Assembly (NCBI GenBank): GCA_015063625.1 | Contig: SVTT01000005.1 | Coordinates: forward strand, 44,979 to 108,978 | From: Oscillospiraceae bacterium | Lineage (GTDB): Bacteria; Bacillota; Clostridia; Oscillospirales; CAG-272 | Length of the DNA stretch: 64,000 nucleotides | Direction: 5' to 3' | Part shown: positions 1 through 64,000 of the stretch, piece by piece | Numbering within the stretch: the stretch's first letter is position 1 | Layout: each line of letters begins with the position of its first letter | The notes under the pieces: model-generated | What the model was told of the DNA's origin: nothing | Database searches by the model: none | What the model saw: the letters and a program-made list of their open reading frames with translations, nothing else | Program-made: the position numbers and the translations under genes

Positions 1-845
1 CCGGCGTCACCGTGAATGATCGAAGCACCGGGGAAGAGCGCGCACAGCTCGTTGCAGACCTCTGCCTTTTTCTCAATGACCTTGACCTTGATGCCGGTGT
101 GGCGCAGGATCTCGCACAGGTAGTGCGTGGTGTCACCGCCGCCCGCAACCATAACATCCTTGACCGAGTGAGTCTTGTAGTTGATCTTTCCGAAGAACTC
201 ACCCGCGCTGCGAGGAGATGCGATCAGCGAAATGACATCCTTGCCCTCAAACACGAGATTGCCCTTGGCGATGTAGGCGTTTTCGCCGCGCTCTACGGTG
301 CAGATCAGCACGTTGCAGTGCAGCCTGGAGACCACGTCCTTGACGGCAAGCCCCACGAGAGGGCTTTGCTCGGGCAGACGGAATTTTAACAGCTCGACCT
401 GCCCTCCTGCAAAGGTGTCGATCTTCATAGCGGAGGGGAAGCGGAGCACGCGTGCGATCTCCTCGGCGGCGGCATGCTCGGGATTGATGACCATACCAAG
501 CCCCAGCTCGTCCTTGAAGTAGGCGGCATCGGTGCTGTATTCGGGGTGCTTGACACGCGCAATGGTCTGGCAATCGTGGCTCTTTTTGGCGATCAGACAG
601 CAAAGCAGATTCAGCTCATCCGAGCCGGTAACGGCGATCAGCAGATCGGCGGATGCAATGCCCGCCTCCTGTTGGATGGCATGGGTCGCACCGTTTCCCA
701 CCACCCCCATGATATCTAAGCGCGCCGAAACCTCCTTCACCGTTACGGGGGAGGAGTCAATGACTGTGATATTGTGTCCTTGCTCGTTCAATTGCTCGGC
801 AAGATTTTGCCCAACCTTTCCGCAGCCGACGATGATGATGTTCAT
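1..845 (-). CDS. trkA: Trk-type K+ uptake NAD-binding subunit TrkA (C-terminal part runs off the left edge)
   Basis: Own minus-strand translation from the ATG (plus-strand CAT 843-845): MNIIIVGCGKVGQNLAEQLNEQGHNITVIDSS... has a Rossmann GxGxxG. A second NAD-binding repeat follows (...VMVAGGGDTTHYL...). The frame is open to the window edge, so it is absent from the ORF track. The + strand ORFs listed here are antisense shadows. Confidence 0.85.
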   Translation of the reverse strand, partial: MNIIIVGCGKVGQNLAEQLNEQGHNITVIDSSPVTVKEVSARLDIMGVVGNGATHAIQQEAGIASADLLIAVTGSDELNLLCCLIAKKSHDCQTIARVKHPEYSTDAAYFKDELGLGMVINPEHAAAEEIARVLRFPSAMKIDTFAGGQVELLKFRLPEQSPLVGLAVKDVVSRLHCNVLICTVERGENAYIAKGNLVFEGKDVISLIASPRSAGEFFGKINYKTHSVKDVMVAGGGDTTHYLCEILRHTGIKVKVIEKKAEVCNELCALFPGASIIHGDA

Positions 846-950
846 GGTATCGTCTGCCTTGGGCCTTGTGATTTTCGCCATGTTTGCGCCTGTCCTTTCA
901 CCGATTCAGAGTCTTTCCTAAAAAGCAGGGACTATATTATACATAAAAAA

Positions 951-1823
951 TTATATCTTGTCAATATCCGGATCACTTTTTTCGGAGAGCATACCGTCGG
1001 TCTCGACATCGCGCTCCCCCCCTGTAAAGACGGGAATGAATTGGGAGGCGATCCTTCCCTTGCCTCTGCGCTTGACGTAAAAATAGCCGATCAGGCTGAA
1101 GATCGTCGCCCCGATGAAGTTGACGAAAAGGTCGCCCATGGTATCGAAAAGTCCCACGTCCAACACCCCGCTGAGTGTGATGATCTCACCTCCCTCGGTG
1201 GTGATGGCAGAGCCTGTGATCTCCGTGATGTGCGTCACCCGTTCGCCGAGATCGTTGGGGATGGAGACCGTGTTAACGGTGTTTAAAAAAGCATCCTTTT
1301 GCATGTCGGTGGCAAGCACGTAATCGGCAGCAAACTCAAAAAACTCCCAAAGCACGCCGATGGTCATGGAAAAGCAAAAGGCAACCAAGGCAAGGAAAAG
1401 GGGGGAAAGTGAGAGGGACACGCGCTTGCTTTTGTTGAAGATGTCAACAAGGCAAAAGCCAAAGGCGGCAAACATAAAGCCGTTAAAGGTGTGGAGCATG
1501 GTATCCCAGAAGGGGAAGTGCACGTAAAAATTGCCGATCTCGCCAAGGATCTCTGCCGCAAATACGAACAGATAGGCAAGGATCTCCAGGGTAGTGGGCA
1601 GATCCACGTGGAGATTGCGCTCGACGATCGGGGGGATCAGCAGGAGCAGCGAGGCGAGCACACCGGTAAACACGTTTTCAAAGTGACCGCTGAAAATATT
1701 TCTGATGATGATGGCAAGGATCACGGTGTGCAGGATGATATAAACGGTATACGCCTTTTTGTCCTGCCTGATCTGTGCGTAAAGCGTGGTGACACGGCGC
1801 TTTTTCTTTGGTTTTCGGGTCAT
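951..1823 (-). CDS. polytopic membrane protein, function unknown
   Basis: Start is an internal ATG (codon 211 of track ORF 951..2453) preceded by GAGGAGG. MTRKPKKKRRV is followed by several hydrophobic helices (ILHTVILAIIIRNIF, LASLLLLIPPIV, FMFAAFGFCLV, LFLALVAFCFSMTIGVLW, FVNFIGATIFSLIGYFYV). The upstream 210 codons of the track ORF overlap the cotF-like genes on the other strand and were discarded. Confidence 0.6.
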   Translation of the reverse strand: MTRKPKKKRRVTTLYAQIRQDKKAYTVYIILHTVILAIIIRNIFSGHFENVFTGVLASLLLLIPPIVERNLHVDLPTTLEILAYLFVFAAEILGEIGNFYVHFPFWDTMLHTFNGFMFAAFGFCLVDIFNKSKRVSLSLSPLFLALVAFCFSMTIGVLWEFFEFAADYVLATDMQKDAFLNTVNTVSIPNDLGERVTHITEITGSAITTEGGEIITLSGVLDVGLFDTMGDLFVNFIGATIFSLIGYFYVKRRGKGRIASQFIPVFTGGERDVETDGMLSEKSDPDIDKI

Positions 1824-1940
1824 CGATGACTGGACCTCCTCAAAAAACGTTGTGGTGTTTTCTGTATAATATGGCACATTTTGTGTCATGATAACAGCAG
1901 TGCGGAAAGAAAAAGCTCCGCCATAGAAAGGAAAACGGTC

Positions 1941-2126
1941 ATGACAAGGATTACGGAAAAGGAATTGTCGGCGCTCGGCGATCTGATGTCGCTGGAGTGC
2001 ACCCTGAAGGCAAAGTGCGAGTCGCTTGCCGAGGGCACGGGGGATCAGGCGCTTGCCGCATGCTATCGCGATACGGCGGCACGGCACGCACATCATCTTG
2101 AAGAGCTTTTTGCAAATCTGAAATAA
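1941..2126 (+). CDS. small helical protein paired with the CotF-family gene (putatively spore-coat associated)
   Basis: ATG at 1941 inside track ORF 1881..2126 gives 61 aa (MTRITEKELSALGDLMSLECTLKAKCESLAEG...HLEELFANLK). It is co-oriented with the CotF-like ORF and ends 12 nt upstream of it. Function is inferred from context only. Confidence 0.45.
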   Translation: MTRITEKELSALGDLMSLECTLKAKCESLAEGTGDQALAACYRDTAARHAHHLEELFANLK

Positions 2127-2138
2127 GGAGAAACGAGT

Positions 2139-2417
2139 ATGGCAGACATGACAGGATATACCTTCGGCGAGAAGGAGCAGATGGCGGACCTTCTCGCCTC
2201 GGAAAAGTTTTTGGCAGGCAACTATTGCAGCTTTCTTTCGGAGTGCGCCACACCCGAGGTGGTGAGCGCGCTTAGCGAGCTGCTGATGGACACGCACCGT
2301 ATGCAGCAGCGTATTTTTGTGGAAATGAACAGCAGAGGATGGTATCCCGTGACCAAGGCACAGGAGCAAAAGATCGCCGAAGCCAAGCAGAAGTTTGGTA
2401 CAAAGATCCCGAGCTGA
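2139..2417 (+). CDS. CotF-family spore coat protein
   Basis: 92 aa. EKEQMADLLASEKFLAGNYCSFLSECATPEVVSALSELLMDTHRMQQRIFVEMNSRGWYP fits the Coat F domain pattern, ending in the RGWY motif. RBS AAGGAGAAA lies upstream. Confidence 0.75.
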   Translation: MADMTGYTFGEKEQMADLLASEKFLAGNYCSFLSECATPEVVSALSELLMDTHRMQQRIFVEMNSRGWYPVTKAQEQKIAEAKQKFGTKIPS

Positions 2418-2501
2418 CCTCAAATGCTGCTGCCATCGGGGGCAAAAATGCATAGGGCTGCTGCAAAAAAGCAGCAGCCCTGTCTATGGCACATTGGTGA
2501 C

Positions 2502-2921
2502 TTACTCTTCTTCCTTCTCGGGCTCTGCATCAGCTGTGGATGCCGTTTCGTCAACGACCTGCTCGTCGCAGACCTCTTCGGCAGCTGCATCCTCGTCGCA
2601 GGCGGTATCGCTTGTCGGCTCGTCGTTTTGCACAGCGTCCTCCTCGGCGGTGACCTTTTTCAGCTCCTCCATCTGGTCAAACAGGCCGTCGATGGTGGCA
2701 ATGATCTGCAGCTTTTCCTCCTCAAGGCTCTCCCCGGTGTGCAGATCGCGGTATACGATCTCGCCAAGCAGCTCGTACTGCTCGTCAATGCGGATCTCCA
2801 GTGCCTTGATCTTCACGCTGCGGGAGGCGGAATCGGCAAGCTCGTTTGCCTTGTCGGACACTTTCTTGACTGCGCGTTTTGCTTTGGCGCACAAACGGTT
2901 GAATGTAGACATAAGGGACAT
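2502..2921 (-). CDS. hypothetical protein: coiled-coil N-terminal part with a strongly acidic C-terminal tail
   Basis: Track ORF of 139 aa, MSLMSTFNRLCAKAKRAVKKVSDKANELADSASR...IDEQYELLGEIVYRDL, then a D/E-rich tail. RBS-like GAAAGGAG lies upstream on the minus strand. The overlapping + strand ORFs are low-complexity shadows. Confidence 0.55.
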   Translation of the reverse strand: MSLMSTFNRLCAKAKRAVKKVSDKANELADSASRSVKIKALEIRIDEQYELLGEIVYRDLHTGESLEEEKLQIIATIDGLFDQMEELKKVTAEEDAVQNDEPTSDTACDEDAAAEEVCDEQVVDETASTADAEPEKEEE

Positions 2922-3016
2922 GCTCCTTTCACATGGTTCTTCCTTTTACAGTATAGCGCATTTTGCCGCAAATGTAAAGCGTTTTTCAAATTTTCAAGCA
3001 AAAAAGGAGAGAGAAT

Positions 3017-3466
3017 ATGAATATGAACGATAAAAGCTATGCCCGTTACGTCGAGGCGCGCGCGCCGCGTTCCCCGATCCTCAAAAACTGCATGTGGGCA
3101 TTTTTGGTGGGCGGCGGGATCTGTCTGTTTGCCGAGGGCGTGGGACAGATCTTACGCAGAGTGTTCGGGATGAACGAGGAAAACAGCGGTACGGCGGTGG
3201 CAGTGCTGCTGGTGTTCATCGCGGTGCTTCTCACGGCGCTCGGACTGTTTGAGCGCATTGCCAAGTTTGCGGGGGGCGGCACGCTGGTGCCCATCACGGG
3301 CTTTGCCAACGCGGTGGCATCTCCCGCCATTGATAGCCGTTCCGAGGGCTTTGTGCTTGGCGTGGGTGCCAAGATCTTTACGGTTGCCGGCCCCGTTCTG
3401 CTTTACGGTACGGCGGCAGGCACGCTTTACGGATTGATCTATTGGCTCAGCGGGATCTTTCTGTGA
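3017..3466 (+). CDS. spoVAC: stage V sporulation protein AC
   Basis: 149 aa membrane protein. ...AFLVGGGICLFAEGVGQ...GGGTLVPITGFANAVASPAIDSRSEGFVLGVGAKIFTVAGPVLLYG is the conserved SpoVAC core. RBS AAAAGGAGAGAG lies upstream. Confidence 0.85.
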   Translation: MNMNDKSYARYVEARAPRSPILKNCMWAFLVGGGICLFAEGVGQILRRVFGMNEENSGTAVAVLLVFIAVLLTALGLFERIAKFAGGGTLVPITGFANAVASPAIDSRSEGFVLGVGAKIFTVAGPVLLYGTAAGTLYGLIYWLSGIFL

Positions 3467-3537
3467 GGAATGGGGGGCGGGGCGGAAGCCCGACCTCGCC
3501 CCCTTGAAAAAATGTACCGATTCTTCGGATTTTGCTC

Positions 3538-3566
3538 TTGACAGTTCTTTCCTCTGATGCTATAAT
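3538..3566 (+). promoter_or_regulatory. sigma-A type promoter for tRNA-Gln
   Basis: TTGACA (3538-3543), a 17-nt spacer, then TATAAT (3561-3566), 10 nt before the tRNA 5' end. Confidence 0.6.
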
Positions 3567-3576
3567 ATACGGGTAT

Positions 3577-3651
3577 TGGGATGTCGCCAAGCGGTAAGGC
3601 ACCAGACTTTGACTCTGGCATTCGTAGGTTCAAATCCTGCCATCCCAGCCA
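3577..3651 (+). tRNA. tRNA-Gln (anticodon TTG), CCA encoded
   Basis: The cloverleaf was read by hand. Acceptor TGGGATG pairs with CATCCCA. The anticodon stem is CCAGA/TCTGG and the loop is CT-TTG-AC. The T-arm has GGTTCAAATCC. Overall it resembles bacterial tRNA-Gln. Confidence 0.93.
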
Positions 3652-3687
3652 AAAAACGACAATCTTCGACAGAAGGTTGTCGTTTTT
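3652..3687 (+). terminator. intrinsic terminator after tRNA-Gln
   Basis: ACGACAATCTTC-GACA-GAAGGTTGTCGT stem-loop (one G-T pair) followed by TTTTT. Confidence 0.7.
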
Positions 3688-3855
3688 ACTTTTTCACTTT
3701 TCACTCTTCACTTTTCACTAAAACCTCTTGTCGTTTTTTGGCAAGTAATAAGTAATAAGAACCTGCTTCGCAGAACCTTGATACTCGCATTGCTCGTAAT
3801 ATGTGAATAGTGAAGAAGTAAGGCAGCTTTTCGCCAAGGCGAAAAGCATTTTTTT
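3688..3855. repeat. possible degenerate member of the word/hairpin 'zipper' element family
   Basis: Four head-to-tail (T/C)TTTCAC words occupy 3691-3718. The complementary GTGAA word occurs at 3803 and 3810. Between them are GTAATAA x2 and small hairpins (CTGC-TTC-GCAG). The segment ends in a strong terminator, GCTTTTCGCC-AA-GGCGAAAAGC plus a T-run (3826-3855). Confidence 0.35.
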
Positions 3856-3915
3856 ACGAACTTGCAATCTTACCGATTTCATGCTATACTAATCACAGAA
3901 AGGCGGTGAGCATCT

Positions 3916-4344
3916 GTGAAAAAAACAAAACAAAAACATTATGCTTTTAATACCCAACTGTTTTTTGTCATCGCCCTTTTTGCCATTTTTTTGGTTTTAT
4001 CTATATGTGCTGCAATCGAACGAGAGATTGGACTTTCAATAGGCTTTGCGATTGCCACTCTGCTTCCCATCTTTGTTTTTTTAATATCACCATTGTATAC
4101 GGCTTTTTCGGATGAAGAAATCGAAATCGTTTATATAATGGGACAAAGAGAAATTATTAAGTGGAGAAACATAAGGAGCATACGTTTAAACGGAGCTTGG
4201 ATTAGCAGAGGTGGAGGATTCCCTCACTATGAGGTTGCTTACCCAACCAATGCGAAACGTGCATTTTTTGTTCGCGGAGAAATCCCCAAAACAAGAAAAA
4301 CAAAAAAATATATCAAAATGTATTATAAGAAAGATATTATATAA
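3916..4344 (+). CDS. hypothetical small membrane protein encoded in an AT-rich islet
   Basis: GTG start at 3916 with GGCGGTGA upstream, giving 142 aa. Two N-terminal hydrophobic helices (LFFVIALFAIFLVLSICAAI, IGFAIATLLPIFVFLISPL) are followed by a K/R-rich tail. A-rich codon usage is visibly unlike the neighbouring genes. A TTGCAA-17-TATACT promoter lies at 3861-3889. Confidence 0.5.
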   Translation: MKKTKQKHYAFNTQLFFVIALFAIFLVLSICAAIEREIGLSIGFAIATLLPIFVFLISPLYTAFSDEEIEIVYIMGQREIIKWRNIRSIRLNGAWISRGGGFPHYEVAYPTNAKRAFFVRGEIPKTRKTKKYIKMYYKKDII

Positions 4345-4430
4345 ATTGGTGTTGCCTACATTGGTTAGTCCCCGTGGGAGTTCGAAACCTTATTAAAGAA
4401 CGCAAAAAATATCTTTTTCGTAGCCTTTGC

Positions 4431-4640
4431 ACAGAAAAAAGCACTTGCGTGAGCAAGTGCTTTTTTCAACGAAATCCGCCTTCTGCGGAAGAAATCCACC
4501 TGCGGTGGATGAAATCGCTTCGCGATGAAATCCGACTTCGTCGGGATAGGAGAGGCGGATTTTATTTCATCTGAGGCCGTAGGCTGAAGATTTCATCCGA
4601 GCATGCGAGGATTTCATCGTGCAGAGCACGATTCCATTTT
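4431..4640 (-). repeat. zipper element, copy E (word GATGAAATC(C) / (G)GATTTCATC)
   Basis: A terminator-like hairpin comes first (ACAGAAAAAAGCACTTGC-GTGA-GCAAGTGCTTTTTT, 4431-4466). GAAATC(C) then occurs at 4471, 4491, 4511 and 4527. Its spacers are hairpins: CCGCCTTCTGCGG, CCACCTGCGGTGG, TCGCTTCGCGA, CCGACTTCGTCGG. The complementary word GATTTCATC-type occurs at 4557-4571, 4589 and 4609, with a degenerate copy at 4630. Confidence 0.6.
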
Positions 4641-4927
4641 TCTTGCCCGGCCGAATTCGAATCGGTTCCGACTCCCCCCGGAGGGAGTTTTGGTATACCG
4701 GAGAACGGATCGATAAAGAGAATGTTGAAAGCGCGGCGAGCAGCAAAAGGGCAAAGCGATAAATTTTCAACGCACCGTGCGCTCAAAGGTCACAAAAAAT
4801 TGTTGCAAAAGGCAGGGCTTTGTGTTAAAATGAGGGTGGTCGCACAGGGCCCTGCCGATTTTGAAGGGCATACTGTCGCGGCTTCGATACGATCGAAAAC
4901 AAAATTACATATCAAAGGAGAACGATC

Positions 4928-5689
4928 ATGACCGAACTGAAGGGTAAAGTTGTCATCATTACAGGAGGCGGCAGAGGCATTGGCTTCGGGCTTTCCACCG
5001 CATTTGCTAAGGCGGGTGCAGATCTTGTGATCACTGGGCGCACCGAGTCGACACTGCTTGCCGCAAAAGAGAATCTTGAGCGCGATTACGGCTGCCGCGT
5101 GCTTGCCGTCACTGCCGACGGTGCCGATGAGGCGGCGATCAAAAACGTGATCGATCAGGCGGTTGCGACCTTTGGCAGGATCGATGCGGTCATCAACAAT
5201 GCGCAGGCATCCGCCTCGGGCAAGATGCTGATTGACCACACCAGGGAGGACCTTGACCTTGCCATTTATTCGGGCATCTATGCCACCTTCTTCTATATGC
5301 GCGAGGCGTTTCCGTATCTGAAGAAGACGGGCGGCTGTGTGATCAACTTTGCCTCGGGCGCAGGACTCTTCGGCAGAATTGCACAGTCCTCGTATGCTGC
5401 GGCAAAGGAGGGCATCAGAGGTCTTTCCCGCGTGGCTGCGACCGAGTGGGCACCCGACGGCGTGCGCGTTAATGTCATTTGTCCTCTCGCGATGACCGAG
5501 GGACTGAAGAAGTTCAAGGAGGAATACCCCGAGCGCTACGAGCAGACCATCAAGGGCGTGCCGATGGGCAGATTTGCCGATCCCGAAAAGGATGTCGGTC
5601 GCGTGTGTGTCTTCCTTTGCTCGGATGAGGCATCCTACATTACAGGCGAGACCATTACGCTCCAGGGCGGCAGCGGTCTGAGACCTTGA
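4928..5689 (+). CDS. SDR-family (short-chain dehydrogenase/reductase) oxidoreductase
   Basis: 253 aa. It has the TGGGRGIG cofactor motif, NNAQ, and the catalytic YAAAK. RBS AAAGGAGAA lies upstream. Confidence 0.85.
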   Translation: MTELKGKVVIITGGGRGIGFGLSTAFAKAGADLVITGRTESTLLAAKENLERDYGCRVLAVTADGADEAAIKNVIDQAVATFGRIDAVINNAQASASGKMLIDHTREDLDLAIYSGIYATFFYMREAFPYLKKTGGCVINFASGAGLFGRIAQSSYAAAKEGIRGLSRVAATEWAPDGVRVNVICPLAMTEGLKKFKEEYPERYEQTIKGVPMGRFADPEKDVGRVCVFLCSDEASYITGETITLQGGSGLRP

Positions 5690-5705
5690 TGGGAGGCAGC
5701 TTTTC

Positions 5706-7052
5706 ATGCAATCGCAAACGCAGCATTCGCCCCAAGCGCAGCAAAAGCCCCGCGCGAACGGCTGGGCGCTTCTTCCCATCCTGGTCTTTTTGATCCTGTA
5801 TCTCGGTGTGGGCATTCTTTTTGAGTACGTGCTGAAGGAAAGCATGGGCTTTTACATCATGTCGGTCGTGGTGGCATTCATGGTTGCCCTTGTCGTGGCG
5901 TTCTGCCAGAATCGCGGTACATCCTTCGATGAAAAGATCCGTCTTTGCGCCGAGGGGGCAGGGGACAGCAATATCATCACCATGATCTTCATCTTCCTGC
6001 TCGCAGGTGCCTTTGGCGGTCTTGCCTCGGCGGCGGGCTGTGCCGACAGCACCGCGCAGCTGCTGCTTTCGGTCATCCCCTCGCGCTTTGCCGTGCTCGG
6101 CATTTTTGTCATCGCCTGCCTGATCTCGATGGCTATGGGGACCTCCTGCGGCACCATCACTGTCATGAGCGCGCTCACGCTTTCGGTTGCCAATACCACT
6201 GGCATCTCGGTGGCGCTCTGCTTCGGCGCTCTGGTCGGCGGCTCGATGTTCGGTGATAATCTCTCCTTCATTTCGGATACCACCATTGCCGCTACCAAAA
6301 CGCAGGGGTGCGAGATGAAGGATAAGTTCAGAGAGAACTTTAAGATCGCGCTTCCCGCGGCACTTGCCACGATCGTGCTTCTTCTGATCTTCGCTCTGGT
6401 GGGCGAGAGCGCCGAGATGGCGCAGTTCACCATCACCTGGCGCACCGTGGTGCAGGCATTGCCCTATTTTTCCATTCTGATCGCCGCCATGCTCGGCGTT
6501 CAGGTCTTCCTGGTGCTGCTTGGCGGCATTGTGTTGACCGCGCTGGTAGGCTTTGCGACCTCCACGCTCGCGCCCGTTGCCATGCTCTCCTCGATGGGAA
6601 GCGGCGTGTCGGGCATGTACGAGACCGTGCTGGTCGCGCTTTTGGTGGCGTGCCTCGGGTCCCTGGTCAAGGCAAACGGCGGCTTTGAGGCGATCCTTGC
6701 CTTTGTCAGAAAGCATTTCCGCGGTGAAAAGGGCGGGCAGCTCGGCATCGCACTGCTTTCCTCGGCAATGGATGTTGCCACCGCCAATAACACGGTTGCC
6801 ATCGTGATGGCGGCGCCCATCGCCACCGAGGTGAGAGAGGAGTACGATATCTCGCCCCGTAAGACGGCATCCCTGCTGGATATCTTTACCTGTATCTTCC
6901 AGGGCATCATCCCCTACGGTGCACAGATGCTTTATGCCTCTGCTGCCGCAGGCATTGCCGCCGTGAAGATCATTCCCTATATGTTCTATCCGTATTTCCT
7001 CGCCGTCAGTGCCGTTCTCTTCATTCTGCTTGGCAAAAAGAAGACGGCGTGA
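5706..7052 (+). CDS. nhaC: Na+/H+ antiporter NhaC-family membrane transporter
   Basis: 448 aa, about 11-12 TM. ...IITMIFIFLLAGAFGGL...GGSMFGDNLSFISDTTIAATKTQG... is typical of the NhaC C-terminal domain family. The gene is 16 nt downstream of the SDR gene. Confidence 0.8.
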   Translation: MQSQTQHSPQAQQKPRANGWALLPILVFLILYLGVGILFEYVLKESMGFYIMSVVVAFMVALVVAFCQNRGTSFDEKIRLCAEGAGDSNIITMIFIFLLAGAFGGLASAAGCADSTAQLLLSVIPSRFAVLGIFVIACLISMAMGTSCGTITVMSALTLSVANTTGISVALCFGALVGGSMFGDNLSFISDTTIAATKTQGCEMKDKFRENFKIALPAALATIVLLLIFALVGESAEMAQFTITWRTVVQALPYFSILIAAMLGVQVFLVLLGGIVLTALVGFATSTLAPVAMLSSMGSGVSGMYETVLVALLVACLGSLVKANGGFEAILAFVRKHFRGEKGGQLGIALLSSAMDVATANNTVAIVMAAPIATEVREEYDISPRKTASLLDIFTCIFQGIIPYGAQMLYASAAAGIAAVKIIPYMFYPYFLAVSAVLFILLGKKKTA

Positions 7053-7093
7053 CGGTGCGATCGCCTTGGAGAGCAGGCTCTCTTTGACGATGC

Positions 7094-7133
7094 AAAGGGA
7101 GTGAGCACGCAAGCTGCGTGCTCACTCCCTTTT
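7094..7133. terminator. bidirectional intrinsic terminator between convergent nhaC and araC-type genes
   Basis: AAAGGGAGTGAGCACGC-AAGCT-GCGTGCTCACTCCCTTTT, a 14-bp GC-rich stem flanked by A and T runs. Confidence 0.7.
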
Positions 7134-7156
7134 GATATGCAGACAACGTGCTTTTG

Positions 7157-7999
7157 TCAACCGATCCCGTGTGATTTGCATCGGGTGTCCCGCCACACCG
7201 ACGGCGGTATGCCGCATTGCCGCTTAAAGACCTTTGAAAAATGCTCCGAGCAACTGAAGCCGCATTGCTCGGCGATCACCCCGGTCGGCAATGACGTTTC
7301 GCAAAGCAGACGCCTGGCGGCACAAAGACGGCGCTCGGTCAGATAGTGAAAGATCGTATCCCCATAGCGCTTGCGGAAATGCTCGGTCAGCGTGACCGTG
7401 CTGCAATGGAAGTGGAGCGACAGCGAGGAAAGGCTGACACGGTGTGCAAAATTGCGGTCAAGCCATTCCTTGGTAAGTGCCGCAAGATGCTCTCCCTCCT
7501 CGGGCAGCAAAAATCGCTCGGCAATATGCGTGGCAAGCAGACCAAGCAGGCGTCGGGCGGCAAGCAGCTCGTCCTCTTCCTTACGGCAGAGTGCGCTGAC
7601 CGCCTCTCCGATCTCATCCCTGCGCTCCTCGCCGAGCAGGGAAAGGGCAGTGCGCAGGGCGGCTCCCTCATGCTCCTTGCCCTTGCGAAGCACCTGACCC
7701 GCAAAGAGATAGCCCCTGACGGTGCCCGATTCCACAATGGGGACCAGTGCCTCGGGGATGCCGAAGGGACAATCGAAATAAAGGGGCTCACGGCTTGTTT
7801 TTACGCGCTCAAAGGCAGAGAGGTCTGAGCGAAAGCAGACGGCATAGCCCTCGCCCTTACGCTGGATCGCCGTGCAGAAGGGGACGGGGGGTGCGCCGCA
7901 GTCGGCAATGCATTGCAGCTGTGTGTTGTAAAGCGAAACGCGGATGCCCGACAGTAAATAGAAATCCTTCAGCAGTCCCTTGATCAGTGTCAGCTCCAT
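7157..7999 (-). CDS. AraC-family transcriptional regulator with N-terminal PocR-like sensor domain
   Basis: ATG at 7999 (codon 21 of the track ORF) is preceded by GGAGGA. The N-terminal part, LLKDFYLLSGIRVSLYN...CPFGIPEALVPI...GYLFAGQV, is PocR-like. The C-terminal part is an AraC double HTH (...SLSSLSLHFHCSTVTLTEHFRKRYG...IAEQCGFSCSEHFSKVFKRQCGIPPSVWR). Confidence 0.8.
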   Translation of the reverse strand: MELTLIKGLLKDFYLLSGIRVSLYNTQLQCIADCGAPPVPFCTAIQRKGEGYAVCFRSDLSAFERVKTSREPLYFDCPFGIPEALVPIVESGTVRGYLFAGQVLRKGKEHEGAALRTALSLLGEERRDEIGEAVSALCRKEEDELLAARRLLGLLATHIAERFLLPEEGEHLAALTKEWLDRNFAHRVSLSSLSLHFHCSTVTLTEHFRKRYGDTIFHYLTERRLCAARRLLCETSLPTGVIAEQCGFSCSEHFSKVFKRQCGIPPSVWRDTRCKSHGIG

Positions 8000-8180
8000 G
8001 CCATCCTCCGGTTTGGTGATTTCATAAAACATTATAAGAAAAGGCGGCGTAAATGTCAATATTTCTGTTATTTTTTATCGATTCGACAAATTGTTTTATG
8101 AAAGAGGCATAGAGAAAGCAAGCGTGCCTTGCTATAATAAAGACAACGTCGGATCGTTTTGATCCATCAAGGAGGAGCTT

Positions 8181-9239
8181 ATGGCAGGAAGAAGCTTGAA
8201 AACAGGCGTTGCCTATCACGGCAACCGCATGCCCTCGCACGTCCGTGCGGATATGGCGGAGATCGCGCGCGCAGATATGGACATCGTGGTACATATGCTC
8301 TCACACACCGACTGGGAGCGCCATAAGACGGTGATGAAGGATATCTTTGCCATCACCGAGGACGCGGGCATGGAGGTTTGGGTGGATAACTGGGGCATCG
8401 GCGGAGCACCCGGTGACAAGTCGCATTTCCTTTCCTATCATCCCGATGCACATATGTACAACAGCGACGGTACCATTCATCCTTATCAGGTCTGTCTGAA
8501 TAGCCCAGAATACCGCAAGTTCGTAAAGGAATGGCTGGATACCGTGGCGGAGATCGGGGGAAAGACGGTGTTTTGGGACGAGCCCTTTTTTCCCACGCCC
8601 AAGCCGAGCTATCCGGGTGAGGCGGTGGTCTTTACCTGCCGCTGTCCCCGCTGTCAAAGGCTTTATTTCGAGCGTTACGGAAAGGAGATGCCGACGGGGC
8701 TTTGCGCCGAGGTGGATGAATTCCGTTCGGCAACGCTGCTTGACTATTTCGGCGAGATCACGGCATACGCCGCCTCGCTCGGGCTTTATAACGCCGTTTG
8801 CGTGATGCTCAAGCCCCATTACGGCATCAGCCTCGATACGTTGGATCGGATCTGCAGTCTGCCCCATTTGCATAACGTGGGCTGTGATCCCTATTGGTAC
8901 AGTCACGGCGAGCCGGTCGATCCCTATGAGTTCGTCTATGAAAAAACAAGGAAGAATATGGAGATCGCGCGGGACTATCATAAGGACCATAACGTCTGGA
9001 TCCAGACCTATCATGTTCCGCGCGGCAGGGAGGAGGAGATCATTGAGGCGACCGCCGCCGCATACGATGCGGGCGCACGCACCCTGCTTGCATGGGGCTT
9101 CCGCGGCAGTGAATCCAACGACTACCGCGCCGAGAATCCCGAGCGGACCTGGCAGATGACCGTGGAGGCGATGCGTCGTATCCGCTCGGTCGAGCGTGAC
9201 CGCATCTGGGAGGAAAATCGAAAAAAATATATGCACTGA
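8181..9239 (+). CDS. hypothetical enzyme, possibly a TIM-barrel glycoside-hydrolase-like protein
   Basis: 352 aa with RBS AAGGAGGAG. The alternating beta/alpha-like pattern carries conserved acidic and aromatic residues (VWVDNWG, FWDEPFF, VWIQTY, LLAWGF). A CRCPRC cysteine cluster is present. I cannot place it in a named family, so the call is tentative. Confidence 0.45.
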   Translation: MAGRSLKTGVAYHGNRMPSHVRADMAEIARADMDIVVHMLSHTDWERHKTVMKDIFAITEDAGMEVWVDNWGIGGAPGDKSHFLSYHPDAHMYNSDGTIHPYQVCLNSPEYRKFVKEWLDTVAEIGGKTVFWDEPFFPTPKPSYPGEAVVFTCRCPRCQRLYFERYGKEMPTGLCAEVDEFRSATLLDYFGEITAYAASLGLYNAVCVMLKPHYGISLDTLDRICSLPHLHNVGCDPYWYSHGEPVDPYEFVYEKTRKNMEIARDYHKDHNVWIQTYHVPRGREEEIIEATAAAYDAGARTLLAWGFRGSESNDYRAENPERTWQMTVEAMRRIRSVERDRIWEENRKKYMH

Positions 9240-9269
9240 GGATCTCATGTGTAAAAAAGAGGTTTTGAT

Positions 9270-10151
9270 ATGATCAATGCATTGTCGGTCGGCATGATGG
9301 TACTGCTTTATACCATGCAATCACTTCTTTGCAAGAAGTATTCGGATCACTATCCGGGCGATCCAGAGATGGCGTCCCCCGTGTTTACGGTGGTCAGTGG
9401 GATGTTTGTGGTCCTGGTTGCCTTTTTCGTGTCGGGCTTTTCGTTTTCCTTTTCGTCGGTCACGGTCCTGCTCGGTGTGATCAACGCCGTAGCGCTCTTC
9501 GGCTACAACCGCTTCATCATTGAGGCGGCGCAAAGCGGTCCTTACTCGGTGTTGATGGTTTTTTCGATTGCGGGCGGCATCGTGATCCCCACCGCCGTTG
9601 CCCATCTGCTTTTTCAAGAATCACTCTCAATTCTTAAGATTCTTGCCCTGCTCGTTGTCTTTCTGGCTGTCTGGCTCATTTCCCGCAAGCAGGGTGAGGC
9701 AAGACCCAAAAGCGGCAAATTTTTTGTCACCTGCCTTCTTCTCGGCATCTGCAACGGTACGTACGGCTGCCTGCTTGACGTACAGCAGCGCCTCACGGGT
9801 GTAGAGGAAAAGGATGAGATGGTGGCGATCACCTATGGCGTTGCCGTCCTGCTTTCTTTTGTCGTGCTCGCAATCAAGCAGAAAAGGAGGATCGCTGCCA
9901 CCATGCGGCAGACGGGACGCTCGGCACTTTATCTTGCCGCGTGCTCGCTCGCCGTGGCGGCTGCCATCAATCTGCTCGTTTACATCATACCGCTTGTCGA
10001 CCTGACGGTGCTTTATACCCTTGACAATTCCGGCACGATGCTGCTGAGCGTCATTGCCTCGGTCATCTTTTTCCGCGAAAGGCTGTCAAGGACCAACGTG
10101 ATCGGGTGTGTGACCATGGCGGCTGCTTTGGTTGCGGTGGCGCTTCTTTGA
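9270..10151 (+). CDS. DMT-superfamily (EamA-like) 10-TM transporter
   Basis: 293 aa made of two ~140-aa hydrophobic halves of 5 TM each, which is typical of drug/metabolite transporter duplication. It lies directly downstream of the hydrolase-like gene. Confidence 0.6.
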   Translation: MINALSVGMMVLLYTMQSLLCKKYSDHYPGDPEMASPVFTVVSGMFVVLVAFFVSGFSFSFSSVTVLLGVINAVALFGYNRFIIEAAQSGPYSVLMVFSIAGGIVIPTAVAHLLFQESLSILKILALLVVFLAVWLISRKQGEARPKSGKFFVTCLLLGICNGTYGCLLDVQQRLTGVEEKDEMVAITYGVAVLLSFVVLAIKQKRRIAATMRQTGRSALYLAACSLAVAAAINLLVYIIPLVDLTVLYTLDNSGTMLLSVIASVIFFRERLSRTNVIGCVTMAAALVAVALL

Positions 10152-10254
10152 CAAAATTCCTTCTCCCCCCTTTACAATTGAGATGAAAGAGGTTATAATA
10201 ATATATTAGAGTACCGCGCGGCGTCAGCCGTTGTCGTTTTTGCAGGGAGGATCT

Positions 10255-12138
10255 ATGAAGGGGAGGACACTGTGGCTTCAAAAGGATGACAAGGGGTATC
10301 TGACCCCCACGCTCCTGACCGCCACGCTTTTCGGCGTGCTGGTGTGTGCGCTGGTCGCAGGCATTTTTGCCAATAAAAGCATGCCGCCCGCCGAGGGCTG
10401 GTATTCCTATTATGCCTATCTCATCAATGAGCAGGGCGCCGTTCCTTATGTGGATTTCGAGCTGCTCTTTCCCCCGCTTTATACCTATCTGATCGCGGTG
10501 TTCACCCGTGTGTTCGGCTATAGCATCATTGCCCTGCGCATCCTCGGCGTGGTGCTCTTTGCCGCGACCGGCGCGGTGGCTGTGCTGATTTTTGATCAGC
10601 TGACCGACAACCGTCGCTTTGCCATGCTGGCAGGTCCCCTCGCGGCGCTGGTGCTGCAAAGCGAGGTCGTGCAGGTCTTTTACGATTATATCCGCGTGAT
10701 GGATCTTCACGTCTATCTTTCGGTCTATTTCTTTCTGCGCTATTTTGCCCGTCTTGATCGGGGAGAGGAGCGTCGGTATCGCTTGGTGGACAAGCATGTC
10801 CTGCTCGGTGCGGTGTTTGCCGTTCTTGCCAGCATGTATAAGCAGAGCAGTGGACTTTTCTTCCTGCTTTTCTGCTATGCGGTCTTCCTGTTTTTGTTCA
10901 TTCTTCCCTCCCGTAAAAGGGAATATCTCCGTCACCTGCTCACGCTGCTCGGCACCACGGTGGTGCTTTACGGCACAATGCTCCTGCTCCTTGCCTCCAA
11001 GGGGGCGCTTGACGAATATTTCTATTACAACTTCAGTGCCTCGGTTTCGGCGAAGGGTGGCAGCCTGTTTGATCTGCTGTTCGGCTGGATCCTCCGTGAC
11101 GGAAAGCATCTTCTCACAGGCTCGATCGTGGCGGTGCTTTTCTTCGCCGCAGTCTTCGTGCTTTCGCATTATGCAAAGCGCTTCGAGGATACGGAAAACA
11201 AGCCCCGTTCCCACCGTTATTGGGCAATTCTGATCGGCTCGACCGTGCTGGTCGCGGGCGGTGTGATCACGCTGGGTATTCGCGTGCTGCTGCGGAACAA
11301 CTGGTACTTTTTCCGGACCTGGAAGCTGATGGCGGTACTGGTGATACTTGCGCTGGTTTTCGGGTCGCTTGCCTTCGGCATGATCCTCCGTCGCCGTCTG
11401 ACTCCTGTGCCCGACGGCTCTCGCTACCGTTATTTTTTCCTCTCGGGTTCTGCCTTTGTGCTGGCGTTTGCCGTCTGTACCTCGGGCGGCGTGACCGAGA
11501 GCCAATCGGCGCTCGGCTATCCGCTGATCGCGGCGATCCTGCTGCCGCACCTGACCTTCCGCCGTCGCGAGATCGCAGCGTGTGCGCTCTCGGTCGTGAT
11601 GCTCTTTGAGGCGGGTATTGCATGGGGGAGAAAATCGATCTGTATGTATACCTGGTGGGGGCTTGACGTCGGTGCGATCTGGGAACAGACCGAGGGGACC
11701 GACGTGCCGCTTCTGAAGGGGCTTCGCATGAAAAAGGAATATGCCCAAATGTATGAGGCGGTCTACCGTGACGTGACTGCGTTCACAACACCCGAGGATC
11801 CGATCTTCGTCTTTCCGCATATGCCGATCCTGTATCTGATGACCGAGCGCGATAAGGCGACCGATACCGCCATTCAGTGGTTTGATGTTTCCACCGATGC
11901 GGCTGTGATCGCCGATATCGACCGACTGAAGGAGCATCCTCCGAAGATGATGGTGCTCAGCACCGTGGGGGATTACGCCGTCGCCTCACACGAATCCTCC
12001 TTCAGAGGAGGAGAGCAGAGCGGGCTTGGCGCTATGCGCGATTTTCTGCCCGAATTCCGCGCCGAGCAAGGATACCGATTGCTCGGGTCTTATCAGGTCA
12101 GTGCGGATTATACCGTCACGGTCTGGATTCTTCCTTAA
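10255..12138 (+). CDS. large polytopic membrane protein, possibly a GT-C (ArnT/PMT-like) glycosyltransferase
   Basis: ATG at 10255 (codon 9 of the track ORF) follows GGGAGGA. It has about 12 TM helices. An acidic motif lies in the first external loop (PYVDFELLFPPLY). A soluble C-terminal domain of ~150 aa follows. The family assignment comes from architecture only. Confidence 0.45.
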   Translation: MKGRTLWLQKDDKGYLTPTLLTATLFGVLVCALVAGIFANKSMPPAEGWYSYYAYLINEQGAVPYVDFELLFPPLYTYLIAVFTRVFGYSIIALRILGVVLFAATGAVAVLIFDQLTDNRRFAMLAGPLAALVLQSEVVQVFYDYIRVMDLHVYLSVYFFLRYFARLDRGEERRYRLVDKHVLLGAVFAVLASMYKQSSGLFFLLFCYAVFLFLFILPSRKREYLRHLLTLLGTTVVLYGTMLLLLASKGALDEYFYYNFSASVSAKGGSLFDLLFGWILRDGKHLLTGSIVAVLFFAAVFVLSHYAKRFEDTENKPRSHRYWAILIGSTVLVAGGVITLGIRVLLRNNWYFFRTWKLMAVLVILALVFGSLAFGMILRRRLTPVPDGSRYRYFFLSGSAFVLAFAVCTSGGVTESQSALGYPLIAAILLPHLTFRRREIAACALSVVMLFEAGIAWGRKSICMYTWWGLDVGAIWEQTEGTDVPLLKGLRMKKEYAQMYEAVYRDVTAFTTPEDPIFVFPHMPILYLMTERDKATDTAIQWFDVSTDAAVIADIDRLKEHPPKMMVLSTVGDYAVASHESSFRGGEQSGLGAMRDFLPEFRAEQGYRLLGSYQVSADYTVTVWILP

Positions 12139-12145
12139 AATAAAC

Positions 12146-12190
12146 GGGGTGCGTTTGACAAAAGTGTCAGATGCACCCCTTGCTTTATTA
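12146..12190 (+). terminator. intrinsic terminator
   Basis: GGGGTGCGTTTGACA-AAAG-TGTCAGATGCACCCC followed by TTGCTTTATT. Confidence 0.65.
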
Positions 12191-12228
12191 TACAGAATGA
12201 CAAAAATGAGAAAAAGTTACAAAAGGTG

Positions 12229-12257
12229 TTGACAAATGCTTCAAATGGTGGTATGAT
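12229..12257 (+). promoter_or_regulatory. sigma-A type promoter of the amino-acid ABC operon
   Basis: TTGACA (12229-12234), a 17-nt spacer ending in TGG, then TATGAT (12252-12257). Confidence 0.55.
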
Positions 12258-12315
12258 AGTCGCGTGCTTTAGTCAAGTAAAGTGATAAAGCAAATTCAAA
12301 AATTGGAGAAATAAC

Positions 12316-13167
12316 ATGAAAAAGATTCTGACTCTCGCGCTTGCACTGCTGATGATCGTCGGCTGTGTCGCCACCTTTGCCTCCTGCGGCAAGAAGTCCG
12401 ACTGGGAGAAGGTGGAAAAGAACGGTAAGTTCATCTGCGGCATCACCATTTACGCTCCTATGAACTATTATGATGCAAACGGTGACCTGGTTGCCGACGA
12501 CAGCGGCGATCTCATCGGCTTTGATACCGAGCTTGCCAGACTGGTTGCCCAGAAGCTGGGTGTTGACGTGGAATTCCAGGTGATCGACTGGGGCAATAAG
12601 TATGCCGAGCTTCAGGCAGGCACCATCGACTGCATCTGGAACGGCTTTACCTCCAACTCTAAGGATTCCGACGGCATCGAGCGCTCGGAGAAGGTCGACT
12701 TTACTTATGCGTACCTTGATAACAAGCAGTGCGTGGTCGTTAAGACCGACCGCCTTGGTGAGTTCACCTCTGCCGCTTCGCTTTCGGGCAAGAAGGCAGG
12801 TGCCGAGAACGGCAGTGCGGGTGAGTCCTACGCCCAGAGCGCAGGCGCGACCATCGAGGCTGCAAAGTCCTCCCAGCTTGCTGTGTTTACCGACCTGAAC
12901 GCCAACACCGTTGATTTCATCGTGGTGGATAAGCTGCTTGCCGATGAGGTCGTGGGCAAGGGCGATTATGCCAACCTTTCGATCGTCAGTGCCATTGACA
13001 TCGACCCCGAGGTCTACTCTATCGGTTGCCGCAAGAACAGCGACCTTGATGAGAAGATCAACGAGGCGCTCGTTGAGCTGCTTAACGAGGGTAAGGTCGA
13101 GGAGCTCGCCGCTAAGTACGGCGTTCGCGTAACCGACTCCTTCATGGCAAAAAAGACTGCACAGTAA
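12316..13167 (+). CDS. amino-acid ABC transporter substrate-binding lipoprotein
   Basis: 283 aa. It has a signal peptide with lipobox (TFASCG). The polar amino-acid binding-protein family 3 pattern is present (GFDTELARLVAQKLGVDVEFQVIDWGNKYAELQAGTIDCIWNGFT). Confidence 0.85.
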   Translation: MKKILTLALALLMIVGCVATFASCGKKSDWEKVEKNGKFICGITIYAPMNYYDANGDLVADDSGDLIGFDTELARLVAQKLGVDVEFQVIDWGNKYAELQAGTIDCIWNGFTSNSKDSDGIERSEKVDFTYAYLDNKQCVVVKTDRLGEFTSAASLSGKKAGAENGSAGESYAQSAGATIEAAKSSQLAVFTDLNANTVDFIVVDKLLADEVVGKGDYANLSIVSAIDIDPEVYSIGCRKNSDLDEKINEALVELLNEGKVEELAAKYGVRVTDSFMAKKTAQ

Positions 13168-13176
13168 GGATCTGTA

Positions 13177-13824
13177 ATGAGGCTGTTTTTAGAAGTCACC
13201 CTAAGTCTTCTCAAGGGATTTGGAACGACGTGTTCTATTTTTGGGCTAACACTTGTGTTAGCCCTTCCTTTGGGTTTGCTCATTTCCTTCGGAACGATGT
13301 CGAAATTCCGCCCCGTCAAGGCGGTATTTAAGACCTTTGTCTGGATCATCCGCGGCGTGCCGCTGATGCTTCAGCTCTTCGTGGTGTTTTATGTACCGGG
13401 CTTCTTATTCGGCACACCCATCACCAGCCGATTTTCGGCGACCATTATTGCCTTCGTCATCAATTATGCCTGCTATTTTTCGGAGATCTACCGTGCGGGC
13501 ATCGAGGCGATCCCCACGGGGCAGACCGAGGCGGGCGAGGTGCTTGGCATGACGAAGTGGCAGATCTTTCGCAAGGTCATCTTTATGCAGGTCGTCAAGC
13601 GCATCATTCCCCCGATGGGTAATGAGATCATTACACTGGTCAAGGATACCGCCCTTGCCCGTGTGATCGCCGTGACTGAGATCATCTGGCGTGCCGAGCA
13701 GTTTACCAGCCGTGCACTCATCTGGCCTCTCTTTTACACGGCAGTTTTCTATCTCGCCTTTGTGGGTGCGCTGACCCTTCTTTTCGGCTATGCGGAAAAG
13801 AAATTAAGCTATTATAAGGTGTAG
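13177..13824 (+). CDS. amino-acid ABC transporter permease (His/Glu/Gln/Arg type)
   Basis: 215 aa, 5 TM. It has the EAA-loop-like motif [29 protein letters not shown]. Confidence 0.85.
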
Positions 13825-13825
13825 T

Positions 13826-14620
13826 ATGAGCTTTTTAACGGTTAAAAATATCAACAAATCCTTTGGCGATACCGTGGTGCTGCGCGGTATCGATTTCACA
13901 CTCGAGAAGGGTGAGGTCGTCAGCATCATCGGCTCCTCGGGCAGCGGAAAAACAACGCTGCTCCGTTGCCTGAACTTTCTTGAGATCGCCGATGAGGGCG
14001 AGATCACGGTGGGTGACGAGGTCATATTTAAGGCGGAAAAGGGGCTTCTTTTCAGTGATAAGGAGCTGCGCGAGAAGCGCTCCCGCTTCGGACTTGTTTT
14101 TCAGTCCTTCCACCTGTTTCCTCAGTATACGGCATTCGAAAATCTGATGCTGGCACCCACGCTGCGGCTTGACGAGCGTGCCAAAAAGGAGAAAATGCCC
14201 GTCGCAGAGAAGCGCGCCGAGCTGGATCGCATCCGCGACGAGGCGAAAAAGCTGCTTGCGCAGGTCGGACTTGCCGAGAAGGCGGATTTTTATCCTTGCC
14301 AGCTTTCGGGCGGTCAGCAGCAGCGTGTTGCCATTGCGAGAGCACTCATGCTCTCTCCCGACATCCTTTGCTTTGACGAGCCCACCTCGGCACTTGATCC
14401 TGAGCTGACGGGAGAGGTGCTGCGCGTGATCAAGTCGCTCAAGAATTCGGAGCGCACCATGATCATCGTGACGCACGAGATGGAGTTTGCCCGTAACGTT
14501 TCCGACCACGTGATCTTCATGGCGGATGGCGTCATCGAGGAGGAGGGAACCCCCGAGGAGGTCTTCGGCAATCCGAAGAGTGAGAAGACGAAGGCTTTTC
14601 TTTCCCCGAAGGACGCATGA
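13826..14620 (+). CDS. amino-acid ABC transporter ATP-binding protein
   Basis: 264 aa with Walker [10 protein letters not shown], signature [15 protein letters not shown], Walker [13 protein letters not shown] and an H-loop (VTHEM). It carries a ~20-aa charged insertion ([26 protein letters not shown]). Confidence 0.9.
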
Positions 14621-14626
14621 GTGGCT

Positions 14627-14930
14627 CGCCCAATCAGCGGCGCGATGCGGCGTTGCGCCTCGACTCGCGGTGCTCGGCGTAGGTAACTACGCCGTCGCCC
14701 CCCTCGCTCGGTGCGCCTTGCCTCGCTTGCGTCTTGAACGAGCGGGGAAGCTTGTACTTCGCCCAATCAGCGGCGCGATGCGGCGTTGCGCCTCGACTCG
14801 CGGTGCTCGGCGTAGGTAACTACGCCGTCGCCCCCTCGCTCGGTGCGCCTTGCCTCGCTTGCGTCTTGAACGAGCGGGGAAGCTTGTACTTCGCCCAATC
14901 AGCGGCGCGATGCGGCGTTGCGCCTCGACT
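14627..14930. repeat. GC-rich tandem repeat, 132-133-bp unit x ~2.3
   Basis: CGCCCAATCAGCGGCGCGATGCGGCGTTGCGCCTCGACT starts at 14627, 14760 and 14892. The copies are near-identical apart from one C-run length difference. The array begins 6 nt after the ABC ATPase stop codon. Confidence 0.9.
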
Positions 14931-14950
14931 TTCTTCTGCTGTGCCATAAC

Positions 14951-15003
14951 AAAAAGCAAAACAGGAGCAGATGGCTTTTGCCTTCTGCTCCTGTTTTGCT
15001 TTC
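14951..15003. terminator. bidirectional terminator between the ABC operon and convergent recG
   Basis: AAAAAGCAAAACAGGAGCAGA ... TCTGCTCCTGTTTTGCTTTC, a ~17-bp stem with A and T flanks. Confidence 0.7.
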
Positions 15004-15175
15004 GATAAATTGGTGTTGTCGCATATCAACAGGCTGTGTCATGAATTCTTGTTTTACACCCCTTGTGAATTGCACCCGATGGTCGCAGGCGATCCGTGGG
15101 GGCTACCTTCTGTTCGCGTTGCCGCAGGGCTGTAATTCACTGCGTCACATTGTCCCGTGATATCGCATATGCCGA

Positions 15176-17314
15176 TCAGCTGATGGTGTCGGTGTCAAGA
15201 GTAAACATCCGATCCACGGTGGTGCGAAGCAGAGGATGCGCGGCAAGCTCGGGATCGGCGTCGACCAGTGCCCGTGCACGGGAGAATGCGGTGGTCAGAA
15301 GTCCCGTATCGTCGCACAATGCCGCAAGACGGAACCGTACGCCTCCACTCTGCCTTATGGCGTCGTTGCCCGTGCCGGAAAGAAAATCACCCGGCCCGCG
15401 GAGTGCAAGATCCTTTTCTGCGATGGCAAAGCCGTCATAGGTGGTGCGCATGGTATCAAGGCGCCTTGCCGCAGTGGAATCTCCCTCGCGGTCGGTATCC
15501 GAAACCAGGATACAGTAGGATTTCCGCGTTCCGCGTCCGACGCGTCCGCGGAGCTGATGGAGCTGGGAAAGCCCGAAGCGCTCGGCGTTTTCCACGATCA
15601 TCAGATTGGCATTCGGTACATTCACACCCACCTCGATCACGGTGGTGGAAACAAGGACCTGGATCTCGCCTGCCGCAAAGCGCTGCATGATCTCCTCCTT
15701 CTGGCGGCTCTTCATCGAGCCGTGCACGAAGGCGACGGATAGCTCGGGCAGTGCCTCGCAAAGCTCGTCAGCATACTGTACCGCCGCCTTTAAGGGGGGA
15801 CGGTCGTCGGCAAGGGGGGCTTCCTCGCCGATCTCGGCAAGCAGGATCTCGTCGATCTCGGCGTCGCGCTCCTCGACGGCAGGGCAGACCACGTAGACCT
15901 GACCGCCTTCAAGACAGCATTTACGGATAAAGGCATTCAGACGTGCGCGATAGCTCTCGTTCACCACAAAGGTATCAACGCGCTGCCTGCCCGCGGGCAT
16001 CTCGTCGATGCGTGAGAGATCAAGATCTCCCCAAAGCGCCAGTGCGAGGGAACGGGGAATCGGCGTGGCGCTCATGACCAACATATGAGCGTGCTCATTC
16101 TTCTCCGAGAGGGTAGCGCGCTGTCTGACGCCGAAGCGGTGCTGCTCGTCTGTCACGATGATGCCGGGGGCGGCAAATTCCACCCCGTCAGAGAGAAGCG
16201 CCTGGGTGCCGATCACGATCGGAAGTCGCTTTTTTTCGTCACTCTGTGCAAGCGCCGCGCGTATACTTCGCTTTTGTGCCGCCGTTGTCGCGCCGATCAG
16301 AAGCGCCGTATCGATGCCCATGGCACCAAAGATGGGGGCAAGATCCTCGTAGTGCTGTCTGGCAAGGATCTCGGTGGGCGCCATCAGTGCCGCCTGTCTG
16401 CCGTTTTTGACGGCGATCAGCATGGCGGCTGCGGCGCAGACCGTCTTGCCGCAGCCCACGTCCCCCACGACGATGCGGCTCATCGGCGCGGTCTTTGCCA
16501 TATCGTTGCGGATCTCATCGATCACGCGCTCCTGTGCGCCCGTCAGACGGTAGGGAAGCGCGGACAGCAGATCACTGATGTCGCCGTCGGTGCAAGCCGG
16601 TGCGCCCTCGCGCTTGGCAGATCGCTTGGAGAGCGAAAGCCCCAGCGCAAAGATGAAGAATTCGTCAAAGATCAGACGCCGCTTGGCTGCAGCAAGAGCG
16701 CGGTAATCGGTGGGCTGATGGATATTACGCAGAGCAAATCCAAGGGTCGCAAGGCGCTCCTCCTCGCGGATCGCGTCGGGCAGCGGGTCCGCAAGCAGCG
16801 CGGCGGCAGAGAGCACACTTTCCACGTTTCCCGTAACCTGCTTGGACGTCAGACCTGCCGACAGACGGTAGACGGGCAGCAGATCGGGCAAGGGCTTGTT
16901 TTCCTCAAACGGCTCGGATTCGGGAGAGGTCATGACGTATTTTTTGCCCTTTTTCTGCACCTTGCCCCAAAAGCGGAAGGTTGATCCGAGCAGAAATCGG
17001 TTTTTGAGGTAATCCTGATTGAAAAAGGTGATCTCGCAAACGCCGCTTTCGTCAAAGGCGCGGAATTTCAAAAGCGACATCCTGCCTCTGATGCGGGTGC
17101 TGCGAGGCTCGGTGCCCACCGTCAGCACCAGTGCGGTTCGCGAATTTTCGGGTGCCTCGGAGAGAAGATGGACGTCGCCCCTGTTCTCGTAGGAGCGCGG
17201 AAAATGATACAGCAGATCGCCGAGCGTTTTGATGCCGAGCTTGCCGTATACGTTGATTTTGGCAGGACCGACGCCGTAAAGCCTGCCGATCCCGTCCTGA
17301 AGTTGCTCTGCCAT
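15176..17314 (-). CDS. recG: ATP-dependent DNA helicase RecG
   Basis: ATG at 17314 (codon 19 of the track ORF) follows GGGAGG. The N-terminal wedge/OB region is present. Helicase motifs are GDVGCGKT, TDEQHRFGV, MSATPIPR and QLRGRVGRG. Length 712 aa. Confidence 0.92.
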   Translation of the reverse strand: MAEQLQDGIGRLYGVGPAKINVYGKLGIKTLGDLLYHFPRSYENRGDVHLLSEAPENSRTALVLTVGTEPRSTRIRGRMSLLKFRAFDESGVCEITFFNQDYLKNRFLLGSTFRFWGKVQKKGKKYVMTSPESEPFEENKPLPDLLPVYRLSAGLTSKQVTGNVESVLSAAALLADPLPDAIREEERLATLGFALRNIHQPTDYRALAAAKRRLIFDEFFIFALGLSLSKRSAKREGAPACTDGDISDLLSALPYRLTGAQERVIDEIRNDMAKTAPMSRIVVGDVGCGKTVCAAAAMLIAVKNGRQAALMAPTEILARQHYEDLAPIFGAMGIDTALLIGATTAAQKRSIRAALAQSDEKKRLPIVIGTQALLSDGVEFAAPGIIVTDEQHRFGVRQRATLSEKNEHAHMLVMSATPIPRSLALALWGDLDLSRIDEMPAGRQRVDTFVVNESYRARLNAFIRKCCLEGGQVYVVCPAVEERDAEIDEILLAEIGEEAPLADDRPPLKAAVQYADELCEALPELSVAFVHGSMKSRQKEEIMQRFAAGEIQVLVSTTVIEVGVNVPNANLMIVENAERFGLSQLHQLRGRVGRGTRKSYCILVSDTDREGDSTAARRLDTMRTTYDGFAIAEKDLALRGPGDFLSGTGNDAIRQSGGVRFRLAALCDDTGLLTTAFSRARALVDADPELAAHPLLRTTVDRMFTLDTDTIS

Positions 17315-17439
17315 AGCCGCCTCCCAAAACAGTGTTGAAGTGTTATACACCATTATAGCAAACATCACTTCTTTTTGTCAAGAAAGCAGACGCGTGCCGC
17401 GGCGCTTTTCAAAAAAAATGGGCATTGTCGGTTTTTCTC

Positions 17440-17468
17440 TTGACAGGCTTCAAAATTTAGGTTATAAT
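17440..17468 (+). promoter_or_regulatory. sigma-A type promoter of the LRR lipoprotein gene
   Basis: TTGACA (17440-17445), a 17-nt spacer, then TATAAT (17463-17468). Confidence 0.55.
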
Positions 17469-17522
17469 ATCCATATAATGAATTCGTGTGGCATGCTTGC
17501 CGCACAGGCGGAGGAACCTTAC

Positions 17523-18311
17523 ATGAAAAGAATCTTAGCGCTGATGATGGCACTTTTGCTTGCCTGCTCGCTCCTTGCCTGCTCCAAGGATAAGGATGGA
17601 GAAGATGAGGACGATGTGGATCTGACCGTTTCGACAGGTGATCAGTATTATGATGCCGGCGGCGAGTACGGTGACCGCTTTATGTATGAGATCGTCAACG
17701 GTGATGAGATCGCGATCACGGGTTTCTCTGCAAGCTATATTCCCCATGCGATCACCATTCCCTCTGTGATCAGTGACAGAAGCGTGACCACCATTGCAAA
17801 GAGCGCGTTTTATCAGATGTCCAACATCACCTCTGTGGTGATTCCCGAGGGTGTTGTCGTGATTGAGGATACCGCGTTTGCAGGCTGTGCTCAGTTGACC
17901 TCGGTCACGCTGCCCTCCACGCTGGGGACCATTGGCTCGGGCGCCTTCGCAGGCTGCACCGGCATTACCGCCATTTCGCTTCCCTCGGGGCTTACCGAGA
18001 TTGCCGATAAGGCTTTCTTCGGCTGTGTCAAGCTCGCGGCGATCGCTCTGCCCGAGGGTGTGACCGAGATCGGTGCACAAACCTTTATGAACTGTGAGGA
18101 GCTGGAAACCGTCACAAGCAGTGCCGATATCACCAAGATCGGTGATTACGCCTTCTTCGGTTGCGGCGCTCTTAATGCCATGCCCTTCCCCTCCTCGCTT
18201 GAGGAGATCGGCGATTACGCCTTCACCAACTGCGGCAACCTTACCAAGCCCACGCTCGATGAGAGCGTCGTGGTCGGTCTGAATGCCTTCTACGTCAATC
18301 TCGCAGCATGA
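17523..18311 (+). CDS. surface lipoprotein with BspA-type leucine-rich repeats
   Basis: ATG at 17523 (codon 62 of the track ORF). Signal peptide and lipobox LLACS are present. Repeated ~23-aa units follow (IPEGVVVIEDTAFAGCAQLTSVTLPSTLGTIGSGAFAGCTGITAISLPSGLTEIADKAFFGC...). Confidence 0.75.
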   Translation: MKRILALMMALLLACSLLACSKDKDGEDEDDVDLTVSTGDQYYDAGGEYGDRFMYEIVNGDEIAITGFSASYIPHAITIPSVISDRSVTTIAKSAFYQMSNITSVVIPEGVVVIEDTAFAGCAQLTSVTLPSTLGTIGSGAFAGCTGITAISLPSGLTEIADKAFFGCVKLAAIALPEGVTEIGAQTFMNCEELETVTSSADITKIGDYAFFGCGALNAMPFPSSLEEIGDYAFTNCGNLTKPTLDESVVVGLNAFYVNLAA

Positions 18312-18325
18312 TCTGCTGATTCGGG

Positions 18326-18361
18326 AAAGCCCCGTGTGCCGTCGGCACGCGGGGCTTTTTG
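18326..18361. terminator. bidirectional terminator
   Basis: AAAGCCCCGTGTGCC-GTC-GGCACGCGGGGCTTTTT between convergent genes. Confidence 0.7.
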
Positions 18362-18368
18362 TCTTGCA

Positions 18369-19466
18369 CTACAAAAAACTGCCGCCGCAAAGCGTTTGGA
18401 TGCCGCAGAGCACCAGACATGTGTCTGCCGTCTCGGTCAGCGCAAGGAGCGTTTTTCGGTCACAATATCTCGGATCTGCCGCGAGGATGCGATAGTGCTG
18501 TGCAAGAAAGGGAATGATCGCGTTGCCAAAGCTGTCCTTGATGATAAGAAGCGTGGGTCTGCTGTCCTCCTCTTCCCGTGTGATCTCAACGATGGCGGCG
18601 TTTCCTCCGAGAAATACGGCATAGCCGTCGTTGCCGCATGCCTTTTCAAGGTCGTAGACGCCGCGAAAGGAAACGGCTTGTCCGTCGCGCTTGAGGCAAA
18701 GCTCCGTATCAAGCGCGTGCCGCAGAAGTGTGATCCGATCGGGCGGAGCCGTCGGTATGCCCGCCGCCGCATAGCTGGTACCGTAAAAGCTTTCGCTGAC
18801 CGTTACGGCGTGAAATTCCTCCCGCGGTATGGGCGTGTAGCCGAGCATTTCCCCAAGAGCGCAGTAGACCGAAAAGGCGCCGCTTGCCGTCAGATGGTGA
18901 TCGGTGCAAAACCAATCATTCTCGCCCGTCAGCCCCTCAAAAAGGTGCGCGTCGGGTAAGGCGACTTGCAGGGTCCGATAGATTTCCTGCTCACGGGTTC
19001 CCTTATAATGCGCGGGCAGAACCTGGGCGCGCCCCTCGATGCGTCTGGGGATCACGCCCACGTGACATGCCTGTCCCGTTGCCCTCTTTGATAACAGCTT
19101 TTGCAGTGCGCGCAGATTCTTTTGGTATGCGGCGTCCTTCACCTCGGTGTGCCGTGCAAGGCTTCGGTCCCTGCAAAAAATCACCCCATTGACCTCTCTT
19201 TTGCCGAGAGCAAGCTCGGTGAGTGCGGCAAGCGACCGCAGTCCGTTCCGGGCGGGAAAGCGCTCGGTGGCATAGTGATCCAGCCGAGTGGCAAGCGCAC
19301 CGCTTTTGAGTGCGTCAAGCGTGAAGGTGGGTTTGTCCTCCAGCAGGCGGTTTTCGCGTGCCGAAAAACGGGGGGCGGGGAAGAGGAGGATCGCCAATGC
19401 TCCCGCGAGCAGCAGGGCGGATATGCAAAAAAGCAAAGCTGTGTCCCGCTTTGCGTGCTGTTCCAT
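18369..19466 (-). CDS. DHHW-family / AlgX-AlgJ-like membrane-anchored protein (putative SGNH-type acyl-transfer accessory protein)
   Basis: ATG at 19466 (codon 32 of the track ORF). It has an N-terminal anchor helix (LLFCISALLLAGALAILLF). The motif TDHHLT sits at the position of the family's DHHW signature. The C-terminal part has IKDSFGNAIIPFL. Confidence 0.65.
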   Translation of the reverse strand: MEQHAKRDTALLFCISALLLAGALAILLFPAPRFSARENRLLEDKPTFTLDALKSGALATRLDHYATERFPARNGLRSLAALTELALGKREVNGVIFCRDRSLARHTEVKDAAYQKNLRALQKLLSKRATGQACHVGVIPRRIEGRAQVLPAHYKGTREQEIYRTLQVALPDAHLFEGLTGENDWFCTDHHLTASGAFSVYCALGEMLGYTPIPREEFHAVTVSESFYGTSYAAAGIPTAPPDRITLLRHALDTELCLKRDGQAVSFRGVYDLEKACGNDGYAVFLGGNAAIVEITREEEDSRPTLLIIKDSFGNAIIPFLAQHYRILAADPRYCDRKTLLALTETADTCLVLCGIQTLCGGSFL

Positions 19467-19529
19467 GAGAAAGACTCCTTTCCACGTTTTTTCAACCATA
19501 GATTTTGCAAGCGGAAACGCATCTATACC

Positions 19530-19575
19530 AAACAAAAGAAGGCAATGCGCCGCGCGCATTGCCTTCTTTGTTGTT
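19530..19575 (-). terminator. intrinsic terminator after pnp
   Basis: Minus strand reads AAAGAAGGCAATGCGC-GCG-GCGCATTGCCTTCTTTTGTTT. Confidence 0.65.
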
Positions 19576-19590
19576 AAAACCGATCAAGGA

Positions 19591-21714
19591 TCAGTCAATG
19601 GCGTCCTTCATCGAGAATTCCATGCGGCCCTTCTTCTGATCGAAGCCCATGTACTTGACCTTCACGATGTCGCCCATCTTGAGCACGTCCTCCACCTTGT
19701 CGATACGGGTCTTGGCGATCTTGGAGATGTGGACCATGCACTCCTTGCCGGGGGCATACTCCACGAATGCACCGAAGTCCTTGATGCCCGTGACCTTACC
19801 GGTAAACACCGTGCCGACCTCGGGATCGTAGGCGATGGAAGCGATGGCAGCTCTTGCCTTCTCGGCGCTGTCGCCGTTCACGGCAGCGATGTGAATGGTG
19901 CCGTCATCCTCAATGTCGATCTTGGCACCCGACTCTGCGGTGATCTTCTGGATCACGGCGCCGCCCTTGCCGATGACCTCGCGGATCTTGTCGGGGTCGA
20001 TCTTCATGGTGGTCATCTTGGGTGCGTAGCGAGAAACCTCCTTGCGGGGAGCAGGGATTGCCTTCAGCAGGACCTCGTCGATGATATAATCGCGGCCCTT
20101 GTGGGTCATGGCGAGTGCAGCACGGATGATCTCGGGCGTCAAACCGTCAACCTTCAGATCCATCTGGATCGAGGTGATGCCCTTATGAGTGCCCGCGACC
20201 TTGAAGTCCATGTCGCCGTAGAAGTCCTCAAGACCCTGAATGTCCATCATGACGTCCCAGGAGCCGTCCTCTGCGGTGATCAGACCGCAGGAGATGCCTG
20301 CAACGGGAGCCTTGATCGGGACACCTGCATCCATCAGAGCAAGGGTGGAGCCACAGACAGAGCCCTGAGAGGTCGAGCCGTTGGAGGAAACGACATCCGA
20401 AACCAGACGGATCGCATAGGGGAACTCGTCCTCGGAGGGGAGCACGGGGATAAGCGAGCGCTCTGCCAGTGCACCGTGACCGATCTCGCGGCGGCCGGGG
20501 CTACGGGTGGACTTTGCCTCGCCGGTCGAGAAGCCGGGCATGTTGTAGTGATGCATATAGCGCTTGCTGGTCTCACTGTCGATGCCGTCAAGCATCTGAG
20601 CCTCGCCGAGCGTGCCGAGCGTGGCGGCAGTCAGCACCTGGGTCTGACCGCGGGTGAAAAGGCCCGTGCCGTGTACGCGGGGCAGAAGACCGACCTCTGC
20701 ACCGAGGGGACGGATCTCGTCCATGCGGCGACCGTCAACACGCTTCTTGTCAACCAGCAGCCAGCGGCGAACGATCTTCTTCTGCATCTTATAAAGGAGC
20801 TCCTCCATCTGACCCTGCAGATCGGGGTACTTCTCGGAGAACTTCTCCACGATGGCGTCGTAAATGGGAGCTACGCGTGCGTCGCGCACGTTCTTGTCGT
20901 CGGTGTCAAGCGCCACCATCAGATCCTTCTCGCAGAAAGCAAAGATCTCGTCAAACATGTCGTGATCCAGCTCGCAGGAGGGATAGGCGAACTTGGGCTT
21001 GCCGATCTCATCAACGATGGCATTGATAAAGACGAGCAGGTCCTTGATCTCGCGGTGAGCGAGCATAATGGCGTCATACATCGTGTCGTCATCCACCTCG
21101 TTGGCACCTGCCTCGATCATGACGACCTTCTTGGTGGAGGCGGCAACAGTCAGCTGAAGATCGCTCTTCTGCTGCTCCTCATAGGTGGGGTTGATGACCA
21201 GCTTGCCGTCCACAAGACCGACAAGTGCGCCGCCGATCGGGCCGTTCCACGGAATATCCGAGATGGAAAGGGCGATCGAGGCACCGATCATTGCGGTGAT
21301 CTCGGGAGAGCAGTCGGGGTCGACCGACATGACGGTCAGGGTGAGCGCCACGTCGTTGCGCAGATCCTTGGGGAAGAGGGGACGGATGGGACGGTCGATC
21401 ACGCGAGAGGTGAGGACAGCCTTCTCCGAGGGCTTACCCTCGCGCTTGAGGTAACCGCCGGGGATCTTACCTGCCGCATACATTCTTTCGTCGTAGTCGA
21501 CCGAAAGAGGCAGGAAGTCGATGCCGTCACGGGGACGGACAGAGGCGGTGGCACAGCAAAGGATCGCGGTTTCACCGTAGCGAACGAGGCAGGAGCCGTT
21601 TGCAAGGCCTGCCATTTTTCCGGTTTCCACTACCAGCGGACGGCCCGCAAGCGTGTAACGGAAGGTCTTGTAGTTTTTAAACACCATAGGGGTGCTTACT
21701 GCATGCTCGGACAT
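19591..21714 (-). CDS. pnp: polyribonucleotide nucleotidyltransferase (PNPase)
   Basis: 707 aa. It has two RNase PH-like domains, then KH (IGKGGAVIQKI) and S1 (GTVFTGKVTGIKDFGAFVEY) domains. It lies downstream of rpsO, as in most bacteria. Confidence 0.95.
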   Translation of the reverse strand: MSEHAVSTPMVFKNYKTFRYTLAGRPLVVETGKMAGLANGSCLVRYGETAILCCATASVRPRDGIDFLPLSVDYDERMYAAGKIPGGYLKREGKPSEKAVLTSRVIDRPIRPLFPKDLRNDVALTLTVMSVDPDCSPEITAMIGASIALSISDIPWNGPIGGALVGLVDGKLVINPTYEEQQKSDLQLTVAASTKKVVMIEAGANEVDDDTMYDAIMLAHREIKDLLVFINAIVDEIGKPKFAYPSCELDHDMFDEIFAFCEKDLMVALDTDDKNVRDARVAPIYDAIVEKFSEKYPDLQGQMEELLYKMQKKIVRRWLLVDKKRVDGRRMDEIRPLGAEVGLLPRVHGTGLFTRGQTQVLTAATLGTLGEAQMLDGIDSETSKRYMHHYNMPGFSTGEAKSTRSPGRREIGHGALAERSLIPVLPSEDEFPYAIRLVSDVVSSNGSTSQGSVCGSTLALMDAGVPIKAPVAGISCGLITAEDGSWDVMMDIQGLEDFYGDMDFKVAGTHKGITSIQMDLKVDGLTPEIIRAALAMTHKGRDYIIDEVLLKAIPAPRKEVSRYAPKMTTMKIDPDKIREVIGKGGAVIQKITAESGAKIDIEDDGTIHIAAVNGDSAEKARAAIASIAYDPEVGTVFTGKVTGIKDFGAFVEYAPGKECMVHISKIAKTRIDKVEDVLKMGDIVKVKYMGFDQKKGRMEFSMKDAID

Positions 21715-21881
21715 TATTGTTTCCTCCGTGTTTTTATATTTTCACCCGCAGAGGTTTAACAATTAGATACGCGTCCCTCGCCGAGAGGCGCATATTTAAC
21801 TGCTAAGCCGTACTGCGGGAGAATGTCGGGAACGAAAAGGGGGAGCGGAGAGGGCGGAGCCCATCCCCACTCCCGTCTGCA

Positions 21882-22145
21882 TTACTTGCGCAGGTTCAGC
21901 TTCTCGATGATCGCACGGTAACGGGCGATATCGTTCTTCTGAAGATAACCGAGAAGGTTTCTTCTGTGACCGATCATTTTCAGCATGCCGCGGCGGCTGT
22001 GATGGTCCTTGTGGTTTGCCTTGAGGTGCTCGGTCAGAGCGTTGATGCGATGGGTAAGGATCGCGATCTGAACCTCAGGGGAGCCGGTGTCACCCTCGTG
22101 GGTCTTGTACTGCTCGATAATGGCTTGTTTTTCGTCTTTCAGCAT
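21882..22145 (-). CDS. rpsO: 30S ribosomal protein S15
   Basis: 87 aa; ...[53 protein letters not shown].... Confidence 0.95.
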
Positions 22146-22320
22146 GGTCTTTTCACCTTTCTTTTACTATGCGTCAACTCAGCGGAGGGCTGGTGAAAAC
22201 CGCAGATGCGGACTTGATCCCGCCACCGGGTAGACGTCATGCCCGAGTATTATAGCATATTTACCCAACCGTGTAAAGAGGTTTTATGAAAAAAATATTT
22301 AATAAATTATGAAGAACGGA

Positions 22321-22674
22321 TCATTTTTTTCCGGAAAGCAAGCCGAGCGAACCGGCGGCAATGAGCAGAAAGCCGAACAGACGGCGCAGGATCGCCTGTG
22401 GGAGCAGGGGCGCAAGAAATCCGCCGAGCAGACTGCCAAGCACTCCCGTGGGCAGGAGCAGCAGTACGGCGCCCCAGAGGGGGGGCGTGCGGAAGAGGTG
22501 CACCGGCAGTGCCACGCCCGAGGAGCAAAGAAAAAAGATCAGGTTCATCCCCTGTGCCGTGATCTGCGGCATACCCTCTATAAGAGTCAGCCAGGTGACA
22601 AGCAGTCCCGCACTGCCGACACCCAGCCCCGAGAGGATGGCGATGAAAAAGCTGACGATCGGAAGCAAGAGCAT
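22321..22674 (-). CDS. TauE/SafE-family anion exporter, C-terminal half-size subunit
   Basis: 117 aa, 4 TM. It directly follows the other half-size gene with a 1-nt gap. The split TauE arrangement is common in sporeformers. Confidence 0.65.
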   Translation of the reverse strand: MLLLPIVSFFIAILSGLGVGSAGLLVTWLTLIEGMPQITAQGMNLIFFLCSSGVALPVHLFRTPPLWGAVLLLLPTGVLGSLLGGFLAPLLPQAILRRLFGFLLIAAGSLGLLSGKK

Positions 22675-22675
22675 A

Positions 22676-23050
22676 TTACACCGCCAGCAAAATGCCCGAG
22701 ATCAGCACGACCGCAGCGAAGATACGGTTGAGCACGCGTGGTGCCATGCGGGAGAGGAGCATGGCACCCACGAGTCCTCCTGCGAGGGCGGGAAATACAA
22801 GGGGAAGCACGGATGCGTCAAGCAGGTGTCCACCCTTGGCGTATTGCCATGCGGAGAGTGCCGAAAGCGGAAGCATGACGGCGAGAGCGGTGGGGTAAAA
22901 AGCACGCCCGTTTGCCACCTTTTTTGAAAAAATGCCACGCAGCGCGTAGACGATGAGGATACCGCCGCCGGCACCGAGCAGACCGTTCAGAAGTCCCGCG
23001 CCAAGCCCCGTGGCAAGCAGGGGAAGGCATCTGTTTTGATAGCGTTTCAT
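22676..23050 (-). CDS. TauE/SafE-family anion exporter, N-terminal half-size subunit
   Basis: 124 aa. A glycine-rich first helix (LLATGLGAGLLNGLLGAGGGILIV) is typical of TauE/SafE. Confidence 0.65.
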   Translation of the reverse strand: MKRYQNRCLPLLATGLGAGLLNGLLGAGGGILIVYALRGIFSKKVANGRAFYPTALAVMLPLSALSAWQYAKGGHLLDASVLPLVFPALAGGLVGAMLLSRMAPRVLNRIFAAVVLISGILLAV

Positions 23051-23235
23051 GAAAGTTCTCCCGAAAAAGCTTCGTTATATCAGTTTTTGCATTAAAATCA
23101 GTCCTTGTAATAAAGAAATAAAAGTGTTATAATATATATTGGATTTTTGGATTTTCGCTGCAAACACGGCAAAAATAGTATAGACAGAACGCACGGGGCA
23201 TCATACGGTGCGCCACGGTGCGTTTTTTGGAAAGG

Positions 23236-26200
23236 ATGGCAAAAATGCGGGAAAAGGATAAGCAGCGTGCTCGCGAAAAGGAGCGCGTGACCCGCCGCGG
23301 CGTGACTGCCGTTCCCGATCGCAGAGATCGGGAGCGCGTGCGCAACGCCTCTCGGCGTATGCATGAGTTTGACGACTATATGAATGACGCCCCCGAGGAC
23401 TCCCGTCGCAAGGAGCAGGAAAGGGGAGCTCCGCGCGAGGGACATGAGCCCGAGAGAGGATCCGGAGCTGAGGAAAAACGCCCTGCGCAGGGCGAGGTGC
23501 GTCGCGCCGAGGGTCGCCGTGAGAATGCCAAAAGGGTGCTGGAGCCCACCGCTGAAAAGGCACCCGTGAGTGAGGGGAATCCCGAGCGTTTTCTGCACCA
23601 GATCGTACCTTACGTGATGTTCTGGGTGGCGCTGTTTGCCGGTGTCAGCTTTTTGCTTCGCGATATTTTCAATATGGACGGCTCGGCAGGAGCCTTCGGC
23701 ACGTGGCTTGCCAACGTGCTTTGCGGTCTGCTCGGCGTCGCGGCATATCTTTTGCCTGCCATGCTTGTGGCGCTTTCACTGAAGTGGCGTCGCTTCGTCA
23801 AGGAGGGGCAGCTGGCAAAGCGTCTGATGCTTTCGTTTGCCTTCATGCTGCTGCTCTCCTCGATCATCCACGTGTTCACCGACCCCGATAACGTGCGCAA
23901 GGTCACCGCGCTCAGTGTGCTTTATGCAGGTGGTATCGCCGGAAGCGGCGGCGGTGTGCTCGGCGGCTTTTTCGGGGAATGGATCGGCTTTTTTCTGCGC
24001 AAGATCGGCACGGGACTCCTGATGATCCCACTGCTACTGATCGTGAGCATCTATCTGGTGGGACTGACACCCGAGGAGCTCTGGCAGCGTGCCGAGAGCA
24101 AATGGAGGATCATGAAGCAGCAGCGGCGCGAGAGCCGTTTGCAAAAGGAGGAGCGTGCGAGCGTCAAGCACGCCGAAAAGGAGGAAGAGCGCGCACTGCG
24201 CGAGCAGGAAAAGGAAGAAAAGCAGGAGCGTCGGGAGCAGGAAAAGAAGGAGGGGAAGGACTCCTCCGAATGGCGTGAGCCAAGACCTCTCAAGCGCTCG
24301 GGCGGAACCATGTATCGCTTCCGCGAGGATGAGCCCGACGTGGATGCCGAGCCGCCCCGACATAAGCCGCGTGAGGACCGTGACGAGGAGGTGGAGGCGC
24401 CCGAGGAGCCCCGTGAGGAGCGTACCGAACCTCGCCGCAGAAGTAACATCGATGCCGCCTTCGGTGGCGGTGTTGAGGATTACGGCAGGGATGAGCCGAT
24501 GACCGCACCCACGGGTAGCGGCAATGAGCTATTGGATATTCCCGATGACGAGCCCGAGATCACCGAGCCGAGCGAGGGTGCGAGGGCAATTTTAGACCAG
24601 GCGGGTCAGGGAGGCAACCCGGGCGACCGCATTGAAACCATTCTCAACGATATGTTTGCTACCCCGGCACCCACACCTTCGCCGCAGACGCCCAAGGAGG
24701 ACAACGCCAATTATTACGCGCCCTTTGCGCTACCTGTCCGTCCCGAGCCAAGACGCGATAAAGGGGATGCTGCAGCAGCCTCGCGTATTGTGATCACTCC
24801 CAAGGACCGGAGCGTGGCTCCTGCGGAGCCGACGGGCGAGCGCTACGGCACTGTGCCCCCCTCGGCTGTCGATGCGCCGCGTGGAGAGGAACGGCTGGGA
24901 AGCCCCGCTTCTCAGGGCGGCACCTATCAGCCCGCGGCTCGTCCCGCACCCCGTGATGAGTATGCATACGGGGAGAGAAAAAAGCCAAACGACCCTGCGG
25001 CGTACCGCTGGGATGTTCCCGCACGCCATGATGACACACCTGCGGCAGCCGAGCCGCGCTACGGCGTGACTCCTTCCACCGAGCAACCCTACCGTACGCC
25101 TGCGGCAGCCGAGCCGCGCTACGGCAGTGCCACTCCCACTGAGCAGCCCTACCGTACGCCTGCGGCAGCCGAGCCCTGCTATGGCAGTACCACTCCCACC
25201 GAGCAACCCTACCGTACGCCTGCGGCAGCCGAGCCGCGCTATGGCAGTACCACTCCCACCGAGCAGCCCTACCGTACGCCTGCGGCAGCCGAGCCGCGCT
25301 ACGGCGTGACTCCTTCCACCGAGCAGCCCTACCGTACACCTGCGGCAGCCGAGCCCCGCTATGGCGTGACTCCTCCCGCCGCAAGACCCGACGGAGATCA
25401 CACCTTCGGCTTTGCCGAGGATCCTCTTGACGGTGTTTCGGAGGTGTCGGATGTCACTGTCACGCGCGATGCACCGCAGCAACCCTACGACGACCCCGAT
25501 GTCGATACCTTCAGCGAGTTTCTTGGTGAGCTGGAGGATGACCTTGACGGGGAGGGCAACGTTTCCGAGATCGTCACACCCACGCCTGCCGTGCGTGCGA
25601 CCTACGAGCCTGTGCCTCCCCTGTCCGCGCAGACACCCTCGCGTACCGCGACCCCCTTTGCGCCGCGCGGCGAGGAGGAAGCACCTCGCTTCGCCGCTCC
25701 CACAGAGCAGCCCCGTCGCACCCCTGCGGAGGGCACGCCCCGTTATGAGAGACCTGTCCCCGCAGAGCCTGCGCGTGCCCCTGAGGCACCCCGTTACGGC
25801 ACTGCCGTTCCCGTTCTGTCCCGTACCGAGCCCGTAGAGGATAAGCCCCCCGTGCAGCCTCCTGTGATCGAGGAATATAAGTTCCCTCCGATCACTCTGC
25901 TCAACGAGGATAAAAACGAGAAGAACCGTGATTTCTATGAGGAGATCGAGGACACCAAGGAGGTTCTCCGCAGCACGCTTGCCAGCTTTAACATTCACAT
26001 TCAGGATGAGGTGGCATGCTCGCACGGACCTTCGATCACGCGCTATGAGCTTCGCCCCGTCGCGGGAACCAGCGTGCGCTCGGTAACCAACCGTATCGAC
26101 GATATCTCGCTGAATCTGGCAGCGTCGGTGCGTATCGAGGCGCCCATTCCGGGCAAGCCCGCGATCGGCATCGAGGTACCCAACAAGGTGCGGGAAACCG

Positions 26201-27396
26201 TTTATATGCGCACCATGCTGGAGTCCGAGACCTTCAAGCGATCAACCAAGCCCTTTGAGGTGCCTCTCGGTCTTGATGTCGGCGGCGGGGTACGCCTTTG
26301 CGACATCACCGCCATGCCCCACCTGCTGGTAGCGGGTACGACCGGCTCGGGTAAATCGGTTTGTATCAATTCGATCCTGGTCAGCCTGCTGTACAAGACC
26401 TCGCCCGAGGATCTGCGGCTGATCCTGATCGACCCGAAGCAGATCGAATTTGCGCCCTACGAGCATATTCCGCATCTGTATATGCCCATCGTCACCGATA
26501 TGCAGCGTGCCGCAGGCGCACTTGCCTGTGCGGTGCAGGAGATGGAGCGTCGCTTCTCGCTCATTAAGGATGTGGGTGTACGCGACATCAAGGCGTATAA
26601 CGAGGCGGTGAAGAATGACCCTGACCGTGAGCACCTGCCCCGCATCATCATCGTGATCGACGAGTTTGCCGATCTCAAGATGAGCTGCACCAATAACGAT
26701 CCCGAAAACTTTACCTGTCGTATCGCCCAGAAGGCACGTGCCGCAGGCATCCATCTGATCATCGGTACGCAGCGCCCCTCGGTGGACGTCATTACGGGTA
26801 AGCTGAAGACCAATATCGCATCCCGTATCGCGTTTATGGTCAAGCAGCAGGTCGATTCCCGTACCATTCTGGACGTCAACGGTGCAGAGTCGCTGACGGG
26901 TAAGGGTGATATGCTGTATATGCCTGCCAATTCGCAGGATAAGCAGCCCTGCCGCATTCAGGGCGCCTTCGTTTCGGACGGGGAGCTTGAGCGCGTGGTA
27001 TCCTACGTGCGCGACCATAATCCGCCCGTGCAGTATAACCGCGAGTTCATGAACCAGATCGAGATCGAGATGGCAAAGGCGGCAAATACGGGTCGTAAGA
27101 ACGGTGAGGACATTGAGGAGGAGGATGCCGATGGCAGCGAGGATCCGAAGTTCCTTGAGGCTGTCGAGCTGGCGGTCGAAACGCAGAAGATCGCGACCTC
27201 GCTTCTTCAGCGTCGCCTTGGTGTAGGCTACGGACGTGCCGCTAAGATCATTGACCGTATGGAGGATCTCGGGCTGGTCAGTGCCCCCGACGGCAATAAG
27301 GCGCGTAAGGTGCTTCCCGCCGCGCAAGGATATCTCAATCATATGGCGGCAGAGGGGGATGAGGGTGACGTCGACGATTTCGGCGATTATACCTGA
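23236..27396 (+). CDS. ftsK: DNA translocase FtsK/SpoIIIE with a very long low-complexity linker
   Basis: The N-terminus is charged, followed by 4 TM helices and a ~650-aa P/E/A/R-rich linker. The motor has Walker A GTTGSGKSV and Walker B IIIVIDEFADL, and the gamma wHTH is LLQRRLGVGYGRAAKIIDRMEDLG. The start is uncertain between ATG 23218, 23236 and 23245. Confidence 0.9.
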   Translation: MAKMREKDKQRAREKERVTRRGVTAVPDRRDRERVRNASRRMHEFDDYMNDAPEDSRRKEQERGAPREGHEPERGSGAEEKRPAQGEVRRAEGRRENAKRVLEPTAEKAPVSEGNPERFLHQIVPYVMFWVALFAGVSFLLRDIFNMDGSAGAFGTWLANVLCGLLGVAAYLLPAMLVALSLKWRRFVKEGQLAKRLMLSFAFMLLLSSIIHVFTDPDNVRKVTALSVLYAGGIAGSGGGVLGGFFGEWIGFFLRKIGTGLLMIPLLLIVSIYLVGLTPEELWQRAESKWRIMKQQRRESRLQKEERASVKHAEKEEERALREQEKEEKQERREQEKKEGKDSSEWREPRPLKRSGGTMYRFREDEPDVDAEPPRHKPREDRDEEVEAPEEPREERTEPRRRSNIDAAFGGGVEDYGRDEPMTAPTGSGNELLDIPDDEPEITEPSEGARAILDQAGQGGNPGDRIETILNDMFATPAPTPSPQTPKEDNANYYAPFALPVRPEPRRDKGDAAAASRIVITPKDRSVAPAEPTGERYGTVPPSAVDAPRGEERLGSPASQGGTYQPAARPAPRDEYAYGERKKPNDPAAYRWDVPARHDDTPAAAEPRYGVTPSTEQPYRTPAAAEPRYGSATPTEQPYRTPAAAEPCYGSTTPTEQPYRTPAAAEPRYGSTTPTEQPYRTPAAAEPRYGVTPSTEQPYRTPAAAEPRYGVTPPAARPDGDHTFGFAEDPLDGVSEVSDVTVTRDAPQQPYDDPDVDTFSEFLGELEDDLDGEGNVSEIVTPTPAVRATYEPVPPLSAQTPSRTATPFAPRGEEEAPRFAAPTEQPRRTPAEGTPRYERPVPAEPARAPEAPRYGTAVPVLSRTEPVEDKPPVQPPVIEEYKFPPITLLNEDKNEKNRDFYEEIEDTKEVLRSTLASFNIHIQDEVACSHGPSITRYELRPVAGTSVRSVTNRIDDISLNLAASVRIEAPIPGKPAIGIEVPNKVRETVYMRTMLESETFKRSTKPFEVPLGLDVGGGVRLCDITAMPHLLVAGTTGSGKSVCINSILVSLLYKTSPEDLRLILIDPKQIEFAPYEHIPHLYMPIVTDMQRAAGALACAVQEMERRFSLIKDVGVRDIKAYNEAVKNDPDREHLPRIIIVIDEFADLKMSCTNNDPENFTCRIAQKARAAGIHLIIGTQRPSVDVITGKLKTNIASRIAFMVKQQVDSRTILDVNGAESLTGKGDMLYMPANSQDKQPCRIQGAFVSDGELERVVSYVRDHNPPVQYNREFMNQIEIEMAKAANTGRKNGEDIEEEDADGSEDPKFLEAVELAVETQKIATSLLQRRLGVGYGRAAKIIDRMEDLGLVSAPDGNKARKVLPAAQGYLNHMAAEGDEGDVDDFGDYT
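25036..25380 (+). repeat. in-frame 60-bp tandem repeat (x ~5.7) inside ftsK
   Basis: The unit is ACNCCTGCGGCAGCCGAGCCNNGCTAYGGC...GAGCARCCCTACCGT, encoding TPAAAEPRYG(V/S)(T/A)(P/T)(S/P)TEQPYR. Copies start at 25036, 25096, 25156, 25216, 25276 and 25336. Confidence 0.9.
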
Positions 27397-27416
27397 CCTC
27401 AGAAGCCGTTTGAAAG

Positions 27417-27817
27417 AAAAAAGCACTTGTGGCATAGCGTGATGTCCTTAACGGACAAATCACGCTAACTAAGTTTGCCCTTGCGGGCAAGTGAAGTTTA
27501 CTTCGTAAGTGAAGTTATCCTGCGGATAGTGAAGTTTTGCCTTCGGCAAAGTGGGCAAACTTAACTTCACTGCGAGCTTTGGTGAGCAACTTCACTGTGT
27601 ATCACACAACTTCACTTTTGCGGCAGCAAAAACTTCACTGACAGAAAAAGAGCAAACATACAAGATTTTTGTCTTGCGTGTTTGCTCTTTCTGTTTGTGA
27701 TATGGGTTTGGGCTTAGCCCATAGAGTATTTGACTAGTCAAATGCGATGCTCGCACTTAGCGGTATTTTTCAATTTCTCCGCTAAGGACATCGCCCAATA
27801 GCCGCAAGTGCTTTTTT
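27417..27817. repeat. ~39-bp imperfect inverted repeat (split terminator stem) bracketing a ~325-bp hairpin-rich segment
   Basis: The left arm is AAAAAAGCACTTGTGGCATAGCGTGATGTCCTTAACGG (27417-27454). The right arm is CCGCTAAGGACATCGCCCAATAGCCGCAAGTGCTTTTTT (27779-27817). The outer 17 bp differ at one base and match the stem of the intact terminator at 4435-4466. Confidence 0.7.
27437..27694 (+). repeat. zipper element, copy A (word GTGAAGTT / AACTTCAC)
   Basis: GTGAAGTT occurs at 27491, 27509 and 27529. AACTTCAC occurs at 27563, 27588, 27608 and 27631. Every spacer is self-complementary. The central hairpin is TTTGCC-TTCG-GGCAAA. Capping hairpins lie at 27437-27465 and 27641-27694. Confidence 0.75.
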
Positions 27818-27884
27818 CAGGTCACAGGGTCACCCGCAGTCCCCCTGTATAAAAAAGGAAAAAAGTGTCTATTCTCATTTTTGA

Positions 27885-27928
27885 GGGGCGCGAAAGATCC
27901 CCCGAGAGCGCGATGCTCTCGGGGGATC
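27885..27928 (-). terminator. terminator hairpin after RNase P RNA
   Basis: Minus strand reads GATCCCCCGAGAGC-ATCGC-GCTCTCGGGGGATC followed by TTTCG. The 14-bp stem is perfect but the T-run is weak. Confidence 0.55.
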
Positions 27929-28285
27929 TGAACCTTGCCGATAAGCCGGGTTCTGTCGTGAACGGCCATCTATCTGCGCCCTGCGTCGCCGCAGGGCTTC
28001 GGGATCGCTCCCGTGCCACCCGGGGGAATACGTCGGGCAAACATCCCCCATACGGTGTTGCTTCGGATAGGGTTTACAGCAAACCTATGTTACCATAGGA
28101 GTGGGTGAGCTCTTACCTCGCCTTTCCATCCTTACCCCTCTCTGAAAGGGGCGGTTTATTTCTGTTGCACTTTCCCGGCAGTCGCCTGCGGCTGACGTTA
28201 TCAGCTATCCTGCCCTTTGAAGCCCGGACTTTCCTCACGGTAATACCTTTCGGCAACATACCGCGCGGCCGTTTGGTAAGGTTAC
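27929..28285 (-). ncRNA. rnpB: RNase P RNA, bacterial type A
   Basis: The minus strand contains GAGGAAAGTCCGGGC, AGTGCAACAGAAATAAACCGCC, GGTAAGGATGGAAAGGCGAGGTAAGAGCTCACC and AGATAGATGGCCGTTCACGACAGAACCCGGCTTATCGG. P1 pairs AACCTTACC with GGCAAGGTT. A TATAAT lies at 28292-28297 (minus). Ends are approximate. Confidence 0.93.
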
Positions 28286-28340
28286 GGGCACATTATAGCA
28301 TGCGAAGGGCGATTTGTCAAGTGAAAAGAAGGAGAGGAAT

Positions 28341-29156
28341 ATGGATGCACTGTTCGTCTATTTCATTCGGCTGTGGTTTTCCTTTTCGGGGGTGTTCGTC
28401 ATGATGGGGCTTCTCGGCGAGGGGGTCAACCGTCTTTTCTGCCGCGCCGCGGGGATGAGAGAGGGACGCCGCTTTGCACTTTTGTCCTTTGCGCTCTATA
28501 CGCCGCTAAGGGAGCTCGGTCACCTGGTGGCGGCAGTGATATTCGGACACCGTGTGGGGGATTATTGCCTGCTGAATCTCTATGACCCAAAGGGTGAGCT
28601 TGGATTTGTCGAGCATTCCTACCGCCCTCATAGCCTGATCGCTAACCTTGGAAATTATTTTTTTGCCCTGATGCCCCTTTTGTTTTCGCTGTTTTCCGTG
28701 TTCTTGCTGCTCTGCGGCTTTTTTCGCGGGGAGGCAGGGGAGCTGCTTTCGTCGGTGCGCACGCATTCGGTGTCGGGTGCGGGGATCCTTGCTTATGCAA
28801 GGGAGGCGCTCACGCTGCTTGGCTCCCTGCTGCGTTTTCGCCTTTCGGATTTCTTTCGGCGAAGCCTTGGGTTGCTATTGCTTCTTCTCCTCTCACCCGG
28901 GGTCTATCTCTCGTTTGCGGAGCTGAAGGATGCACTGTGCGGCTTTTCGATATTTTTATTCGGCGTTTTGCTTTTCGCTTTTCTGAGCGAGGCGCGCTTT
29001 GGAAAGGAGGGAAGCCCGCTGACGGTTTTTTGCTCCTTTCTGGTCGGCATAACGCTCTCTCTTTTCTTCCTATCCTTTCTGCTTGCGGTGTCAAGCAGCC
29101 TCCTTGTCGCACTTGCCGCTTTGGCATCGCGTGGCTTGCGGGGATCTCAAAAATAA
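28341..29156 (+). CDS. hypothetical polytopic membrane protein
   Basis: ATG at 28341 (codon 10 of the track ORF) follows AAGGAGAGG; about 7 TM. It contains LRELGHLVAAVIFGH, which resembles a degenerate HExxH membrane-zincin motif with R in place of the first H. Confidence 0.5.
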   Translation: MDALFVYFIRLWFSFSGVFVMMGLLGEGVNRLFCRAAGMREGRRFALLSFALYTPLRELGHLVAAVIFGHRVGDYCLLNLYDPKGELGFVEHSYRPHSLIANLGNYFFALMPLLFSLFSVFLLLCGFFRGEAGELLSSVRTHSVSGAGILAYAREALTLLGSLLRFRLSDFFRRSLGLLLLLLLSPGVYLSFAELKDALCGFSIFLFGVLLFAFLSEARFGKEGSPLTVFCSFLVGITLSLFFLSFLLAVSSSLLVALAALASRGLRGSQK

Positions 29157-29251
29157 TTTTCGACAGGACTTGCAAAAACGGCTTTTTCGCGGTATAATAA
29201 GGTATCTGGGTTTGGTTTCGATTTCGTTGCTTCCAAGAAAAGGAGAGCCTT

Positions 29252-29896
29252 ATGCAAAAACTGATGAAAAATTGGATCTTCACGCTGATCACCTGCATCC
29301 TGCTGGCACTGCTTGCCGTGATCATGCTGTTGGGCGCCTTTGAGGTTGACGGCTTCACGCTTGCCCGTGATCTGCTGCACCTTCTCGTCGCCGTGATCCT
29401 GTCGCTCTACATTATTTTCGCACTGATCCCCATGGTCGTTCAATACCGCGGCAAGGTCAAAATGTTTGTTGTTGCCGAGATTGCGATCCTCATTCTCACC
29501 GTGATCGGACAGGCGTGCGTGCAGTTCGTCAACATCCCGATCCTCTCGGGGCTTCAGGCGTGCTCCGTGCTCGGACTTGCCATCTGGCTTCGCGGCGTGG
29601 TGGAAACCGTGCATGCGTATCTTCTGCGGGGCACCGAAAGCAAGAAGAAGATCCCACTTTGGGGGCTTTGCTGCTATATCGGTCTGAGTGCCTTCGGCAT
29701 GTGGCAGATCGCAAGACCCACCATTGCCGATAAGCATTTTCTGTTCGCCATCGGTGCGATCAGCTTGATCATGGCAGCCATCTTCGGTTACGCCACCGCG
29801 CAGAACCGCAAGGGCAAGGGCGAGGGCAAGAAGGTAAAGAAGAAAAAGAAAGAAGAGAAGGAAGAGAAAGAGCCCGAGCAGAAGCAGGAGGCTTGA
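29252..29896 (+). CDS. hypothetical membrane protein with K/E-rich C-terminal tail
   Basis: 214 aa, 6 TM. The tail is NRKGKGEGKKVKKKKKEEKEEKEPEQKQEA. RBS AAAGGAGAG lies upstream, and a TTGCAA-17-TATAAT promoter lies at 29170-29198. Confidence 0.55.
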   Translation: MQKLMKNWIFTLITCILLALLAVIMLLGAFEVDGFTLARDLLHLLVAVILSLYIIFALIPMVVQYRGKVKMFVVAEIAILILTVIGQACVQFVNIPILSGLQACSVLGLAIWLRGVVETVHAYLLRGTESKKKIPLWGLCCYIGLSAFGMWQIARPTIADKHFLFAIGAISLIMAAIFGYATAQNRKGKGEGKKVKKKKKEEKEEKEPEQKQEA

Positions 29897-29912
29897 TCTC
29901 AAGGAGAACAGA

Positions 29913-30635
29913 GTGAAAGAACCCAAGGCGCTCTGTGCGCAACCAAAAAACACCTATGTGCGAGCGTGCGCCCGTGACAGCCTGCCGAGGCGCTTTTGCA
30001 AGCGCCTCGGCGACGTCCTGCTTGCCCTTCCTCTTACGGTGTTTTTTGCCCCGTTAATGCTTGTTTTGACCGTCTTGATCTTTTTAAAGGATCCGGGAAA
30101 TCCCTTTTTCGTGCAGACGCGCACGGGCAGGAATGGCAAGCCCATCAAAATTCTCAAATTCCGTACCATGCGTCGGCATTCCGATGCACTGGAAACCATG
30201 CTGACGCCAGAGGAGCTGGCGTTGTATCGGCAGGAATATAAGCTGAATGACGATCCTCGCCTGCTCGGATACCGCAAGTCGGGCGACGGCAGACGGTGCT
30301 TTGGCGCGATCCTGCGCCGCACCTCGGTCGATGAGCTGCCTCAGATCCTCTTTAATGTGCTGCTTTGCGGCAATATGTCCATGGTCGGTCCCCGTCCCAT
30401 TCTCAGTGAGGAGCTGGAAAAGCATTATAGCCCCGAGGAGCAGCAGCTCTTTTTGTCGGCGAAGCCGGGACTTACCGGTTACTGGCAGGCGTATGCTCGC
30501 AATACCGCCTGCTATACCGACGGCAGACGGCAGGAGATGGAGCTTTATTATGCCGAGCACCGTAGCGCTTGGTTGGATATCCGCATCCTTTTCCGTACCG
30601 TTGTGGCGGTATTTTCAAAGGTGGGTGCGAAATAG
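29913..30635 (+). CDS. undecaprenyl-phosphate sugar phosphotransferase (bacterial sugar transferase family, WbaP/EpsL-like small form)
   Basis: GTG start follows GGAGAA. It has one TM helix, then PFFVQTRTGRNGKPIKILKFRTMR...DELPQILFNVLLCGNMSMVGPRP...KPGLTGYWQ. Confidence 0.85.
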   Translation: MKEPKALCAQPKNTYVRACARDSLPRRFCKRLGDVLLALPLTVFFAPLMLVLTVLIFLKDPGNPFFVQTRTGRNGKPIKILKFRTMRRHSDALETMLTPEELALYRQEYKLNDDPRLLGYRKSGDGRRCFGAILRRTSVDELPQILFNVLLCGNMSMVGPRPILSEELEKHYSPEEQQLFLSAKPGLTGYWQAYARNTACYTDGRRQEMELYYAEHRSAWLDIRILFRTVVAVFSKVGAK

Positions 30636-30702
30636 TTGCATCTGAACAAAGAGGGGAGCTGCCGCGTTTTTGCAGACTTAAAACACAAGATACAAAAGAA
30701 GA

Positions 30703-30748
30703 AGAAACCGCCTATGCGATCAAAAATGATTGCATAGGCGGTTTTTTT
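30703..30748. terminator. bidirectional terminator
   Basis: AAACCGCCTATGC...GCATAGGCGGTTTTTTT between convergent genes. Confidence 0.7.
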
Positions 30749-30866
30749 GGTGGAAATTAAAACAAATTTCGGCTTTTGTGTGCGCGTTTTCGGGCGCGAC
30801 CCCGACACGATAGCGTCGGGATCACGCCTGTTGCATCTCGGTGCGACAGCCCCTTGCTTTACTCGG

Positions 30867-32567
30867 TCAGGAGCCGAATTCCCAATCGGTCAGCTGATAG
30901 ATGCGCTCGGTTTCGGTTTCCTTGAAGCTTGCACAGAGCGTGTCGCCCACGGCGATCAGCATGAGCGCCTCGTCGTCGGCAACGCGCATTTTAAACACAC
31001 AGGCCCTTTCGTTGTAGTCGGCGGTGATGTAAAGCAGGCTTTCGCCGCCCGTGGTAATGATGCGCAGATCGCTGACCGCAAGGTCTGCCGTCAGCGTGGG
31101 CGCAGGCGCGGGCAGAGCGCCCTCGTCGATCATGCCCTCCTGCAACAGGAGCTGCTTGTAGTCTGCCATTGCCTCCTCTTGGGTCGTTCCCGTGGCGACG
31201 ATGCTGTATTTTTCCACGTTGACAAGCGCGTAAAGCTTGACAAGTCCGCCCGCATCCTTGAGGACCATGATGTAGGTGGCGCGTCCCGAGATATTGACCA
31301 GTGCAGGGAAGGATGCAATGTATTCCTTTTCCTGAACCTCGCCCTCGGCAGCCGCCATGGCGGAGTGCTCCTCGGCACCGATAACGGGGAAGAACTTGTA
31401 TTCGCCCGTGCGTGCGTTGGAGAGGATAAAGCCGATGTTGCTCTTGTCACTGTTGACGGAGGTCACACCCGTGTAGTACCACACGTCATCCTCGATGACC
31501 ACGTAGCCGAAATCGTCGGTGGTCTGCTTGCAGTCCTTGTTGCCGATGATGCTGTTGATGTAGCCGCCCGACAAAAGGCCCTTCCAGTCGTATTTTTCGC
31601 AGGCAAGATAGCCGTCATAGACGCCGTCGATCCATGCGGGGGTTTCGGCAACCGCATAGATCTCAGATTCACCGTTGACGGGATTAAAGAGGATGACCTC
31701 GCTCACGTCCTCGGCACCGAAGATGAGAACGCGAGGGCGGTAGCAGGGCACGACAAACATGGGATCGCCCTCGTCATTGACCTCAAAGCGAGGCTCGCCG
31801 AGGATCTTGGTGGGGTAGGAGAAGCGGAGCTTTCTCATCAGATCGTCCCCGAAAAAGCCGCTTTGCACATAACGGAGCGCCTTGTCAAGCTCCTGATAGG
31901 TCGCTGTGTTGTTGACAGGGTCGACCATCACGTAGCCGGGAATGCCGTTTGCGCGGTTGCCGATCCACTTAAAAAAGCCCGCATATTCAAGGTTTGACAC
32001 CTTTTTGGGGGTGCGCTGATAGTTGATCTGGTTGTAGGTGTCCGATACCTCATACTGTGACACAACGTGAGAAAGCGAGCCGAGGGTGCGGCTGCCGATG
32101 ATCCTTGCCGTATCGGTATCCATGAGTGCAATGTTGGTAATGCGCTCGGTCTCAGGCATGTCGTCCGAAAAATTTCCCTCGGTCACCGAGATCACGTCGG
32201 CGTAGGAGCGTGCGTTAAAAACGGCGGATGAGAAAATGCTGCCCACGATCAGGACAAAAAGCATGAGCGCAGCGGGCAAGAGAGGAAGCAGATGCGATTT
32301 CTTCATCGGGACGTGATATGCGCTCTTTGTCTTGAGGCGTACGTGGTTGCCTGCCTTGATTCGCTCAACAAGCGTCTTTGTGCCGTTGCCAAGCAACAGC
32401 AGGGGCAGGGCACCGAGCAAGGAAAGAAAGAGCAAATAGCCCCAGAACGCTTTGCTTTGCGGATTCATGGGTGGAAGAGCGATGTAATAGGTGAGAAAGG
32501 CGATCAGTGCCATCACCGTATACGCCACGCTGTACTTAAGGATTTTTTGCTTTTTGACGGTATCCAT
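30867..32567 (-). CDS. conserved-looking hypothetical protein, N-terminally membrane-anchored (3 TM) with a large extracytoplasmic domain
   Basis: 566 aa track ORF with RBS AAAGGAGG. TM helices lie at the N-terminus, followed by a ~450-aa soluble region. I could recognise no motif. Confidence 0.6.
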   Translation of the reverse strand: MDTVKKQKILKYSVAYTVMALIAFLTYYIALPPMNPQSKAFWGYLLFLSLLGALPLLLLGNGTKTLVERIKAGNHVRLKTKSAYHVPMKKSHLLPLLPAALMLFVLIVGSIFSSAVFNARSYADVISVTEGNFSDDMPETERITNIALMDTDTARIIGSRTLGSLSHVVSQYEVSDTYNQINYQRTPKKVSNLEYAGFFKWIGNRANGIPGYVMVDPVNNTATYQELDKALRYVQSGFFGDDLMRKLRFSYPTKILGEPRFEVNDEGDPMFVVPCYRPRVLIFGAEDVSEVILFNPVNGESEIYAVAETPAWIDGVYDGYLACEKYDWKGLLSGGYINSIIGNKDCKQTTDDFGYVVIEDDVWYYTGVTSVNSDKSNIGFILSNARTGEYKFFPVIGAEEHSAMAAAEGEVQEKEYIASFPALVNISGRATYIMVLKDAGGLVKLYALVNVEKYSIVATGTTQEEAMADYKQLLLQEGMIDEGALPAPAPTLTADLAVSDLRIITTGGESLLYITADYNERACVFKMRVADDEALMLIAVGDTLCASFKETETERIYQLTDWEFGS

Positions 32568-32663
32568 AAAGGACCTCCTTTGGCTGTAAAGCTTATCAGC
32601 TTGATTTCCTCTTGTCTATTATTATAGCGAGAGGCGGCGAATTTGTCAATGAAAAAGCACCCC

Positions 32664-32955
32664 TTGGGCGACCTACGGTAAAGCAGGTCGCCCAACTAAG
32701 TTTGCCCATTCGGGCAAGTGAAGTTTACTGCGTAAGTGAAGTTATCCTGCGGATAGTGAAGTTTTGCCTTCGGCAAAGTGGGCAAACTTAACTTCACTTG
32801 TGCGAAGCACAAACATCACTGCAAAGCAACTTCACTTTCACGTTAGTGAAAACTTCACCTATTACCTCCCGAAAAACGCAAATGTAACACACCATACTTG
32901 CAGAGCAAGAAGTGTGAAAAGGAGTACAGGCAAAATGCCCGTACTCCTTTTTGTT
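32664..32955 (+). repeat. zipper element, copy B
   Basis: GTGAAGTT occurs at 32718, 32736 and 32756. AACTTCAC occurs at 32790, 32828 and 32851, and AACATCAC at 32812. The left ~100 nt are almost identical to copy A. The capping hairpins are TTGGGCGACCT..AGGTCGCCCAA (32664-32695) and AAAAGGAGTAC..GTACTCCTTTT (32917-32951). Confidence 0.75.
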
Positions 32956-33142
32956 GTATTGGCGGTTGCCAAAACCTGCTTTATCGCAGGTCGCCGTTGC
33001 GTGGGGCTTTTGGTGTCCTGTGTTTCCGAATCGCTTTTGAGCGCTCTGCCCTTCGGGAATATTTGATCGCAATGCACCGTGCGCGAAAAAAGACCGCCCT
33101 GCCGATATTCGGCAGGGCGGTCTGCTGTAAAATGCGCTCGGA

Positions 33143-35767
33143 TCAGTCCTTGAGGGCTGCCTGAGCAGCGGCAAGGCGTGCGATCGGAACACGGAAGGGA
33201 GAGCAGGAAACGTAGGTGAGACCAACCTTGTGGCAGAACTCCACGGAGGAGGGGTCGCCGCCGTGCTCGCCGCAGATACCAAGCTTGATGTCGGGACGGG
33301 TCTTGCGGCCGAGGGTCGCAGCCATCTCAACCAGCTTGCCAACACCGGTCTGGTCGAGCTTCGCAAAGGGATCGTTCTCGTAGATCTTGGTGTCGTAGTA
33401 AGCGTCGAGGAACTTGCCGGCATCATCACGGGAGAAGCCGAAGGTCATCTGGGTAAGGTCGTTGGTGCCGAAGGAGAAGAACTCTGCCTCCTTGGCGATC
33501 TCGTCAGCGGTGAGAGCTGCACGGGGAATCTCGATCATGGTGCCGACCTTGTACTTGAGGTCAGAGCCTGCTGCCTTGATCTCGGCATCGGCGGTGGTCA
33601 CAACTGCCTTCTTGACGAAAGCAAGCTCCTTGATCTCGCCGACCAGAGGGATCATGATCTCGGGGACGATCTCCCAATCGGGATGAGCCTTCTTGACGTT
33701 CAGAGCAGCGCGGATGACTGCCTTGGTCTGCATCACGGCGATCTCGGGGTAGGTGACAGCGAGGCGGCAGCCACGGTGACCCATCATGGGGTTGAACTCG
33801 TGCAGGCCTGCGATGATGTTCTTGACCTCAGCAACTGTCTTGCCGGTGTTCTTGGCGAGCAGAGCGATGTCAGCCTCCTCGGTGGGAACAAACTCGTGCA
33901 GAGGCGGATCAAGGAAGCGGATGGTAACGGGGTTGCCCTCGAGAGCCTCGTAGAGAGCCTCAAAGTCGCCCTGCTGCATGGGAAGGATCTTGGCAAGAGC
34001 CTTCTCGCGACCCTCAACGGTGTCGGAGCAGATCATCTCGCGGATGGCGGCGATACGGTCAGCCTCAAAGAACATGTGCTCGGTGCGGCAAAGGCCGATG
34101 CCCTCAGCGCCAAGCTCACGAGCCTTCTTTGCATCGGTGGGCGTGTCGGCATTGGTGCGGACCTGAAGCTTGCGGTACTTGTCAGCCCAGCCCATGATGA
34201 TGCCGAAGTTGCCGGAGATCTCGGCATCAACGGTGGGAATGATACCGTCGTAGATCTTACCGGTGGAGCCGTCGATCGAGATATAGTCGCCCTCGGTGAA
34301 GGTCTTGCCTGCGAGGGTGAACTTCTTGTTTTCCTCATCCATTGCGATCTCGCCGCAACCGGAAACGCAGCACTTACCCATGCCGCGTGCAACGACTGCT
34401 GCATGAGAGGTCATACCGCCGCGAACGGTGAGAATGCCCTGTGCAGCCTTCATGCCGGTGATGTCCTCGGGAGAGGTCTCAAGACGGACGAGAATGACCT
34501 TCTTGCCTGCCTGGTTCCAAGCGTCGGCGTCGTCAGCGGTGAAGACGACCTGACCGCAAGCGGCACCGGGAGAAGCGCCAAGGCCCTTGCCCATGGGGGT
34601 AGCAGCCTTGAGAGCCTTGGTGTCGAACTGGGGATGGAGCAGGGTGTCGAGATTACGGGGGTCGATCATGAGAACGGCCTCCTGCTCGGTCTTGTGGCCC
34701 TCGGCAACGAGGTCAACGGCGATCTGGAGAGCAGCCTGTGCGGTGCGCTTGCCGTTACGGGTCTGGAGCATATAGAGCTTGCCGTGCTCAACGGTGAACT
34801 CCATGTCCTGCATATCGTGGTAGTGGTTCTCGAGGATGCCGCAGACCTTGACGAACTGTGCATAGGCCTCGGGGAACTTTTCAGCCATCTGTGCGATGGG
34901 CATCGGCGTACGAACGCCTGCCACAACGTCCTCACCCTGTGCGTTGGTAAGGAACTCGCCCATCATCTTCTTCTCGCCGGTGGCGGGGTCGCGGGTGAAG
35001 GCAACACCGGTGCCGCAGTCGTCACCCATGTTACCGAATGCCATTGCCTGCACGTTGACGGCAGTACCCCAGCTGTAGGGAATGTCGTTGTCGCGGCGGT
35101 AAACGTTTGCACGGGGGTTGTCCCAGGAACGGAACACTGCCTTGATGGCGCCCATCAGCTGGACCTTGGGATCGGTGGGGAAGTCCTCGCCGATCTTGGA
35201 TTTGTACTCGGCCTTGAACTGCTCTGCAAGCTCCTTGAGGTCGGCAGCGGTGAGGTCCACGTCCTGCTCGACACCCTTTTCTTCCTTCATCTTGTCGATG
35301 AGCTCCTCGAAGTACTTCTTGCCGACCTCCATGACGACGTCGGAATACATCTGGATAAAGCGGCGGTAGCAGTCCCAAGCCCAGCGTGCGTTGCCGGATT
35401 TTTCAGCCATCACGTTGACGACCTCTTCGTTCAGACCGAGGTTGAGGATGGTATCCATCATGCCGGGCATGGATGCGCGTGCGCCCGAGCGGACCGAAAC
35501 GAGAAGGGGATTCTCAAGGTCACCGAACTTCTTGCCGGTGATCTCCTCCATCTTAACGATGTATTCGTTGATCTCTGCCTGAATACCGTCGTTGATCTGT
35601 CTGCCGTCCTCATAGTACTGAGTGCATGCCTCGGTGCTGATGGTGAAGCCCTGGGGAACGGGAAGACCGATGTTGGTCATTTCAGCAAGGTTTGCACCCT
35701 TACCGCCCAGAAGCTCACGCATGTTGGCATTGCCTTCGGTAAACAAGTAGCAATACTTCTTTGCCAT
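33143..35767 (-). CDS. ppdK: pyruvate, phosphate dikinase
   Basis: ATG at 35767 inside track ORF 33143..36121, giving 874 aa. MAKKYCYLFTEGNANMRELLGGKGANLAEM is the N-terminus. The phospho-His loop is GGMTSHAAVVARGMG, and the C-terminal PEP-utilising motif is ICGEHGGDP. Confidence 0.95.
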   Translation of the reverse strand: MAKKYCYLFTEGNANMRELLGGKGANLAEMTNIGLPVPQGFTISTEACTQYYEDGRQINDGIQAEINEYIVKMEEITGKKFGDLENPLLVSVRSGARASMPGMMDTILNLGLNEEVVNVMAEKSGNARWAWDCYRRFIQMYSDVVMEVGKKYFEELIDKMKEEKGVEQDVDLTAADLKELAEQFKAEYKSKIGEDFPTDPKVQLMGAIKAVFRSWDNPRANVYRRDNDIPYSWGTAVNVQAMAFGNMGDDCGTGVAFTRDPATGEKKMMGEFLTNAQGEDVVAGVRTPMPIAQMAEKFPEAYAQFVKVCGILENHYHDMQDMEFTVEHGKLYMLQTRNGKRTAQAALQIAVDLVAEGHKTEQEAVLMIDPRNLDTLLHPQFDTKALKAATPMGKGLGASPGAACGQVVFTADDADAWNQAGKKVILVRLETSPEDITGMKAAQGILTVRGGMTSHAAVVARGMGKCCVSGCGEIAMDEENKKFTLAGKTFTEGDYISIDGSTGKIYDGIIPTVDAEISGNFGIIMGWADKYRKLQVRTNADTPTDAKKARELGAEGIGLCRTEHMFFEADRIAAIREMICSDTVEGREKALAKILPMQQGDFEALYEALEGNPVTIRFLDPPLHEFVPTEEADIALLAKNTGKTVAEVKNIIAGLHEFNPMMGHRGCRLAVTYPEIAVMQTKAVIRAALNVKKAHPDWEIVPEIMIPLVGEIKELAFVKKAVVTTADAEIKAAGSDLKYKVGTMIEIPRAALTADEIAKEAEFFSFGTNDLTQMTFGFSRDDAGKFLDAYYDTKIYENDPFAKLDQTGVGKLVEMAATLGRKTRPDIKLGICGEHGGDPSSVEFCHKVGLTYVSCSPFRVPIARLAAAQAALKD

Positions 35768-35984
35768 GTGTAAAAACCTCCAAAAATATATAAGATAAAC
35801 AAAAATGAAGCGACGTGTGCGGGACAAGATCACGGGAGCCTGTCCTCTCCTGCACACAGCGCTAATTATTATAACATAAATATGCAAAAAGAGCAAGAAC
35901 TTTATGCCGAAATGTTTCCTTGTTTGTGCGTAAACTTTTTTTGAATACTGATATTTTTTTATCAAACTTTGCGACAAAAAGCAT

Positions 35985-36013
35985 TTGACAAACAAGGGGG
36001 CATCATGTATAAT
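35985..36013 (+). promoter_or_regulatory. sigma-A type promoter of pth-mfd
   Basis: TTGACA (35985-35990), a 17-nt spacer, then TATAAT (36008-36013). Confidence 0.55.
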
Positions 36014-36114
36014 AATAAGCGGTGACGGGCACCGTGCCCGTCGGTGTGAACGAATTTCGTCGGCGCGTGCATTCGCGGCGGCGTTTCTGTGCTGTATTCT
36101 GAAAGTGAGGCGCC

Positions 36115-36756
36115 ATGGCAAGCATTTTTGATCTCTTTAAAAAAATCGAGGGTGAAAGGGCAACGCCCGCAGGCCCCCCTGCCTATCTGCTGGTGGGGCT
36201 CGGCAATCCCGGGGACAAGTATACCTACACCCGACACAACGTGGGCTTTCTTGCACTGGACAGCCTTGCCGAGCTCTACGGTGTCCGTATTGACCGTGCC
36301 CGCTTTAAGGCGATGGTGGGGGAGGCAACGCTGGAGGGACACCGCGTGCTTTTGATGAAGCCCCAGACCTTTATGAATCTTTCCGGAACTGCCGTGCGCG
36401 AGGCGGCGTCCTTTTACAACATCCCCCCCGAGCACATTATCGTGATCTATGATGACGTCAATCTCGACGTCGCACGGCTTCGGGTGCGGGGCAAGGGGAG
36501 CGACGGGGGGCACAACGGCATCAAGAGCATCGTTGCCGAGCTCGGGTCGGATGCCTTTCCCCGTATCCGCATCGGTGTGGGTAAAAAGCCCCATCCCGAC
36601 TACGATCTTGCCGATTGGGTGCTCTCCGAGCTGCACCGCGAGGAAAGGGAGCTGCTGGCAAAGACGGTGCCCACCGTCCGCGAGGGCGTTTCGCTGCTGC
36701 TGAAGGGAGAGCTTTCTGCGGCAATGAGCCGCTGTAACGGAGCACTGCCATGCTGA
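36115..36756 (+). CDS. pth: peptidyl-tRNA hydrolase
   Basis: 213 aa with LLVGLGNPGDKYTYTRHNVGF, QTFMNLSG and GSDGGHNGIKS. It has a ~20-aa N-terminal extension relative to the core. Confidence 0.92.
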   Translation: MASIFDLFKKIEGERATPAGPPAYLLVGLGNPGDKYTYTRHNVGFLALDSLAELYGVRIDRARFKAMVGEATLEGHRVLLMKPQTFMNLSGTAVREAASFYNIPPEHIIVIYDDVNLDVARLRVRGKGSDGGHNGIKSIVAELGSDAFPRIRIGVGKKPHPDYDLADWVLSELHREERELLAKTVPTVREGVSLLLKGELSAAMSRCNGALPC

Positions 36757-39700
36757 GTGTTGAGGCACTGCGCCTTGACGGGGAATACCGTCAGCTCTGC
36801 GCGGATGCGTGCGCCGCGCTCGGCACGCGATCCTTGCCCTTTGCCGTCTGCGGCCTTTGCGACGGCGCCGCCGATGCCATGCTGGCGGCGCTCCTCGAGG
36901 ATACGGCAGGAGCGCGTCGCTCTGCGGCGCTGCTGCTCTTGCCCGAGGAGAAGGAATGCGTGCGGTTGCAGAAATATCTGACCGCATGTGGGCTGCGTGC
37001 CGCCTTTTTCACGGCACGTGACCTGACCTTTTACAATATTACGGCTTCGCATGAGTACGAATATGAGCGCCTTGGCGTGCTTTGGGGACTTATGGGAGGC
37101 GATTTTGACGTGGTGCTGACCACGCCCGATGCAGCGCTTGGCTTTACGGTGTCAAGAGAACGGCTGAAGAAGGCGACACTGACGGTGGACACCGCATCAA
37201 GACTGGAGCCTGCCGAGCTTTCTTCGGCGCTTGTTGCCGCAGGCTACGTCCGTGTCGATCTTGTGGAGGGTGCGGGGCAGTTTGCCCTGCGCGGCGGCAT
37301 CATCGACGTCTTTCCTCCCAATCTGCGCGCTCTGACGACGGATGGGCAGCTGATCACGGCTCCCGCGCCCCTGCGTATTGAGCTTTTCGGGGACGAGGTG
37401 GACCGTATGGGGCTCTTTGACGTGGAGAACCAGCGACTTCATACGGGCGTGGTAAGCTGTGAGCTGCCCCCTGCCCGTGAGGTGCTGATCGACGCCGAGG
37501 TGCGCGAGGCTTTGAAGCGTGCGGTGCGCGAGCAGCTTTCGAGATGCCAAAGCAGGGAAGCGAGTGAGGAGCTCCAAAAGGAGCTTGCCGAGCTTGATGT
37601 GGGCATCGATGTGCGCTTTGCCGATAAATATCTTTCGCTGATCGACCCCGCACGAGAGTGCCTGCTTTCCTATTTTACCCCCAAAACGGTGGCGATTTTG
37701 CGCGGAACCAACGCCATTCGCGACCGCCTGAAGGCAGCGATCTGGCACCGTGACGAGAGCGTGAAGGAGCTGGTTGAGGGGGGGACGGTGCACCCTCGCT
37801 ATGCAGAGTACGGACATCCCGCGTCGGTGCTTGAGAGCTTCCTTGACGGGGCGCTGACGCTTCACGTCGATTCGATCGCCGAGGGGCTTTCGGGAAAGCG
37901 CCTCGGTGGGCTTTACAGCTTTCGCAGCAAGCATACGGTGGCATACGGGGATCAGCTTTCGCTCCTGGAGGAGGATCTGCAAAGCTACGTTGCCACGGGA
38001 AGGCGCATCGTCATTGCCGCTGAGAGCGAGGTGTCTGCCAGGGGTATCCTTTCCTATCTCGGGGATCGGGGCTATCTCGTGACCCCTGCCGAGAGTGGCT
38101 CGGATCTCCCACAAGAGGGAGAGATCGCAGTGGTGGCGAAGGAGCCAACCCTCGGCTTTGAGCTTGCGGGTGCGGGGATCGTGGTGCTCTCGCTTGCCGA
38201 GGAGGGGCGTGTCGGCGGTCTTTCGATGACGGGGCGCGTGCGTACCGCGAAAAAGAAAAAGGATGCGCGACGTGCCGTGCTTTCCTATGCCGATCTGCAG
38301 GTTGGCGATCTCGTGGTACACGAATCCCACGGCATCGGCAGATATATGGGACTTGAAACACTGACCATCGACGGAGTGACCCGTGATTACGTCAGCATTC
38401 AGTATGCGGGCTCGGATAAACTCTTTTTGCCCTGCGACCGTCTTGACGCCGTGTCGAAATATATCGGTGCACACGCCGACGACGGCATGGTCAAGCTCTC
38501 GCGCTTTGGGGGCGGAGAATGGAAAAAGGCGAAGGCTCGCGCCAAGGCGGCGGTCAAGGATATGGCAAAGGATCTCATACGCCTGTATGCCGAGCGCGAG
38601 CGCCGACCGGGCTTTGCCTTTCCGCCCGACGATGCCGATCAGCAGGATTTTGAGGCGGCATTTGATTATACCGAAACCGAGGGGCAGATCGCGGCGGCGG
38701 ATGAGATCAAGGAGGATATGATGCGTGCCGCCCCCATGGATCGCTTGCTTTGCGGTGATGTAGGCTTCGGAAAGACCGAGGTGGCACTGCGCGCCGCTTA
38801 TAAGGCGGTGCTCGCGGGCAAGCAGGTCGCGATCCTTGTGCCCACCACCATTCTGGCATTGCAGCATTTTCAGACCATCCAGTCCCGTATGCGCGCCTTT
38901 GCGGTCAGCGTGGATATGCTCTCGCGCTTCCGTACAGCAAAGCAGCAGCAGGAAACGCTGCGCCGCCTGGCACGGGGCGATATTGATATCATCGTGGGCA
39001 CGCACCGCCTTGTTTCCAAGGACGTGAGGTTCCGCGATCTTGGGTTGCTCATTGTGGACGAGGAGCAGCGCTTCGGCGTGGCGCAAAAGGAAAAGCTCAA
39101 AAGCCTTGCGGGCAACGTCGACGTGCTGACCCTGACGGCAACGCCCATTCCGCGCACACTCAATATGGCAATGAGTGGCATCCGAGACATTTCGGTTCTG
39201 GACGAGGCGCCGGGTGACCGCCTGCCCGTGCAGACCTACGTGCTGGAGGATGATCCCCTCATCATCCATGAGGCGATCCGCAGAGAGCTGCGGCGGGGCG
39301 GTCAGGTCTTTTATCTGCACAACGCGGTCGAGGATATCCACGCCACAGCGGCAAGGCTGTCGGCGGCGATCCCCGAGGCGTCGATCACCGTGGCACACGG
39401 ACAGATGGATAAGGATGCACTGGAGCGCATCTGGCGTGATATGATCGAGGGTAAGATCGACATCCTGGTCAGCACCACCATCATCGAAACCGGCATCGAC
39501 GTGCCCAACGCCAATACGCTCATTGTGGATCACGCACACCGTCTGGGGCTTTCCCAGCTGCATCAGATCCGCGGCAGGGTGGGACGCTCTCCCCGCCGCG
39601 CCTATGCCTACTTCACCTATCCCGCGGGGCGGGCGCTCGGTGACGTCCAGCGCAAGCGCCTTGAGGCGATCCGTGAGTTTGCGGAGTTCGGTGCGGGCTT

Positions 39701-40304
39701 CCGCATCGCGCTGCGCGATCTTGAGCTGCGCGGCGCGGGCAATCTGCTCGGTGCGGAGCAGCACGGGCATCTTGATGCGGTGGGCTACGATCTGTATATC
39801 AAGCTGCTCAATGAGGCGGTTCTGGAGGAACGGGGAGAGGCGGTCAAGGAAAGGACCGAGTGTGTGGTCACGCTCTCCTATGATGCCTGCCTGCCCGAGC
39901 GCTACGTGGCCTCCTCCTCACAGCGCATGGCGCTTTACAAGCGCATCTCGCTCATTGCAAGCGAGGAGGATCGCACAGATATGACCGACGAGCTGTTGGA
40001 TCGCTACGGAGATCTGCCGCGTGCCGCCGAGAATCTGCTTTCGGTGGCGCTGGTTCGCTCGCTTGCCGAGCGCGCGGGCATCACGCAGATCAGGCAGGAC
40101 GGCAGGGAGATCGCCATTCATGCGCCCGATTTCGATATCGATGCGTGGATGGAGGTCGCCGCCCTATACAGCGGAAAGCTGCGGATGATGATGTCTGCCA
40201 CACCCTATATCCGCTACCGCCCCGCCTCGCAGGGGGCGGCGCTTGAGGAGCTGAAGCGGATTCTTTTGCTGCTCCTTGATAAGAAAGGGGTAGACAAAGC
40301 GTAA
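36750..40304 (+). CDS. mfd: transcription-repair coupling factor
   Basis: 1184 aa. The N-terminus is UvrB-like, followed by a CarD-like RID domain (VHESHGIGRY). Helicase motifs are GDVGFGKTEVA and DEEQRFGV, and a TRCF C-terminal domain is present. It overlaps the pth stop by 7 nt. Confidence 0.95.
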   Translation: MLSVEALRLDGEYRQLCADACAALGTRSLPFAVCGLCDGAADAMLAALLEDTAGARRSAALLLLPEEKECVRLQKYLTACGLRAAFFTARDLTFYNITASHEYEYERLGVLWGLMGGDFDVVLTTPDAALGFTVSRERLKKATLTVDTASRLEPAELSSALVAAGYVRVDLVEGAGQFALRGGIIDVFPPNLRALTTDGQLITAPAPLRIELFGDEVDRMGLFDVENQRLHTGVVSCELPPAREVLIDAEVREALKRAVREQLSRCQSREASEELQKELAELDVGIDVRFADKYLSLIDPARECLLSYFTPKTVAILRGTNAIRDRLKAAIWHRDESVKELVEGGTVHPRYAEYGHPASVLESFLDGALTLHVDSIAEGLSGKRLGGLYSFRSKHTVAYGDQLSLLEEDLQSYVATGRRIVIAAESEVSARGILSYLGDRGYLVTPAESGSDLPQEGEIAVVAKEPTLGFELAGAGIVVLSLAEEGRVGGLSMTGRVRTAKKKKDARRAVLSYADLQVGDLVVHESHGIGRYMGLETLTIDGVTRDYVSIQYAGSDKLFLPCDRLDAVSKYIGAHADDGMVKLSRFGGGEWKKAKARAKAAVKDMAKDLIRLYAERERRPGFAFPPDDADQQDFEAAFDYTETEGQIAAADEIKEDMMRAAPMDRLLCGDVGFGKTEVALRAAYKAVLAGKQVAILVPTTILALQHFQTIQSRMRAFAVSVDMLSRFRTAKQQQETLRRLARGDIDIIVGTHRLVSKDVRFRDLGLLIVDEEQRFGVAQKEKLKSLAGNVDVLTLTATPIPRTLNMAMSGIRDISVLDEAPGDRLPVQTYVLEDDPLIIHEAIRRELRRGGQVFYLHNAVEDIHATAARLSAAIPEASITVAHGQMDKDALERIWRDMIEGKIDILVSTTIIETGIDVPNANTLIVDHAHRLGLSQLHQIRGRVGRSPRRAYAYFTYPAGRALGDVQRKRLEAIREFAEFGAGFRIALRDLELRGAGNLLGAEQHGHLDAVGYDLYIKLLNEAVLEERGEAVKERTECVVTLSYDACLPERYVASSSQRMALYKRISLIASEEDRTDMTDELLDRYGDLPRAAENLLSVALVRSLAERAGITQIRQDGREIAIHAPDFDIDAWMEVAALYSGKLRMMMSATPYIRYRPASQGAALEELKRILLLLLDKKGVDKA

Positions 40305-40369
40305 AAAATGCGTTATACTTTAAGCATGGCGCTTCTGTGTACAATCGAAAAAAGGATCGAAAACCGAAC

Positions 40370-41653
40370 ATGAAAAAAACATTTTGCGCGCTGCTTGCGC
40401 TTCTGCTCACGCTCACCGTGCTTCTCTCGGGCTGTGCCACGAGAGGTGAGACTCTCCTGAAGGCGGGGGGAGAGGAGATCTCGGTCGACGTGTTTCAGCT
40501 CTATCTCTCCCGCTTCAAGGGCTCGCTTGCCACGGCAGGCTACGACGTCGATTCGGAGAGCTTCTGGAAGACCTATATCGGCACTGACAACACCACCACC
40601 TCCGAGTACTATACGAAGCAGGTCTTTGAGGGGCTGCGTCACATTGCTGCGGCAATGATCATTTACGACGAGCTGGGGCTTTCGCTTGACAAGGACACCG
40701 AGCAGTCGATCGAGGATTGGATCGATGCGCTGATCGAGGAGATGGGAGAGGGCTCCAAGAGCCATCTCAATTCCATCCTGTTCCCCTACGGTGCCAACGT
40801 CACCACCCTGCGCGATGCCGCGCTCATTGAGGCAAAGCTTTCAGCGCTCAAGGTGTATCTTTACGGCGAGGGGGGATCTCTGATCGGTGATACCGCCATC
40901 GAATCCTATTACCAGCAGACCTATTATCGCGGCTACCAGATGCAGCTTGCCAACTATTATTATGACCGCGAGAAGGATGACGACGGGCTGACGGTGTTCT
41001 ATACCGATGAGGAATTTAAGCACATTGCCTACGATACCGACGGAGAGGGCGTGACCAAAAGCGGCACGAAGGACAAATTCGGCGATGACGTCTACGTGCG
41101 CACGGTGGACGAAAAGGAGGTCGTCGCCTACGACACCGAAAAGGGCTTCCCCAAATACAAATACGATTCTAACGGCGAGATGATCGTCAAGCAGTACACC
41201 GAGGCGGAGATGGCGCTGCGTCTTGAGCGCGCCGAGGAGATCGCCGAGCAGTGCATCGATAACGAGGCACTGTTCCTGCAGTGCATGAAGGATTATTCGG
41301 ATAACAGCAGGTTCAATGAAACTTACGCCCCTAACGGGATGTATTTTTCGGTTGGCTCGTATACGACCGATGCGATCTTTACCACCTTTTCCAATGAGCT
41401 TGCCAAGCTGGAGATCGGTCAGCTTGCCGTGCTGAATTCCGATTCCGGCTACTACATCCTGATGCGTGCGGAGCTGGATAAGGGTGCGTGGCAAAACGAG
41501 GCGAACAGTCGCTGGTTCTCTACGCTGCGCGGTCTTACGCTGGAGTATATGCTGCAGCAGCGTACCGCCGAGTATCTTGACCGCGTCGAGGTGAACGAGG
41601 AGCTGCTTGCCACGGTGAATATCACCATGGTCGGCAAAAATTTTTACTATTGA
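40370..41653 (+). CDS. PrsA/SurA-like foldase lipoprotein (SurA-N-like region plus a degenerate parvulin-type segment)
   Basis: ATG at 40370 (codon 12 of the track ORF). The lipobox is LLSGC. The C-terminal part, FSNELAKLEIGQLAVLNSDSGYYILMRAE, resembles the parvulin G-(Y/H)-H-I-I region. The position after mfd is typical for prsA-like genes in Clostridia. Confidence 0.6.
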   Translation: MKKTFCALLALLLTLTVLLSGCATRGETLLKAGGEEISVDVFQLYLSRFKGSLATAGYDVDSESFWKTYIGTDNTTTSEYYTKQVFEGLRHIAAAMIIYDELGLSLDKDTEQSIEDWIDALIEEMGEGSKSHLNSILFPYGANVTTLRDAALIEAKLSALKVYLYGEGGSLIGDTAIESYYQQTYYRGYQMQLANYYYDREKDDDGLTVFYTDEEFKHIAYDTDGEGVTKSGTKDKFGDDVYVRTVDEKEVVAYDTEKGFPKYKYDSNGEMIVKQYTEAEMALRLERAEEIAEQCIDNEALFLQCMKDYSDNSRFNETYAPNGMYFSVGSYTTDAIFTTFSNELAKLEIGQLAVLNSDSGYYILMRAELDKGAWQNEANSRWFSTLRGLTLEYMLQQRTAEYLDRVEVNEELLATVNITMVGKNFYY

Positions 41654-41664
41654 TCAAGCGGGGC

Positions 41665-41693
41665 TTGACAAGCCTTTGCCTTTGTGCTACACT
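41665..41693 (+). promoter_or_regulatory. sigma-A type promoter driving the TPP riboswitch
   Basis: TTGACA (41665-41670), a 17-nt spacer, then TACACT (41688-41693). Confidence 0.5.
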
Positions 41694-41699
41694 GTAAAA

Positions 41700-41810
41700 A
41701 ACCGCATAGAAATCGGGGGTGCTGCCAAACAGGGCGGCTGAGATGGGCAATGCCCAAACCCTTAAACCTGATACGGATAATGCCGGCGTAGGGAAGAGAT
41801 CGAGTATTCT
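41700..41810 (+). ncRNA. TPP (THI-box) riboswitch aptamer
   Basis: CGGGGGTGCTGCC...GGCGGCTGAGA...AACCCTTAAACCTGATACGGATAATGCCGGCGTAGGGAAG matches the THI element consensus (GGGGTGC / CTGAGA / ACCCTTTGAACCTGATCTGGATAATGCCAGCGTAGGGAA). Confidence 0.9.
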
Positions 41811-41846
41811 GTTACCGCACGGAGATTTTCGTGCGGTAATTTTATA
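41811..41846 (+). terminator. riboswitch expression-platform terminator
   Basis: TTACCGCACG-GAGATTTT-CGTGCGGTAA followed by TTTTAT, 18 nt before the thiT RBS. Confidence 0.7.
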
Positions 41847-41863
41847 TTCGAGGAGGATCTTTT

Positions 41864-42691
41864 ATGCAACATTCAACAAAGACCAAGGCACTGGTGGAGA
41901 GTGCACTGCTCGTCGCCTTTGCCACCGTTCTCTCGGTCCTGCCCGTGGCACAGCTGCCCTACGGTGGCTCGATCACGGTGGCATCCATGCTTCCCATTGT
42001 GATCATCTCTTACCGTAACGGTGTTGGAATGGGACTGGGTGCGGGGCTTGTATTCGGTGTGATCCAGCAGCTGCTGGGTCTGAACAATCTTACCTATTTT
42101 ACCACGTGGCAGTCGATCGTCGCCATCATTTTGCTGGATTATCTGGTGGCGTTTGCCGTCACAGGGCTTGGCGGTATCTTCCGCAGGGGGTTGAAGAGCC
42201 AGCCGCTTGCGCTTTGCGCGGGTGCCCTTCTTGTGTCGGTGCTGCGCTATGCCTGCCACGTGATCTCGGGTGCCACCGTCTGGGCGGGGCTTTCGATCCC
42301 CACCACTGCGGCACTCGCCTATTCCTTGATCTACAACGCCACGTATATGGTGCCGGAAGCAGTCGTTCTGCTGCTGGCGGCGGGCTATCTCGGCTCGGTG
42401 CTTGACTTTCGGGGGGAGCAGCTCGGGCGTATGGTGCGCTCGGAGAAGAAGACGCTCCGTCCTGCGCATATCGGGGGCAGTCTTGCGGGACTGCTTGCCG
42501 TCGGTGCGGTGGCGTTTGACACCGTGATGATCTTTTCGCACATGCAGGATCCCGAAAGCGGAGAATTCGCCGTGGCAGGGCTGCTTGCTGAGCCCTTTGC
42601 CGAAAGCTTCTGGCTGCCCGTCGTCATCGCTACCGCCGCGGCGGCGGTGCTGGCAGCGATCTCGGTGCTGCTGCTTCGTCCGCGCCGGTGA
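41864..42691 (+). CDS. thiT: ECF-type thiamine transporter S component ThiT with a C-terminal ~90-aa two-helix extension
   Basis: It lies downstream of the TPP riboswitch. The N-terminal ~185 aa have the six-helix ThiT pattern (LVESALLVAFATVLS...GGSITVASMLPIVIISYRNG...YACHVISGATVWA...YSLIYNATYMVPE). The total of 275 aa is longer than typical ThiT. Confidence 0.75.
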   Translation: MQHSTKTKALVESALLVAFATVLSVLPVAQLPYGGSITVASMLPIVIISYRNGVGMGLGAGLVFGVIQQLLGLNNLTYFTTWQSIVAIILLDYLVAFAVTGLGGIFRRGLKSQPLALCAGALLVSVLRYACHVISGATVWAGLSIPTTAALAYSLIYNATYMVPEAVVLLLAAGYLGSVLDFRGEQLGRMVRSEKKTLRPAHIGGSLAGLLAVGAVAFDTVMIFSHMQDPESGEFAVAGLLAEPFAESFWLPVVIATAAAAVLAAISVLLLRPRR

Positions 42692-42764
42692 TTCTTTCAT
42701 CGTCCTCTCTTGTCCCTGGCAAAGTGCAAGCATCGCATTTGACCCAACAAATGCAAATGGGCTA

Positions 42765-43217
42765 GGCAAGAGGGAGTGATCTGAACCCGCCCAAAAGCCC
42801 TGATTCCGATAGGGGGCGGCGCCTTCGACGACCCGTTTTTCGGCACCCTCGCGGCACGTTCGGATACGATCAAACCGGTAGGGGTCGGCGCCTTCGACGA
42901 CCCGTCTTTCGGCGCCCTCGGCGACTCATTCTTGGTTGCCGTTCGTTTGTAACGGGCTGCCGTGGGCGTTAGCCCCTACCATGTATGATATCACCCGAGC
43001 TTCGAGGGAACAGATTTTTGCGGCAGCATGGGCGGACATCTGCCACCAAAATCATCTTAAAATCAAGGCTTTGAGGGTCATCCGAGTTTTGAGAGAGCAA
43101 ATGTTTGCAGACGCAAGGGAAATTCTTGCAGTCATATGCGGATATGACAAGGGAATTCCCCGATGCGGATGCGGATATCTGCCTCTCAAAACCGAGTTCA
43201 GATCACTCCCTCTTGCC
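42765..43217. mobile_element. MITE copy 1 (453 bp) with 17-bp terminal inverted repeats, flanked by TA
   Basis: The TIRs are GGCAAGAGGGAGTGATC (42765-42781) and GATCACTCCCTCTTGCC (43201-43217), a perfect pair. TA lies at 42763-42764 and 43218-43219. There is no ORF of its own. Confidence 0.7.
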
Positions 43218-43219
43218 TA

Positions 43220-43493
43220 GGCAAGAGGGAGTGATCCAAACCCGCCCAAAAGCCCTGATTTTCAGCGCTTTCGGCGGCAAGTGCGCTTGTAAAGTCCGCA
43301 CTTGACTTCGCGCCCTTGCCACCAAAATCATCTTAAAATCAAGGCTTTGAGGGTCATTCGAGTTTTGAGAGAGCAAATATTTGCAGACGCAAGGGAAATT
43401 CTTGCAGTCATATACGGATATGACAAGGGAATTCCCCGATGCGGATGCGGATATCTGCCTCTCAAAACCGAGTTCAGATCGCTCCCTCTTGTC
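43220..43493. mobile_element. MITE copy 2 (274 bp), same family, abutting copy 1
   Basis: The TIRs are GGCAAGAGGGAGTGATC (43220-43236) and GATCGCTCCCTCTTGTC (43477-43493). TA flanks lie at 43218-43219 and 43494-43495. The 176-bp core 43318-43493 matches 43042-43217 with 5 substitutions. Confidence 0.7.
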
Positions 43494-43539
43494 TAAATTC
43501 CCTAAAGCTCTGCTTCACTTCGGGGATCCCTACGCAAGC

Positions 43540-43796
43540 ACAGAGAGCAGACACGCAAGACGCTTCGTCTTGCGTGTCTGCTCTTCTGTTAGTGATGTTT
43601 TTGCTATCGCAAAAGTGATGTTATTCGCTTCGCTCATCATGATGTTGCTCGCCAAGGCTCGCAGTGATGTGATGTTTGCCCACTGTGCCGAAGGCACAAC
43701 ATCATTCACGCAGTGAACATCACAAGGCGAAGCCGACATCACTTGCCCATAAGGGCAAACATCGTTTCGCGTGATACTCCGTTAAGAGTATCACGC
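43540..43796 (-). repeat. zipper element, copy D (word GTGATGTT / AACATCAC)
   Basis: Hairpin B is ACAGAGAGCAGACACGCAAGAC-GCTT-CGTCTTGCGTGTCTGCTCTTCTGT (43540-43589). GTGATGTT-type words lie at 43592, 43615, 43639 and 43664. AACATCA(C/T) lies at 43698, 43716 and 43735. Hairpin A is GCGTGATACTC..GAGTATCACGC (43769-43796). Confidence 0.75.
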
Positions 43797-43895
43797 TGTG
43801 CCGTCGGGTCTTTTTATGCTTTTCCCGATCGCTTTTTCTTGACAGAGCGCACAATTTGTGATATCATAATATGAGTTATAAGAAAGGCTGATGCT

Positions 43896-45242
43896 ATGAA
43901 GATCGGATTTGTTTCCCTCGGCTGTCCCAAAAACCAGCTGGATACCGAGGTCATGCTGCACGAGCTGGTCAGTGCGGGCTATGAGATCACGCCCGACGAA
44001 ACCGAGGCGGACGTGGTGGTCATCAACACCTGTGCCTTCATCGAAAGCGCAAAAAAAGAGGCGATCGACAATATTCTGGACGTTGCCTGGCTCAAAAAGC
44101 ACCGTTCGCTGAAGGGGATCGTGGTCACGGGCTGCCTTGCCGAGCGATACCGCGAGGAGATCCTTGCGGAGCTGCCCGAGGTGGATGCACTGCTCGGTGT
44201 GGGCAGCATCCATCATATCGTGGAGGCGGTGGAGAGCATTGCCGCACGCAAAAAGAACAAAAAAACACCCAAGTATACCTCCTTTGAGGATAAAAATACG
44301 GTGGCACTCGGCGGTGACCGCGTGCTGACCACCCCCGAGTATTACTCTTACTTAAAGATCGCCGAGGGCTGTGACAACCGCTGTACCTACTGTGCGATCC
44401 CCTCGATCAGAGGCAGATTTCGCTCCCGTCCGATGGATGAGCTGGTCGAGGAGGCAAAGCAGCTTGAGGCGCTTGGCGTGAAGGAGCTGAACATCGTGGC
44501 GCAGGATACCACGCGCTACGGCAAGGACCTTTACGGGGAATACAAGCTTCATGAGCTCTTGCATCGCATCACCGAGGCAACCTCGATTCCCTGGATCCGT
44601 CTGCTTTATTGCTATCCCGATAAGATCACCGACGAGCTGATCGCCGAGATCAGGGATAACGACCGCATCGTCAAATATATCGATCTGCCCCTTCAGCACA
44701 TCAGTGACCGCATGCTGAAGGCAATGAACCGCCACGGCGATGGCGCCATGATCCGAGGGGTCATCGAAAAGCTGCGCCGCGAGGTCAAGGATATTACCAT
44801 CCGTACCACCTTCATCGTGGGCTTCCCCGGCGAGAGCGAGGCTGATTTTGAGGAGCTTTGCACCTTTGTTGACAGCGCGCGCTTTGAGCATATGGGCGTC
44901 TTTACCTACTCGCCCGAGGAGGGAACGCCTGCCGCAGAGATGACGGATCAGATCGACGAGCAGGTCAAGCAGGATCGCATGGACATCCTCATGAAGCAGC
45001 AAATGGCACTGAACGCTACCGAAAACGGGAAAAAGGTGGGCAGCACGGTGCGTGTGCTGGTCGAGGACTTTGACCCCGTCAGCGAGGCGCATTTCGGCAG
45101 ATCGGCTGCCGATGCCCCCGATATTGACGGCAAGGTATATTTCAAGGCAGCCCGTCGCATTGCCCCGGGCAGTATGATCGATGTTAAAATCAGAGAAGTG
45201 GTGGATTACGATCTTTACGGTCGCGCCATTCTCTCCAAGTGA
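43896..45242 (+). CDS. rimO: ribosomal protein S12 methylthiotransferase RimO
   Basis: 448 aa. It has the MTTase N-domain (MKIGFVSLGCPKNQLDTE...VVINTCAFI), a radical-SAM CDNRCTYCAIP motif and a C-terminal TRAM domain. Confidence 0.9.
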   Translation: MKIGFVSLGCPKNQLDTEVMLHELVSAGYEITPDETEADVVVINTCAFIESAKKEAIDNILDVAWLKKHRSLKGIVVTGCLAERYREEILAELPEVDALLGVGSIHHIVEAVESIAARKKNKKTPKYTSFEDKNTVALGGDRVLTTPEYYSYLKIAEGCDNRCTYCAIPSIRGRFRSRPMDELVEEAKQLEALGVKELNIVAQDTTRYGKDLYGEYKLHELLHRITEATSIPWIRLLYCYPDKITDELIAEIRDNDRIVKYIDLPLQHISDRMLKAMNRHGDGAMIRGVIEKLRREVKDITIRTTFIVGFPGESEADFEELCTFVDSARFEHMGVFTYSPEEGTPAAEMTDQIDEQVKQDRMDILMKQQMALNATENGKKVGSTVRVLVEDFDPVSEAHFGRSAADAPDIDGKVYFKAARRIAPGSMIDVKIREVVDYDLYGRAILSK

Positions 45243-45256
45243 TAAGGAGAACTGTG

Positions 45257-45904
45257 ATGAGTAAAATGAATCTTCCCAATCGCCTCACCATGCTTCGTCT
45301 GGCACTGGTGCCCGTTGTGATGGTGCTGCTCCTGCTGCCCGCCTCGATCATCCGCTGGGAGATCGCTTACGGCGTGGGTGTGGTGCTGTTTGCACTGACG
45401 GCACTGACCGATATGCTGGACGGAAAGATCGCACGTGCGCGCAATCTTATTACCAACTTCGGTAAGTTTATGGATCCCGTTGCCGATAAATTCATGGTCA
45501 TCGGTACGCTGATGGCACTGCTGTTCCGTATGCTGCGTCCCGATATCTACGGACTTTCGTACAGCAGCACCTTCACGGTGGTGTTTTTCGTCGCGGTGGT
45601 CATGATCATCTTCCGTGAGCTTGCCATCACCTCGCTGCGCCTGGTGCTGGTCAACAGCACGGGTCAGGTGGTTGCCGCCAAAATGCTCGGCAAGATCAAG
45701 ACCGTGTCGCAGATCCTTTGCATCTGTGCGCTGATGATCGAGCCTCTTGTCGACCGTCTGATCTGCCACTTCGCGCCCAATTACTTTTTTGCAAGCGTCT
45801 ATCCGCTTTCCTGGCTGTTGGTTGCCGTCATGCTGGTCTTTACGGTCTGGTCGGGTGCCGACTATATCAAGGGCGGCTGGAGATCGATCGCCACCGATTG
45901 GTAA
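45257..45904 (+). CDS. pgsA: CDP-diacylglycerol--glycerol-3-phosphate 3-phosphatidyltransferase
   Basis: ATG at 45257 follows AAGGAGAA. The CDP-alcohol phosphatidyltransferase motif DMLDGKIARARNLITNFGKFMDPVADK is present. Confidence 0.88.
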   Translation: MSKMNLPNRLTMLRLALVPVVMVLLLLPASIIRWEIAYGVGVVLFALTALTDMLDGKIARARNLITNFGKFMDPVADKFMVIGTLMALLFRMLRPDIYGLSYSSTFTVVFFVAVVMIIFRELAITSLRLVLVNSTGQVVAAKMLGKIKTVSQILCICALMIEPLVDRLICHFAPNYFFASVYPLSWLLVAVMLVFTVWSGADYIKGGWRSIATDW

Positions 45905-45916
45905 TTGCTCGCAGAC

Positions 45917-45966
45917 AAAAGGACCGCTTTTGCACCCCGTTTGGGGGCAAAAGCGGTTCTTTTATT
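45917..45966. terminator. bidirectional terminator
   Basis: AAAAGGACCGCTTTTGCACCCC-GTTT-GGGGGCAAAAGCGGTTCTTTTATT between convergent pgsA and the asparaginase gene. Confidence 0.7.
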
Positions 45967-45969
45967 GCA

Positions 45970-46956
45970 TTACGCCATATCTCCGCCAAGCGGAAGGGGA
46001 AGGATCTCGTATGGATCAAGCCCTGCGCCCACGGTAAGTGCCAGCTTCATGTAGGCGGCGATGGGGGACATACGGGGCAGCGGCGTCAGACCAAGCTCTC
46101 CAAAGGGGGCGGCGCTCTCATAGGTCGCCTCGCCCGTGATCCCCACAAGAAAGACGGGGATGCCCGCTGCCCTTGTGCGGTGGGCAAAAGCGGCAAGGGG
46201 CGCCCATGCGGTGGGAAGCGTGCCGCTGTGGTAGGTCTCGATCAGTACGGCGGCGGTTCGGCTGTCTGCGACAGGAAGCTGCATGCCGGGATGTGCTCTT
46301 AAAAAGAGCACACGCTGCTCGGCGCTGCAGAGCCCCTCGGGGGAGAGGGGGAGAATGGCGTCGGCTTTTTCGGTGTGGCAAAGAGGGGTGAGAGCCCCTT
46401 GCTGCCACAATGCCACTGCGCCGTCAAGTGAATAGACCTCGTCGGTGGGGGAAAGATGTGAAAAAAGGCGGGAGGCGCGGTGGATGACGCAGGGAGAGCC
46501 GCTGTTTCGGTAGCTGACGTAAACGCCCCTCGCGTCGGGCGTGGCACGGAGGAAGTCGATGGCGGCGCGCAGATTGGTCACGCCGTTTGCGCGCGGATCC
46601 GAGAGGATATAGTTGCTGGAAACCAGTACGACGGGGACTCTGCATAGCCCCAGAATATAGGAAAGAGCCGTGGCGGTATAGGGTAGGGTGTCAGTACCGT
46701 GCGTGACGATCAGGGCATCCGCGTGCGCGCTTTCCTGCCTGATCGAATCGGCAAGGCTCTTGAGATGAGAAAGGGTAAGATTCTCACTCAGAATGCGGTA
46801 GGGCTCGGCGGTGTGAAAGTCGGTTCGGTCACCGCTTTGCTCGCGGTATAGGGCAAGCAGCTCGCGCACGGCGCTCTCCTCGGTGCCGATGCCGCTTTCG
46901 CGGCGTACGCTGCCGATGGTTCCACCGGTGAAAATGATGCGGATATTCAAGCGCAC
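45970..46956 (-). CDS. ansA: L-asparaginase (type I-like)
   Basis: GTG at 46956 (codon 17 of the track ORF) follows AAAGGAGG. It has IRIIFTGGTIGS (catalytic Thr) and VTHGTDTLPYTA. Confidence 0.8.
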   Translation of the reverse strand: MRLNIRIIFTGGTIGSVRRESGIGTEESAVRELLALYREQSGDRTDFHTAEPYRILSENLTLSHLKSLADSIRQESAHADALIVTHGTDTLPYTATALSYILGLCRVPVVLVSSNYILSDPRANGVTNLRAAIDFLRATPDARGVYVSYRNSGSPCVIHRASRLFSHLSPTDEVYSLDGAVALWQQGALTPLCHTEKADAILPLSPEGLCSAEQRVLFLRAHPGMQLPVADSRTAAVLIETYHSGTLPTAWAPLAAFAHRTRAAGIPVFLVGITGEATYESAAPFGELGLTPLPRMSPIAAYMKLALTVGAGLDPYEILPLPLGGDMA

Positions 46957-47025
46957 ATCGCCTCCTTTACTGTTGACAGCTTTGCCCGTGTGCCGCTGCG
47001 GCACACGGGCAAAAGATATTTTACA

Positions 47026-48027
47026 TTATTTTACCTGTACGAAGCCGAGCTTTCTCTGTACCTTCGACAGGGTCTTGCGTGCGTAGTAGGCAGCCTCCTC
47101 GGCGCCCCTTTTCATCTGTGCTTCAAGCCCTGCCTTGTCGGCAAGCAGCTCCTTGAAGCGTTGCTGAACGGGTGCCAGTGCGTCGGCGCAGACCTCACCC
47201 ACGGCAAGCTTGAAGTCGCCGTAGCCGCGACCGTCAAATTCACGCTCGATCTCCTCGACGGTCTTGCCCGTAAAGCAGGAATAGATGGTGATGAGATTGT
47301 TGATGCCGTCCTTACCCTCGGCGAAGCGCACGACGGTGTCGGAGTCGGTCACGGCGCGGCGGAATTTGCGGATGACGGTGTCGCGGTCGTCAAGGATGTA
47401 GACCACGGCATTTTGATTCTCGTCTGACTTGCTCATTTTTTTGGTGGGCTCCGCAAGCGACATGATCTTTTTGCCCTGCTTCGAGATCATGGGCTCGGGC
47501 ACGGTAAAGGTGTCGGGGTAGATCTGATTGAAGCGCTCTGCAATGTTGCGGCAAAGCTCCACGTGCTGCTTCTGGTCGATGCCAACGGGCACGACGTCGG
47601 TCTGGTACAGCAGGATGTCTGCCGCCATCAGCGTGGGGTAGGTGAAAAGACCCGCATTGACGTTGTCGGCATGGCGCGCGCTCTTGTCTTTGAACTGGGT
47701 CATACGGGAGAGCTCACCGAACATGGTGTAGCAGTTGAGGATCCAGCCGAGCTCGGCGTGTGCGGGCACGTGCGATTGCACGTAGAGCGTGTTTTTTTCA
47801 GGGTCAAGACCGCACGCCATGTAAAGGGCAAGTGTTTCGTAGGTGCGGCGGCGGAGCTCGGCGGGCACCTGCCGTACGGTGATGGCATGCTGATCCACCA
47901 CGCAGTAAAAGCACTTGTAGGCGTCACTGTATGCGGAAAAGTTTTTTATGGCACCAAGGTAGTTGCCGATGGTCAGGTTGCCGCTGGGCTGGACGCCCGA
48001 GAAGCAGATTTTACGGTCGTTGATCAT
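47026..48027 (-). CDS. trpS: tryptophan--tRNA ligase
   Basis: 333 aa. SGVQPSGNLTIGNYLGA is the HIGH-type region, and KMSKS is present (KKMSKSDEN). Confidence 0.93.
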   Translation of the reverse strand: MINDRKICFSGVQPSGNLTIGNYLGAIKNFSAYSDAYKCFYCVVDQHAITVRQVPAELRRRTYETLALYMACGLDPEKNTLYVQSHVPAHAELGWILNCYTMFGELSRMTQFKDKSARHADNVNAGLFTYPTLMAADILLYQTDVVPVGIDQKQHVELCRNIAERFNQIYPDTFTVPEPMISKQGKKIMSLAEPTKKMSKSDENQNAVVYILDDRDTVIRKFRRAVTDSDTVVRFAEGKDGINNLITIYSCFTGKTVEEIEREFDGRGYGDFKLAVGEVCADALAPVQQRFKELLADKAGLEAQMKRGAEEAAYYARKTLSKVQRKLGFVQVK

Positions 48028-48038
48028 GTCGGTTCCTT

Positions 48039-49250
48039 TCAGTGGATGAATTCTCGTGCAGCCTCGCCAAGGCGCTTGACGCCTTCCACGATCTGCTCGT
48101 CCGAGGGGGTGGAATAGTTAAGACGGAAGGAAAGCGAGGGTGCGTCGGTGTCGCAGTTGAAGGTGGTGCCGGGCACGACCGCAACCTTCTTTTCAAGCGC
48201 CTTTTTCACAAAGGCACTCATGTCCGAGCCCTCGGGCAGCGTGCACCAGATGAAAAGACCTCCCTCGGGTCTGGTGAATTTGACCGAGGAGGGGAGCTCT
48301 CTTTCAAGCTCGCCGAGCATCAGCTCACATTTATGTCTGTAGAGCGCACGGATGGCTTGGATGTGACCGTCAAGATCGCTCTTTGTCATAAAGCGGTGGC
48401 AGAGCATCTGGAAAAAGATGTTGGTGTGCACGTCCTCGCTCTGCTTTGCCACCACCATTTTGGTGGCAATGGGCTCGGGCGCGACCACAAAGCCTACGCG
48501 CATGCCTGCCGAAAGGATCTTCGAGAAGGAGGAGCAGTAGATGACAAGTCCCCCGTCGTCCATGCTCTTGATGGTGGGGAGCTCCTCACCTGCAAAGCGC
48601 AGCTCCCCATAGGGGTTATCCTCGAGGATGGGAAGGGAATGGCGCTTGGCGATCTCGTAGATGCGGCGGCGCTTTTTCTCGCTCGTGGTGATGCCGGAGG
48701 GGTTGTGGAAGGTGGGGATGAGGTAGATCATTTTTGCGCGGGGATTCTCGCTGATCACGCGCTCCAGATCATCGGGATCAATGCCGTCCTCCTCCATCTC
48801 CACGCCCACGGTCACGGCGCCGCAGGAGCGAAAGGCGTTGAGCGCACCGATGAAGCTGGGGTTCTCGCAGATCACCACGTCCCCCTCGTTGCAAAGCGCC
48901 TTGCAGGCAAGCTCAATGCCCTGCTGGCCGCCCGAAACGATGACCGTCATGTCATCAAAGGTGTCGCCCGCCGCAAGTGATCTTCCGATGCCGAAGATCT
49001 CCTTCTGGCGCTTGGCAACCGCCTCGCGCAAGGGGGGGAAGCCGTCGGTGATGTTGTATTGAAGCGCGGCAGTCGCGCATTCTGCAAAAATGTCGGCGGA
49101 GTGTGCCGCCAGCTCCTCGACGGGAAAGGACTCTGCCGCAGGGTTTCCTGCCGCAAAGGAGATGATGGTGGGGTCGGTCAGGCTCTTGAAGATCTCGCGA
49201 ATGGCAGAGGGCTTCAGTGCCGCCAGCTTGTCCGAAAATTGATAATTCAT
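48039..49250 (-). CDS. PLP-dependent aminotransferase, class I/II fold
   Basis: ATG at 49250 (codon 23 of the track ORF). It has LKPSAIREIF...ISFAAGNP, and SSFSKILSAGMRVG carries the PLP lysine. It is 11 nt upstream of trpS on the same strand. Confidence 0.8.
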   Translation of the reverse strand: MNYQFSDKLAALKPSAIREIFKSLTDPTIISFAAGNPAAESFPVEELAAHSADIFAECATAALQYNITDGFPPLREAVAKRQKEIFGIGRSLAAGDTFDDMTVIVSGGQQGIELACKALCNEGDVVICENPSFIGALNAFRSCGAVTVGVEMEEDGIDPDDLERVISENPRAKMIYLIPTFHNPSGITTSEKKRRRIYEIAKRHSLPILEDNPYGELRFAGEELPTIKSMDDGGLVIYCSSFSKILSAGMRVGFVVAPEPIATKMVVAKQSEDVHTNIFFQMLCHRFMTKSDLDGHIQAIRALYRHKCELMLGELERELPSSVKFTRPEGGLFIWCTLPEGSDMSAFVKKALEKKVAVVPGTTFNCDTDAPSLSFRLNYSTPSDEQIVEGVKRLGEAAREFIH

Positions 49251-49332
49251 ATCCACGTACCTCTGAGAACAGATAAACAGATAACATATTGTATCATATA
49301 TCGCGCGCGAATGCAAGGGCTTGCGGCAAAAG

Positions 49333-50067
49333 TCAATGAGATTTTTTGTATTGCATGGGCGTGTAGCCGGTTCGCTTCTTGAAGACGCGGGAGAGATAAT
49401 TGGAGTCGCCGAAGCCGGTCAGCTCGGCGATCTCGTTCAGGCTGTGCGTGCCTGCTAAGATCAGCTTCTTCGCTTCGCTCACGCGCAGCTCCAGCAGGTA
49501 GTCGATGATCGAGCGCCCCATCTCCTTTTTAAACACCGTATCGCAGTATACGGGGGAGAAAAAGGTCAGCCTTCCGATCTCTTCAAGCGTGATCCGTTCC
49601 CCCAAATGCTCACCAAGAAAGGAGAGGATCTGCTCGGTGAGGGGAGAGTGCTTGCGGCGCGTCGCCTCCCTCAGCAGCAGCAGGATGGCGTGGAGCACAG
49701 GGGCACTGATCTCCTCGCCTGCCGCAGGGCGGCTGCGTCGGATCGTATCAAGCGTGGAGATGAGCAGCTTGATCTCGCGGTCAACGGTGCCGCGCATCAC
49801 GGCGGGCAGGGAAAGATCTCCGTTGACGTAAAAATTAAAGCTGACGTAGTCGGTGCGACAGTCGGCGGGACAGCGCTCGCGCAGATCGCCCGGTACAAAG
49901 AGGATGGCGTCCCCCGCAAGAAGGGTGACGTCTCGCCCGTTCAGACGGTAGTGAAACTCCCCTTCCAAAACAAGCGTCAGGTCAAAAAACTGAATCGCCT
50001 TGGCGCGGATGGGGGGAGGCTGAATTTCTTTGTTGTGTCGCAGATAAAAAACCGAGATTTCGTTCAT
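49333..50067 (-). CDS. AraC-family transcriptional regulator (cupin sensor plus HTH)
   Basis: ATG at 50067 (codon 57 of the track ORF). The cupin-like N-terminus is FDLTLVLEGEFHYRLNGRDVTLLAGDAILFVPGD. The C-terminal HTH is IAELTGFGDSNYLSRVFKKRTGYTPMQYK. It is divergent from the sugar-isomerase genes. Confidence 0.8.
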   Translation of the reverse strand: MNEISVFYLRHNKEIQPPPIRAKAIQFFDLTLVLEGEFHYRLNGRDVTLLAGDAILFVPGDLRERCPADCRTDYVSFNFYVNGDLSLPAVMRGTVDREIKLLISTLDTIRRSRPAAGEEISAPVLHAILLLLREATRRKHSPLTEQILSFLGEHLGERITLEEIGRLTFFSPVYCDTVFKKEMGRSIIDYLLELRVSEAKKLILAGTHSLNEIAELTGFGDSNYLSRVFKKRTGYTPMQYKKSH

Positions 50068-50183
50068 GTTAAGATCGTCCTGTTTTCTTTGTGTTGGAAT
50101 AAGATATTGCATTGATATCGATGCCGATCGTGCTAAAATAATAGTAGCACAACCCGAAAAGCAAGTCAAGAGGAGGAAAGAAA

Positions 50184-51056
50184 ATGATTCGCCTTTGTGC
50201 CTTTGCCGATGAGGCGGGAAGGTCGCTTTCTGCACAGCTGGATGCCCTTCATGCGCACGGTATCTCTTTGCTGGAGCTTCGCAGCATTGACGGTAAGGAT
50301 ATTGCCGATTTTACCGACGCTGAGGCGTACCGCTACAAGGAAATATTGGATGAAAACCGTATCGCGGTCCACTCGCTCGGCTCTCCCCTTGGCAAGGTGG
50401 AGATTGCCGATGCGCAAAAGCATATGGAGGCCGTGCGGCGCGTCTGTGAGCTTGCCCGTATCTTTGACACCGATAAGATCCGCGTGTTCAGCTTTTTTGG
50501 GGCGTATGGGGAGGCGGAACGCGTCAAGGAGCATCTGCGGAGGATGGTCGGGATCGCAAGCGAGTACGGCGTGCGCCTGTATCACGAAAATGAAAAGAAG
50601 GTGTACGGCGACACGGGCGACCGCGTGTTGGAGCTGATGCGCGATGTACAGGGACTCGGGTTCGTGTTCGATCCTGCCAATTACATTCAGTGCGGCGAGC
50701 CGGTGGCACCCCTTCTCGACTGCCTTTTCGATCGCACAGACTATTTTCACATCAAGGACGTTTGCGTCGCTACGGATGAGCTCGTGCCTGCGGGAGAGGG
50801 GGACGGAGAAATTCCCCTGCTCATCGATCGCATTGCCGCCTCGGGACGCGATGCCGTTCTAACGCTCGAGCCGCACCTGAAGATCTTTGACGGATATGCC
50901 GCCATTGATGACAGTCAAATGAATCACAGGTTCCGCTATCCCACAAATGAAGCAAGCTTTGCGGCAGCAGTCAATGCGCTGAAGGCGCTTTTGCTGGAGG
51001 CGGGTTACGCCGCGCAAGCACAAAAAGATCACACGGTAGGATGGGTAAAACGGTGA
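50184..51056 (+). CDS. sugar phosphate isomerase/epimerase (xylose-isomerase-like TIM barrel)
   Basis: 290 aa with the motifs RVFSFF, YHENEKKVYGDT, FDPANY, HIKD and LEPHL. Confidence 0.75.
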   Translation: MIRLCAFADEAGRSLSAQLDALHAHGISLLELRSIDGKDIADFTDAEAYRYKEILDENRIAVHSLGSPLGKVEIADAQKHMEAVRRVCELARIFDTDKIRVFSFFGAYGEAERVKEHLRRMVGIASEYGVRLYHENEKKVYGDTGDRVLELMRDVQGLGFVFDPANYIQCGEPVAPLLDCLFDRTDYFHIKDVCVATDELVPAGEGDGEIPLLIDRIAASGRDAVLTLEPHLKIFDGYAAIDDSQMNHRFRYPTNEASFAAAVNALKALLLEAGYAAQAQKDHTVGWVKR

Positions 51057-51814
51057 AATTTGGATTAAATCTGTTTTCGCTGCGCAAGCAGATCGCCACG
51101 AAGGAGGCGTTTTACGCCACAGCCTGCCGCCTTGCCGACATGGGGTATGATTATCTGCAATTTTCGGGTGAACCCTTTGATCCCGAGACGATCGAGGAGG
51201 TCAGCCGCCGTGCGGGACTCCCCGTGCTGCTGACGCACGTTCCCCTTGACCGGATCCTGCACGATACGAAGGCACTGGTTGCCGAGCACGCCGTGTTCGG
51301 CTGCGCTCGGGTGGGGCTTGGCAGTATGCCCTTCAAGAATCTGCCCGAGCAGGAGATGCTTGACAATATTGTAACGCTTCGCACCGCGACCGAGCGCTTG
51401 CGCGAGGAGGGCGCAGCCTTCTTTTATCACAACCATCAGCACGAGTTCATCAAGCTTTCAAGCGGCAAAACCGTTTTTGATGCGCTGATCGAGGAGATCC
51501 CCGCGCTCAATTTCACGCTGGATACCCATTGGCTCCAGCTGGGCGGCGTGTCGATCCTTGAATATATCGAACGGTGCAAGGGGCGCATTGAGTGTGTTCA
51601 CTTAAAGGATTATCTCCCCACCTTTCCCGATGGGAAATTCAAGCCGAAATTCGCGCCCGTCGGCGACGGCAACATCAACTGGCACGACGTTATTCCGAAA
51701 TTCCTTGCGTCGGGCACGCGCTATTTCTTCGTTGAGCAGGACGATGCCACCGATGCCGAGGATCCCTTTGCCGAGGTCGGACGCAGCATCAGATACCTGA
51801 AGGAGCATTTTTAA
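51041..51814 (+). CDS. sugar phosphate isomerase/epimerase (xylose-isomerase-like TIM barrel), second paralogue
   Basis: 257 aa with the motifs YHNHQHEF, LDTHWL, VHLKD and FVEQD. It overlaps the upstream gene by 16 nt. Confidence 0.75.
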   Translation: MGKTVKFGLNLFSLRKQIATKEAFYATACRLADMGYDYLQFSGEPFDPETIEEVSRRAGLPVLLTHVPLDRILHDTKALVAEHAVFGCARVGLGSMPFKNLPEQEMLDNIVTLRTATERLREEGAAFFYHNHQHEFIKLSSGKTVFDALIEEIPALNFTLDTHWLQLGGVSILEYIERCKGRIECVHLKDYLPTFPDGKFKPKFAPVGDGNINWHDVIPKFLASGTRYFFVEQDDATDAEDPFAEVGRSIRYLKEHF

Positions 51815-51835
51815 AGAAAAAAGAGGAGAGATTTT

Positions 51836-52834
51836 ATGAAAACAGTCAGATACGGTGTGATAGGCCTTGGTAACCAGGGCAAAAAATACATCGAAAGCTA
51901 TTTTATGAAGGACATGGTGCCCGATGCAAGCCTTGTCGCCGTATGCGACACCGATCCCGCCGCCGTAAAGGGGGTGGTGGAAGCGCTTGGCTTTGAGGGG
52001 GCCGTCTTTTCGGATTACCGCGAGATGATCGACAGCGGCATGGTCGATGCCGTCATGATCGAAACACCGCATTACGATCACCCCGAGATGACCGTATATG
52101 GTCTTACACACGGTGTGCACGTGCTCTGCGAGAAGCCGCTTTGTATCAAGGAGGAGGATATTGATCGCATCCTTGCGGCAGAAGGGGCGTCAGACGCCAT
52201 GCTGGGTGTCTGCCATCAGAATCGGTACAATCCTGCCAACCTGTTTGTCAAGCAATATCTGCAGGAGCACGGCGTGCGCGCTGCGCACGGCACCGTGGCA
52301 TGGCACAGAGATGCCGCCTAATACGCCGCAGGCGCGTGGCGCGGCAAATGGGGGACCGAGGGGGGCGGCGTGATGATCAATCAAGCGCTGCATACGCTTG
52401 ATCTGCTTTGCTGGCTTCTTGGAATGGGTGAGCGCGTGCGCGCCACACTTTCCAACCTGACACTGAGGGGTGTCATCGAGGTGGAGGACACCGCCTTTGC
52501 TGCCTTCAAGGCTCACGTGCCCTATACCTTTTTTGCCACCAATGCGGCGGGTGCAAGCCTGCCCGTGGAGATCAGCCTTCGCATGGAGGGCGGAACGCAT
52601 CTTCTTCTGCTCCCCTTGTCGGTGCAGATCGACGGTGAGGTGGTGTTTCGGGATGAGGATAGCGGCGAGGTGGTCAAGGCGTGCTACGGTGTGAGCCACG
52701 TCCGCCTGATCCGTGATTTTCACCGTGCTGCGGCAAACGGTACGCACTTTCCCATCGACGGCAAGGAGGCGGCAAAGGTCGTCCGTATGATCCTTGCCAT
52801 GTATCGGAGCAGGGGTGAGGAGATCGAGGTGTGA
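51836..52834 (+). pseudogene. Gfo/Idh/MocA-family oxidoreductase interrupted by one in-frame TAA
   Basis: Track ORFs 51836..52321 and 52370..52834 are in the same frame. Read through, the sequence is ...GTVAWHRDAA*YAAGAWRGKWGTEGGGVMINQALHTLDLL.... The N-terminus is a Rossmann fold (VRYGVIGLGNQGKKY) and EKPL is present. The stop at 52319-52321 sits where I expect a Tyr codon (TAY). Confidence 0.75.
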
Positions 52835-52849
52835 TCCAAAGCGCATAAA

Positions 52850-52892
52850 GCGGTGGACCGCGTGCCGATTCGGCACGCGGTCTGCTTTTATT
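52850..52892 (+). terminator. intrinsic terminator
   Basis: GACCGCGTGCC-GATT-CGGCACGCGGTC followed by TGCTTTTATT. Confidence 0.65.
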
Positions 52893-52967
52893 GCCGCCAT
52901 TCTCCACTTTACAAATGACACACGGTGTGCTACAATGAGGTAACACTCTAAAAAAGGAGATGGATGG

Positions 52968-54290
52968 ATGTCACGCCTGTTCGGAAAAAGACACTGGCTG
53001 ATCCTGCTGCTCTTCGGTCTTGTGGGGCAGATCGCATGGTCGGTCGAAAATATGTATTTCAATCTCTTTGTGTTTGAAACCATCGCGCCCGATCTCGATA
53101 CCGTCACTCTGATGGTGCAGTGCTCGGGCGTGGTCGCGACCCTGGTCACGCTGGTGGCAGGCACGCTTTCGGATAAGCTCGGAAACCGTCGTGCGCTGAT
53201 CTCGTGGGGGTATCTCATCTGGGGTGTCACGGTGGCTTTTTTCGGCATGATCAGCACGGAGCGCGTGGCTGCAATGACGGGCACGGTGGGGGCAAGAGCA
53301 CTCGGCATCACGCTTGGTCTGGTGGTGGTTGCCGACTGCGTAATGACGGTGTTCGGCTCTACTGCCAACGATGCTGCGTTTAACGCTTGGGTCACCGACA
53401 ATACCGAGGAGGCATATCGCGGAAAGGTGGAGAGCGTGCTTTCGGTGCTTCCTCTGATCGCCATGCTGATCGTGGCGGGCGGATTCGGCATGCTGGTGGA
53501 GGGCATCGGCTACCGCGGTCTTTTCCTTCTGCTCGGCGTCTTCATTTCGCTTTGCGGTGCGGTGGGCATTCGGCTGATCAAGGATCGCGAAACGCTGGTC
53601 AAAAGCGGCACGCTGCTCGATATGAGCTTTGGCTTTCGCCCCTGTGTGATCCGCGAAAACCCCGCCTTTTATCTCACGCTCTGCATCATCGGCGTTTACG
53701 GCGTTGCCTGCCAGATCTTTATGCCCTATCTCATCATTTACATGAAAACCTATCTCGGCTTCACTACGGTCGAATACAGCGTGGTGTTCGGTGCCGCCAT
53801 CGTGCTCGGCGCGATCGTGAATGTATTCCTTGGCGGTGTCAGCGACCGCATGGACAAAACCGGTCTTCTGTATGCCGCAACGGGTGTGATGGCAATCGGG
53901 CTTTTCGGGATGTTTCTTGCAAAGGAGGGGAGTAAGACCCTTCTGCTTCTGCTGTTCGGGCTCGCGGGCTTTGTGATGATCACGGGATATATTCTGGTGT
54001 CGGCGCTCTGCGGCGCCTTGGTGCGCGACTATACACCCGAGGCTGCGGCGGGCAAGCTTCAGGGTGTTCGTATGATCTTTGCGGTGTTGATCCCGATGGT
54101 GGTGGGCCCCATGATCGGTAACGCCATCAACAGGGCGGCGGCGATCCCGCTTCCCGATCTCGGCAGTGCCGATACCATGACCACACAGTACATCCCCGCC
54201 CCCGCCATCTTCTTGGTGGGTGCGGCAGTCACGCTTTTGATGCTTGTGTTGATCCCGTTTCTCCGTCGGGTCACGCGAAAGGAGAGCTGA
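52968..54290 (+). CDS. MFS-type sugar/glycoside transporter
   Basis: 440 aa, 12 TM. The N-terminus, WLILLLFGLVGQIAWSVENMYFNLFVF, resembles the GPH/MFS glycoside transporter type. A TTTACA-17-TACAAT promoter lies at 52908-52936. Confidence 0.7.
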   Translation: MSRLFGKRHWLILLLFGLVGQIAWSVENMYFNLFVFETIAPDLDTVTLMVQCSGVVATLVTLVAGTLSDKLGNRRALISWGYLIWGVTVAFFGMISTERVAAMTGTVGARALGITLGLVVVADCVMTVFGSTANDAAFNAWVTDNTEEAYRGKVESVLSVLPLIAMLIVAGGFGMLVEGIGYRGLFLLLGVFISLCGAVGIRLIKDRETLVKSGTLLDMSFGFRPCVIRENPAFYLTLCIIGVYGVACQIFMPYLIIYMKTYLGFTTVEYSVVFGAAIVLGAIVNVFLGGVSDRMDKTGLLYAATGVMAIGLFGMFLAKEGSKTLLLLLFGLAGFVMITGYILVSALCGALVRDYTPEAAAGKLQGVRMIFAVLIPMVVGPMIGNAINRAAAIPLPDLGSADTMTTQYIPAPAIFLVGAAVTLLMLVLIPFLRRVTRKES

Positions 54291-54293
54291 GCC

Positions 54294-56030
54294 ATGCATT
54301 TGTCGACCGATTATTTGATCAAGGATATCCCACACAGCGAGCATCCCATGCCCCAGGCAATGCGCGAGAACTGGCTTTGCCTCAATGGCATATGGAAGCT
54401 TAAGAAGCATAACGGGGCGGGAAAATGCGTATTTGAGGGTGAGGTTCTCGTGCCATTTTCGCCCGAGACTCTCAATAGCGGCGTGCCCGAGGGCTTTGTG
54501 CTTTACGCGGGCGAAACGCTCCTGTACGAGCGCTCCTTCGTGCTGGACAAGCGTCTGCTCGGCGGCAGGACGGTGTTGCATTTCGGCGCGGTGGACAGCG
54601 AGTGCGAGGTCTTTTTTAACGGCGAGCGCGTGGGAGCGCACAAGGGGGGCTTTACCGCCTTTTCCTTTGACGTGACGGCGCTTGCCAAAAAGGGAGAGAA
54701 CAAGGTCCTGCTGACTGTCAGGGACGAGGCGCTGCGCACCGGCATGGGCAGAGGCAAGCAGAGTGAGCGCCGCGGCGGTATCTGGTACACGCCGCAAAGC
54801 GGCATCTGGCAGACGGTTTGGATCGAGAGCATGCCGAAAACGCCCATCGAGGGCCTGCGGATCACTCCCGATGCCGAGAAAAAGGAGGTTCTTGTCGAGG
54901 CGCACAGCGGCGGGCTTTTGCAGACCGTGACCGTGCTTGACGAGGGCAAGGAGATCCTCTCGATGCGTTTTGCCGAGTCGGTCACGCTTCGCTACGATTT
55001 CACCCTTTGGTCCCCCGAATGCCCCAAGCTTTACGATATGGTGATCACCAACGAGGCAGGGGATAGCGTTCGCTCCTATTTCGGCGTGCGTTCCTTCGGG
55101 ATCGTCAGGGACGGTATGGGAAAACAGCGCCTTTCACTCAACGGCAAGCCCTATTTCTTCAGCGGCGTTCTCGATCAGGGCTACTGGTCTGACGGAATGC
55201 TGACCTATCCGACCGACGAGGCGGCGTATGAGGAGCTTTTCCTCTTGAAGCAGATGGGCTTTAATATGGTGAGAAAGCACATCAAGCTGGAGCCGATGCG
55301 TTGGTACTACCACTGTGACCGCCTGGGTCTGGTGGTCTGGCAGGATTTTGTCAACGGCGGCGGGAATTACCGCTTTACGCACGTGGCGGCATTCCCCTTT
55401 CTCGGCTTTCATCACAGGGATGACGATTACGCCTATTTCGCACGCGAGGATCAAGCGGGAAGAGAAGCGTTTGAGCGCGAGGCGGAGGAAACGGTAGATC
55501 AGCTTTATAACACGGTTTCGGTCGGTCTTTGGGTTCCCTTCAACGAGGGCTGGGGGCAGTTTGACTCGGCGCGCATCACTGCATGGCTCCGTCAAAAGGA
55601 CCCCACCCGTGTCATTGATTCGGTCAGCGGCTGGCACGACCAGGGGGTGGAGAAGACCGCGCTCAGGAGTCTTCATACCTATTACACTCCTTTGCGTGTG
55701 CCGAAGGATCCGCGCCCTGTGGTGCTCAGCGAATTCGGGGGCTATTCGATGAAGGTGTCGGGGCACGTGTTTGACCCCGACAAGGAATTTGGTTATAAGA
55801 GGTTTAAAGCACAAGGCGCGCTGGTCGCGGCGCTCGACGAGCTGTATCTTGAAAAGCTGCTTCCCCTGATCGGCAAAGGACTTTCGGCATCGGTCTATAC
55901 GCAGGTCTCGGACGTGGAGGAGGAGATCAACGGGCTTGTTACCTATGACAGAAAGGTGGTCAAGGTGCCCGTGGCAGCCATGCGACGGTTGAACGACGCT
56001 TTGCTTGAGGAAGCGAAAAAAATTCAGTAA
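54294..56030 (+). CDS. glycoside hydrolase family 2 enzyme (beta-galactosidase/glucuronidase-like)
   Basis: 578 aa. The sugar-binding N-domain has VFFNGERVGAHKGGFTAFSFDVT. It also has GIWQTVWIES. The TIM barrel has GFNMVRKHIKLEP..WYYHCDRLGLVVWQDF and NEGWGQ. Confidence 0.85.
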   Translation: MHLSTDYLIKDIPHSEHPMPQAMRENWLCLNGIWKLKKHNGAGKCVFEGEVLVPFSPETLNSGVPEGFVLYAGETLLYERSFVLDKRLLGGRTVLHFGAVDSECEVFFNGERVGAHKGGFTAFSFDVTALAKKGENKVLLTVRDEALRTGMGRGKQSERRGGIWYTPQSGIWQTVWIESMPKTPIEGLRITPDAEKKEVLVEAHSGGLLQTVTVLDEGKEILSMRFAESVTLRYDFTLWSPECPKLYDMVITNEAGDSVRSYFGVRSFGIVRDGMGKQRLSLNGKPYFFSGVLDQGYWSDGMLTYPTDEAAYEELFLLKQMGFNMVRKHIKLEPMRWYYHCDRLGLVVWQDFVNGGGNYRFTHVAAFPFLGFHHRDDDYAYFAREDQAGREAFEREAEETVDQLYNTVSVGLWVPFNEGWGQFDSARITAWLRQKDPTRVIDSVSGWHDQGVEKTALRSLHTYYTPLRVPKDPRPVVLSEFGGYSMKVSGHVFDPDKEFGYKRFKAQGALVAALDELYLEKLLPLIGKGLSASVYTQVSDVEEEINGLVTYDRKVVKVPVAAMRRLNDALLEEAKKIQ

Positions 56031-56034
56031 AAGG

Positions 56035-56076
56035 AAAGCCCCGTTGCGGCAAATGCCGCAACGGGGCGTGTTTTTT
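56035..56076 (+). terminator. bidirectional terminator
   Basis: GCCCCGTTGCGGC-AAAT-GCCGCAACGGGGC followed by GTGTTTTTT. Confidence 0.7.
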
Positions 56077-57050
56077 CAGTTGGATCTCGGTGGGGCAGTG
56101 GTCTTGCGTATCATCAGTTTTCCCGCAACGGCGATCTGACGGAGCACCGTGTAATGCCGCTTTTCCATCTTTTCCTTGAGAAGATCCCATGCGATCTCCA
56201 TCGCCTCGGTGGTGCCGAAGGAGATCGAGGTGAGGGGCTTTTCCATATAGGAGGAGGCGGTGATGTCGTCCATGCCGATCACCGATATGTCGTCGGGCAC
56301 CCGCAAGCCCCTGTCGCCGAAGTGCTTGATGGCGCCTGCGGCAATGTAGTCGTAGGCGGCAATGACGGCGGTGGTCTCGGGCGCGGCGGCAAGCAGACGT
56401 GACGCACCCTCCTCGCCCGCCTTTTCAAAGCGGCTGCTTGAAACGATCATCGCCTTCTCGTCCACGGGAAGCCCACAGCGCGCCATTGCGCGGCGGAAGG
56501 CCACCTCCTTGGTGTCGGTCAGTGACTCGCCGATAAAGCCGATATGGTGATGACCGAGCGAGGCAAGATGGGAAACGGCGTCAAGGATGGATGACTCTGT
56601 GTCAACGTAAACGTGATCCACGTGCAGATTGCGGTTGCCGAGCAGTGAAACAATGGGGATGTCAAAACCCTTTTTCGGAGGTGTCTCCAGCCCAAATACG
56701 AGAATGCCGTCGACCGCGAGGTAGGAGGCATAGTATTCCAGCAGCTCGTTGCGTGCCGTTCGGGAAAAACGGTCGGTGGAGATCAGCGCAAGACCGCCGT
56801 CGCGCTCGATCATGCTCTGCAGGCGCTCGATGGCGGAGGCGTAAAAGTCGCTTCGCAGCTCGGGGCAGATCAGCGCAACGATCTTCTTTTGATATTTCTC
56901 CCTGTGGTACTTCAGATAGCAGCCCTGCTCCTTGGCGATCCGCAGGATCTCCTCCTTGGTTTCCTTACTCACGTCGGGTGCGTCGTGGAAGGCCTTGGAT
57001 ACCGTGGACACCGAATAGTTTGTCAGCCTGGCAAGCTCGCGCAGCGTCAT
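56076..57050 (-). CDS. LacI-family transcriptional regulator
   Basis: 324 aa. The N-terminal HTH is MTLRELARLTNYSVSTVSKAF, followed by a periplasmic-binding-protein-like sugar-binding core. Confidence 0.88.
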   Translation of the reverse strand: MTLRELARLTNYSVSTVSKAFHDAPDVSKETKEEILRIAKEQGCYLKYHREKYQKKIVALICPELRSDFYASAIERLQSMIERDGGLALISTDRFSRTARNELLEYYASYLAVDGILVFGLETPPKKGFDIPIVSLLGNRNLHVDHVYVDTESSILDAVSHLASLGHHHIGFIGESLTDTKEVAFRRAMARCGLPVDEKAMIVSSSRFEKAGEEGASRLLAAAPETTAVIAAYDYIAAGAIKHFGDRGLRVPDDISVIGMDDITASSYMEKPLTSISFGTTEAMEIAWDLLKEKMEKRHYTVLRQIAVAGKLMIRKTTAPPRSN

Positions 57051-57310
57051 GTCGCTTCTCCTTTCACAGTGTGTGAGGATGCACGCTTATTTTAGCATGA
57101 AAACGGTCGAAAATCAAGTGATTCGAAAAAAATTCGTTCCATGTTTCGCTGCCCCTGAGTGCGTGTTCACAAAAAGCGAGGATTCGGGAGGATTTTGAAG
57201 GATTCGGGAGAATGAGAGAGTTTTTTTGGCTTTAAATCGGAAAAACCCCGTTCTTTTCGGGCAGATTGCGCGAGATTTCGCCTATTTGCGATTTTTTTAT
57301 GAGAAAACTA

Positions 57311-57339
57311 TTGCAATTTTTTTCTGTTTCTGCTACAAT
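57311..57339 (+). promoter_or_regulatory. sigma-A type promoter of potABCD
   Basis: TTGCAA (57311-57316), a 17-nt spacer, then TACAAT (57334-57339). Confidence 0.5.
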
Positions 57340-57428
57340 ATCGCTTGTGATACAGGGCGTGGCTCGGCGGGCTCTTTCTTCCGCGGTGTCCCCCTCCCAT
57401 CTTTGCCTTCAAGGAGTATTTATGCGGA

Positions 57429-58565
57429 ATGAAAAACAAGCTGATCGAACTGAGGTCCATCAGTAAATCTTTTGATGGTGAGCAGGTGCTTTGCGGCATC
57501 GATCTCGACATTCATGACAAAGAATTTATCACCCTGCTCGGCCCCTCGGGCTGCGGCAAGACCACCACGCTTCGCATCATCGGCGGCTTTGAAACGCCCG
57601 ACGGGGGAGATGTGTTTTTTGACGGCAAGCGCATCAACGACGTCCCCCCCTATCAGCGTCAGGTCAATACCGTGTTTCAGAAATATGCGCTTTTCCCCCA
57701 TCTCAACGTTTACGACAACGTGGCGTTCGGGCTTCGCCTGCAGAAGGTCAAGGAGGAGGAGATCCTCGAGCGCGTGCGCGAGATGCTCGCGATGACGGGA
57801 CTTCGCGGCTTTGAGAACCGCCGCACGACCACCCTGTCGGGCGGTCAGCAGCAGCGTGTTGCCATCGCGCGTGCGCTGATCAACCGTCCGCGCGTTCTGC
57901 TGCTTGATGAGCCCCTCGGTGCACTGGATCTGAAGCTGCGCAAGGACATGCAAAATGAGCTCAAGCGCATTCAGCACGCCACGGGCATTACCTTTATTTA
58001 CGTCACGCATGACCAGGAGGAGGCGCTCTCCATGTCGGATACCGTTGTTGTTATGGCAAACGGTAAGATCCAGCAGATCGGCTCCCCCACCGATATTTAC
58101 AACGAGCCGGTCAATGCCTTTGTTGCCGACTTTATCGGTGAATCCAACATCATCGATGGCATCATGCTTTCCGATCGCAGGGCTCGCTTCGCGGGGCACA
58201 CCTTCGAGTGCGTTGACAGCGGCTTTTCGCCCAACGAGTCGGTGGATATCGTCATCCGTCCCGAGGACGTGGACGTGGTGCCGGTGGAGAAGGGCATGCT
58301 CGCGGGCAAGGTCACCTCTGTCACCTTCAAGGGCGATTATTACGAGATCATCGTGGACGTGTGCGGCTTCAAATGGATGATCGAAACCTCGGATTACGTT
58401 GCTCCCGAGGCAAAGATCGGTATTCATATCGAGCCCGATGCCATCCACGTGATGAAGAAGTCCGAGTATTCGGGCATGTTCGGCGACTACTCCACCTTCT
58501 CGGAGGAGATGGATCATCTCTCGGATCCCGATGCCGAGGTGGAGAGCGAGGAGGGCGAGGAATGA
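57429..58565 (+). CDS. potA: spermidine/putrescine ABC transporter ATP-binding protein
   Basis: 378 aa with Walker [25 protein letters not shown] and [13 protein letters not shown]-terminal TOBE-like regulatory domain is present. Confidence 0.9.
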
Positions 58566-59389
58566 AGCAGAAGCGCTCGCTTTTGGAACGGGCGGCTGCC
58601 GTTCCCCATATGCTTTGGGCAGTGCTGTTTATCATCGGCCCGCTTTTGTTCGTCCTCTATTTTGCTTTTACCGATACCAAGGGAGAATTCTCGTTTTCCA
58701 ATATCGAGCTGCTCTCCTCGTATTCGCACATCTTTTTTTTGTCGATCTGCTTTTCGCTGGTGGCGACCGCGTTTTGCCTGTTGATCGGCTATCCGCTTGC
58801 CTTCGTGATGTCGCGCGCCAAGCCATCCACGCAAAAGCTGCTTACCGTTCTTTTGATGCTGCCGATGTGGATCAGCCTGCTCATCCGTACCTATTCGCTG
58901 ATGACGCTGCTTGATAACGGAGGACTGGTCAATTCCTTGCTCACCTCGATGGGGCTTGCCCCCGTGACCATCGTTGGCACGGGAGGTGCGGTCATTCTGG
59001 GCATGATCTATGATTTTCTGCCTTATATGGTGCTGCCCATTTACACCTCCATGAGCAAGCTGGACGGGCGCTATCTGGAGGCGGCGGCGGATCTCGGCTG
59101 TAACGGCTTTCAGACGCTGTTTCGCGTGATACTGCCCCTGACGGTGCCGGGCATCGTGTCGGGCGTCACTATGGTTTTTGTGCCCTCGATCTCTACCTTC
59201 TATATTTCGCAAAAGCTGGGCGGCGGTAACTTTGACCTGATCGGCGATACCATTGAGCGTCAGTTTAAGTTTACCTCAACCTATCACGTCGGTGCGGCGC
59301 TCTCTTTGGTGATGATGATCCTGATCCTCATCTCGATCGCCGTCATGAACCGATTTTCGGATTCTGATGGGGAGGACATGCCGATATGA
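58562..59389 (+). CDS. potB: spermidine/putrescine ABC transporter permease
   Basis: ATG at 58562 (codon 68 of the track ORF) overlaps the potA stop (ATGA). It has 6 TM and the EAA loop [26 protein letters not shown]. Confidence 0.88.
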
Positions 59390-60192
59390 AGATCCTTTCC
59401 CGTACTTATATGTGGGTGGTGTTCGCTCTGCTCTATGCCCCCATCCTGGTCCTTGTGATCTTTTCCTTCAATGACGGTGGCTCGCTTGCGTCGTACACGG
59501 GCTTTTCCTTCCGTTGGTACGGAGAGCTGTTTCATGACAGCGTGGCATTGCAGTCGCTGAAGAATTCGCTTTTTCTTGCCGTGTCCTCGTCCCTGCTTGC
59601 CACGCTGATCGGCACCTTTGCGGCGCTCGGGCTTGACCGCATGCGCAACCGCTATGTCAAGGGCGCCGTGAATGCCGTGACCAATATCCCCATGATGAAT
59701 CCCGATATCGTCACGGGCGTTTCGCTGATGCTGCTCTTTGTGGCGGTGGGCGGTATACTGGGGCTCTCGGAGATCCTTGGCAGATGGACCATGCTGATGG
59801 CGCACACGACCTTCAGCCTGCCTTACGTGATCCTGTCGGTCCTGCCCCGATTCCGTCAGTTTGACAGGACGTTGCGTGAGGCGGCACTCGATCTTGGCTG
59901 TACCCCCTGGCAGAGCTTTTATAAGGTAGAGCTGCCCGCGATCCTACCGGGCGTGTTCTCGGGGCTTGTGATGGCGTTCACGCTCTCGCTTGACGATTTC
60001 GTGATCAGCCATTTTGTCAGCTCGCCCGATTTCCAGACCCTGCCTCTTTACATCTATAACCAGACTGCGCACAATGTCAAGTACAGCATGTACGCGCTTT
60101 GTACGCTCATCATCTTCACCATCCTCGCGCTGCTCCTGGTCATCAACTTTGCGGGGAGCATCGGCAAGCGCAGAAAGGAGGGGGCAAAATGA
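59386..60192 (+). CDS. potC: spermidine/putrescine ABC transporter permease
   Basis: 268 aa with the EAA loop REAALDLGCTPWQSFYKVELPAILPG. It overlaps the potB stop. Confidence 0.88.
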   Translation: MKILSRTYMWVVFALLYAPILVLVIFSFNDGGSLASYTGFSFRWYGELFHDSVALQSLKNSLFLAVSSSLLATLIGTFAALGLDRMRNRYVKGAVNAVTNIPMMNPDIVTGVSLMLLFVAVGGILGLSEILGRWTMLMAHTTFSLPYVILSVLPRFRQFDRTLREAALDLGCTPWQSFYKVELPAILPGVFSGLVMAFTLSLDDFVISHFVSSPDFQTLPLYIYNQTAHNVKYSMYALCTLIIFTILALLLVINFAGSIGKRRKEGAK

Positions 60193-61427
60193 AAAAAACC
60201 GTGACCGTATGCCTGCTTCTTGCGTTGCTTCTGATGCTCATCCCCCAGCTTGCATCCTGCAAAAAAGGGGGAGTCACCACCCTTTACGTTTATAACTGGG
60301 GAGAGTATATCTCGGATGGCTCGGAGGGCACAATGGATGTCAATGCCGCCTTTGAGGAATGGTATTTCGACACCTATGGCGAGCGCGTCGAGGTCAATTA
60401 TTCCACCTATTCCTCCAATGAGGATATGTATGCCAAGCTGAGCAGCGGTGCGTCGGAGTACGACATCGTCATTCCGTCCGATTACATGATCGCCCGTATG
60501 ATCGAGGAGGAGCTATTAAGACCGCTTGATTTCTCCAACATCCCCAATTCGGTATATATCGACCTTGAGGCGATGTTTGGCGCCGAGGCGCCCTATTACG
60601 ATCCCACGCAGTCCTATTCGGTTCCGTACACCTACGGCACCATCGGCATCATTTATAATAAGACCATGGTGGACGAGGCGGATCTCGGCTCTTGGGATAT
60701 CATGTGGAACGAGAAGTATACGGGCAACATTCTGCAATTCAACAACTCGCGTGACGCCTTTGCCACCGCACTGTTCAAGCTTGGCTACAGTGTCAATACT
60801 GACAGCGAGGCGGAGTGGCAGGAGGCGCTGGCGCTGCTCAAGTCGCAAAAGCCCATTGTGCAGGGCTACGTCATGGATGAGATCTTCAATAAGATGGAGA
60901 ACGGCTCTGCCGCCATCGCGCCCTATTATGCGGGAGATTTCTTCACCATGTACGGGGATAATGAGGATCTCGGCTTCTTCTATCCAAGCGAGGGGACCAA
61001 CGTGTTTGTGGATGCCATGTGCATTCCCACCACCAGTAAGAACCCCGAGATCGCAGAGCGTTATATCAACTTCATGCTTTCAAAGGAGGCGGCGATCGCC
61101 AATGCGGAGTATATGTGCTACGCCTCTCCGAACCGACTTGTCACCGAGGATGCCGACTACCGCGCCGCGATGGAGGAGCTTCATCCCGACGCGATGGAGA
61201 TCCTTTACGGCACAGGAGAGATGAGGCTGGAGTTCTATGAAAATCTGCCCGAGCAGAAGCTGATGATGCTCAGTCATCTTTGGGAGGACCTGAAGATCGA
61301 AAGCCCCATCAATACCTCCATCATCGTGATGGCAGGCGTGATCGCAGGAGGGCTGTGCACTGCCTTCGTGTTCTTTGCGATACGCCGCTATCGCCGAAAA
61401 AAGCTGCTTGTAAGGCTGTGGCAATAA
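60189..61427 (+). CDS. potD: spermidine/putrescine-binding lipoprotein with an extra C-terminal TM helix
   Basis: ATG at 60189 (codon 31 of the track ORF). The lipobox is QLASC. The PotD-like core has LYVYNWGEYI and DIVIPSDYMI. The C-terminal hydrophobic segment is IIVMAGVIAGGLCTAFVFFAI, followed by RRYRRKK. Confidence 0.85.
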   Translation: MKKTVTVCLLLALLLMLIPQLASCKKGGVTTLYVYNWGEYISDGSEGTMDVNAAFEEWYFDTYGERVEVNYSTYSSNEDMYAKLSSGASEYDIVIPSDYMIARMIEEELLRPLDFSNIPNSVYIDLEAMFGAEAPYYDPTQSYSVPYTYGTIGIIYNKTMVDEADLGSWDIMWNEKYTGNILQFNNSRDAFATALFKLGYSVNTDSEAEWQEALALLKSQKPIVQGYVMDEIFNKMENGSAAIAPYYAGDFFTMYGDNEDLGFFYPSEGTNVFVDAMCIPTTSKNPEIAERYINFMLSKEAAIANAEYMCYASPNRLVTEDADYRAAMEELHPDAMEILYGTGEMRLEFYENLPEQKLMMLSHLWEDLKIESPINTSIIVMAGVIAGGLCTAFVFFAIRRYRRKKLLVRLWQ

Positions 61428-61473
61428 AAACGACCCCGTTCGGGCAAAGGATCAGCCCGAACGGGGTCTTTTC
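61426..61473 (+). terminator. intrinsic terminator after potD
   Basis: GACCCCGTTCGGGC-AAAGGATCA-GCCCGAACGGGGTC followed by TTTTC. Confidence 0.7.
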
Positions 61474-61501
61474 ATAAAGCAGGTTTTACAACCGCAAAAA
61501 C

Positions 61502-61794
61502 AAAAGGAGTACGAACATTTGTTTGTACTCTTTTTCACACGCCTTGCCTGCAAGGTATAGTGTGTTACATTATACTTTTGTTTTTTGGGTGGTAAAAGGT
61601 GAAGTTTTCGCTATCGCGAAAGTGAAGTTGCTATGCAGTGAAGTTTGTGCTGCGCACAAGTGAAGTTAAGTTTGCCCACTTTGCCGAAGGCAAAACTTCA
61701 CTATCCGCAGGATAACTTCACTTACGCAGTAAACTTCACTTGCCCCTTGGGGCAAACTTAGTTGGGGCACCTGCAATATCGCAGGTGTCCCAAC
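61502..61794 (-). repeat. zipper element, copy C (inverted orientation)
   Basis: On the plus strand, GTGAAGTT occurs at 61599, 61622, 61638 and 61660, and AACTTCAC at 61694, 61714 and 61732. Its reverse complement aligns with copy B at roughly 85-90% by eye. The capping hairpins lie at 61502-61535 and 61761-61794. Confidence 0.75.
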
Positions 61795-61803
61795 GGGGTT
61801 CCT

Positions 61804-62361
61804 TCATTTCAAAAACTGCCTGGCAAAAAGAGAGGCGGTCAGAACGGTCAGCGCAAGATTTTGACCGAAGCGCAGAAGCATGCAGGAGGATAGGGCGAAC
61901 AGGAGGAGCAGCGTGAGGTAGGTGGTCACGGAAAGGATCTCTTCAGCGACCGTGATCCCAAAGAGGCGCGCCAGCAGGCAGTAAAGGATGCGTCCTCCGT
62001 CAAAGCCGGCAATGGGTGCACTGTTAAACAGTGCAAATGAGAGCGTGGCGGTGAGGACAAGACGGGCAAAGGGGAACGCATGGGGCAGTAGAAGCAGCCC
62101 GAGCAGGAGGGAAAAGGCGGGGCCTGCCGCCGCCAGCAGCAGCTCTGCACGGTAGGATGGGATCTGGGCGGCGGGATAGATCCTTGCGCCAAAGAGATCC
62201 AATTCAATGGAGCGTAGGCGGATCGAGAGCAGCCTTGCCGCCAGTAGATGACCGCACTCATGGAATAGGGCGGCAAGCGTTGCGGCAAGGAAGAGCTGCT
62301 TTTGCGTGATCGCCATGACAGCGTAAAATAAAACGGTTTCGGGAGAAATTCTGATCTTCAT
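61804..62361 (-). CDS. M50-family (site-2 protease type) membrane metalloprotease, short form
   Basis: ATG at 62361 inside track ORF 61804..62703, giving 185 aa. The HExxH motif is within ALFHECGHLLAA. The second motif, NSAPIAGFDGG, is the NxxPxxxxDG type. It has 5 TM. The rest of the track ORF is antisense to tRNA-Leu. Confidence 0.75.
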   Translation of the reverse strand: MKIRISPETVLFYAVMAITQKQLFLAATLAALFHECGHLLAARLLSIRLRSIELDLFGARIYPAAQIPSYRAELLLAAAGPAFSLLLGLLLLPHAFPFARLVLTATLSFALFNSAPIAGFDGGRILYCLLARLFGITVAEEILSVTTYLTLLLLFALSSCMLLRFGQNLALTVLTASLFARQFLK

Positions 62362-62527
62362 AGGCACCCCTTTCCTGATACGGCATATTCTATGCGGTAT
62401 CGGCATGTCCCGAAAACCGATTTTTTTGGGGAGGTGCTTTGCTGACCTGTCGCGATAAGATCTTTCGTGGGGTGAGAGCCTCGTGGCGGTGCGATAAAAA
62501 AACTTCCAAAAACTTTTCAAAAAGGGC

Positions 62528-62556
62528 TTGACAATCCACCCCTTGTTCGGTATAAT
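62528..62556 (+). promoter_or_regulatory. sigma-A type promoter for tRNA-Leu
   Basis: TTGACA (62528-62533), a 17-nt spacer, then TATAAT (62551-62556). Confidence 0.6.
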
Positions 62557-62570
62557 AATAACGTTGCCAT

Positions 62571-62655
62571 GCGAGAGTGGCGGAACTGGCAGACGCGCAC
62601 GTTTGAGGGGCGTGTGATTTCCATCGTACGGGTTCAAGTCCCGTCTCTCGCACCA
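62571..62655 (+). tRNA. tRNA-Leu (anticodon GAG), class II with long variable arm, CCA encoded
   Basis: Acceptor GCGAGAG pairs with CTCTCGC. The anticodon stem is CACGT/GCGTG with loop TT-GAG-GG. The variable arm is TGATTTCCATCGTAC and the T-arm is ACGGG-TTCAAGT-CCCGT. Length 85 nt. Confidence 0.92.
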
Positions 62656-63102
62656 ACAAAGAAAAGGGCACCCAATTGGGTGTCCTTTTCTTTGTTGGTA
62701 CAAGGGCTCGCGGATGCGAGCCCTTGCCGCCTTCGCTTGCCTTCCTTCTTATACCGTACGAAACGGCGGCAGAGAAGAACGCCGATTATTGCAGGGCAAA
62801 ATGGCGGCGTTACCGCCAAGGCGTTCTTCAGACGTGCAGGGCAAAGCCCTGCTAAGTGGTTCAACGTCCCGTCTCTCGCACCAACAAAGAAAAGGGCACC
62901 CGATCGGGTGCCCTTTTCTTTGTTGGTACAAGGGCTCGCGGATGCGAGCCCTTGCCGCCTTCGCTTGCCTTCCTTCTTATACCGTACGAAACGGCGGCAG
63001 AGAAGAACGCCGTTTTTTGCTTGCAAAATGATAGCGTTCAGCCGTCAAGGCGTTCTTCAGACGTGCAGGGCAAAGCCCTGCTAAGTGGTTCAACGTCCCG
63101 TC
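62631..63102 (+). repeat. tandem duplication (227-229-bp unit x 2 plus 16 nt) that begins inside the tRNA-Leu T-arm
   Basis: GGTTCAA(C)GTCCCGTC occurs at 62631, 62858 and 63087. The following TCTCTCGCACCAACAAAGAAAAGGGCACCC... is repeated at 62646 and 62874. The two units are near-identical except for one internal ~35-nt segment. Confidence 0.9.
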
Positions 63103-63134
63103 AAGGCCTCCCGGTCGGGTGAGGCTTCTTTTTT
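63103..63134 (+). terminator. intrinsic terminator closing the tRNA-Leu/repeat locus
   Basis: AAGGCCTC-CCGGTCGGGT-GAGGCTTC followed by TTTTTT. Confidence 0.65.
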
Positions 63135-63319
63135 GCCGATGCTCTAAACGGGATAGCCTTGAAGGCAAGTCCTTCCATGCTTCGGGCTGAAAAATGCGTT
63201 GCGTTCACAAGATGTTAATCGTTTCTTCACATCCCCTTGACAGATTCACCTGTTCGTGGTATAATGAAACAAACCGAGGGTTAGGTTTGTTAAAATTTGA
63301 ACCGGAAAGGAGAACGATT

Positions 63320-64000
63320 ATGAAGAAAATCATATCGCTTTTGTTGGTCGTATGCTGCCTGCTTCTTTGCCTTACATCCTGCGCAAATCCCGAAACGCTT
63401 GTAACAGAAGCAATGGCAAATACACAGGCCCTTGATGCTTACGAGGCTGAGCTGAAAATGGATATCACAATGACCGTCGGGGATGAGGAAATTGAGATGC
63501 CCATTGTTATGGATATGAAGATCAAGGGCGCTACCACCGATCATCCTGTCGTTTATATGAAGTCAACGGTCGAGATGATGGGCGAGAAGGTTGAGAGCGA
63601 GATCTATATGGACAGCGAGTGGGTATATATGCTCCAGGATGGCGTCGGCTATAAGATGAGCGTTGACGATGCGGGCGAGGACGGTGACGTGTCCGATACT
63701 CTTGACGATATGTTCCAGGATATGCCGGAATCGGTATACGAGGATGTGAAGGCGGTCAAGAACGGTGACGGCTCCAAGACGGTTTCTCTCAGCATTCCCG
63801 ACAGTATGTTTGAAGAGGTCTTCAGTGAGGTCATCGAATCGATGAAAGACAGCATTGCCCAGGGCGTTCAGGTTTCCGATGTGATCGTGAGCAACGCGAA
63901 GGTGAACATTACGGTGAAGGATAAGTATATCTCTGCTTATGAGATCATGTTTGATATGGCGATGCAGATCTCGGGAGTGGGTGTTACCGCAACCGCAAAG
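63320..64000 (+). CDS. hypothetical lipoprotein (3' end beyond the window)
   Basis: Own translation from ATG 63320 after AAAGGAGAA gives MKKIISLLLVVCCLLLCLTSCANPETLVTEAMANTQALDAYEAELKMDITM..., with lipobox LTSC. The frame is open to the window edge. A TTGACA-17-TATAAT promoter lies at 63237-63265. Confidence 0.6.
   Translation, partial: MKKIISLLLVVCCLLLCLTSCANPETLVTEAMANTQALDAYEAELKMDITMTVGDEEIEMPIVMDMKIKGATTDHPVVYMKSTVEMMGEKVESEIYMDSEWVYMLQDGVGYKMSVDDAGEDGDVSDTLDDMFQDMPESVYEDVKAVKNGDGSKTVSLSIPDSMFEEVFSEVIESMKDSIAQGVQVSDVIVSNAKVNITVKDKYISAYEIMFDMAMQISGVGVTATAK

What the first reader, a model, noticed from the sequence alone, without database searches (positions are those of the whole stretch)
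32664..32955. Copy B: conserved left arm, right-arm hairpins rebuilt by paired substitutions
The left ~100 nt (32696-32797) is almost base-identical to copy A. The right-arm spacers have different sequences that still form hairpins. The spacer before the last word is TTTTGC-GGCA-GCAAAA in A, TTTCAC-GTTA-GTGAAA in B and TTTCGC-GATA-GCGAAA in C. The first right-arm spacer is TTGTGC-GAA-GCACAA in B and TTGTGC-GCA-GCACAA in C. The capping hairpin A is an unrelated sequence (TTGGGCGACCT..AGGTCGCCCAA) at the same position. One right-arm word is AACATCAC (32812), the word used by the 43540 variant, which hints at exchange between subfamilies. B and C also share an extra ~70-nt module (CACAC..CTTGC..GCAAG..GTGTGTTACATT) before hairpin B that copy A lacks. 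The element lies between divergently transcribed genes: the 566-aa membrane protein gene starts at 32567 and ppdK ends at 33143.
Basis: seen in the sequence. Interest (0 to 1): 0.7.

Follow-up and report, generated by a model that had tools for sequence, protein, structure and literature searches.

The report
Gut-1 repeat with mirrored hairpin arms
Copy B is one of five copies in this window of the orphan 'Gut-1' structured repeat of gut Clostridia; its hairpins keep their shape while their sequences change, and across genomes it sits directly upstream of most genes sampled for an Avd-like four-helix-bundle protein, which gives a candidate partner.

Summary
Copy B (32664-32955) exists as described, and its left arm passes the Rfam threshold for Gut-1 RNA (RF01706), a 2010 motif of unknown function.

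- **Architecture.** The real unit is larger than the 77-nt Rfam model. It has a capping hairpin, then four hairpins separated by GTGAAGTT words. A 9-10 bp long-range helix (P0) closes this left arm. Then come four inverted words (AACTTCAC) separated by three hairpins.
- **Conservation.** In 42 elements from other Clostridia MAGs the stems stay paired (93-98%) while their sequences differ. 100 of 112 right-arm spacers are distinct, and 89% of stem positions are Watson-Crick against 27% when shuffled.
- **Context.** The element usually follows a co-oriented gene or tRNA terminator (33 of 39).
- **Protein link.** A PF05635/TIGR02436 four-helix-bundle (Avd-like) gene has this element directly upstream in at least 31 of 40 distinct metagenome loci. 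I found no earlier report of this link in the few literature searches I ran.
- **More copies.** The window holds five copies with three word classes, including a previously unlisted one at 4435-4637.

Most likely it is a structured RNA that presents repeated words to a multimeric protein. RNA versus DNA action is unresolved.

The parts
32664..32695 (+). Capping hairpin hp0 of copy B (TTGGGCGACCT..AGGTCGCCCAA), directly abutting the AACT linker.
   Evidence: Sequence. A hairpin holds the equivalent position in all 42 parsed elements and is often a tRNA or gene terminator. B versus C shows one compensatory G-C>C-G change.
32693..32767 (+). Rfam Gut-1 RNA match: three hairpins separated by GUGAAGUU.
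   Evidence: RF01706 at 53.3 bits against a gathering score of 50, E=1e-9.
32698..32707 (+). 5' half of the long-range helix P0 (AAGTTTGCCC). It shares bases with the 5' half of hairpin 1.
   Evidence: It pairs with 32780-32789. 98.4% of cells are paired in 42 elements, and the outer pair is AU 30, CG 8, UA 4. The RNA minimum-energy folds of the A, B, D and E left domains use it.
32718..32763 (+). Left-arm words GTGAAGTT at 32718, 32736 and 32756, with hairpins 2 and 3 between them. Hairpin 4 follows at 32764-32776.
32780..32789 (+). 3' half of P0 (GGGCAAACTT).
   Evidence: Its distance to the 5' half is 87-95 nt in 42 elements.
32790..32858 (+). Right arm with words AACTTCAC (32790), AACATCAC (32812), AACTTCAC (32828, 32851). 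The hairpins between them are TTGTGC-GAA-GCACAA, TGC-AAA-GCA and TTTCAC-GTTA-GTGAAA.
   Evidence: On the opposite strand this arm matches the left-domain model at 42.1 bits.
32888..32916 (+). Extra module hairpin (CACAC..CTTGC-AGA-GCAAG..GTGTG) shared with copy C and L099, absent from A.
   Evidence: (I5).
32917..32956 (.). Hairpin B: an A-run, an 11-bp stem with a conserved A.C mismatch (G.U on the other strand), then a T-run. It looks like a bidirectional terminator.
   Evidence: Sequence. B versus C shows two compensatory G-C>A-T changes. The strict terminator scan did not call it because of the mismatch.
32621..32649 (-). Flank: perfect sigma-70 promoter TTGACA-17-TATAAT for the 566-aa gene, pointing away from the element.
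   Evidence: 12 of 12 matches.
33091..33123 (-). Flank: intrinsic terminator of ppdK.
   Evidence: ppdK domains are listed.
27436..27695 (+). Copy A: capping hairpin, Gut-1 left arm, four-word right arm and terminator-like hairpin.
   Evidence: Rfam 55.7 bits, model R1 80.6 bits, sequence.
61495..61793 (-). Copy C, the same subtype as B.
   Evidence: Rfam 50.4 bits, R1 80.4 bits, sequence.
43535..43800 (-). Copy D, with word class GTGATGTT/AACATCAC.
   Evidence: Rfam 34.8 bits, below threshold. R1 58 bits, E=2e-10.
4435..4637 (+). Copy E, newly found. It has a terminator as capping hairpin, words (A/T)GAAATC and ATTTCAT, and a P0 helix AAATCCGCC/GGCGGATTT.
   Evidence: R1 34.5 bits, E=6e-5, sequence, fold.

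Best explanation
**What it is (shown).** Copy B is a solo member of the Gut-1 family. This is a multi-copy structured intergenic element of about 170-300 nt in gut Clostridia, seen here in MAGs labelled Oscillospiraceae, Acutalibacteraceae, Christensenellaceae and related groups.

**Architecture (shown).**
- A capping hairpin comes first.
- The left domain follows, with hairpins linked by GUGAWRUU words and closed by the long-range helix P0.
- A right arm follows, in which 3-4 exact reverse-complement words (AAYWUCAC) are separated by hairpins of free sequence.
- The first right-arm hairpin often carries tandem G.A pairs.

**How it most likely works (inferred).** It acts as RNA on the Gut-1 strand. 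It is made by read-through from the upstream co-oriented gene, or as the leader or intercistronic spacer of four-helix-bundle mRNAs. The hairpins serve as rigid spacers that display the short single-stranded words in a repeated array to a multimeric nucleic-acid-binding protein.

**Candidate partner (inferred).** The best candidate is the PF05635/TIGR02436 Avd-like four-helix-bundle protein, whose gene carries this element directly upstream in most loci sampled. Solo copies such as B would then be extra trans sites, placed between an upstream terminator and the next promoter.
For: **Identity and structure**
- Rfam Gut-1 matches for A, B and C pass the gathering score.
- Stems are conserved with compensatory change.
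- The architecture is constant in 42 elements.

**Strand and transcription**
- The upstream neighbour is co-oriented in 33 of 39 elements and ends about 20-75 nt away.
- Copies lie in both orientations although GC skew never changes sign across the window, so orientation does not follow replication.
- In GTGAAGT-class loci the four-helix-bundle gene has only a ribosome-binding site after the last word (L098, L127, L128). The element must therefore be in that mRNA.
- U.G/G.U closing pairs become U-A/A-U in copy E.
- Tandem G.A pairs occur only on the plus strand of the right arm.

**Protein link**
- PF05635 genes lie directly downstream in 6-7 of about 85 pattern-selected loci.
- In the reverse test, 31 of 40 distinct four-helix-bundle loci have a model hit directly upstream, and 4 more show the element by eye.
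- The protein matches PDB 2RLD at E=3e-36.
- The family is Avd-like (PMC10053308).

**Against double-stranded DNA binding**
- Word spacing varies from 17 to 27 nt, so the words are not helically phased.
Against: - Inner stems show no RNA-type excess of G.U over A.C: 17 against 13 among about 1200 pairs.
- Loops are mirror images in the two arms, with GNA/GNNA on whichever strand reads AAYWTCAC. Each arm folds better on its own strand: 42 of 42 for the left arm and 40 of 42 for the right. One plus-strand RNA does not predict this mirror symmetry.
- In many loci a strong tRNA terminator comes just before the element and the next promoter comes just after it, so transcription could be low there.
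- B and D are in the minority orientation, and B has only a weak candidate promoter of its own (9 of 12 matches).
- No four-helix-bundle gene lies in this 64-kb window.
- No binding or expression data exist.
Confidence: 0.45

Rival explanations
1. It is a non-autonomous mobile or recombining DNA repeat. It would be MITE/REP-like, or a folded single-strand recombination site like an integron attC. The two arms would act as mirrored ends or sites, and the four-helix-bundle gene would be cassette cargo.
For: - There are five copies in 64 kb.
- The left arms of A, B and C are 95-97% identical at unrelated loci.
- Many assemblies break at the element.
- The arms have mirror symmetry.
- L143 holds a tandem array, and in L127 and L199 the four-helix-bundle gene is flanked by a full element and a near-identical left-arm-only copy.
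- The element sits next to hairpins, terminators and tRNA 3' ends.
- Stems show no G.U excess over A.C.
- It often lies between a terminator and a promoter.
Against: - No transposase, integrase or RAYT recurs within 2.5 kb in 120 loci or downstream of the four-helix-bundle gene.
- No target duplication or empty site was found.
- Copies with identical left arms have different right arms, which simple copy-and-paste does not give.
- The architecture is kept, with compensatory change, across loci from many different Clostridia MAGs.
- Orientation is biased toward the upstream gene.
- The element is rare in viral contigs: 2 of 80.
Confidence: 0.25
2. It is a generic hairpin array at the 3' ends of genes, with no dedicated protein partner. 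It would work in both directions as a terminator backup, an insulator or a block to exonucleases, as enterobacterial REP/BIME elements do.
For: - It sits after gene ends and terminators and is enriched between convergent genes: 10 convergent against 2 divergent.
- Terminator-like hairpins lie on both sides in A, B and C.
- The quasi-palindromic design gives similar RNA from either strand.
Against: - Generic hairpins do not explain the strictly conserved 7-8-nt words.
- They do not explain right-arm words that are the exact complement of the left-arm words in at least five word classes.
- They do not explain the P0 helix, the recurrent tandem G.A hairpin, or the tight link to one protein family.
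Confidence: 0.15
3. It is an array of double-stranded DNA operator sites for a transcription factor that controls the adjacent promoter.
For: - The last right-arm word abuts the -35 box of four-helix-bundle promoters, as in L135 and L141.
- B and D lie 15-40 nt from outward-facing promoters.
Against: - Word spacing of 17-27 nt is not phased.
- Spacer palindromes change sequence with compensation, which duplex binding does not require.
- GTGAAGT-class loci have no promoter after the element.
Confidence: 0.05
4. It is two convergent small-RNA genes, one Gut-1-type RNA from each strand.
For: - In L019 both arms pass the Rfam Gut-1 threshold on opposite strands.
- Each arm folds best on its own strand.
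Against: - No conserved promoters flank either arm.
- P0 and the tandem G.A hairpins break the symmetry.
- The element has a fixed orientation relative to the four-helix-bundle gene: every upstream model hit lies on the gene's strand.
Confidence: 0.05

Closest known systems
Gut-1 RNA motif (Rfam RF01706; Weinberg et al. 2010, PMC2864571)
   Same: - The left arms of A, B and C score above the gathering threshold.
- They have the same three hairpins linked by GUGAAAU-like words.
- The habitat is the same, gut metagenomes.
- The original alignment's flanks already contain the right arm, for example in BAAZ01000095.
   Different: - The Rfam model is 77 nt and covers only part of the left arm.
- It lacks the P0 helix, the fourth hairpin, the inverted right arm and the capping hairpin.
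- The paper gives no function or gene association and says only that the motif is found in human gut sequences.
- Here the element is assigned to named Clostridia MAGs and linked to PF05635 genes.
REP/BIME and REPIN elements of Proteobacteria
   Same: - They are short, multi-copy, intergenic elements.
- Each unit is a conserved head sequence plus a hairpin.
- Units occur in inverted clusters at the 3' ends of genes.
   Different: - REP stems are conserved in sequence within a genome and a RAYT transposase is associated. Here the stems vary freely and no RAYT was found.
- Here 3-4 direct units are followed by 3-4 inverted units, and a long-range helix is present.
Integron attC sites
   Same: - Structure is conserved while sequence varies.
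- An imperfect inverted repeat encloses a variable branched region.
- The site lies next to small genes.
   Different: - No consistent R''/R' core (RYYYAAC/GTTRRRY) is present.
- No integrase lies nearby.
- The element sits upstream of the gene rather than downstream.
- It contains arrays of repeated words.
DGR Avd with its RNA, and 23S rRNA intervening sequences that encode S23p (PMC10053308, PMC4990558)
   Same: - The protein family is the same (PF05635, Avd-like four-helix bundle).
- The gene is encoded next to or inside a highly structured RNA and beside stable-RNA genes.
   Different: - No reverse transcriptase or template/variable repeat pair is present here.
- The element lies outside rRNA, downstream of tRNA or protein genes.
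Protein-sponge RNAs with repeated motifs between hairpins (RsmZ/CsrB, CrcZ; TRAP-binding leaders)
   Same: - Short repeated single-stranded motifs are displayed between hairpins.
- The partner proposed here is a multimeric protein, as it is for these RNAs.
   Different: - The words are unrelated in sequence.
- The element contains both the words and their complements.
- It appears to have no promoter of its own.

Membership tests
Gut-1 RNA (RF01706) | Covariance-model score at or above the curated gathering score of 50 bits. | tested here: met
   B 53.3, A 55.7 and C 50.4 bits. D scores 34.8, below threshold.
Gut-1 RNA (RF01706) | Three consecutive hairpins separated by GUGAAAU-type linkers, with covariation in the stems. 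| tested here: met
   See the alignment. 93.5% of cells are paired, and 11 of 21 pairs change on both sides.
Gut-1 RNA (RF01706) | It functions as a free-standing non-coding RNA, as Rfam types it (sRNA gene). | not testable with these tools
   No expression data are available and no conserved promoter of its own was found. In some four-helix-bundle loci the context shows it must be transcribed as a leader or spacer.
REP/REPIN (RAYT-mobilised) | An associated RAYT or IS200-like transposase flanked by the repeats. | tested here: not met
   Clustering of neighbouring genes in 120 loci found no recurrent transposase.
MITE | Terminal inverted repeats with a target-site duplication, and insertion polymorphism. 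| tested here: inconclusive
   Mirrored arms exist, but no empty site was available for comparison. The closest homologues of the flanking gene are 63-71% identical and not syntenic.
Integron attC | R''/R' core sites (RYYYAAC...GTTRRRY) and an IntI integrase in the locus. | tested here: not met
   By eye, on copies A, B and C only: B's flank can be read as GTTGGGC, but A and C do not fit. No integrase is among the recurrent neighbours.
CRISPR array | Direct repeats of 23-50 nt with unique spacers of similar length, plus cas genes. | tested here: not met
   The words are 7-8 nt. The spacers are 9-19-nt self-complementary hairpins. The two arms are inverted.
Diversity-generating retroelement | A reverse transcriptase and a template/variable repeat pair next to avd. 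| tested here: not met
   No conserved partner gene lies downstream or within 2.5 kb of the four-helix-bundle gene.

The most novel reading that the evidence does not exclude
The Gut-1 pair would be the cognate nucleic-acid ligand of Avd-like four-helix-bundle proteins that have no retroelement. The ligand could be RNA or folded single-stranded DNA. The two would form a previously undescribed protein-nucleic acid system, or a mobile cassette system, anchored at stable-RNA genes. That would tie together three orphans: the Gut-1 motif, the 23S-rRNA IVS 'S23p' proteins, and the stand-alone relatives of DGR Avd. The repeated words would each bind one subunit of the multimer.
Probability: 0.3. Interest if true: 0.8.

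Novelty: new variant of a known kind. Interest (0 to 1): 0.6.

Why it matters
Gut-1 has been an orphan RNA motif since 2010, with no organism, function or partner assigned. This work changes that in four ways.

- It places the motif in named Clostridia MAGs.
- It shows that the Rfam model is only part of a larger element with two arms and a long-range helix.
- It gives a concrete candidate partner, a PF05635/TIGR02436 four-helix-bundle protein related to DGR Avd and to the 23S-rRNA IVS proteins. That protein family's stand-alone members also have no known function.
- It turns two open questions into one experiment: does the protein bind the element, and in what form?

It also bears on annotation. 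These repeats break assemblies of gut MAGs and sit between terminators and promoters.

Tried and rejected
- **Codon/anticodon or T-box-like idea.** The unpaired GAA/GAU and UUC/AUC triplets suggested a match to the neighbouring tRNA. Rejected: the adjacent tRNAs are Tyr, Thr, Cys, Gln, Ala, Arg and others.
- **Kissing loops between left (UNC) and right (GNA) hairpins.** Rejected: loop complementarity equals the permutation expectation.
- **Left and right words pairing into a rod.** Rejected at the level of single words: none of 55 deviant left words and none of 13 deviant right words is compensated in the other arm. A, B and C also share left arms but differ in right-arm spacers.
- **Orientation set by replication (single-stranded lagging-strand template).** Rejected for this window: GC skew is positive throughout, yet copies lie on both strands.
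- **Conserved flanks of copy A explained by orthology to the RNase P locus.** Not supported: the other long-form loci have no RNase P RNA.
- **Phage origin.** Only 2 of 80 pattern-matched viral loci hit the model.
- **Anti-phage defence annotation of the four-helix-bundle protein.** No PADLOC hit.
- **Presence/absence test at the ppdK locus.** It failed because the nearest homologues are 63-71% identical and not syntenic.
- **Literature.** Searches for Gut-1 found only the 2010 paper.

Full report
**Checking the observation.**
- Copy B has a capping hairpin at 32664-32695.
- GTGAAGTT words lie at 32718, 32736 and 32756 with short hairpins between them.
- The inverted words AACTTCAC, AACATCAC, AACTTCAC and AACTTCAC lie at 32790, 32812, 32828 and 32851. 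The hairpins between them are TTGTGC-GAA-GCACAA, TGC-AAA-GCA and TTTCAC-GTTA-GTGAAA.
- A module hairpin lies at 32888-32916 and a terminator-like hairpin at 32917-32956.
- B's left 105 nt are 97% identical to copy A, and 239 nt match copy C in reverse complement at 87%.
- All 20 GTGAAGTT occurrences in the 64-kb window fall inside A, B and C. Chance expectation is 1.5.
- Reading B against C directly gives four double stem changes and one single-sided change. Loop changes are frequent.

**What it is.** Rfam places the left arms of A, B and C in Gut-1 RNA (RF01706) at 55.7, 53.3 and 50.4 bits, against a gathering score of 50. The variant at 43.6 kb scores 34.8 bits. Gut-1 was described by Weinberg et al. 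in 2010 as a probable non-coding RNA known only from human-gut metagenomes. No function or organism was assigned. The flanks of their alignment already contain the inverted right arm, but it was not modelled.

**Family anatomy.** A pattern scan of one genome per species returned 120 loci.
- The true elements are all in Clostridia-type MAGs, labelled Oscillospiraceae, Acutalibacteraceae, Ruminococcus, Christensenellaceae or Eubacteriales.
- Pattern matches in other phyla do not hit a covariance model of the left domain, apart from one weak partial match in an Akkermansia locus. Only 2 of 80 viral pattern matches hit it.
- I parsed 42 non-identical full elements. All share one plan:
  - a hairpin, often the terminator of a tRNA or protein gene;
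  - a 4-5-nt linker;
  - four hairpins linked by words;
  - a 9-10-nt segment complementary to the start of the left arm (helix P0, 87-95 nt apart);
  - three or four right-arm words separated by hairpins.
- At least five word classes occur: GTGAAGT, GTGATAT, GTGAAAT, GTGATGT and TCGATAT. A sixth variant, (A/T)GAAATC, is in copy E.
- In every class the right-arm words are the reverse complement of the left-arm words.

**Structure conservation.**
- On a MAFFT alignment of 42 left domains, hairpins 1-3 are 93.5% paired against 33-54% when partners are slid. There are 94 double-change cells against 25.5 in shuffles, and 0 of 500 shuffles reach that.
- P0 is 98.4% paired, and its outer pair is A-U in 30, C-G in 8 and U-A in 4 elements. 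My element finder required P0, so that count is biased. Loci selected through a protein gene give independent support.
- Of 112 right-arm spacers, 100 are distinct. 89% of end-anchored positions are Watson-Crick against 27 +/- 1.7% shuffled.
- The first right-arm hairpin often carries tandem G.A pairs, for example TGTGAGGC-GAA-GCCGAACA, and so do copies A and D.

**Which strand and which molecule.** The evidence is mixed.
- For one plus-strand RNA:
  - The upstream neighbour is co-oriented in 33 of 39 elements and ends 20-75 nt before the element.
  - Copies lie on both strands of a window with uniformly positive GC skew, so orientation follows local genes and not replication.
  - In GTGAAGT-class loci the downstream gene has only a ribosome-binding site after the last word, so the element is part of that mRNA.
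  - Wobble closing pairs become Watson-Crick in copy E.
  - The tandem G.A pairs exist on the plus strand only.
- Against:
  - Inner stems have 17 G.U against 13 A.C pairs, so there is no RNA-type asymmetry.
  - Loops are mirrored between the arms (UNC left, GNA/GNNA right).
  - Each arm folds better on its own strand.
  - In L019 both arms pass the Rfam threshold on opposite strands.
  - DNA folding parameters show no strand preference.
- The element is quasi-palindromic, so a transcript of either strand has a similar layout. This fits its occurrence in both orientations.

**The protein link.**
- Clustering of genes near 120 pattern-selected loci found one specific recurrent neighbour, a gene of about 117 aa directly downstream of the right arm on the same strand.
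- It belongs to PF05635 (23S rRNA intervening-sequence protein) and TIGR02436 (four helix bundle protein). It matches PDB 2RLD at E=3e-36.
- The family is homologous to the DGR accessory protein Avd (PMC10053308). It is also the ORF inside the 23S rRNA IVS, which has been called a selfish element (PMC4990558).
- In the reverse test, 80 metagenome loci were selected only for this protein. The left-domain model hits directly upstream of the gene in 31 of 40 distinct upstream regions, and four more show the element by eye.
- A tRNA gene plus terminator usually precedes the element in these loci.
- In the GTGATAT and GTGAAAT classes a sigma-70 promoter sits between the last word and the gene.
- In L127 and L199 the gene is flanked by a full element and a left-arm-only copy. 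L143 has four tandem elements.
- No second conserved gene accompanies it, and it has no PADLOC hit.
- The 2010 supplements do not mention this protein family.

**Local context of B.**
- ppdK (874 aa) and the 566-aa gene are both on the minus strand.
- B lies between the ppdK terminator (33123-33091) and a perfect TTGACA-17-TATAAT promoter for the 566-aa gene (32649-32621).
- B is one of the six elements in the minority orientation, and D is arranged the same way.
- The window has no four-helix-bundle gene.
- A fifth copy, E, lies at 4435-4637.

**Conclusion.** The identity as a Gut-1 family member, the extended architecture and the structure-preserving evolution are shown. The mechanism is inferred. 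I favour a structured RNA that displays repeated words to the multimeric Avd-like protein (about 0.45). A recombining or mobile DNA repeat comes second (about 0.25).

Noticed in passing
window 4435-4637 (+): A fifth copy of the element with a third word class, (A/T)GAAATC and ATTTCAT. It lies directly after a terminator downstream of the ORF at 3916-4344. The copies the finding refers to (A, B, C and the 43540 variant) do not include it.
   Followed up: partly
window 27700-27925; also L080, L095, L103, L105, L110: Downstream of copy A's terminator lies a module of about 120 nt that is conserved across genomes. It reads gggtttgggct..gccca, then the palindrome gcatttgac-tagtcaaatgc, then ttctccgctaag. 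It has no Rfam match and is not tied to RNase P in the other loci.
   Followed up: partly
window 32921-32947 and 61505-61535: Hairpin B keeps an A.C mismatch at the same stem position in copies B and C. On the opposite strand this is a G.U pair, which suggests the hairpin works for transcripts entering from the right-arm side.
   Followed up: no
window 42760-43500: Another repeat cluster lies next to copy D. It has two 179-nt copies at 97% identity (43041-43219, 43317-43495) plus 44-46-nt repeats. It has no credible Rfam match.
   Followed up: partly
window 14626-14967: GC-rich tandem repeats with a 132-nt period, present in 2.5 copies, two of them 100% identical.
   Followed up: no
window 62571-63102: A tRNA-Leu gene is followed by a duplicated segment of about 228 nt. 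Each copy carries a long terminator-like palindrome (62647-62704, 62875-62932).
   Followed up: no
window 24976-25452: Six copies of a 60-nt tandem repeat lie inside the 1392-aa ORF (23218-27396). They probably encode a repeated 20-residue protein unit.
   Followed up: no
L098 440-500, L109 2600-2680 (-), L151: The capping hairpin is built from the 3' end of a RumA-like methyltransferase coding sequence (..GHVE[ST]VVCL..) paired with a non-coding complement just after it. The hairpin is therefore made locally and not carried by the element.
   Followed up: no
L109 2380-2660 (-), L151, L158, L164: A divergent word class, TCGATAT/ATATCGA, has a longer centre and up to six right-arm words. It is always upstream of a four-helix-bundle gene. 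The Rfam-style closing pairs are absent in this class.
   Followed up: partly
window 27926-28284 (-) and 41705-41812 (+): RNase P RNA (class A, 245 bits) lies 230 nt from copy A. A TPP riboswitch is also present in the window.
   Followed up: no

What the first reader, a model, noticed from the sequence alone, without database searches (positions are those of the whole stretch)
42763..43495. Two abutting MITEs sharing a TA: IS630/Tc1-mariner-style footprints without a transposase
The layout is TA [GGCAAGAGGGAGTGATC ... GATCACTCCCTCTTGCC] TA [GGCAAGAGGGAGTGATC ... GATCGCTCCCTCTTGTC] TA. The 17-bp terminal inverted repeats are perfect in copy 1 and have 2 mismatches in copy 2. Each element is flanked by TA, the target duplication typical of IS630/Tc1-mariner elements. 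The junction forms a 36-bp perfect palindrome (43201-43236). Copy 1 (453 bp) equals copy 2 (274 bp) plus an internal ~180-bp GC-rich segment. That segment itself contains a ~50-bp direct repeat, GG(C/T)GGCGCCTTCGACGACCCGT(T/C)TTTCGGC(A/G)CCCTCG, at about 42824 and 42883. A TIR-like half-site (TCCTCTCTTGTCC) also occurs at ~42705, just after the thiT stop codon.
Basis: partly seen in the sequence, partly recalled or inferred. Interest (0 to 1): 0.6.

Follow-up and report, generated by a model that had tools for sequence, protein, structure and literature searches.

The report
Two abutting TA-flanked MITEs, structured
Two small non-coding "jumping DNA" elements (MITEs) sit head-to-tail between thiT and rimO in an uncultured gut Ruminococcaceae genome; they belong to a previously undescribed, unusually well-folded repeat family, which is a fairly ordinary kind of thing.

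Summary
Two elements lie at 42765-43217 (453 bp) and 43220-43493 (274 bp). Each has the TIR GGCAAGAGGGAGTGATC, extending to about 27 nt, and TA on each side. One TA is shared, giving a perfect 36-bp palindrome.

They are members of a real dispersed repeat family:
- At least 10 related copies with unrelated flanks occur in another Eubacteriales MAG and in related metagenome contigs.
- About 27 of 29 termini are TA-flanked.
- A paralogous uninterrupted site exists in the same window (27715-27716). Removing both elements and leaving one TA restores colinearity with a second copy of a Gut-1-RNA-type repeat.

No coding capacity was found in the elements. No transposase domain was found in 40 ORFs tested across the window. 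The autonomous parent was not found, so the IS630/Tc1-mariner assignment rests only on TA specificity.

- Copy 1 is not copy 2 plus an insert. A 235-nt segment replaces a 56-nt one.
- The half-site at about 42705 is weak (13/17).

New finding: the family has a conserved three-way fold (TIR stem plus two long hairpins) with many compensatory changes.

Verdict: a new member of a known kind; modest interest.

The parts
42763..42764 (.). Left TA (target duplication)
   Evidence: It corresponds to the single TA of the paralogous uninterrupted site.
42765..43217 (+). MITE copy 1 (453 bp, long variant). The 17-nt TIR cores at 42765-42781 and 43201-43217 are perfect; the repeat extends to about 25 nt inside the element, to 42789 and from 43193 (repeat finder arms 42762-42789 / 43193-43220, 28 nt including the TA and one flanking base, one mismatch).
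   Evidence: It folds as a TIR stem plus an expanded hairpin A (42789-43078) plus hairpin B (43083-43194), z = -11.
42806..43040 (+). 235-nt alternative distal part of hairpin A in copy 1 (62% GC). It replaces the canonical 56 nt and contains the 46-nt direct repeats at 42806-42851 and 42875-42920.
   Evidence: A 34-nt related fragment occurs in the copy at L126.
43218..43219 (.). TA shared by the two copies; centre of the perfect 36-bp palindrome 43201-43236
   Evidence: (I3).
43220..43493 (+). MITE copy 2 (274 bp, canonical form); its right TIR has 2 mismatches
   Evidence: It aligns over its full length with MAG copies at 73-75%. It adopts the three-way fold with z = -12 on either strand.
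43244..43354 (+). Hairpin A of copy 2 (approximate coordinates); conserved apex CTTGyAAAGTCCrCACTT
43358..43474 (+). Hairpin B of copy 2 (approximate coordinates); conserved apex ATAT-rCGG-ATAT
43494..43495 (.). Right TA
42718..42764 (+). Left piece of the host repeat unit (Gut-1-type element 'X1') that the MITE pair interrupts
   Evidence: It matches 27761-27714 (92% over 25 nt, E = 2e-5; 79% over 48 nt) and is colinear with the right piece.
43496..43830 (+). Right piece of host repeat X1. It contains a perfect 19-bp hairpin at 43544-43584, an array of small hairpins spaced by GTGATGTT / AACATCAC, and a sub-threshold Gut-1 (RF01706) match at 43694-43767 on the minus strand.
   Evidence: (I5).
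27715..27716 (-). Paralogous uninterrupted ('empty') TA site in repeat X2 (27380-27761, minus strand): ATGGGC-TA-AGCCC

Best explanation
These are two non-autonomous DNA transposons (MITEs) of one family. They are inserted at the same TA dinucleotide inside a Gut-1-type non-coding repeat that lies between thiT and rimO.

Each element consists of ~27-bp terminal inverted repeats enclosing two long imperfect palindromes. It encodes nothing.

The inferred mechanism is cut-and-paste. A transposase supplied in trans recognises the TIRs, excises the element and inserts it at TA, duplicating the TA. This is the behaviour of IS630/Tc1-mariner enzymes. The second insertion went into the TA flanking the first, which gives TA-copy1-TA-copy2-TA and the 36-bp palindrome.

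Shown here: family membership, dispersal, TA flanks, lack of coding capacity, the uninterrupted paralogous site, and the conserved fold.

Inferred: the identity of the transposase, the order of the two insertions, and why the internal hairpins are conserved. Possible reasons are a requirement for mobilisation, or for tolerance or use by the host as an RNA or DNA structure.
For: - The TIRs, TA flanks and palindrome are as described.
- MAG JAZSGQ01 has 8 exact TIR matches on 6 contigs. Its copies are 91-97% identical to each other, 73-75% identical to copy 2, bounded exactly by the TIRs, and have unrelated flanks.
- A sister subfamily is homologous over its full length but has co-varying TIRs (GCCGAAGAGAGCCGAAC, GCCGCACGGGAGTCGAAC, GCCGTAAGAGAGTCGAAC).
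- More copies were recovered through spurious ORFs in the protein database: L126 and L127-L136, one from the window's own sample.
- About 27 of 29 termini read are TA-flanked.
- Abutting elements always share a single TA, as expected if the TA is target rather than element (window; L126, L034, L010, L026).
- Excising both copies in silico and leaving one TA restores colinearity with paralog X2 at 27380-27761.
- No reading frame is conserved.
- No Rfam family matches.
- No transposase domain was found in 40 window ORFs.
- TA-specific insertion with TA duplication is established for IS630-family ISY100 (PMC2170065). RUP/IS630-Spn1 is the precedent for a bacterial MITE of this type (PMC2229807).
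Against: - No autonomous element with these TIRs was found in the genome, metagenome or viral contig scans, or in the plasmid and phage collections.
- No presence/absence polymorphism was seen. Contigs of the same species from 5 samples carry the same structure or break inside it.
- Relatives with 85%-identical RimO give no orthologous empty site.
- Alignment with the paralog just right of the junction is gappy (39 nt against 16 nt).
- Only one locus in the 64-kb window carries the family.
- TA duplication is not unique to IS630. From memory, some IS5-family elements also duplicate TA.
Confidence: 0.85

Rival explanations
1. The elements are MITEs, but they are mobilised by a transposase outside the IS630/Tc1-mariner family. 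Candidates are an IS5-family IS427/IS1301-type enzyme (TA duplication, GG-type ends) or an IS30-type enzyme (2-bp duplications, IR-IR junctions with a 2-bp spacer).
For: - The TIRs start with GG/GC, as in many IS5-family ends (from memory).
- The abutted IR-TA-IR junction resembles the 2-bp-spaced IR-IR junction of (IS30)2 (from memory).
- No IS630 parent was found.
Against: - The flank is TA at about 27 of 29 termini, whereas IS30 duplications are not sequence-fixed.
- The base after the right TA is a/c/c rather than the G expected from an AYTAG (IS1301-type) target.
Confidence: 0.25
2. The pair arose by tandem duplication or unequal recombination of a single insertion, not by two insertions.
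For: The two copies lie head-to-tail, and their shared parts are 95-97% identical.
Against: - The internal segments are unrelated (235 nt against 56 nt).
- Exactly one TA lies between the copies, as TA-targeted insertion predicts.
- Heterologous pairs (family 1 next to family 2) share a TA in the same way at four other loci, and duplication cannot make those.
Confidence: 0.1
3. The element is primarily a structured non-coding RNA gene or cis-regulatory RNA module that happens to be mobile. On this view the conserved three-way fold and loop motifs reflect an RNA function.
For: - The fold has z of about -12.
- 94.8% of cells are paired, and 47 of 94 pairs show compensatory change, against 7-10 in slid controls.
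- This rises to 56 of 101 pairs when the divergent L128 copy is added.
- The apical motifs are conserved.
- Copies sit next to gene starts and next to a 6S RNA gene.
Against: - The pairs are almost all Watson-Crick, with no consistent G-U against A-C strand bias, and both strands fold equally well. The signal is equally that of DNA palindromes.
- There is no Rfam match.
- Only about 5 independent lineages were sampled.
- No expression data are available.
Confidence: 0.12
4. The sequence is not mobile. It would be a conserved regulatory palindrome or terminator structure belonging to the thiT-rimO region.
For: The junction palindrome scores as a terminator-like site on the minus strand.
Against: - The same element occurs at many unrelated loci in other genomes.
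- It is absent from the thiT-rimO interval of relatives.
- It is absent from the paralogous repeat X2.
Confidence: 0.02

Closest known systems
RUP (repeat unit of pneumococcus), mobilised by IS630-Spn1
   Same: It is a non-coding bacterial MITE with TIRs that inserts at TA. It tends to insert next to or into other repeats and IS elements. Its transposase is supplied in trans (PMC2229807).
   Different: RUP is 107 bp, A+T-rich and forms a single stem-loop, and its TIRs match a known IS. This family is ~275-285 bp (453 bp in the long variant), about 50% GC, forms a three-way fold, and has no known parent.
Correia / NEMIS elements of Neisseria
   Same: They have ~25-bp TIRs and a TA duplication. 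They have long and short variants that differ by an internal segment. No proven autonomous parent is known. They form strong hairpins in transcripts (PMC2229807).
   Different: They are 107-155 bp and form a single hairpin. Their sequence is unrelated and they occur in a different phylum. Here the variants differ by replacement of a segment rather than by simple presence or absence.
ISY100 / IS630 family (bacterial Tc1-mariner)
   Same: Insertion is almost exclusively at TA, with TA duplication. The ~24-bp TIRs are the only cis requirement (PMC2170065).
   Different: Those are autonomous, ~1 kb elements with a DDE transposase gene. No such gene or matching TIR was found here.
CIR repeats of Caulobacter/Brucella
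   Same: The 5' and 3' halves each fold independently into a long stem-loop (PMC2229807, Table 1 footnote).
   Different: CIR lacks TIRs and has no demonstrated target duplication.

Membership tests
Bacterial MITE (non-autonomous TIR transposon) | Terminal inverted repeats | tested here: met
   The 17-nt core is perfect and extends to 27-28 nt at 96%. TIRs are present in all full copies elsewhere.
Bacterial MITE (non-autonomous TIR transposon) | Small size with no coding capacity | tested here: met
   The elements are 274 and 453 bp. No reading frame is conserved among copies. A protein search with the longest ORF returned only two spurious-ORF clusters.
Bacterial MITE (non-autonomous TIR transposon) | Several dispersed copies with unrelated flanks | tested here: met
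   MAG JAZSGQ01 has 6 contigs whose flanks do not align. Further copies are at L126 and L127-L136. Within the 64-kb window only this one locus carries the family.
Bacterial MITE (non-autonomous TIR transposon) | Target-site duplication, shown by filled and empty sites | tested here: met
   About 27 of 29 termini are TA-flanked. A paralogous uninterrupted site ATGGGC-TA-AGCCC lies at 27715-16. No orthologous empty site was obtainable.
IS630/Tc1-mariner-derived MITE | TA target with a 2-bp TA duplication | tested here: met
   As in the row above. Abutting elements share a single TA.
IS630/Tc1-mariner-derived MITE | TIRs match those of an autonomous IS630-family element | tested here: inconclusive
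   All true family hits to the exact 17-mer TIR were MITE-sized. The metagenome, viral, plasmid and phage collections gave nothing. ISfinder was not available.
IS630/Tc1-mariner-derived MITE | A DDE (DD34-35E) transposase present in the same genome | not testable with these tools
   No transposase Pfam domain was found in 40 window ORFs. The rest of the genome could not be scanned.
IS5 family, IS1301/IS427-type | Insertion in AYTAG with TA duplication, so that the right flank reads TAG (from memory) | tested here: not met
   Right flanks read TAa (window), TAc (L010 mini-element) and TAc (L128).
IS200/IS605 PATE or REPIN | No TIRs and no duplication; subterminal hairpins; insertion 3' of a fixed tetra- or pentanucleotide on one side | tested here: not met
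   The elements have 27-bp TIRs and TA on both sides.
Any Rfam RNA family (for the MITE itself) | A covariance-model match | tested here: not met
   Only miRNA-model noise with E of 0.07 or higher appeared over 42763-43495.
Gut-1 RNA (RF01706), for the host repeat right of copy 2 | Score at or above the gathering threshold of 50 bits | tested here: not met
   The score at 43694-43767 (minus strand) is 34.8 bits. The region is nevertheless 74% identical over 274 nt to a paralog that passes the threshold (55.7 bits).

The most novel reading that the evidence does not exclude
The internal two-hairpin core is the functional unit, and the TIRs are only its vehicle. On this reading the ~280-nt three-way junction, with conserved apical motifs and extensive compensatory change across subfamilies whose TIRs have diverged, would be one of two things. 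It could be a mobile structured RNA. Alternatively it could be a DNA-hairpin structure required by an undescribed TA-specific mobilisation mechanism in uncultured Oscillospirales.
Probability: 0.12. Interest if true: 0.6.

Novelty: new member of a known kind. Interest (0 to 1): 0.38.

Why it matters
Few MITE families appear to be described from uncultured gut and rumen Clostridia. A literature search for this one, by TIR sequence and by MITE plus Ruminococcaceae, found nothing. This family breaks short-read assemblies: contigs from four samples end inside it. It also generates spurious ORF calls, namely P0121, P0122 and the 55-aa genes called on L113 and L115.

The family inserts next to gene starts and non-coding RNA genes, so it is a practical annotation issue and a possible modifier of expression. 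Its conserved fold makes it a good case for asking whether MITE secondary structure is selected for mobilisation or for host use.

The host repeat also places the orphan Gut-1 RNA motif in a Ruminococcaceae MAG (RimO is so named by NCBI). It shows that Gut-1 is a multi-copy element there.

Tried and rejected
- Metagenome scan with the 17-mer TIR: the 65 hits were all chance or unrelated, many of them an RBS-like GGGAGTGATCtATG context.
- Viral contig scans with the TIR and with the two conserved apex motifs found nothing.
- Plasmid and phage BLAST found nothing.
- Three Oscillospiraceae genome hits to the TIR turned out to lie upstream of what looks like an rplU (L21) gene. They have no TA and no partner, so they are chance.
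- A tRNA-like reading of the TIR (the GGTTCGA-like motif) was rejected. ARAGORN found nothing, and the putative T-stem does not pair (inspection).
- A kissing-loop interaction between the hairpin A loop (CCGC) and the hairpin B loop (GCGG) was considered and rejected, because the loops do not co-vary in copies with CCAC or GCTC.
- The idea that the right half is a remnant of a transposase 3' end was rejected. The frame is not conserved, and the protein search found no transposase.
- Orientation of copies relative to neighbouring genes could not be tested, because my crude ORF caller was unreliable.
- Orthologous empty site: same-species contigs are invariant. Relatives carry a different gene in the interval.

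Full report
**Observation**

Reading 42500-43800, together with the repeat finder and a mismatch-tolerant search, confirms the layout. It reads TA(42763-64)-[42765-43217]-TA(43218-19)-[43220-43493]-TA(43494-95).

The 17-mer GGCAAGAGGGAGTGATC is perfect at three termini and has two mismatches at the fourth. With up to 3 mismatches there are five matches in the window against 0.22 expected; 0 of 100 shuffles reached that number. The fifth match (38110-38126, 3 mismatches) is an unrelated chance-level site. The inverted repeats run to 27-28 nt. The junction is a perfect 36-bp palindrome at 43201-43236.

One statement is wrong. The copies share the left 44 nt (95%) and the right 179 nt (97%). Between these, copy 1 has 235 nt (42806-43040) and copy 2 an unrelated 56 nt (43261-43316). 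Local alignment of the two middles does not exceed shuffles. The direct repeat inside copy 1 is 46 nt, at 42806 and 42875, 91% identical. The 'half-site' at 42698-42714 matches at only 13/17.

**Setting**

- Upstream lie a TPP riboswitch (41705-41812) and a YuaJ/ThiT-family gene (41864-42691).
- Downstream lies rimO (43896-45242) with its own strong promoter-like site, TTGACA-17-TATCAT, at 43839-43867.
- The window is part of JGI metagenome contig Ga0224413_10002603. NCBI names the identical RimO as from a 'MAG: Ruminococcaceae bacterium'.

**Is it a repeat family?**

An exact scan of one genome per species with the TIR gave 44 stretches. Most are singletons in unrelated taxa. Seven stretches on six contigs of one Eubacteriales MAG (JAZSGQ01) are real.

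Those copies are ~276 bp and bounded exactly by the TIRs. They are 91-97% identical to each other and 73-75% identical to window copy 2 over its full length. Their flanks are unrelated.

The same loci hold a sister subfamily. It is homologous end to end but has different, mutually matching TIRs. They also hold TIR-only mini-elements:
- a 42-bp element at L010 3016-3057;
- a 38-bp element in L034;
- 8-10-bp TA-flanked remnants abutting full copies.

Gene callers put spurious ORFs on such repeats. I therefore searched the protein database with the 64-aa ORF of copy 2 and recovered two clusters. Their contigs carry further copies:
- L126 has a family-1 copy abutting a family-2 copy through one TA.
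- L128 has a complete TA-flanked family-2 element.
- L127, from the window's own sample, has a hybrid right end.

By my reading of these sequences, about 27 of 29 termini are flanked by TA. Wherever two elements abut, they share a single TA.

**Empty site**

Contigs of the same species from five samples are identical in this region or break inside the repeat. Relatives with 85%-identical RimO have a 291-295-aa membrane-protein gene on the opposite strand between thiT and rimO. That gene is absent from the window, and homology resumes only at about 43857. No orthologous empty site is therefore available.

However, the sequence to the right of copy 2 (43496 to about 43830) is itself a repeat. 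It is 74% identical over 274 nt to 27431-27697 on the other strand, with shorter matches at 32694-32798 and 61659-61763. These paralogs are Gut-1 RNA (RF01706) hits above the gathering score. The copy next to the MITEs scores only 34.8 bits.

The 47 nt to the left of copy 1 (42718-42764) match the same paralog at 27761-27714. Deleting both MITEs and leaving one TA makes the two flanks colinear with the paralog. The paralog reads ATGGGC-TA-AGCCC at 27715-16. This is a paralogous uninterrupted site with TA exactly at the insertion point. The alignment is gappy for about 20 nt to the right of it.

**Coding capacity and transposase**

No frame is conserved among copies. Forty ORFs across the window show no transposase domain. 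Scans of the metagenome, viral, plasmid and phage collections found no larger element with these ends. The parent therefore remains unknown. A literature search for the TIR sequence, and for MITEs in Ruminococcaceae, found nothing relevant.

**Structure**

Copy 2 folds into the TIR stem plus two long hairpins, with z of about -12 on either strand. Copy 1 keeps the base of hairpin A and all of hairpin B, but has an expanded distal hairpin A.

On an alignment of nine copies from both subfamilies, RNAalifold predicts the same three-way fold. 94.8% of cells are paired. 47 of 94 pairs carry compensatory changes, against 7-10 when partners are slid by 1-3 columns and 22 ± 3 in shuffles. Adding the divergent L128 copy gives 56 of 101 pairs. 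The apices CTTGyAAAGTCCrCACTT and ATATrCGGATAT are conserved.

The pairs are almost all Watson-Crick, with no consistent strand bias. The data therefore do not say whether the selected form is RNA, single-stranded DNA or a cruciform. Only about five independent lineages were sampled.

**Mechanism**

The best reading is cut-and-paste mobilisation in trans by a TA-specific DDE transposase. This is established for IS630-family ISY100, which inserts almost exclusively at TA and needs only its ~24-bp TIRs (PMC2170065). It has also been proposed for RUP/IS630-Spn1 (PMC2229807).

One element inserted at a TA in the Gut-1-type repeat. The other then inserted into one of the duplicated TAs. Repeated heterologous pairs that share a TA at other loci argue that the TA beside an existing end is a favoured target. 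They also argue against simple tandem duplication.

The family assignment of the transposase is an inference. IS5-family (IS1301-type) and IS30-type enzymes were considered and fit less well.

**Comparison and verdict**

These are MITEs in the sense of Correia, RUP and ERIC. They differ in being larger and not A+T-rich, and in having a conserved three-way fold rather than a single stem-loop. Most bacterial MITEs are under 200 bp and A+T-rich (PMC2229807).

This is a new member of a known kind. Interest is modest. It is raised slightly by the covariation signal and by the nesting in multi-copy Gut-1 elements.

Noticed in passing
window 27466-27540 (+), 32693-32767 (+), 61690-61764 (-); diverged copy 43694-43767 (-): There are three Gut-1 RNA (RF01706) matches above the gathering score, plus one diverged copy, within 64 kb. 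Gut-1 was described only from human-gut metagenomes, with no host or function (PMC2864571). Here it is a multi-copy element in a genome whose RimO NCBI attributes to a Ruminococcaceae MAG.
   Followed up: partly
window 43590-43770 compared with 27440-27650: The Gut-1-type repeat units consist of two oppositely oriented arrays of small hairpins spaced by GTGAAGTT / AACTTCAC. The copy next to the MITEs uses GTGATGTT / AACATCAC throughout both halves. This concerted change suggests either that the two halves pair with each other or that a binding specificity has switched.
   Followed up: partly
window 42718-42764 + 43496-43501: If the MITEs are removed, the sequence reads TTGACC-18 nt-TAAATT. The insertion may therefore split a promoter-like site of the Gut-1-type unit. 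The paralog has TTGACT-19 nt-TAAGCC. The direction of transcription of these units is unresolved.
   Followed up: no
window 42692-43857 compared with L117 3039-3914 and L123 2726-3613: Relatives with 85%-identical RimO carry a 291-295-aa predicted membrane protein (no Pfam match) on the minus strand between thiT and rimO. This gene is entirely absent from the window, where repeats fill the interval.
   Followed up: partly
L010 3016-3057; L034 ~7353-7395; L010 6534-6547; L021 ~2365-2378; L009 ~4735-4746: There are TIR-only mini-elements (42 and 38 bp) and 8-10-bp TA-flanked remnants such as TA-GCCGCACGGC-TA, always abutting a full copy. They could be internal-deletion products or excision and repair footprints.
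   Followed up: no
L017 5240-5515 and 5523-5738: In MAG JAZSGQ01, a family-1 MITE ends 7 nt before a 6S RNA gene (RF00013, 54.7 bits).
   Followed up: no
window 14626-14930: There are 2.3 tandem copies of a 132-nt G+C-rich unit, 99% identical, just downstream of an ABC-transporter ATPase gene (13826-14620).
   Followed up: no
window 62638-63102: Direct repeats of 155 nt and 61 nt lie about 228 nt apart, 97-98% identical, overlapping short ORFs near a Peptidase_M50 gene.
   Followed up: no
window 25039-25381: There are 5.7 copies of a 60-nt (20-codon) tandem repeat inside the 1392-aa FtsK/SpoIIIE gene (23218-27396), upstream of its FtsK_alpha, FtsK_SpoIIIE and FtsK_gamma domains (residues 889-1366).
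   Followed up: no
window 43544-43584: A perfect 19-bp hairpin with a 3-nt loop is homologous to a hairpin in paralog X2 that is flanked by A-rich and T-rich runs. It is a possible bidirectional terminator between thiT and the Gut-1-type array.
   Followed up: no
L113, L115 (end at window 43145), L116 (ends at 43195), L002 (starts at 43686): Short-read contigs of the same species from other samples end inside the MITE core or at the centre of the Gut-1-type inverted array. These repeats therefore fragment assemblies.
   Followed up: partly

What the first reader, a model, noticed from the sequence alone, without database searches (positions are those of the whole stretch)
43540..43796. Copy D: the repeated word switches to GTGATGTT and the opposite arm switches to AACATCAC
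The layout matches copies A-C: hairpin B, four words with hairpin spacers, TTTGCCC..GGGCAAA-type modules, three complementary words, then hairpin A (GCGTGATACTC-CGTTAA-GAGTATCACGC, homologous to the hairpin at 27437). The central base of the 8-mer is T instead of A on one arm. On the other arm the complementary base is A instead of T. The same change recurs across 3-4 repeats per arm, which is arm-to-arm covariation. It is the strongest single argument that the two arms pair, or are read by the same sequence-specific factor on both strands. Hairpin B here (43540-43589) is a 22-bp version of the copy A hairpin B.
Basis: seen in the sequence. Interest (0 to 1): 0.75.

Follow-up and report, generated by a model that had tools for sequence, protein, structure and literature searches.

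The report
Palindromic Gut-1 repeat with switched words
Copy D is a diverged, transposon-interrupted member of a multi-copy palindromic repeat of gut Clostridia whose left half is the known Gut-1 RNA motif; the two arms of every copy carry matching 8-base words, so the arms are coupled, but what the element does is still unknown.

Summary
At 43540-43796, read on the minus strand, lie hairpin A, three GTGATGT-type words plus a half-word, a central module, five AACATCA-type words and hairpin B. This is the layout of copies A-C with the central word base switched on both arms.

The left arm of A-C is the Rfam family Gut-1 (RF01706). D scores 34.8 bits, below the 50-bit cut-off. The 2010 description covers only the left arm.

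A word-independent scan found 76 complete matches in gut Clostridia MAGs, in two lineages only (GTGAAGTT, GTGATGTT). No arms are mixed. Four further word types elsewhere also have matched arms. A second long-range helix (a.a', 10-13 nt) covaries in at least eight sequence versions.

So arm coupling is well supported, but AAG versus ATG is essentially one concerted event. Direct repeats on one arm change together too, which simple nested pairing does not require.

Elements sit at gene 3' ends in either orientation and fold equally well on both strands. Arrays with only a left arm also exist.

Best reading: two inverted Gut-1 word/hairpin arrays whose arms pair as single strands, acting as a 3'-end module. 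The mechanism is inferred. This is a new variant of a known kind.

The parts
43769..43796 (-). Hairpin A of copy D (5' end of the element in its own orientation), 11-bp perfect stem and 6-nt loop. Homologous to hairpin A of copy A (27439-27465).
   Evidence: (I4)
43743..43763 (-). Half-word L0 plus hairpin h1 (TTGCCC-TTAT-GGGCAA on the minus strand). Segment a = GATGTTTGCCC (plus-strand coordinates 43753-43763).
   Evidence: (I3)
43698..43742 (-). Left arm. Words L1 GTGATGTC (43735-43742), L2 GTGATGTT (43716-43723) and L3 ATGATGTT (43698-43705), separated by hairpins GGC-TTC-GCC and CAC-TGC-GTG. Together with L0/h1 this is the part that matches Rfam Gut-1 at 34.8 bits.
43685..43697 (-). Central hairpin h4, GTGCC-TTC-GGCAC.
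43664..43681 (-). Segment a' = GGGCAAACATC (43671-43681), complementary to a. It overlaps the tandem words R1a/R1b, AACATCACATCAC (43664-43676).
   Evidence: (I3)
43592..43663 (-). Right arm. Words R2 AACATCAT (43639-43646), R3 AACATCAC (43615-43622) and R4 AACATCAC (43592-43599), with spacer hairpins hR1 (tandem G.A), hR2 and hR3.
43540..43589 (-). Hairpin B, 19-bp perfect and 23 bp with one bulge. In most family members it has an A-run on one side and a T-run on the other (terminator-like in both directions). In copy D both runs are short.
   Evidence: (I1)
43494..43539 (-). First part of the 3' module of the type-1 element, up to the TA where the MITEs inserted.
42715..42764 (-). Displaced remainder of copy D's 3' module (TAGCCCAT..TTTG..GGTCAAATGCGATGCTTGCACTTTG). 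It is colinear with copy A 27725-27795 once the MITEs are removed.
27434..27800 (+). Copy A, word GTGAAGTT/AACTTCAC, a complete type-1 element that includes hairpin B and the 3' module. It starts 38 nt after the FtsK-family gene's stop codon.
32660..32957 (+). Copy B (GTGAAGTT) with type-2 terminal modules and its own terminator. One aberrant word, AACATCAC, at 32812.
61497..61800 (-). Copy C (GTGAAGTT) with type-2 terminal modules. It starts directly after the M50 peptidase gene's stop codon.
4467..4636 (+). Same architecture with words ATGAAATC / GATTTCAT and a/a' = AAATCCGCCT / AGGCGGATTT. Gut-1 score 45.8 bits.

Best explanation
Shown:
- Copy D is a diverged member of a multi-copy, pseudo-palindromic intergenic repeat family of gut Clostridia (Ruminococcaceae/Oscillospiraceae and relatives).
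- The left arm of this family is the published Gut-1 RNA motif.
- Each element is in effect two Gut-1-type arrays in inverted orientation. An array is made of words of the form GUGA-[A/U]-[G/A]-U, separated by short hairpins of variable sequence.
- A transcript entering from either side therefore begins with a GUGAWRU array and continues into the complementary words.

Inferred:
- As a single strand, the arms pair through the 8-nt words. This means RNA when transcribed, and possibly DNA during replication.
- The energy minimum is a rod of word helices joined by four-way junctions. A conserved 10-13-nt helix a.a' competes with hairpin h1 and defines a second, crossing or alternative, fold.
- There are more right words than left words, and each word can pair in more than one register, so all words of an element are mutually constrained. 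The same multi-register pairing would also let quasipalindrome template switching copy a change from one word to the others.
- The whole set can therefore only switch together, as in D.
- The likely role is a bidirectional module at transcript 3' ends, giving termination, protection of the 3' end, or a platform for a reader of the words. The family spreads and persists as a repeat.
For: Identity:
- Rfam Gut-1 hits on A-C at 50-56 bits, on D at 34.8 bits and on E at 45.8 bits.
- The RimO encoded next to D is 100% identical to a protein of a Ruminococcaceae MAG.

Arm coupling:
- No element with arms of different type among 76 complete matches found without reference to the words.
- Six word types with matched arms.
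- a/a' is complementary over 10-13 nt in at least eight sequence versions, and 99.0% paired over 11 columns in 64 elements.
- L3.R2 is 99.2% paired, with A-U 37, G-C 23, G.U 4 and no mismatch at the first word base.
- Partner-slid controls give 29-51% paired.

Single-strand structure:
- Spacer hairpins keep their shape through double changes.
- RNA fold z-scores of -10 to -11.
- At the site orthologous to copy A, the differences lie mostly in hairpin loops, while the flanking genes are about 76% identical.

Bidirectional 3'-end role:
- 26 elements in convergent against 6 in divergent intergenic regions.
- 13 sense against 13 antisense in tandem regions.
- A co-oriented stop codon mostly 0-40 nt from hairpin A.
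- Sense and antisense fold equally well.
- G.U pairs are rare on both strands.
- The right arm on the opposite strand scores as weak Gut-1.
- Relatives without the element have a plain terminator at the same place.
Against: - No transcript data, so RNA-level function is not shown.
- The promoter scan found no site that would transcribe D in its own orientation, and the consensus scan did not call hairpin B a terminator.
- The pairing register is unresolved. The comparative optimum (a.a' plus L3.R2) crosses, and the nested rod has 87% pairing for L3.R1b.
- AAG versus ATG is essentially one event, so the statistics over copies overstate independence.
- Left-only arrays (8 of 15 hairpin-spaced GTGAAAT arrays) show that words function, or at least persist, without a complementary arm.
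- The restricted word alphabet (W at position 5, R at position 6) is not explained by pairing alone.
Confidence: 0.45

Rival explanations
1. The words are binding sites for a trans-acting reader that recognises GUGAWRU next to a hairpin. The reader could be an RNA-binding or DNA-binding protein, or a complementary RNA. The right arm is simply the same array on the other strand. Under this reading arm complementarity is a by-product and the arms need not pair.
For: - Left-only arrays that start right after a co-oriented stop codon.
- Invariant G3, A4 and U7, and a restricted alphabet at positions 5 and 6 across six word types.
- Direct repeats on one arm are identical.
- The right arm scores as Gut-1 on the opposite strand.
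Against: - Three word types coexist in this one 64-kb window, so one specific reader cannot explain why words are uniform within an element yet differ between elements.
- A degenerate reader would let single words drift, but only 2 odd words are seen in 76 complete matches.
- The a.a' helix covaries with the h1 stem sequence, which is not part of the word.
Confidence: 0.22
2. The element is selfish mobile DNA of the REPIN or MITE kind. The inverted arrays of words and the terminal hairpins are recognition sites for a transposase or HUH enzyme encoded elsewhere. Each word type would then match its own enzyme.
For: - High copy number (5 per 64 kb here) and many contig ends inside elements.
- Presence in this genome and in MAG SGB_529, but absence upstream of rimO in four relatives at 82-85% RimO identity.
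- Terminal modules assort independently of word type.
- Arrays of several inverted sites resemble Tn7 and Mu ends (my own knowledge).
Against: - No terminal inverted repeats or target duplications at element borders, in contrast to the two true MITEs inside D.
- No case of left and right arrays separated by cargo in 233 loci.
- None found in viral contigs.
- Copies A and D are kept, with the same word type, at orthologous sites in a genome about 76% identical.
- Compensatory changes in spacer hairpins are not expected for double-stranded binding sites.
Confidence: 0.15
3. The matching of the arms reflects no function of its own. It is kept by DNA-level concerted evolution, in which quasipalindrome template switching during replication copies one arm onto the other. 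The element is a tolerated terminator-associated palindrome.
For: - The concerted switch of 8-9 words between lineages with homologous spacers.
- Inserted mini-hairpins made of half-words, AAGTTGC-AAA-GCAACTT, in L017 and L068.
- Right arms collapsed by recombination between words in L028, L046, L092 and L112.
- Symmetry of the two strands and few G.U pairs.
Against: - The element core is far better conserved than the flanking genes at an orthologous site, with changes confined mostly to loops.
- Spacer hairpins, which template switching between arms would not maintain, covary.
- Left-only arrays keep their words without a template arm.
Confidence: 0.13

Closest known systems
Gut-1 RNA motif (Rfam RF01706; Weinberg et al. 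2010, PMC2864571)
   Same: The left arm of A-E aligns over the whole 77-position model: three hairpins separated by GUGAAAU-like words. The environment is the same (gut, uncultured Clostridia). The flanks in the authors' own Stockholm file already contain matched right arms.
   Different: The published motif is only the left arm, and the text says no more than 'human gut only'. Not described there: the right arm, the a.a' helix, the word types, the multi-copy 3'-end location and the terminal modules. D (34.8 bits) and E (45.8 bits) fall below the 50-bit gathering score.
REP/BIME elements and REPINs of proteobacteria
   Same: Multi-copy, extragenic, palindromic doublets, enriched at gene 3' ends and between convergent genes. 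Several sequence families occur per genome (the rest from my own knowledge).
   Different: No sequence relation and no GTAG-type motif. No RAYT gene was looked for or found. The internal arrays of identical words separated by unrelated hairpins have no counterpart in REPs.
BOX elements of Streptococcus pneumoniae and Correia elements of Neisseria
   Same: Modular intergenic repeats with a variable number of internal units. They are co-transcribed with neighbouring genes and predicted to form stable RNA structures (my own knowledge).
   Different: BOX units are direct repeats of one 45-nt module, not word-plus-unique-hairpin units with a complementary arm. Correia elements have terminal inverted repeats and TA duplications, which these elements lack.
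Transposon ends with several transposase-binding sites (Tn7, Mu)
   Same: Three to four copies of a short site on one side and four to five inverted copies on the other.
   Different: No cargo, no transposase, no terminal repeats and no target duplication. The sites are only 8 nt and are separated by structured spacers.

Membership tests
Gut-1 RNA (RF01706) | Score at or above the Rfam gathering score (50 bits) | tested here: not met
   Copy D scores 34.8 bits, with E = 3.8e-5 in a 501-nt search. Copies A, B and C score 55.7, 53.3 and 50.4 bits. Copy E scores 45.8 bits.
Gut-1 RNA (RF01706) | Three consecutive hairpins separated and flanked by GUGAAAU-like words, aligned end to end with the model | tested here: met
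   D aligns to model positions 1-77 with all three stems formed apart from two non-standard pairs in the second stem. The words are GAUGUU, GUGAUGU, GUGAUGU and AUGAUGU.
Gut-1 RNA (RF01706) | Homology to undisputed members | tested here: met
   D is colinear with copy A over the whole element and aligns with 63 other elements. A-C pass the Rfam threshold.
REP/BIME/REPIN-type extragenic palindromes | Many copies per genome, extragenic, preference for gene 3' ends | tested here: met
   Five copies in 64 kb. 26 in convergent against 6 in divergent intergenic regions.
REP/BIME/REPIN-type extragenic palindromes | Cognate RAYT (IS200/IS605-like) transposase flanked by the repeats | not tested
   The proteins of the loci were not screened. 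Only ten window proteins were scanned, and none is a transposase.
MITE | Terminal inverted repeats and a target-site duplication | tested here: not met
   Element borders (TTAGCGTG... at the 5' end...GCACTT at the 3' end) show no inverted repeat or duplication across copies. By contrast, the two insertions at 42765-43217 and 43220-43493 have 22-bp inverted repeats and TA duplications.
Intrinsic terminator | G+C-rich hairpin directly followed by a T-run | tested here: inconclusive
   In most copies hairpin B has an A-run before it and TTTCTGT after it. The consensus scan did not call it in A or D. The type-2 copies B and C end in a classic AAAAGGAGTAC...GTACTCCTTTTT hairpin.
Structured RNA with covariation support | Base pairs kept through changes on both sides, above partner-slid controls | tested here: met
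   93-95% of cells are paired, against 29-51% when partners are slid. 20-21 pairs have double changes. Caveat: the sequences are related and the structure was derived from one of them.

The most novel reading that the evidence does not exclude
The words form an evolvable two-position code (GUGA-W-R-U). The code makes the arms of each element, or of each element type, pair only with their own kind, so that dozens of paralogous elements in one cell do not cross-pair. The excess of right words and the competing a.a' helix would let the RNA shift register or open up, exposing several identical words for type-specific RNA-RNA assembly or for a multivalent reader. Copy D would then be a natural 'recoded' element that documents how such a code switches in a concerted way.
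Probability: 0.15. Interest if true: 0.75.

Novelty: new variant of a known kind. Interest (0 to 1): 0.55.

Why it matters
Gut-1 has been an orphan RNA motif since 2010, with no organism, context or function attached to it.

These data do four things:
- They place it in Ruminococcaceae/Oscillospiraceae-type gut Clostridia.
- They show that the published motif is half of a larger palindromic repeat that sits at transcript ends in either orientation.
- They reveal two long-range complementarities: words against words, and a against a'.
- They show that whole sets of words can be recoded together.

This turns an unexplained motif into something testable. Word-swap chimeras, probing of the two competing folds, and termination or stability reporters in both orientations are now obvious experiments.

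It also flags a practical point. Rfam's model misses diverged members (D and E) and the whole right arm.

Tried and rejected
- **Strand from folding energy.** Sense against antisense minimum free energy over 73 cores was -69.3 against -68.1 kcal/mol, split 40:33. No signal.
- **Strand from G.U pairs.** 40 sense against 18 antisense. This is only a weak hint, the sequences are not independent, and both counts are low.
- **Own promoter for D.** The scan found no site placed to transcribe D in its own orientation. The only strong site is the rimO promoter at 43839-43867, which points away from D.
- **Phage association.** No hit in viral contigs.
- **Autonomous parent element.** No left and right arrays separated by 0.3-7 kb of cargo in the genome loci. 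The only same-word pair is the two separate window elements A and B, and the pairs in the metagenome loci are unrelated repeats or neighbouring elements.
- **Fixing the pairing register from minor word variants.** L3.R2 is favoured, but the A/T variants at L1 and L2 both go with the same right word R1b, so no single nested register fits.
- **Word-agnostic public scan.** Nothing but G-A-N-N-T is shared by all types, which is too weak for the 14-base minimum. I therefore used a central-motif scan (two types) and a GTGAAAT scan. Most hits of the GTGAAAT scan (about 120 of 136) were unrelated repeats.
- **Literature.** Only Weinberg 2010 mentions Gut-1 or RF01706. Searches for the words returned only primer sequences.
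- **Considered and dropped.** CRISPR array (repeats not spaced by unique non-hairpin spacers, and a complementary arm is present). Integron attC (no core sites, and genes are not co-oriented). Replication-origin iterons (about one element per 13 kb). Coding sequence (spacers change by compensating pairs).

Full report
**1. The observation**

On the plus strand the order is:

- Hairpin B: 19-nt perfect arms, 23 bp with one bulge in the fold.
- Four word positions: GTGATGTT at 43592 and 43615, ATGATGTT at 43639, and the overlapping GTGATGTGATGTT at 43664-43676.
- GATGTTTGCCC at 43671-43681.
- A central hairpin, GTGCC-GAA-GGCAC.
- Three complementary words: AACATCAT at 43698, AACATCAC at 43716, GACATCAC at 43735.
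- The hairpin TTGCCC-ATAA-GGGCAA, whose 3' strand runs on into AACATC. Together these give GGGCAAACATC at 43753-43763.
- Hairpin A at 43769-43796.

Chance does not explain this. GTGATGTT occurs 9 times in the window against 1.49 expected, and four of the nine lie here. GTGAAGTT occurs 20 times against 1.48 expected, all in copies A, B and C. D is inverted relative to A and B, so its own 5'-to-3' direction is the minus strand.

**2. What it is**

Rfam identifies the left arms of A, B and C as Gut-1 RNA, RF01706, at 55.7, 53.3 and 50.4 bits against a cut-off of 50. The left arm of D aligns to the whole model but scores 34.8 bits.

It scores 45.8 bits and uses quite different words, ATGAAATC / GATTTCAT.

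The only paper in the searchable library that mentions Gut-1 is Weinberg et al. 2010 (PMC2864571). It says that the motif occurs only in human gut metagenome sequence and models three hairpins between GUGAAAU words. The flanks in the authors' own alignment file already show right arms:

- GUGAUAUU followed by four AAUAUCAC (BAAZ01000095 and relatives).
- GUGAAAU followed by four AUUUCAC (BAAV01002358).

Other seeds have no right arm.

**3. Census**

To avoid bias towards any word, I scanned one genome per species with the central motif GCCTTCGGCANAGTGGGCAAAC. Almost all are MAGs of Clostridia, Eubacteriales, Oscillospiraceae or Acutalibacteraceae from ruminant and other guts. Many matches lie at contig ends, as expected of a repeat.

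There were 76 matches with full flanks. They fall into two lineages only:

- AAG: GTGAAGTT/AACTTCAC, with centre ...GCAAAGTGGGCAAACTT.
- ATG: GTGATGTT/AACATCAC, with centre ...GCACAGTGGGCAAACAT.

No element has arms of different type. Two carry one odd word, one of them window copy B at 32812. One element, L077, has an AAG half-word L0 on an ATG body.

Other word types turned up as by-catch and in a metagenome scan, all with matched arms: ATGAAATC (window E, L063), GCGATAT (L081), and GTGAAAT (L139, L153, L189, L205, L212).

Over six types the word reads GUGA-[A/U]-[G/A]-U, and all four combinations of the two variable positions are seen.

**4. How strong is the covariation argument?**

The coupling of the arms is real, but it should not be counted per copy.

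AAG and ATG elements share homologous spacers: hR1 TGCGAGC..GCGAGCA, hR3 TTTTGCG..GCAAAA, and h4. The multi-word architecture therefore predates the split, and the A-to-T switch is essentially one concerted change of eight or nine words.

The direct repeats on each arm switched too. One-to-one nested pairing does not require this. Something couples all words of an element. The candidates are pairing in more than one register, a homogenising DNA mechanism, or a common reader.

**5. A second long-range helix**

Segment a consists of half-word L0 plus the 5' strand of hairpin h1. It is complementary to a', which is a copy of the h1 3' strand plus a half-word, placed just after the central hairpin.

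The a/a' helix is 10-13 nt long in at least eight different sequence versions:

- TAAGTTTGCCC
- GATGTTTGCCC
- AAATCCGCCT
- TCAAATCCGTCTT
- GATATAAATCC
- GAAATAAATCC
- TTATATTCGCC
- TGAAATTTGCCC

The versions TAAATCCACCC and GAAATCCACCC are visible by eye in L205 and L212.

The helix excludes h1. In 64 aligned elements it is 99.0% paired over 11 columns.

**6. Structure**

RNA folds of A and D have z-scores of -10 to -11. The energy minimum is a nested rod:

- h1, with word helices L1.R3, L2.R2 and L3.R1.
- L0.R4 as well in copy D.
- Every spacer hairpin protruding at a four-way junction.

Counting pairs on the 64-element alignment gives the following.

| Model | Cells paired |
|---|---|
| Nested rod | 93.2% |
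| a.a' plus the shifted register L3.R2, L2.R3, L1.R4 | 94.9% |
| Controls with partners slid by 1-3 columns | 29-51% |

L3.R2 is the best single word helix, at 99.2% paired. Its first pair is A-U in 37 elements, G-C in 23, G.U in 4 and never mismatched. L3.R1b reaches only 86.9%.

L3.R2 crosses a.a', so the comparative optimum is either a pseudoknot or two alternative states.

Minor variants do not fit one register. An A at the start of L1 in one clade, and of L2 in another, both go with a T in the same right word R1b.

Spacer hairpins h2, h3, hR1, hR2 and hR3 keep pairing through double changes. This argues for selection on a single-stranded form.

**7. Strand and context**

Sense and antisense strands fold equally well: -69.3 against -68.1 kcal/mol over 73 cores, split 40:33. 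G.U pairs are rare on both strands, 40 and 18 of about 700 pairs.

With crude ORF calls for 62 elements:

- 26 lie between convergent genes and 6 between divergent genes.
- In tandem regions, 13 are sense and 13 antisense.
- A co-oriented upstream stop codon is usually 0-40 nt from hairpin A.

In the window:

- A follows an FtsK-family gene and faces rnpB.
- B faces the pyruvate phosphate dikinase gene.
- C follows an M50 peptidase gene and faces a solute-binding protein gene.
- D lies antisense between a TPP-riboswitch-controlled thiamine transporter gene and rimO.

The promoter scan found no site placed to transcribe D in its own orientation. The strong TTGACA-17-TATCAT promoter at 43839-43867 serves rimO.

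The right arm read on the opposite strand scores as weak Gut-1, at 24-26 bits. Either strand therefore offers a GUGAWRU array first and the complementary words second. This fits the lack of orientation bias.

**8. Stability and turnover**

In the closest genome found (MAG SGB_529, flanking genes about 76% identical), an AAG element sits at the same place as copy A, 26 nt after the stop codon. In the arm core, between the first half-word and word R1, there are about six differences, three of them in hairpin loops and the others in the half-word, the linker before it and R1. Most further changes are in hairpin A.

In the same genome, an AACATCAC word followed by a terminator hairpin lies just upstream of the rimO promoter, as at D.

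Four other relatives with 82-85% identical RimO have no element upstream of rimO. They have a plain terminator hairpin in front of the promoter instead.

Right arms collapsed to one word occur in L028, L046, L092 and L112. Insertions of mini-hairpins made of half-words occur in L017 and L068. Terminal modules of two kinds combine freely with both word types.

No element was found in viral contigs. No left and right arrays were found flanking cargo. Element borders show no inverted repeats or target duplications.

**9. Left-only arrays**

Among metagenomic GTGAAAT arrays with hairpin spacers, 7 have two or more ATTTCAC words downstream and 8 have none.

The arrays with none start directly after a co-oriented stop codon (L115, L121, L183, L221). 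They end in GTGAGCG.GGGAGATTGTAAAG. L029 carries such an array (GCGATAT) in the same genome as an ATG palindromic element.

The word array is therefore a unit in its own right, and the palindromic element looks like two such units in inverted orientation.

**10. Interpretation**

Identity is secure. D is a diverged member of an extended, palindromic Gut-1 family.

That the arms are coupled is well supported. That they pair as single strands is the simplest reading of the word matching, the a.a' helix and the spacer covariation. Neither the register nor the molecule (RNA, or DNA during replication) has been shown.

The uniformity of all words within an element is best explained by pairing in more than one register. 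There are four left against five right sites, plus the competing a.a' helix. Quasipalindrome template-switch correction may help; this mechanism is known from my own knowledge of work by Ripley and by Lovett and was not tested here.

The restricted word alphabet and the left-only arrays suggest that something also reads GUGAWRU. I treat this as the main rival or complement.

The location and the symmetry point to a role at transcript 3' ends that works from both sides. This last step is inference.

**11. Novelty**

The left arm is a known family of unknown function. The following are not in the literature I could search:

- The right arm.
- The a.a' helix.
- The set of word types and their concerted switching.
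- The 3'-end, orientation-free context.
- The host taxa.

I file this as a new variant of a known kind, of moderate interest.

Noticed in passing
window 42765-43217 and 43220-43493: Two MITE-like insertions of 453 and 274 bp. Each has 22-bp terminal inverted repeats (GGCAAGAGGGAGTGATCYRAAC / GTTCAGATCRCTCCCTCTTGYC) and is flanked by TA, as in IS630/Tc1-mariner-type elements. They sit side by side in the loop of a hairpin of copy D's 3' module and share a 175-nt internal segment. Removing them restores colinearity of D with A.
   Followed up: partly
window 4467-4636 (+): A fifth element of the same architecture with words ATGAAATC / GATTTCAT and a/a' = AAATCCGCCT / AGGCGGATTT. Gut-1 score 45.8 bits, below the cut-off. 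It is preceded by a terminator-like hairpin at 4436-4466.
   Followed up: partly
window 32812-32819: Copy B (AAG type) has one right-arm word of the ATG kind, AACATCAC. It is an uncompensated exception that would give an A.A mismatch with any left word.
   Followed up: partly
window 27700-27800; window 42715-42764: Type-1 elements continue about 100 nt beyond hairpin B with a conserved module (GGGCTTAGCCCAT..TTTGACTAGTCAAATGCGATGCTCGCACTT). Its role is unknown. Many loci match window 27434-27800 at 70-82% identity.
   Followed up: partly
L017:4522-4716, L068:7712-7923: Spacer hairpins carry inserted mini-hairpins built from half-words, AAGTTGC-AAA-GCAACTT, as if generated by template switching within the element.
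   Followed up: no
L028, L046, L092, L112: Elements whose right arm has collapsed to a single word directly joined to the 3' module. This is consistent with deletion between the direct word repeats.
   Followed up: no
L115, L121, L182, L183, L221 (metagenome loci): Left-only GTGAAAT arrays end in GTGAGCG.GGGAGATTGTAAAG. They are followed by another recurrent sequence (CACCAAAAGGCTCCCC..GGGGAGCTG..GACTGAGGGG), apparently a different repeat family.
   Followed up: no
L063:1600-2128: Two elements of different word type (ATGAAATC, then GTGAAGTT in the opposite orientation) lie tail to tail, sharing one terminator-like hairpin.
   Followed up: no
window 41705-41812, 27926-28284, 3577-3648: Ordinary features: a TPP riboswitch in front of a YuaJ-type thiamine transporter gene, RNase P RNA class A, and a tRNA.
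   Followed up: no
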